Assembly (NCBI RefSeq): GCF_006345805.1
Contig: NW_021825904.1
Coordinates: 1-14,202, forward strand
Length of the DNA: 14,202 nt
From: Octopus sinensis
Taxonomy: Eukaryota
Direction: 5' to 3'
Made by a program: the position numbers and the translations under genes. Shown piece by piece: positions 1 to 14,202 of this stretch (positions within the stretch are counted from its first letter, which is position 1; each line of letters starts with the position of its first letter). Below the pieces are notes generated by a model. The model had not been told where the DNA came from, did not search any database, and worked only from the letters and a program-made list of their open reading frames with translations.

Positions 1-99
1 CCCCCGACACCACTTAACTGTTCTTACAGCATCTTTTCCACCCTTATCGATGAATTTATAAAACTTTCCTTTGGATATGTTGTTGCTTTTGTTATTGTT

Positions 100-175
100 G
101 ATGGTAGTGGTGGTGGTGGTGCTGGTGCTGGTGCTGGTGGTGCTGGTGCTGGTGCTGGTGCTGTTGCTGTTGCTA
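100..175. repeat. (GGT)n/(GCTGGT)n trinucleotide-type microsatellite at the 3' end of a minus-strand family A SINE
   Basis: Run of ggt/gct/gtt triplets directly adjoining the SINE 3' end. Confidence 0.9.
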
Positions 176-507
176 TTGAGCGGTCCGAAACGTGGTCCTT
201 TGCTATTTGTAAGACCCACAGAAGAGAAAGCAGGTCAACGCCCGACACCGAGAGCATCGACGGATTGATGAATGCGCGCATCAGCTCAGCGGTTGCGTAG
301 GAAGTCGGGGACAGAAACAGGAGAAAAGTGTGAGAGAAGTTGGAGCGAAAGAGTACAACAGGGGTCGCCACCACCCCCTGCTGGAGCCTCGTGGAGCTTT
401 AGGTGTTTTCACTCAATAAACACACACAACACCCGGTCCGGGAATCGAAACCGCGATCCTCCGACCGCGAGTCTGCTGCCCTAACCCCTGGGCCATTGCG
501 CCTCCAC
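176..507 (-). mobile_element. tRNA-derived SINE family A, tail variant 1 (possibly an octopus OR-type SINE)
   Basis: Minus strand starts GTGGAGGCGCAATGGCCCAGGGGTTAGG (A-box like) and has GGTTTCGATTCC (B-box like). The 5' ~195 nt align with 4528-4725, then a different 3' tail follows. The family name is from recall only. Confidence 0.85.
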
Positions 508-578
508 TGCTGCTGCTGCTGCTGCTTCAGCTGTTGGCGGAGGCAGCGCGGCAGTGGTGGTGGTGGTGGTGGTGGTGG
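508..578. repeat. (CTG)n and (GGT)n microsatellites
   Basis: Direct reading; these explain the polyQ/polyP/polyG ORFs in the track. Confidence 0.9.
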
Positions 579-924
579 GTTGATCTTCGACTCCAGGTAA
601 GCCCTCATCGAGAAGTTTCATGACCAGAGTCTTACCCGAGAGACAATCATCTCTTTTCCCTTTTCATTCTTTTCCTTCACCTTATACACAATCTAATCCC
701 AAAACTACATTACTATCCAGTAAGCCCTTCGTTTTTAATTATTAAAACAATAGAACGAGAATGAGCGAGATTTGGTTATTATATTTTACCAGATCCTGCG
801 ACTACGAAGTTTTCTCATTGATATTGTCATTGTTGGATTGTTGGATTGGAAAGGTTGTATGGGAAATTTAAAAGTTGGATTTACCCTTGCTACAGCACTG
901 TTTTTTTTGTTTTTGAATTTTTGT

Positions 925-1135
925 TTAGTTCACCTTTTACTTTTTACAGTTATTGGACTGCAGCCACGCTGGAGCACAACTTTGAATACCTTTAGTCAAG
1001 CAAATCGACAACTAGTACTTGATATACTTTATAAAGTTTGGTACTTATTTTAGCGGTCTGTTTTGCCAATGGAACGTAAACAAACCAGCGCCAGTTGTCA
1101 AGCGATGGAGGAGACAAACACAGATATAAACACAT
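925..1135 (-). mobile_element. Old diverged 3' half of SINE family B
   Basis: gctggagcac, tttagtcaagcaaatcgac and ccagttgtcaagcgatgg align with the family B 3' region at 3421-3620 and 13297-13500. Confidence 0.7.
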
Positions 1136-1182
1136 AATTTTCTAAGCTTAAAGCGATCACCGCGGATATAAGCCCCCGACAG

Positions 1183-1189
1183 AAAAAAA
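1183..1189 (-). terminator. Candidate Pol III terminator (T7) 11 nt downstream of the tRNA-like unit
   Basis: A7 on plus equals T7 on minus; position is typical for Pol III termination. Confidence 0.4.
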
Positions 1190-1200
1190 GTACGTTTCCC

Positions 1201-1273
1201 CGTACACGTGGGACTCGAACCCACACATCTCTGTTTACGTGACTGAGTGCGCTACCGGTTACACTAGCGAACC
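1201..1273 (-). pseudogene. Degenerate tRNA-like sequence (tRNA pseudogene or SINE head)
   Basis: Minus: GGTTCGC TA GTGT AACCGGTA GCGC A CTCAG TCACGTAAA CAGAG ATGT GTGGG TTCGAGT CCCAC GTGTACG. Perfect T arm and B box; D stem pairs with wobbles; acceptor stem 5/7; anticodon arm has a mismatch and a 9-nt loop. Confidence 0.7.
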
Positions 1274-1699
1274 TACATGCTTTTATTGTCAAATTTAAGA
1301 ACTATAATTAGTTCGTAGTTGTTTTTGTAAACAACCTATCATGTGCTTTTACTGCAAATGGTTTTGTTAAGCGGTGCCGATTTTTAAAATTCTGTAAATA
1401 ATAATAACAGTATTATTGCCATCAACTCGCCTGGTATTAAAATAGCTGGAAGTCATAGACAGGCGGGATAACTCGAATCTGGTCCCATCCAGAAACGAGA
1501 TACATTGATGTTTCGTCATTTTTTGTGACTTGTCAATGCCACGTACCTGAAACGAGGCCCGATGTAAGCTAAATCATTGTCTATGGCTGTATGCAAAATG
1601 GGGTGAGAACCACCTGCTGGTATGTGCCAATGTTTCATACCACGGAAAGACTTCAGATACGAATTAAAAGCAGCTCGAGACATATAAACAATATCGAAC

Positions 1700-1770
1700 C
1701 ACATACACACACGCGCACGCACGCATGCATATATATACACGACGGGATTCTTTCCGTTTCTGTTTACCAA
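1700..1770 (-). mobile_element. Internal fragment of SINE family B (microsatellite plus adjacent segment)
   Basis: atatatacacgacgggattctttccgtttctg matches family B at 3641-3670. Confidence 0.7.
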
Positions 1771-2029
1771 ATATATATATATTTGTCAAAAATTGTGAAG
1801 CATGACTGTCAACACTACTACATGAACCCGAAGATTGCAGAATTCAATGCATGAAAGTACTAGTTCAATCAGAATGAATATTTAACATTCTACTATTTCA
1901 TTTTATTTTATTCAATTATAATATATTATCTTATAATATATCATTATAAGATTGTAAATAAAACGTGAAAATCAGACAAGGTTGGAATTCTTTTTATTAA
2001 TATATTCTTCTATACACAATCACACACAC

Positions 2030-2036
2030 CCATATA

Positions 2037-2091
<55 letters not shown>

Positions 2092-2118
2092 CACACACAC
2101 ACACATATATATATATAA
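2030..2118. repeat. (TA)n/(CA)n microsatellite
   Basis: Direct reading. Confidence 0.95.
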
Positions 2119-2331
2119 AGTTAATCCAAACAAGAAAGCACAAAAAACAACAACGCGTGGACGTGAAACAAATATAGTATTATTGGACGTTCAGGAAAGA
2201 AGGGAAGAAGGAGGGTTTAACGTTTCGAGCGGAGCTCTTCGTCAGAAACATAGGAGAAGGAAAGATCCAGAGAAGGGAAGACAGAGGAAAAAAATCGCCA
2301 ACGGTACACACGCGGTCACATTTTGAAAGAC
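2118..2331 (-). mobile_element. Hammerhead-bearing non-coding element between (TA)n tracts; probable Penelope-like pLTR fragment
   Basis: Contains a minimal type I HHR motif; the 3' end on minus runs into (TA)n. Minimal HHRs are an established feature of Penelope-like pLTRs, but no RT is present here, so the class is inferred. Confidence 0.65.
2215..2249 (-). ncRNA. Minimal type I hammerhead ribozyme motif
   Basis: Minus: GUUU CUGACGA A GAGC UCC GCUC GAAA C GU U AAAC. Stem I GUUU/AAAC, stem II GAGC/GCUC, palindromic ACGU in place of stem III, one extra A after the CUGANGA box. Confidence 0.8.
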
Positions 2332-2450
2332 CATATATATATATACACGACGAGATTCTTTCCGTTTCTGTCTAACAAATCCACTAACAAGGCTTTGGTC
2401 AGCCCGAGGCTATAGTAACAGACACTTGCTCAAGGTGCCGTGCAGTGGAA
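2332..2450 (-). mobile_element. SINE family B fragment (CORE-like region to internal microsatellite)
   Basis: acaaggctttggtcagcccgaggctatagtaacagacacttgctcaaggtgcc aligns with 3685-3740. Confidence 0.8.
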
Positions 2451-2532
2451 CTATACATACATGCATGCATACATACATACACATACATACATACATACAT
2501 ACATACATACATACATACATACACACATACAC
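2451..2532. repeat. (CATA)n microsatellite
   Basis: Direct reading. Confidence 0.9.
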
Positions 2533-2639
2533 AACGACGTGTGACGACAAAAGAGCTAGTCTTCGGTATCGTTATCCATAGATAGCTCTGTGTGCGTGTG
2601 TTCATATGTAATCTGTGTCTGTGATTCAGAAAGACCAAG

Positions 2640-2732
2640 ATGCAAAGAGAGAGGGGAGGGGAGAAAGGCAGCAAGAGAAAAGGAAAGAGGAACAGAGAGG
2701 AGAAGAGAGAAAAGGGAGAGAAAAGGGAGCAG
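2640..2732. repeat. Purine-rich (GA) low-complexity tract
   Basis: Almost entirely A/G on plus. Confidence 0.8.
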
Positions 2733-2946
2733 TTGATGAAGAGAATCTCTTAAACGGTTGCTGAGAATGATTGGGGGACAATCGAGTCTGTAAGAATTAG
2801 TTGAAAGGATACAGCGAAATTGGCCTGACAGCGAATTGGCGTGCATAGGAAGGGAGGGCGGAGTTGGTGCATTATCAGCTCCGATTCTGCCAGAAGACAG
2901 ATGAAATATGGTGAGGGGGTTAAATGAATGAATAAATGAAAGGCCC

Positions 2947-2976
2947 AATAAATAAATAAATAAATAAATAAATAAA
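2947..2976. repeat. (AAAT)n microsatellite
   Basis: Direct reading. Confidence 0.9.
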
Positions 2977-3285
2977 ATGGATGACAATTGAATCGCGGTG
3001 GCACTTGAGTGACATTAATTGTTCTGCTTGTTATTTTAGTGTATAAATATACACGTGTGGGGTTTTTTTTGGGGGGGGGGTTATTTTTTGTTGTTTTGTC
3101 TCTGGTCAGCCTTGATCGAGAACATCTACGATCAAAGACATTCCACTCGTGACCATCCCGTGTTATTGTTAGCTGCAGTGCAACCCAGATCATTAAATAC
3201 ACTAAGGTGCTCTTGTGCTATTTTTCCTGTTTTGTTTTTTGTTTTTTTCTTTTTCTCGTGTACAGTCTCCATGAAATATAATTTG

Positions 3286-3342
3286 TTTTTATTTATTTAT
3301 TTATCTATTTAGTTATTTATTTATTCATTTATTTATTTATTT
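3286..3342. repeat. (TTTA)n microsatellite, imperfect
   Basis: Direct reading. Confidence 0.85.
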
Positions 3343-3420
3343 TTGCGGGACTGCTGACCTCAAATCTCCTTAGAATTTGTTCTTCACGTGCAGTTTTGAT
3401 TTTTTTTTTTTTTGCTTACT

Positions 3421-3809
3421 CTTTTACTCTTTTACATGTTTCAGTGCTAGAGCACCGCCTTTAGTCGTGCAAATCGACCCTAGGATTTATTCTTTGTAAG
3501 CCTAGTACTTATTCTATCGTTCTCTTTTGCCGAACCGCTAGTGTTACGGGGACGTAATCACACCACCATCGGTTGTCACGCAATGTTGGGGGGGGGGCGG
3601 ACAAACACAGACACACAAACGCACACACATATATATACATATATACGACGGGCTTCTTTCAGTTTCTGTCTACGAAATCCACTCACAAGGCTTTGATTGG
3701 CCCGAGTCTATAGTAGAAGACACTTGCCCAAGGTGCCACGCAGTATGATTGAACCCGGAACCATGTGGTTGGTAAGCAAGCTACTTACCACACAGCCACT
3801 CCTGCGCCT
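3421..3809 (-). mobile_element. Full-length tRNA-derived SINE family B (CORE-like domain, internal TA/TG microsatellite)
   Basis: Minus starts AGGCGCAGGAGTGGCTGTGTGG, has GGGTTCAATC (B-box like) and GCACCTTGGGCAAGTG (CORE-like), an internal microsatellite and a tail ending gaaacatgtaaaaga. Colinear with 5388-5872. Confidence 0.9.
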
Positions 3810-3819
3810 ATGCTTATTG

Positions 3820-3861
3820 CTATTTATTTATTTATTCATTTATTTATTTATTTATTTATTT
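3820..3861. repeat. (TTTA)n microsatellite
   Basis: Direct reading. Confidence 0.85.
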
Positions 3862-4527
3862 GGGAAACGGATTTTCAGATTTTAGCAATTTTGTGAGTGT
3901 ATATGAAATGTAGAATATGGTATACATAGTTTAGTAATTTAACTAATTTCAGGAAAAATCTAGCTCTGTTCGCATACACTTGCATATACGTAAACGTTTT
4001 CGTACACAAAAAGTCGTAACTTTCAGAGCTGGCTATAAATTCTATAGAACATCTCTGGAGATACACTTCAGAAATGAAGCCAACTTACTACTGACACAAA
4101 GTAGGGCACAGCATTGATTTATAAATCTTTAATATACTTGCTAGGATATTATAGTTGCAAAAGAAAATAAGGTGTCCCTATCAGCAATTTATATTTAGCT
4201 ATCATATTAGGCTTATATTCATTTCCCTCTGATCGCATTTAACAAACCTTAACCTCATGACAGTATTATCTTCTAATGGCTACAGCTTTAAAAGAATCCT
4301 TTTTTCTAAATCGATAAAAACTAAATATTGTTCCCGGAGTTACCTGGTAATTTTGATTTGGCCCAAAGGTAAACTATTCTGCCGAAGTGTTAAAAAGGTC
4401 TATATCGCGTATGGAACCTTTTAATTTGGATTGGGTGAAGAGTTTAGATACCCTTGTTTCAGCAGATTGCATATAAGTTTCATCCTTAATTCACCTTTCC
4501 TTTGTGCAACACTTAGGTTCCTCGATA

Positions 4528-4916
4528 GTGGAGGCGCAATGGCCCAGTGGTTAGGGCAGCGGACTCGCGGTCATAGGATCGCAGTTTCGATTCCCAGACC
4601 GGGCGTTGTGAGTGTTTATTGAGCGAAAACACCTAAAGCTCCACGAGGCTCCGGCAGGGGATGGTGGTGAACCCTGCTGTACTCTTTCACCACAACTTTC
4701 TCTCACTCTTACTTCCTGTTTCTGTTGTAACTGTATTTCAAAGGGTCGGCCTTTTCACGCTCTGTGTCACGCTGAATATCCCCGAGAACTACGTTAAGGG
4801 TACACGTGTCTGTGGAGTGCTCAGCCACTTACACGTTAATTTCACGAGCAGGCTGTTCCGTTGATTCGGATCAACCGGAACCCTCGTCGTCGTAACCGAC
4901 GGAGTGCTTCCACTCC
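4528..4916 (+). mobile_element. Full-length SINE family A, tail variant 2, with 13-bp target-site duplication
   Basis: Head GTGGAGGCGCAATGGCCCAGTGGTTAGG with B-box-like GTTTCGATTCC. Perfect direct repeat AGGTTCCTCGATA at 4515-4527 and 4917-4929. Confidence 0.95.
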
Positions 4917-5387
4917 AGGTTCCTCGATAACATCTGACTTATTAAATACAAGAGAAACAACTTCAGTACAATGAGAACCGGGTCATATGACGAAAAGCAG
5001 GCTAATTTATCTTCGATTAGATCTTGCGGTTATGTCCAGAAATCTCAACAATACAAAGGTGGCAATCATTTATATGCTTCATAGGTTCTATTCAAATTTT
5101 TGGTACAACAAAGTCATTTGTCATTAATCATTTCAGGTTATTGGCACAAATTTGGTAGACGCATTCCATGATTCGTCTTAATCATCCAATTTCACTCGAA
5201 AATGCGTGAAACATGCTCTTCTAAAAACGTGCAACAAGTGGCCATTACTTTACCGTTGCAAATAATGCAGAAAATATAACCTGATTCTTGGCCTGTGCCT
5301 GCACCTTCTACAGCCATCTGTAGAAGTCATATTAGGTTATAATACACAACATAAGAATAAGAATATAAACTTAGCCTTTGATAGATT

Positions 5388-5563
5388 AGGCGCAGGAGTG
5401 GGTGTGTGGTAAGCAACTTGCTTACCAACCAAATGGTTCCGAGTTCAGTCCCACTGCGCGGCACCTTGGGCAAGTGTCTTCTACTATAGCCTCGGGCCAA
5501 CCAATGCCTTGTGAGTGGGTTTGCTAGACGGAAACTGAAAGAAGCCCGTCGTGTATAGTAGTG

Positions 5564-5613
<50 letters not shown>

Positions 5614-5872
5614 GATATATATATATATATATATATATACACGACATATATATATATGTGATATGTATGTTATGTATATATTGTGTGTGTGTGTGTGTGT
5701 TTGTCCCCCAACATCGCTTGTGCTTGCGTCTCCGTAACTTAGCGGTTCGGCAAAAAAAGACCGATAGAATAAGTACTAGGTTTAAAAAGAATAAGTCATG
5801 GGGGTCGATTTGCTCGACTAAAGGCGGTGCTCCAGCATGACCGCAGTCAAATGACTGAAACAAGTAAAAGAG
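5388..5872 (+). mobile_element. Full-length SINE family B with expanded internal (TA)n/(TG)n
   Basis: Same head, CORE-like segment and tail (ccagcatgaccgcagtcaaatgactgaaacaagtaaaaga) as other copies. The internal microsatellite spans about 5565-5700 and explains the 202-aa ORF. Confidence 0.92.
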
Positions 5873-6072
5873 ATCTAAATGACGTATAATGCAACCGCGT
5901 AATGTTGAAGTAGGGAAGCAAATGCCTGCATCCATCTTGTATACAAACCATCCTTGGAAAACTATCCAAAAACAAACAAATTTCAGGCTGGTCTCTTGCT
6001 TCCATAACTTTCCAAAGTTTACAGATTATTCAGCATTGAAAGAATTTAACTATTTTAGAATTTCTCTCTGCT

Positions 6073-6232
6073 AATAATGGTTTCTAGATTTAGACATAAG
6101 GCCAGCAATTTTGAGGGGTCGGGCTTAGTCGATTCCACATGAAAGGCAAAGTTGATCCAGGTGGAAATTGAACTCAGAACGTATAAAAAGCCAGAAGAAA
6201 TCCCGACGCTCCAACGATTCTACCAGCTCGTC
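6073..6232 (-). mobile_element. Old, internally deleted SINE family C copy
   Basis: gaaaggcaaagttga, ttgaactcagaacgt, ccagctcg and the tail cataaggccagcaattttg match family C. Confidence 0.7.
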
Positions 6233-6242
6233 ATCTCTTCTT

Positions 6243-6358
6243 TGCGGTTTGGCCAAAGAGGCCGATAGAATTGTTTAGGGGTCGATTCATTCGACTAAAA
6301 CCATTCAAGGTGATGCTCCAGCATGGCCGCAATCAAATGACTGAAACAAGCAAAAGAA
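6243..6358 (+). mobile_element. 3' fragment of SINE family B
   Basis: ggggtcgattcattcgactaa and gctccagcatggccgcaatcaaatgactgaaacaag match the family B tail. Confidence 0.85.
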
Positions 6359-6970
6359 TTTTAAAAAATAATAATTGTTAGTTGGAACTTTATCTATTTT
6401 TAAGAACCTACACCAGATTCTTTTTTGTTTTAGAAAGTTAATCCAGAAAACGTTATCCTGTGCTATAATATATGTTTTGTGTTGATGTATCAGTTTTTCT
6501 TATTATTAGCCTTCTACCTTATAGACTTGTTCTCTGATTCTTGGACCTGCAATGTTGCAAGTAGACGGATGTGGCACATAAGTTTCGCAAAAAAATAAAA
6601 TCATTTGACTTTCACCTTAAAGATGTGTTGCGTAGATACCACTTCAAAGCTCATTATGAACTTCTCTGGTGATTTGTGCCTAACTTCACGATTAAGGATG
6701 CAACGATTTGCAGACATTTTCCTATACATCCTGACCCTTTAATTATATACTTTGCAGTAGATTCTACTCGCTCTACAACTCACTCTTGTTCTAAAAACAT
6801 CTGCTCCTTGTTAATAATTTTTGTTATCTGGGATCTACCAACTCAGCCACACCATTTTCTATGACTTCTTCAAAAACCCTACATTATTTGCCCGTGTCAC
6901 AATACCTTCCTGAACGCAGTGTAGACCATCAACTGGCAGAAAAACTAAAAAGTCTCAAATACGATAAGGC

Positions 6971-7769
6971 TGTAGCAATATTGATATCCTCGCTTTTGGA
7001 GAAAAACTTTAGGAATGATCTCGTTTGAGATTACAACCATTCATCGTCTTTCGGAAGAACAATCTATATCAAGAGAAACCTGCACAAGTGACTCAACTAG
7101 TCTCCGCTTCGAGACCTAAATCTTGTTATAGAACTTATTATCGTGTACCACATGAACTGGTAAACTAACTCTATCTTAACTCAATATGCTGAGACTTCTC
7201 TTATGCTCTGTATTTCTGTTGTATTCGCATGCACCTTTATCTGTACCTTCTGTCGCTGGTATACAACAGCGTCTTCATAGTATGGTTGGCTGGCTGTGGT
7301 CTGTCGTTCGAACAGGAACATGGCTGAGTAGCTCTGTGGTCAGTGACTATACCTTACAATATACGTTTTGTAAAGCCATGATCTGACTTTAAAACCACCT
7401 TAATTGTCCATATATCAATACGGAGAGAAAACAAAGCGACAAGATGAAACTAGTAAAAAATTACTGGATAATTCTAGATCCCGGATTTCTGACTTCGCAT
7501 TTAGGAATGCTTTGCCGAAAGACGATGAATAGTGAAAATACTAGCTTATTTAAGGAGTGAAGATGGCTCAATTGAAAGATCCTATCCGAAGGCCGTGATT
7601 GGTCAGTTTACACACTGGCGCGAAATAAGTAGAGAGACAGACCGCGCTAGATGCTAACCAATCAGATCAGTGGACACAACAGGATTAAACTAGCCAAAGA
7701 TGGTTGTAATCTCAAACGAGATCATTCCTAATGTTTTTCACCAACAGCGAGGATATCAATATTGCTACA
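6971..7769. repeat. Foldback element bounded by 70-bp inverted repeats (6971-7040 / 7700-7769), with an additional 16-bp inverted match (7039-7054 / 7515-7530)
   Basis: The 70-bp arms match at 67/70 positions by eye; attcatcgtctttcgg is the exact reverse complement of ccgaaagacgatgaat. Confidence 0.8.
7375..7516 (-). mobile_element. 142-bp fragment of the HHR element family at 10470-10942, truncated at the ribozyme core
   Basis: Near-identical to 10607-10748. Retains stem II, GAAA, stem III and the 3' strand of stem I but lacks CUGACGA. Confidence 0.85.
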
Positions 7770-7901
7770 AGGCCGTAGTTTGTTTTGTTTTGTTTTTTCA
7801 TACAGAAGATATAGCAAGAAACAAGAGTATACAGTATATAATGTTTAGCCTTATGCTTAGAGAAGAGACAGAAAGAGTGTAGTCGAGACAAGCAAAAGTG
7901 T

Positions 7902-7940
7902 AAAATTTCGGGCCTTGTGTCAAGAGTAGAAAAGAATATT
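7902..7940 (+). mobile_element. Solo 3' tail of SINE family C
   Basis: aaaatttcgggccttgtgtcaagagtagaaaagaatatt matches the tails at 8132-8169 and 9173-9203 (-). Confidence 0.75.
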
Positions 7941-7952
7941 TACAATGGCTAA

Positions 7953-8169
7953 GGCAGCGAGCTGACAGAAACGCTAGCACGCCGGGCGAAATGCTTAGCA
8001 GTATTTCGTCTGCCGCTAGGTTCTGAGTTCAAATTCCGCCGAGGTCGACATTGCCTGTCTCCCTCTCGAGGTCGATAAATTAAGTACCAGTAGCGTACTG
8101 GAGTGGATCTAATCGACTGGCACTCTACCCCAAAATTTCGGGCTTTGTGCCCAGAGTAGCAAACAATAT
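7953..8169 (+). mobile_element. SINE family C, single-unit full-length copy with canonical tail
   Basis: Head ggcagcgagctgacagaa, B-box-like GAGTTCAAATTCC, central gaggtcgataaattaagtaccag, tail aaaatttcgggctttgtgcccagagtagc. Confidence 0.9.
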
Positions 8170-8357
8170 GTCCGGCTCAGTAGAGCATCAGGTTTTATAT
8201 ACGATTTAGACTTTTCCCCAGACGAGTTCCTTTACAAAGACCAGACCAGGGGTTACTCATTCCCTGTGGACCTACTGCGCCCTCCGACACCAACCGAGTA
8301 TTTCTATGTCCCGGCGCATACCTGCTCACAATATGTGTTTATATGTGTGTGTGTATG

Positions 8358-8405
8358 TATTCTTTTACTTGTTTCAGTCTTTTGACTGAGGCCATGCTGG
8401 AACAC
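8358..8405 (-). mobile_element. Short 3' tail fragment of SINE family B
   Basis: ttcttttacttgtttcagtcttttgactgaggccatgctggaacac matches the family B tail. Confidence 0.75.
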
Positions 8406-8579
8406 ACACATTATTGGATGGCTGTTGACTCTCTTCATTCCTGTCACCCTTTGACGGGTTTTCGTTTCGTACCGCATGATATCCAATATATCACCCTCCT
8501 CACCAAACAAGCCTGCGACGGGTTGTACTGGGTTACATGTTACCAATAGTGCTCGAGGGCGACCTGACATAATATCCAT

Positions 8580-9040
8580 ATATACATACATATGTGTGTG
8601 TATGTGCGTATATATGTGTGTGCCTGTGTGTGCCTCTGTGTGCGTGTATGTTTGTGTATGTCTGTGTATGACTGTGTGTGTATTTGTGCGGGGGTGCCTC
8701 TGTTTGTGTACCTCTCTGTGTGTATGATTGTGTGTATGTATTTGTGTGGGTGTGTGTGCCCATATGTGTATCTGTATGTATAGGGGTGTGCCTCTGTGCG
8801 TGTGTGCTTCACAGTGTGTGTTTATCTGTATGTGCAAGTGCGTGTGTGTATTTGTGTGTTCCTATGTGTGTGTATGTGTGTGTGCCTCTGTGTGTATTTG
8901 TGTGTGGGGGTGTATGCCTCTGTTTATGTGTGAATTACTGTGTGTGTGCCTTTGTGTGTATTTATGTATGGGATCTTATGCCTCTGTCTCTGTGTGTATT
9001 ATTGTGTGTGTGTATATAATATGTGTGTGTGTGTGTGTGT

Positions 9041-9074
<34 letters not shown>

Positions 9075-9075
9075 G
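8580..9075. repeat. Degenerate (GT)n-derived cryptic minisatellite with recurring GTGCCTCTGT motif
   Basis: About 500 nt of TG-rich sequence with repeated gcctctgt units; it generates the C/V/H/T-rich ORFs in the track. Confidence 0.9.
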
Positions 9076-9172
9076 TATGGGACCAATCAGTCTTTTGTTA
9101 TTCTGAGTTTTACCTGTCAGTACACAGGATCTTCAAGCAAGTTATGATAACTCAACCAACATGAAATATATT

Positions 9173-10311
9173 CTTTTCTACTCTAGGCACAAGGCCCGAA
9201 ATTTTAGGGGAGGGAGCCAGTCGATTAGATCGACCCCAGTACGCAACTGGTACTTAATTTATCGAGCCCGAAATGGATGAAAGCAAAGTCGACCTCGGCG
9301 GAATTTGAACTGAGAACGTAAAGACAGATGAACTACCTGTTTCTTTATTGCCTACAAAGGACTAAACACAGAGAGGAAAAACAAGGACAGACAAACGGAT
9401 TAAGTCGATTATATCGACCCCAGTGCGTAACTGGTACTTATTTAATCGACCCCGAAAGGATGAAAAGCAAAGTCGACCTCGGCGGAATTTGAACTGAGAA
9501 CGTAGCGGCAGACGAAATACCTATTTCTATTTCTATTTACTTTTTAAAGATGTTTTCACTGTTTTTAGCCGAACCGCTAAGTTACGGTTGCGGGACGTAA
9601 ACACACCAACACCAGTGGTCAAGCGATGGTAGTGGAGCAGGCACAAACACACACATACACAAACACACAAACACACACACACACACACACACACACATAT
9701 GATGGGCCTCTTTCAGTTTCCGTCTGCCAAATCTACTATCAAGGCTGTGCCCGGCCCGAAGCTATAGTAGAAGACACTTGCCAAATGTGCCAAGCAGTGG
9801 GACTGAACCCAGAACTATGTGGTTAGGAAGCAAACTTCTTACCACAGAGCCACGCCAATTAACATTATCACAAATAACAGATATTTATTTCTTTATTGCC
9901 CACAGGGGGCTAAACATAGAGGGGATAAACAAGGAAGGACAGACAAAGGGATTAAGTCGATTACATCGACCCAAGAGCGTAACTGGTATTTATTTAATGA
10001 CCCCCGAAAGGATGAAAGGCAAAGTCGACCTCGGCGGAATTTGAACTCGCAACGTAAAGACAGACGAAATACCTATTTCTATTCCTTTACTACCCACAAG
10101 GGGCTAAACATAGAGAGGACAAACAAGGACAGACAAACGGGTTAAGTCGATTCCATTGACCCCAGTGCGTAGCTGGTACTTATTTAATCGACCCCGAAAG
10201 GATGAAAAGCAAAGTTGACTTCGGCGGAATTTGAACTCAGAACGTAGCGGCAGACGAAATACTGCTAAGTATTTCGCCGGCGTGCTAACGTTCCTGCCAG
10301 CTCGCCACATT
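9173..10311 (-). mobile_element. Composite SINE: family C head plus 2 units (9886-10306), unique spacer, 5' part of family B (9534-9856), 2 family C units plus canonical tail (9173-9533)
   Basis: Modules recognised by alignment to other copies. Flanked by the direct repeat CAACATGAAATATATT at 9157-9172 and 10312-10327. Confidence 0.85.
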
Positions 10312-10364
10312 CAACATGAAATATATTATTAATCTATACTATGTTATTGAGTTCTTTTTATTCT

Positions 10365-10466
<102 letters not shown>

Positions 10467-10469
10467 TTT

Positions 10470-10942
10470 ATATAAATAAGGATAAGATCGCTAATTTAAA
10501 AATAAAATAACGATTTTGTCAAGTGGTCAGCATGGAAAAAATAACCTTCAAAGGTAATAATTATTAAAATTATAAATTAGGGTATCTACGAGATACCACG
10601 ATAGCGGCCATGATCTGATTTTAAAACCACCTAAATTGTCCATATATCAACACGGAGAGAAAACAAAGCGACAAGATGAAACTAGTAAAAAATTACTGGA
10701 TAATTCTAGATCCCGGATTTCTGACTTAGCATTTAAGAATGCTTTGCCTCGTCAGTAGAATACACACAGAAGAGAAACATAAATACGTATACATATAAGC
10801 ACAACATACGAATACAAGTTTCATCTTGTCGCTTTGTTTTCTCTCCGTGTTGATATATGGACAATTAAAGGTGGTTTTAGAGTCAGATCATGGCTGCTAT
10901 TTTCAGCATGGTGTATCTCGTAGATACCCTAATTTATAATTT
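10470..10942. mobile_element. Asymmetric foldback element 1 with hammerhead in the spacer (probable non-autonomous Penelope-like element)
   Basis: Inverted arms at 10567-10687 and 10813-10942; the left side extends about 95 nt further; (TA)n lies on both flanks; HHR at 10703-10761. The class is inferred. Confidence 0.75.
10703..10761 (-). ncRNA. Type I hammerhead ribozyme motif
   Basis: Minus: AUUCUA CUGACGA GGC AA AGCAUU CUUA AAUGCU AA GUC A GAAA UCCGGGA UC UAGAAU. Perfect 6-bp stem I, bipartite stem II, near-palindromic stem III, AUC cleavage triplet (10711-10709), one extra A before GAAA. Confidence 0.85.
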
Positions 10943-10945
10943 ATA

Positions 10946-10988
<43 letters not shown>
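10943..10988. repeat. (TA)n microsatellite
   Basis: Direct reading. Confidence 0.95.
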
Positions 10989-10991
<3 letters not shown>

Positions 10992-11291
10992 CCTCGGGCC
11001 GACCAAAGCCCTGTGAGTGAATTTGGTAGACGGAAACGAAAGAAGCCCGTCGTATATATGTATATATATATGTATATGCGTGTGTGTGTTTGTGTGTCTG
11101 TGTTTGTCCCCCTAGCATTGCTGACAACCGATGCTGGTGTTTTTATGTCCCCGTTACTTAGCGGTTCGTCCAAAAGAGACCGATAGAATAAGTACTGGGC
11201 TTACAAAAGAATAAGTCCCGGGGTCGAGTTGCTCGATTAAAGGCGGTGCTCCAGCATGGCCGCAGTCAAATGACTGAAACAAGTAAAAGAA
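10987..11291 (+). mobile_element. 5'-truncated SINE family B
   Basis: Starts at tatagcctcgggccgacc and is colinear with 5486-5872 through the tail. Confidence 0.9.
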
Positions 11292-11574
11292 TAAAAGAAA
11301 AAAGAAAAAAAAAATATATATATATAGGTGTGTGTCTGTGTGTGTGCGTGCGTGCATTTAATGCTCACTACGATCCCCATCTGATAACCTATTCCGATAT
11401 CAGATATCTTGCTTCGGCTTGATTCTGATTCATGCCACAAGGTCAGAGAGTTGGTGCAAGCCTCAGCGAACCAAAGAATATTTCTTCGTTATTGTTGACA
11501 ATCTCCATTCTTCTTTTTATAAAAATCATACGTTTAAGAGTCAGCGACACCTTCGTCAGAAAACAGGTTGTCAG

Positions 11575-11700
11575 CCATCATATACATGAATATATATATA
11601 CATATACATACACACACGACCACACATTTATCTGTATTTGTGTGTGTGTGTATGTATATATGTATATGTATGTGTGTGCTGTGTGTGTTTGTGTTCCTAT
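11575..11700. repeat. Mixed (TA)/(CA)/(TG) microsatellite tract
   Basis: Direct reading. Confidence 0.8.
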
Positions 11701-11734
11701 TTTTAGCTAAGTTGGTGCTCCTTATTGCCCTGAT

Positions 11735-11754
11735 TATATATATAAATATATTAT

Positions 11755-11801
<47 letters not shown>

Positions 11802-11841
11802 TACTACTACTAATAATAATAATCATAATAATAATAATAAT
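11735..11841. repeat. (TA)n, (CTA)n, (TAA)n microsatellite cluster
   Basis: Direct reading. Confidence 0.9.
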
Positions 11842-12083
11842 ATAGGATAAAATTTTTTTCAGAAAAACTTTCATCAAAAGTGGCAGCATATTAAAATACC
11901 TTTAAAGGTTAAAATTACAAACAACCTATAAAGAAGGGCAAAAGAAAAACTATTTCCATGCCAATATACTGAGAACAGACTTTAAATCGTCAATTTCCAC
12001 ATTTCATTTTACATTCACTATAAATACACATCGTGCTGAAATCGAGGGAAGCTAGCTAACAGAATTTATTTTTAAAAGTTCGT

Positions 12084-12148
12084 TATTTCTAATATTGAAT
12101 CAATTTCGGGATTAATCCTATGGATTCTTTCCTCTTCAGTAGAAAATA
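12084..12148 (-). ncRNA. Type I hammerhead ribozyme motif, intact core
   Basis: Minus: UAUUUUCUA CUGAAGA GGAA AG AAUCC AUA GGAUU AA UCCC GAAA UUGAUUCAA UA U UAGAAAUA. One A-C mismatch in stem II and one extra U after the AUA triplet. Confidence 0.8.
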
Positions 12149-12285
12149 CGATAAGAGATAAATGAAATACTTACTAGCACCCATAAAAAAAGATCAAGCA
12201 AGAGTCCATGAGTACACATAAGTACACATAAGTGCATGTGCTTTTTTCGATGGGTGCTAGTAAGTATTTCATTAATTTTTTATCG

Positions 12286-12349
12286 TATTTACTACTTAAG
12301 AGGGAAGAATCCATAGGATTAATCCCGAAATTGATTCAGTATAGAAATA
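12286..12349 (+). ncRNA. Type I hammerhead ribozyme motif with mutated core (CUUAAGA)
   Basis: Plus: UAUUUACUA CUUAAGA GGGA AG AAUCC AUA GGAUU AA UCCC GAAA UUGAUUCAG UA UAGAAAUA. Perfect stem II and a GUA triplet; the G5-to-U change at 12297 should inactivate it. Confidence 0.75.
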
Positions 12350-12515
12350 ACGAACTTTTTTTTAAAAAATTCTGTTGGCTAGCTTTCCTCGATTTCAGCA
12401 CGATGTGTATCTACAGTGAATGTAAAATGAAATGTGGAAATTGACGATTTAAAGTCTGTTCTCAGCATATTGGCATGGAAATAATTTTTCTTTTGCCCTT
12501 GTTTATAAGTTGTTT

Positions 12516-12566
12516 ATATATATATATATATATATTATATGTGTGTGTGTGGTGTGTGTGTGGTGT

Positions 12567-12636
<70 letters not shown>

Positions 12637-12637
12637 T
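12516..12637. repeat. (TA)n followed by (GT)n microsatellite
   Basis: Direct reading. Confidence 0.95.
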
Positions 12638-12691
12638 TACACTGACATTTCATAACAGTTAAAATGTTGAATCACAACGGTGATGTGACGG

Positions 12692-13098
12692 CGAGCTGGC
12701 AGAAGCGTTAGCACGCCGGGCGAAATGCTTAGCGGTATTTCGTCTGCCGTTACGTTCTGAGTTCAAATTCCGCCGAGGTCGACTTTGCCTTTCATCCTTT
12801 CGGGGTCGATAAATTAAGTACCAGTTAAGCACTGGGGTCGATATAATCGACTTAATACCTATGTCTGTCCTTGTTTGTCCCCTCTGTGTTTAGCCCTTGT
12901 GGGTAATAAAGAAATAGGTATTTCGTCTGCGTTACGTTGTGAGTTCAAATCCCGCCGAGTCGACTTTGCCTTTCCTCCTTTCGGGGTCGATAAATTAAGT
13001 ACCAGTTACGCACTGGGGTCGATGTAATCGACTTAATACCTATGTCTGTCCTTGTTTGTCCCCTCTGTGTTTAGCCCCTTGTGGGTAATAAAGAAATA
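12692..13098 (+). mobile_element. SINE family C: head plus two ~183-bp tandem units, no canonical tail, with 13-bp target-site duplication
   Basis: Units start at 12735 and 12918 (gtatttcgtc). Direct repeat GGTGATGTGACGG at 12679-12691 and 13099-13111. Confidence 0.92.
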
Positions 13099-13226
13099 GG
13101 TGATGTGACGGTAGAAACGGGAAAATATTAATCAAATACCATGCGAAATATAATTACGCTTCTCTGCGTTTTCGGTCCAAACTCTCCAAGGTTAAAAGTG
13201 GCACAATTCATCTTTTGATCAAAGTT

Positions 13227-13275
13227 GACTTTTAGCCTCCGAGGTTGGCGAAATAAAATACCAGTCAAGTACTGA
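13227..13275 (+). mobile_element. Highly degenerate family C central fragment
   Basis: ttgacttttagcctccgaggttggcgaaataaaataccagtcaagtactg resembles gtcgactttgcc...ggggtcgataaattaagtaccagttaagcactg. Confidence 0.45.
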
Positions 13276-13296
13276 TGTATTTATTTCTCCTATTAC

Positions 13297-13522
13297 CTTT
13301 TACTTGCTTCAGTCATTAAACTGCGACCATGCTGGGGCACCACCCTGAAGAATTTTATTCGAATAAATCGATCCAATATTTACTTTTTAAAGATTTTTTT
13401 ACTAATTTTTTCACTCTCTTTAGCCGAACCGCTAAGTTACGGTTAATGGACGTAAAAACACGAACACCAGTGGTCAAGCGATGGTGGTGCAGCAAACACA
13501 AACACACACATAGAAAAACACA

Positions 13523-13557
<35 letters not shown>

Positions 13558-13712
13558 GATGGGCCTCTTTCAGTTTCCGTCAGCCAAATCTACTATCAAG
13601 GCTGTGCCCGGCCCGAAGCTATAGTAGAAGACACTTGCCAAATGTGCCAAGCAGTGGGACTGAACCTAGAACTATATGGTTAGGAAGCAAACTTCTTACC
13701 ACAGAGCCACGC
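13297..13712 (-). mobile_element. SINE family B, near full length, diverged
   Basis: Head, CORE-like region, internal (CA)n and tail are all present; it shares private variants with 9534-9856. Confidence 0.88.
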
Positions 13713-13742
13713 TTATTAAAATTATCACAAATCATAGATATT

Positions 13743-14202
13743 TATTTCTTTATTGCCCACAGGGGGCTAAACATAGAGAGGACAAACAAGGACAGACAAA
13801 GGAATTAAGTCGATTACATCGACCCAAGTGCGTAACTGGTATTTATTTAATTGACTCCCAAAAAGATGAAAGGCAAAGTCGACCTCGGCCGAATTTGAAC
13901 TCAGAACGTAAAAACTGACGAAATACCTAGTTCTTTATTACCCACAAGGGGCTAAGCACAGAGAGGACAAACAAGGATAGACAAACGGATTAAGTCGATT
14001 ATATCGACCCCAGTGCGTAACTGGTACTTATTTAATCGACCCCGAAAGGATGAAAGGCAAAGTCGACCTCGGCGGAATTTGAACTCAGAACGTAGCGGCA
14101 GACGAAATACCTTTTTTTTTTTTTTTTATTACCCACAAGGGGCTAAACACAGAGGACAAACAAGGACAGACAAACGGATTGAGTCGATTATATCGACTCC
14201 AG
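13743..14202 (-). mobile_element. SINE family C tandem array (at least 3 units of ~184 bp, continuing past the window end)
   Basis: gacgaaatac recurs at 13917 and 14101; cccacaaggggctaa starts each unit on plus. Confidence 0.9.

What the first reader, a model, noticed from the sequence alone, without database searches (positions are those of the whole stretch)
10470..12515. Candidate system: microsatellite-targeting, ribozyme-bearing foldback retroelements with a shared terminal motif
Foldbacks 1 and 2 show no evident similarity along their arms yet share five traits: (1) HHR stem I UUCUA/UAGAA with a bipartite stem II; (2) cut site about 240-250 nt from the 3' end; (3) head-to-head inversion with one arm lacking the last ~77-95 nt; (4) both ends in AT microsatellites; (5) a terminal motif AGGATAA...AAGTGG(T)CAGCAT...ACCTT.AAAGGT.A.AATTA (10479-10563 and 11844-11917). 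Inverted pLTRs with HHRs are established for Penelope-like elements. The conserved terminal motif may be the cis signal recognised by a partner RT/endonuclease; I do not know of a description of it, but cannot exclude one.
Basis: partly seen in the sequence, partly recalled or inferred. Interest (0 to 1): 0.88.

Follow-up and report, generated by a model that had tools for sequence, protein, structure and literature searches.

The report
Penelope-type ribozyme foldback retroelement insertions
Two short head-to-head repeats sitting in AT microsatellites look like old, non-coding insertions made by a Penelope-like retrotransposon, and their shared end motif matches the already described one-sided "tail" of such elements, so this is a new example of a known kind rather than a new system.

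Summary
Both foldbacks exist, with arms 95% and 92% identical. Each carries a hammerhead-like motif on the minus strand, lies inside AT microsatellites, and has one copy ending in a 75-88 nt module that the inverted copy lacks. The module is similar between the two elements (z = 6.1 against shuffles), while the bodies are not.

I found two additions. The elements also share a roughly 50-nt head that includes the 5' half of the ribozyme (z = 9.6). A third fragment of the FB1 family lies at 7375-7516.

Caveats: Rfam finds no hammerhead here, even at E <= 10. Every present copy has one defect. Helix II and III differ between the families by compensatory changes, and the inferred FB2 ancestor has canonical geometry.

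The architecture matches published signatures of Penelope-like element (PLE) insertions: a ribozyme in the pseudo-LTR, a head-to-head inverted copy, a tail on one side only, and AT-rich or (TA)n targets. The tail has been explained by two reverse-transcription start sites and priming on both DNA strands. No RT/endonuclease gene is in the window, and no cephalopod genome could be searched, so the partner and copy number are untested.

Verdict: real, a new member of a known kind, of modest interest.

The parts
10422..10478 (.). (TA)n array flanking the tail end of FB1; presumed target microsatellite, preceded by (CA)n
   Evidence: TRF row 10422-10478; sequence
10479..10566 (-). FB1 tail module (88 nt). 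In RNA sense it reads TAATAATTATT-ACCTTTGAAGGT-..-ATGCTGACCACTT-..-TTATCCT-3'. It is absent from the inverted copy.
   Evidence: Alignments; pattern and shuffle tests; nhmmer
10567..10702 (-). FB1 body of the full copy. It has no similarity to the FB2 body. A stem-loop GGTATCTCGTAGATACC lies just 5' of the proximal end.
10703..10761 (-). FB1 hammerhead-like motif: AUUCUA-CUGACGA-helix II (GGC/GUC plus GCAUU/AAUGC)-extra A-GAAA-helix III AUCCGGGAU-C17-UAGAAU. The predicted cut is at 10709|10708.
   Evidence: no Rfam hit
10762..10812 (-). FB1 sequence upstream of the ribozyme. Positions 10789..10739 are homologous to FB2 12173..12124 (the shared head module).
   Evidence: blastn 77% over 52 nt; shuffle z = 9.6
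10813..10942 (+). FB1 inverted copy. It is 5'-truncated about 21 nt downstream of the cut site and ends 11 nt before the position of the ACCTTT hairpin, so it has no tail.
10943..10990 (.). (TA)n array flanking the tail-less end of FB1
   Evidence: TRF 10942-10990
11735..11843 (.). (TA)n-(TAC)4-(TAA)n run flanking the tail end of FB2
   Evidence: TRF rows 11735-11800 and 11811-11842; sequence
11844..11918 (-). FB2 tail module (75 nt): GTAATTTTA-ACCTTTAAAGGT-..-ATGCTGCCACTT-..-TTATCCT-3'. It is absent from the inverted copy.
11919..12085 (-). FB2 body of the full copy
12086..12145 (-). FB2 hammerhead-like motif, left copy. The core is intact (CUGAAGA..GAAA), helix III is AUUGAUUCAAU, and there is one extra U between position 17 and stem I.
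12146..12200 (-). FB2 sequence upstream of the ribozyme (the head; 12173..12124 is homologous to FB1)
12201..12232 (.). Central spacer between the two FB2 copies. It contains the direct repeat GTACACATAA x2.
12233..12518 (+). FB2 inverted copy. It includes a second hammerhead remnant at 12289-12347 with G5 changed to U, but with canonical spacing and a GGG/CCC helix II base. It ends 9 nt before the hairpin position, so it has no tail.
12519..12636 (.). (TA)n then (TG)n flanking the tail-less end of FB2
   Evidence: Sequence; TRF 12540-12636; perfect TA run 12515-12534
7375..7516 (-). Third FB1-family fragment, 96.5% identical to FB1 10748..10607. It starts inside helix II of the ribozyme and lacks the CUGANGA box, the last ~40 nt of the body and the tail. 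It is embedded in a TIR-bounded element (6971-7769).
   Evidence: blastn; alignment; sequence

Best explanation
FB1 and FB2 are old, non-coding insertions made by the retrotransposition machinery of a Penelope-like element (a telomerase-like RT fused to a GIY-YIG endonuclease).

Each full unit is on the minus strand and is about 330-360 nt long. It has three parts: a conserved head (about 45 nt plus a type I hammerhead motif), a family-specific body, and a conserved 75-88 nt 3' module ending in UUAUCCU-3'.

The inferred mechanism follows the published PLE model. The ribonucleoprotein cuts both strands of an AT-rich target, here a (TA)n array. Each exposed 3'-OH then primes reverse transcription of an element RNA. 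One cDNA starts at the distal start site, the very 3' end after UUAUCCU. The other starts at a proximal start site 9-11 nt upstream of the ACCUUU.AAGGU hairpin. The two cDNAs meet 5' end to 5' end and are joined. The result is a head-to-head foldback whose two 3' ends face the microsatellite, with the tail on one side only.

On this reading the conserved tail, and probably the head, is the cis signal shared with the partner element. The hammerhead is the usual passenger or processing motif of PLE pseudo-LTRs and is now decayed in every copy.

What is shown: the anatomy, the shared modules, the microsatellite flanks and the repeat nature. What is inferred: mobilisation by a PLE protein, the two start sites, and past ribozyme activity. 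Whether these are dedicated non-autonomous families or extremely 5'-truncated copies of two autonomous PLE families is open, at roughly even odds.
For: - Foldback geometry with diverged arms (95% and 92%) rules out an assembly or read artefact.
- In both elements the inverted copy stops at the same homologous place, 11 and 9 nt 5' of the ACCTTYAAAGGT palindrome. The full copy ends at the same heptamer, TTATCCT, whose only two occurrences in that orientation are these ends.
- The tail and head modules are significantly similar and the bodies are not (z = 6.1, 9.6 and -0.6). The tail pattern occurs twice, against 0.00 expected.
- The hammerhead topology is kept between the two families. All 5 pairs of the inner helix II, 1 of 3 outer pairs and 2 of 4 helix III pairs differ on both sides yet still pair. 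Helix III is near-palindromic and helix II is long. These traits are reported for PLE min-HHRs, including pairs of motifs on opposite strands 100-700 bp apart (PMC4209133).
- Using FB1 as outgroup, three of the four differences between the two FB2 hammerhead copies (G5 to U, a stem I change, an extra U) are each private to one arm; the fourth (helix II position 10.3, A or G) cannot be polarised. With G at that position the FB2 ancestor had canonical geometry.
- All four ends lie in AT microsatellites that cover about 2.5% of the window.
- A third FB1-family fragment shows that the family is dispersed.
- The literature matches the anatomy: an inverted 5'-truncated copy plus a one-sided tail (PMC8557442; PMC3846280); the tail equals the interval between two RT start sites, both strands are cut and extended, and targets are AT-rich (PMC11167929); the Hydra clade has HHRs and inserts into (TA)n, and it occurs in Mollusca; pLTR sequences alone suffice for mobilisation in trans; octopus genomes hold recently active Penelope families (PMC13282606).
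Against: - There is no RT or GIY-YIG coding remnant in the window.
- No partner element could be fetched, so no PLE carrying this head or tail has been seen.
- Rfam covariance models give no hammerhead hit even at E <= 10.
- FB1 and copy 3 carry an extra A between helix II and G12, which does not fit the canonical core. No present copy is predicted to be fully canonical, and the MFE folds do not adopt the hammerhead.
- The tail is 75-88 nt, against the 30-40 nt reported for PLEs.
- Only two loci support the 'two start sites' regularity.
- Tail secondary structure beyond the 4-bp hairpin is not supported (z = -2.0 and -0.9).
- Copy 3 lacks the 3' end, which target-primed insertion should preserve.
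Confidence: 0.68

Rival explanations
1. HHR-bearing short retroelements of another kind: non-LTR retrozymes or Sm-alpha-like SINEs. These would be transcribed, cut by the hammerhead into unit-length RNAs (possibly circularised), and copied back by a LINE or other RT. The foldback would be incidental.
For: A type I hammerhead topology with a short, near-palindromic helix III and a unit size of about 330-360 nt fall in the range of metazoan retrozymes (PMC7229834). A (UUA)n run follows the FB2 3' end, like the simple-repeat tails of some LINE/SINE pairs.
Against: There is no head-to-tail tandem arrangement of units, so two same-strand cuts that release a unit RNA are impossible at these loci. 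ARAGORN finds no tRNA-like head in the elements. A one-sided tail and head-to-head copies are PLE signatures, not LINE/SINE ones. A 2026 preprint argues that animal retrozymes are themselves PLE derivatives, so this rival largely merges with the main explanation.
Confidence: 0.12
2. Foldback or MITE-type DNA transposons with long terminal inverted repeats that insert at TA dinucleotides. The shared 75-88 nt module would be a separate neighbouring repeat or a preferred target.
For: The long arms make up most of each element (128 of about 376 bp; 285 of 603 bp). The flanks are TA-rich, compatible with a TA duplication. A genuine TIR element nearby contains an FB1-family fragment.
Against: The units are asymmetric: one terminus carries 75-88 nt with no inverted counterpart, and in both elements it is on the same side relative to the ribozyme strand. 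The arm termini of FB1 and FB2 show only a weak 11/14 match. The conserved strand-specific head, including a hammerhead with compensatory changes, has no role in a cut-and-paste element. The module was found nowhere else in the window on its own.
Confidence: 0.08
3. Palindromes created by fold-back repair or replication errors at fragile (TA)n tracts, which duplicated in inverted orientation whatever lay next to the microsatellite. The shared motifs would reflect one older dispersed repeat.
For: AT-rich microsatellites are break-prone (established knowledge). Both palindromes abut them. FB2 is nearly symmetric around a 32-nt spacer.
Against: In both loci the inverted copy ends at the same homologous position, within about 2 nt, which a random breakpoint would give in roughly 1-2% of cases (my estimate). 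FB1 is strongly asymmetric at its centre, with 125 nt present in one copy only. This rival does not explain the conserved head and tail with differing bodies.
Confidence: 0.05

Closest known systems
Penelope-like element insertions with inverted pseudo-LTRs and a one-sided 'tail' (Penelope/Poseidon, Neptune, Hydra and Naiad clades)
   Same: A hammerhead motif near the 3' part of the unit; a head-to-head inverted, 5'-truncated second copy; an extension present at only one end; AT-rich or (TA)n targets where TSDs cannot be seen; cis sequences sufficient for mobilisation in trans (PMC3846280, PMC8557442, PMC11167929, PMC4209133).
   Different: There is no RT/GIY-YIG ORF anywhere in the window. 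The units are only about 330-360 nt. The tail is 75-88 nt rather than 30-40 nt. Sequence homology to any catalogued PLE could not be checked.
PLE minimal hammerheads (Cervera and de la Pena 2014)
   Same: Type I topology, a long helix II, a short palindromic helix III suggesting action as a dimer, high sequence variability with compensatory changes, and frequent pairs on opposite strands 100-700 bp apart.
   Different: Helix II here is two-part with an internal loop. [quoted passage not shown] Instead, FB1 has an extra A on the 3' side, before G12.
Metazoan non-LTR retrozymes
   Same: Small, AT-rich, non-coding units with a type I hammerhead. They have recently been argued to be non-autonomous PLE derivatives.
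   Different: Retrozymes are defined by head-to-tail tandem repeats that give unit-length, circularisable RNAs. These loci hold inverted copies, not tandem ones.
Non-autonomous Chlamys PLE derivatives such as MRC1 of Chlamydomonas
   Same: Short non-coding elements that share only their 3' ends with autonomous PLE families and form pLTR-like multicopy insertions, with a microsatellite bias (PMC8557442).
   Different: A different lineage with no canonical hammerhead, and head-to-tail rather than head-to-head arrangement.

Membership tests
Penelope-like element (autonomous) | A single ORF with a telomerase-like RT and a GIY-YIG endonuclease | tested here: not met
   No ORF above 202 aa. All long ORFs are low-complexity and have no RT or GIY-YIG Pfam hit. 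The loci can therefore at most be non-autonomous or truncated derivatives.
PLE-derived insertion (pLTR unit) | A second copy adjacent in tandem or inverted (head-to-head) orientation | tested here: met
   FB1 and FB2 arms, 95% and 92% identical, with the 5' ends facing each other
PLE-derived insertion (pLTR unit) | A short extension ('tail') present at only one end of the inverted pair | tested here: met
   88 nt (FB1) and 75 nt (FB2) are present only on the full copy, and the boundary falls at the same homologous position in both. This is longer than the published 30-40 bp.
PLE-derived insertion (pLTR unit) | A hammerhead motif within the repeat | tested here: inconclusive
   The core boxes, three helices and compensatory changes are present. 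There is no Rfam hit, each copy has one deviation, and cleavage is untested.
PLE-derived insertion (pLTR unit) | Insertion into AT-rich DNA or (TA)n | tested here: met
   All four ends are in AT-type microsatellites
PLE-derived insertion (pLTR unit) | Sequence shared with an autonomous PLE of the same genome | not testable with these tools
   No eukaryotic genome, Repbase or Dfam was available. The protein route found PLE proteins, but none of the 120 listed hits that carry an organism name is a cephalopod; many carry no name.
Hammerhead ribozyme (Rfam type I models) | A covariance-model score at or above gathering | tested here: not met
   No hammerhead family is listed at gathering scores or at E <= 10
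Hammerhead ribozyme (Rfam type I models) | Conserved core C3-A9 and G12-A14, H17, and helices joined without extra nucleotides | tested here: inconclusive
   The core is intact in FB1 and FB2-left. FB2-right has G5 changed to U, FB1 has an extra A before G12, and FB2-left has an extra U after position 17. The inferred FB2 ancestor is canonical.
Non-LTR retrozyme | Head-to-tail tandem repeats of 170-400 bp, each with a hammerhead | tested here: not met
   TRF and the repeat finder show no direct repeats of the units
Non-LTR retrozyme | Unit-length linear and circular RNAs | not testable with these tools
   No transcriptome data
MITE / foldback DNA transposon | Inverted repeats at both termini and a fixed target-site duplication | tested here: not met
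   One terminus carries 75-88 nt with no inverted counterpart. TSDs cannot be read in microsatellite flanks.
tRNA-derived SINE | A tRNA-like head with Pol III boxes | tested here: not met
   ARAGORN finds nothing in 10479-12518

The most novel reading that the evidence does not exclude
The roughly 50-nt head (with the hammerhead) and the 75-88 nt tail form a minimal portable cis-cassette for a (TA)n-specific cephalopod PLE. This cassette has mobilised at least two unrelated bodies in trans. The two edges of the tail would mark two reverse-transcription start sites more than 70 nt apart, about twice the spacing known from other PLEs, with the ACCUUUAAAGGU hairpin and the AUGCUGCCACUU block as the protein-binding determinants.
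Probability: 0.3. Interest if true: 0.5.

Novelty: new member of a known kind. Interest (0 to 1): 0.3.

Why it matters
If these are short elements mobilised in trans, they show naturally which RNA parts a PLE protein needs: a head with the ribozyme and a tail bounded by two initiation sites. PLE mechanism is still poorly understood, with only one in vitro system published in 2024, so such minimal substrates would be handy test RNAs. For genome annotation, these foldbacks are likely to be misfiled as MITEs or hairpin microRNA-like loci. They also add to the evidence that (TA)n arrays are PLE landing sites. Beyond that, the finding is an ordinary repeat feature.

Tried and rejected
- Rfam at gathering scores and at E <= 10 gave no hammerhead. 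The only hits were microRNA-like false positives on TA/CA palindromes.
- A third descriptor hit at 11564..11460 has no head or tail similarity and weak stems, so I treated it as chance.
- The metagenome scan for the tail pattern returned one contig, L001. It has no ribozyme on the right strand, no TTATCCT end and no microsatellite, so I judged it a chance match.
- The scan of 596 Gb of prokaryotic genomes gave 0 matches.
- I tried to reach the source genome through spurious ORFs. An exact look-up and a homology search for the FB2 ORF, and a homology search for a SINE ORF, all returned nothing.
- I tried to reach a cephalopod PLE with the N-terminal part of the published Poseidon_Ac protein. 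This returned 1591 PLE proteins; of the 120 listed, none that carries an organism name is a cephalopod and many carry no name, so I did not pursue it.
- Supplementary sequences of the Naiad/Hydra paper are not held.
- A coding reading of the tail gives MLPL.. after the conserved ATG, but it is too short and AT-biased to mean anything.
- Conserved tail structure beyond the 4-bp hairpin is not supported.
I scanned the ten longest ORFs instead.
Full report
**What is there**

The stretch 10422-12636 holds two palindrome-like elements, each bracketed by AT-type microsatellites.

- FB1 has arms 10687..10567 (minus strand) and 10813..10943 (plus strand). They are 95% identical, with an 8-nt indel.
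- FB2 has arms 12200..11916 and 12233..12518. They are 92% identical.

The divergence between the arms rules out a sequencing or assembly palindrome artefact and indicates old insertions.

In both elements the minus-strand copy continues beyond its arm for a further 88 nt (FB1, 10566..10479) or 75 nt (FB2, 11918..11844). The plus-strand copy runs straight into (TA)n instead.

**The shared modules**

The two extra segments are similar to each other. The pattern AAGTGG(N)CAGCAT..ACCTTYAAAGGT matches exactly twice in the window, against 0.00 expected. Their local alignment score is 36, against a mean of 18.3 (sd 2.9) for dinucleotide shuffles, and none of 2000 shuffles reached it.

Read on the minus strand, the module is:

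- TAATT.T.-ACCTTT.AAGGT, a 12-nt near-palindrome;
- ATGCTG(A)CCACTT;
- a variable stretch;
- TTATCCT-3', followed by (TA)n or (TTA)n.

In that orientation, the heptamer TTATCCT occurs in the window only at these two ends.

The inverted copies stop 11 nt (FB1) and 9 nt (FB2) upstream of the palindrome, which is the same homologous place.

The bodies are unrelated (z = -0.6).

The units therefore have a conserved head, a family-specific body and a conserved tail.

**The hammerhead**

Both heads carry, on the minus strand:

- stem I, UUCUA/UAGAA, extendable to 6 bp;
- the CUGANGA box;
- a long two-part helix II;
- the GAAA box;
- a short near-palindromic helix III (AUCCGGGAU in FB1, AUUGAUUCAAU in FB2);
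- an H at position 17.

A loose descriptor of my own found three such sites in the window against 0.3 expected. The third site has none of the other shared features.

In a hand alignment:

- all five pairs of the inner helix II differ on both sides between the families yet still pair;
- one of three outer helix II pairs does the same;
- two of four helix III pairs do the same.

Long helix II, palindromic helix III, heavy covariation and pairs of motifs on opposite strands a few hundred bp apart are what Cervera and de la Pena reported for the minimal hammerheads of Penelope-like elements (PMC4209133).

Against this:

- Rfam lists no hammerhead, even at E <= 10.
- The minimum-energy folds are not the hammerhead fold.
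- Every copy deviates. FB1, and the fragment at 7471-7516, have an extra A between helix II and G12. The left FB2 copy has an extra U after position 17. The right FB2 copy (12289-12347) has G5 changed to U.

With FB1 as outgroup, three of the four FB2 differences are private to one arm; the fourth, at helix II position 10.3, cannot be polarised. With G at that position the FB2 ancestor had canonical spacing and a GGG/CCC helix II base. I conclude that a hammerhead of the PLE type was ancestrally present. Present-day activity is doubtful and untested.

**A third copy**

A 142-nt fragment at 7516..7375 is 96.5% identical to FB1 10748..10607. It begins inside helix II, lacks the CUGANGA box, and lacks the 3' 128 nt, including the tail. 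It lies inside an element of about 800 bp with 70-nt terminal inverted repeats (6971-7040 / 7700-7769).

This shows that the FB1 body is a dispersed repeat. Why the fragment lacks a 3' end is unexplained. It may be a rearranged or captured piece.

**What it most likely is**

The anatomy coincides point by point with published descriptions of Penelope-like element insertions:

- A unit is often accompanied by an inverted, 5'-truncated copy placed head-to-head. A 30-40 bp 'tail' is present at only one end (PMC8557442; PMC3846280).
- Hammerheads sit in the pseudo-LTRs (PMC4209133).
- Targets are AT-rich, and for several clades they are (TA)n. The Hydra clade combines canonical hammerheads with (TA)n insertion and occurs in Mollusca (PMC8557442).
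- pLTR sequences alone can carry unrelated DNA in trans.
- Non-autonomous derivatives share only their 3' ends with autonomous families.
- Biochemistry on the anole Poseidon element showed that the protein cuts and extends both DNA strands. Reverse transcription starts at two adjacent internal sites, and the tail is the interval between them (PMC11167929).

Applied here, two target-primed reverse transcriptions at a break in (TA)n would give exactly the observed structure. One would start after UUAUCCU-3' and the other 9-11 nt upstream of the ACCUUU hairpin. The structure is two copies with 3' ends facing the microsatellite, joined 5' to 5', with the tail on one side only.

The anatomy is shown. 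The mechanism is inferred by analogy. Octopus genomes are reported to hold recently active Penelope families (PMC13282606), but I could not confirm the species or find a partner element.

**What could not be done**

- The window has no RT or GIY-YIG remnant.
- None of the searchable DNA collections holds cephalopod genomes.
- The tail pattern gave one probably fortuitous metagenome contig and nothing in prokaryotic genomes.
- Spurious ORFs from FB2 and from the local SINE have no counterpart in the protein collection.
- A PLE protein query returned no identifiable cephalopod entry among the 120 hits listed.

Copy number, the distribution of 3' ends, and the existence of an autonomous element with this head and tail therefore remain open. 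For the same reason I cannot say whether FB1 and FB2 are dedicated non-autonomous families or extreme 5' truncations of two autonomous families.

**Rivals**

- A retrozyme or SINE-like reading fails the defining tandem arrangement and the tRNA-like head. It largely merges with the PLE reading anyway.
- A MITE or foldback transposon reading is contradicted by the one-sided 75-88 nt extension and by the strand-specific conserved head.
- Fold-back repair at fragile (TA)n does not explain why both inverted copies end at the same homologous position.

**Verdict**

The interpretation as a Penelope-type retroelement signature is the best one. The 'terminal motif' corresponds to the known PLE tail, here unusually long and conserved between two families. 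This is a new member of a known kind, of modest interest.

Noticed in passing
window 6971-7769: An element of about 800 bp with 70-nt terminal inverted repeats (6971-7040 / 7700-7769, 96%). The repeat homology resumes at 7036-7064 against 7505-7533, so the right repeat seems split by a ~166-bp insert (7534-7699). The interior holds the FB1-family fragment 7375-7516. Possible flanking AGGC duplication.
   Followed up: partly
window 9267-9537, 9886-10262, 12734-13101, 13738-14202: SINE-like units of ~185-190 bp occur as tandem dimers. The inverted pair 10101-10278 / 12719-12896 (89%) brackets the whole FB1-FB2 cluster.
   Followed up: no
window 1724, 2332, 3630, 9684, 13541 (plus strand); ~5535 and ~11040 (inverted): Another dispersed repeat with the core CGACGGGCTTCTTTC(A/C)GTTTC always abuts a (TA)n/(CA)n run. 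Many AT microsatellites here may therefore be tails of that repeat, and so the landing sites of the foldbacks.
   Followed up: no
window 1200-1273, minus strand: ARAGORN calls a tRNA-Thr (anticodon CGU). It could be a real gene or a tRNA-derived repeat head.
   Followed up: no
window 11580-11680: A TA/CA-rich imperfect palindrome gives Rfam E-value hits to mir-3149, mir-568 and mir-1277 on both strands, all far below gathering scores. These are false positives.
   Followed up: yes
window 10597..10581 (minus) and 11956..11937 (minus): In both foldbacks a stem-loop lies just 5' of the proximal end: FB1 GGTATCTCGTAGATACC, FB2 GGCA..TGCC. It is followed by CCCT..TTTATA (11 of 14 identical). This may belong to the initiation region, but the evidence is weak.
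   Followed up: partly
window 8593-9073: A long degenerate TG-rich minisatellite with a 64-nt higher-order unit (8863-9012).
   Followed up: no
L001 1053-1088 (JGI contig Ga0056123_1062892): The single metagenome match to the tail pattern. The surrounding sequence has no microsatellite, no TTATCCT end and no hammerhead on the appropriate strand, so it is probably chance.
   Followed up: yes
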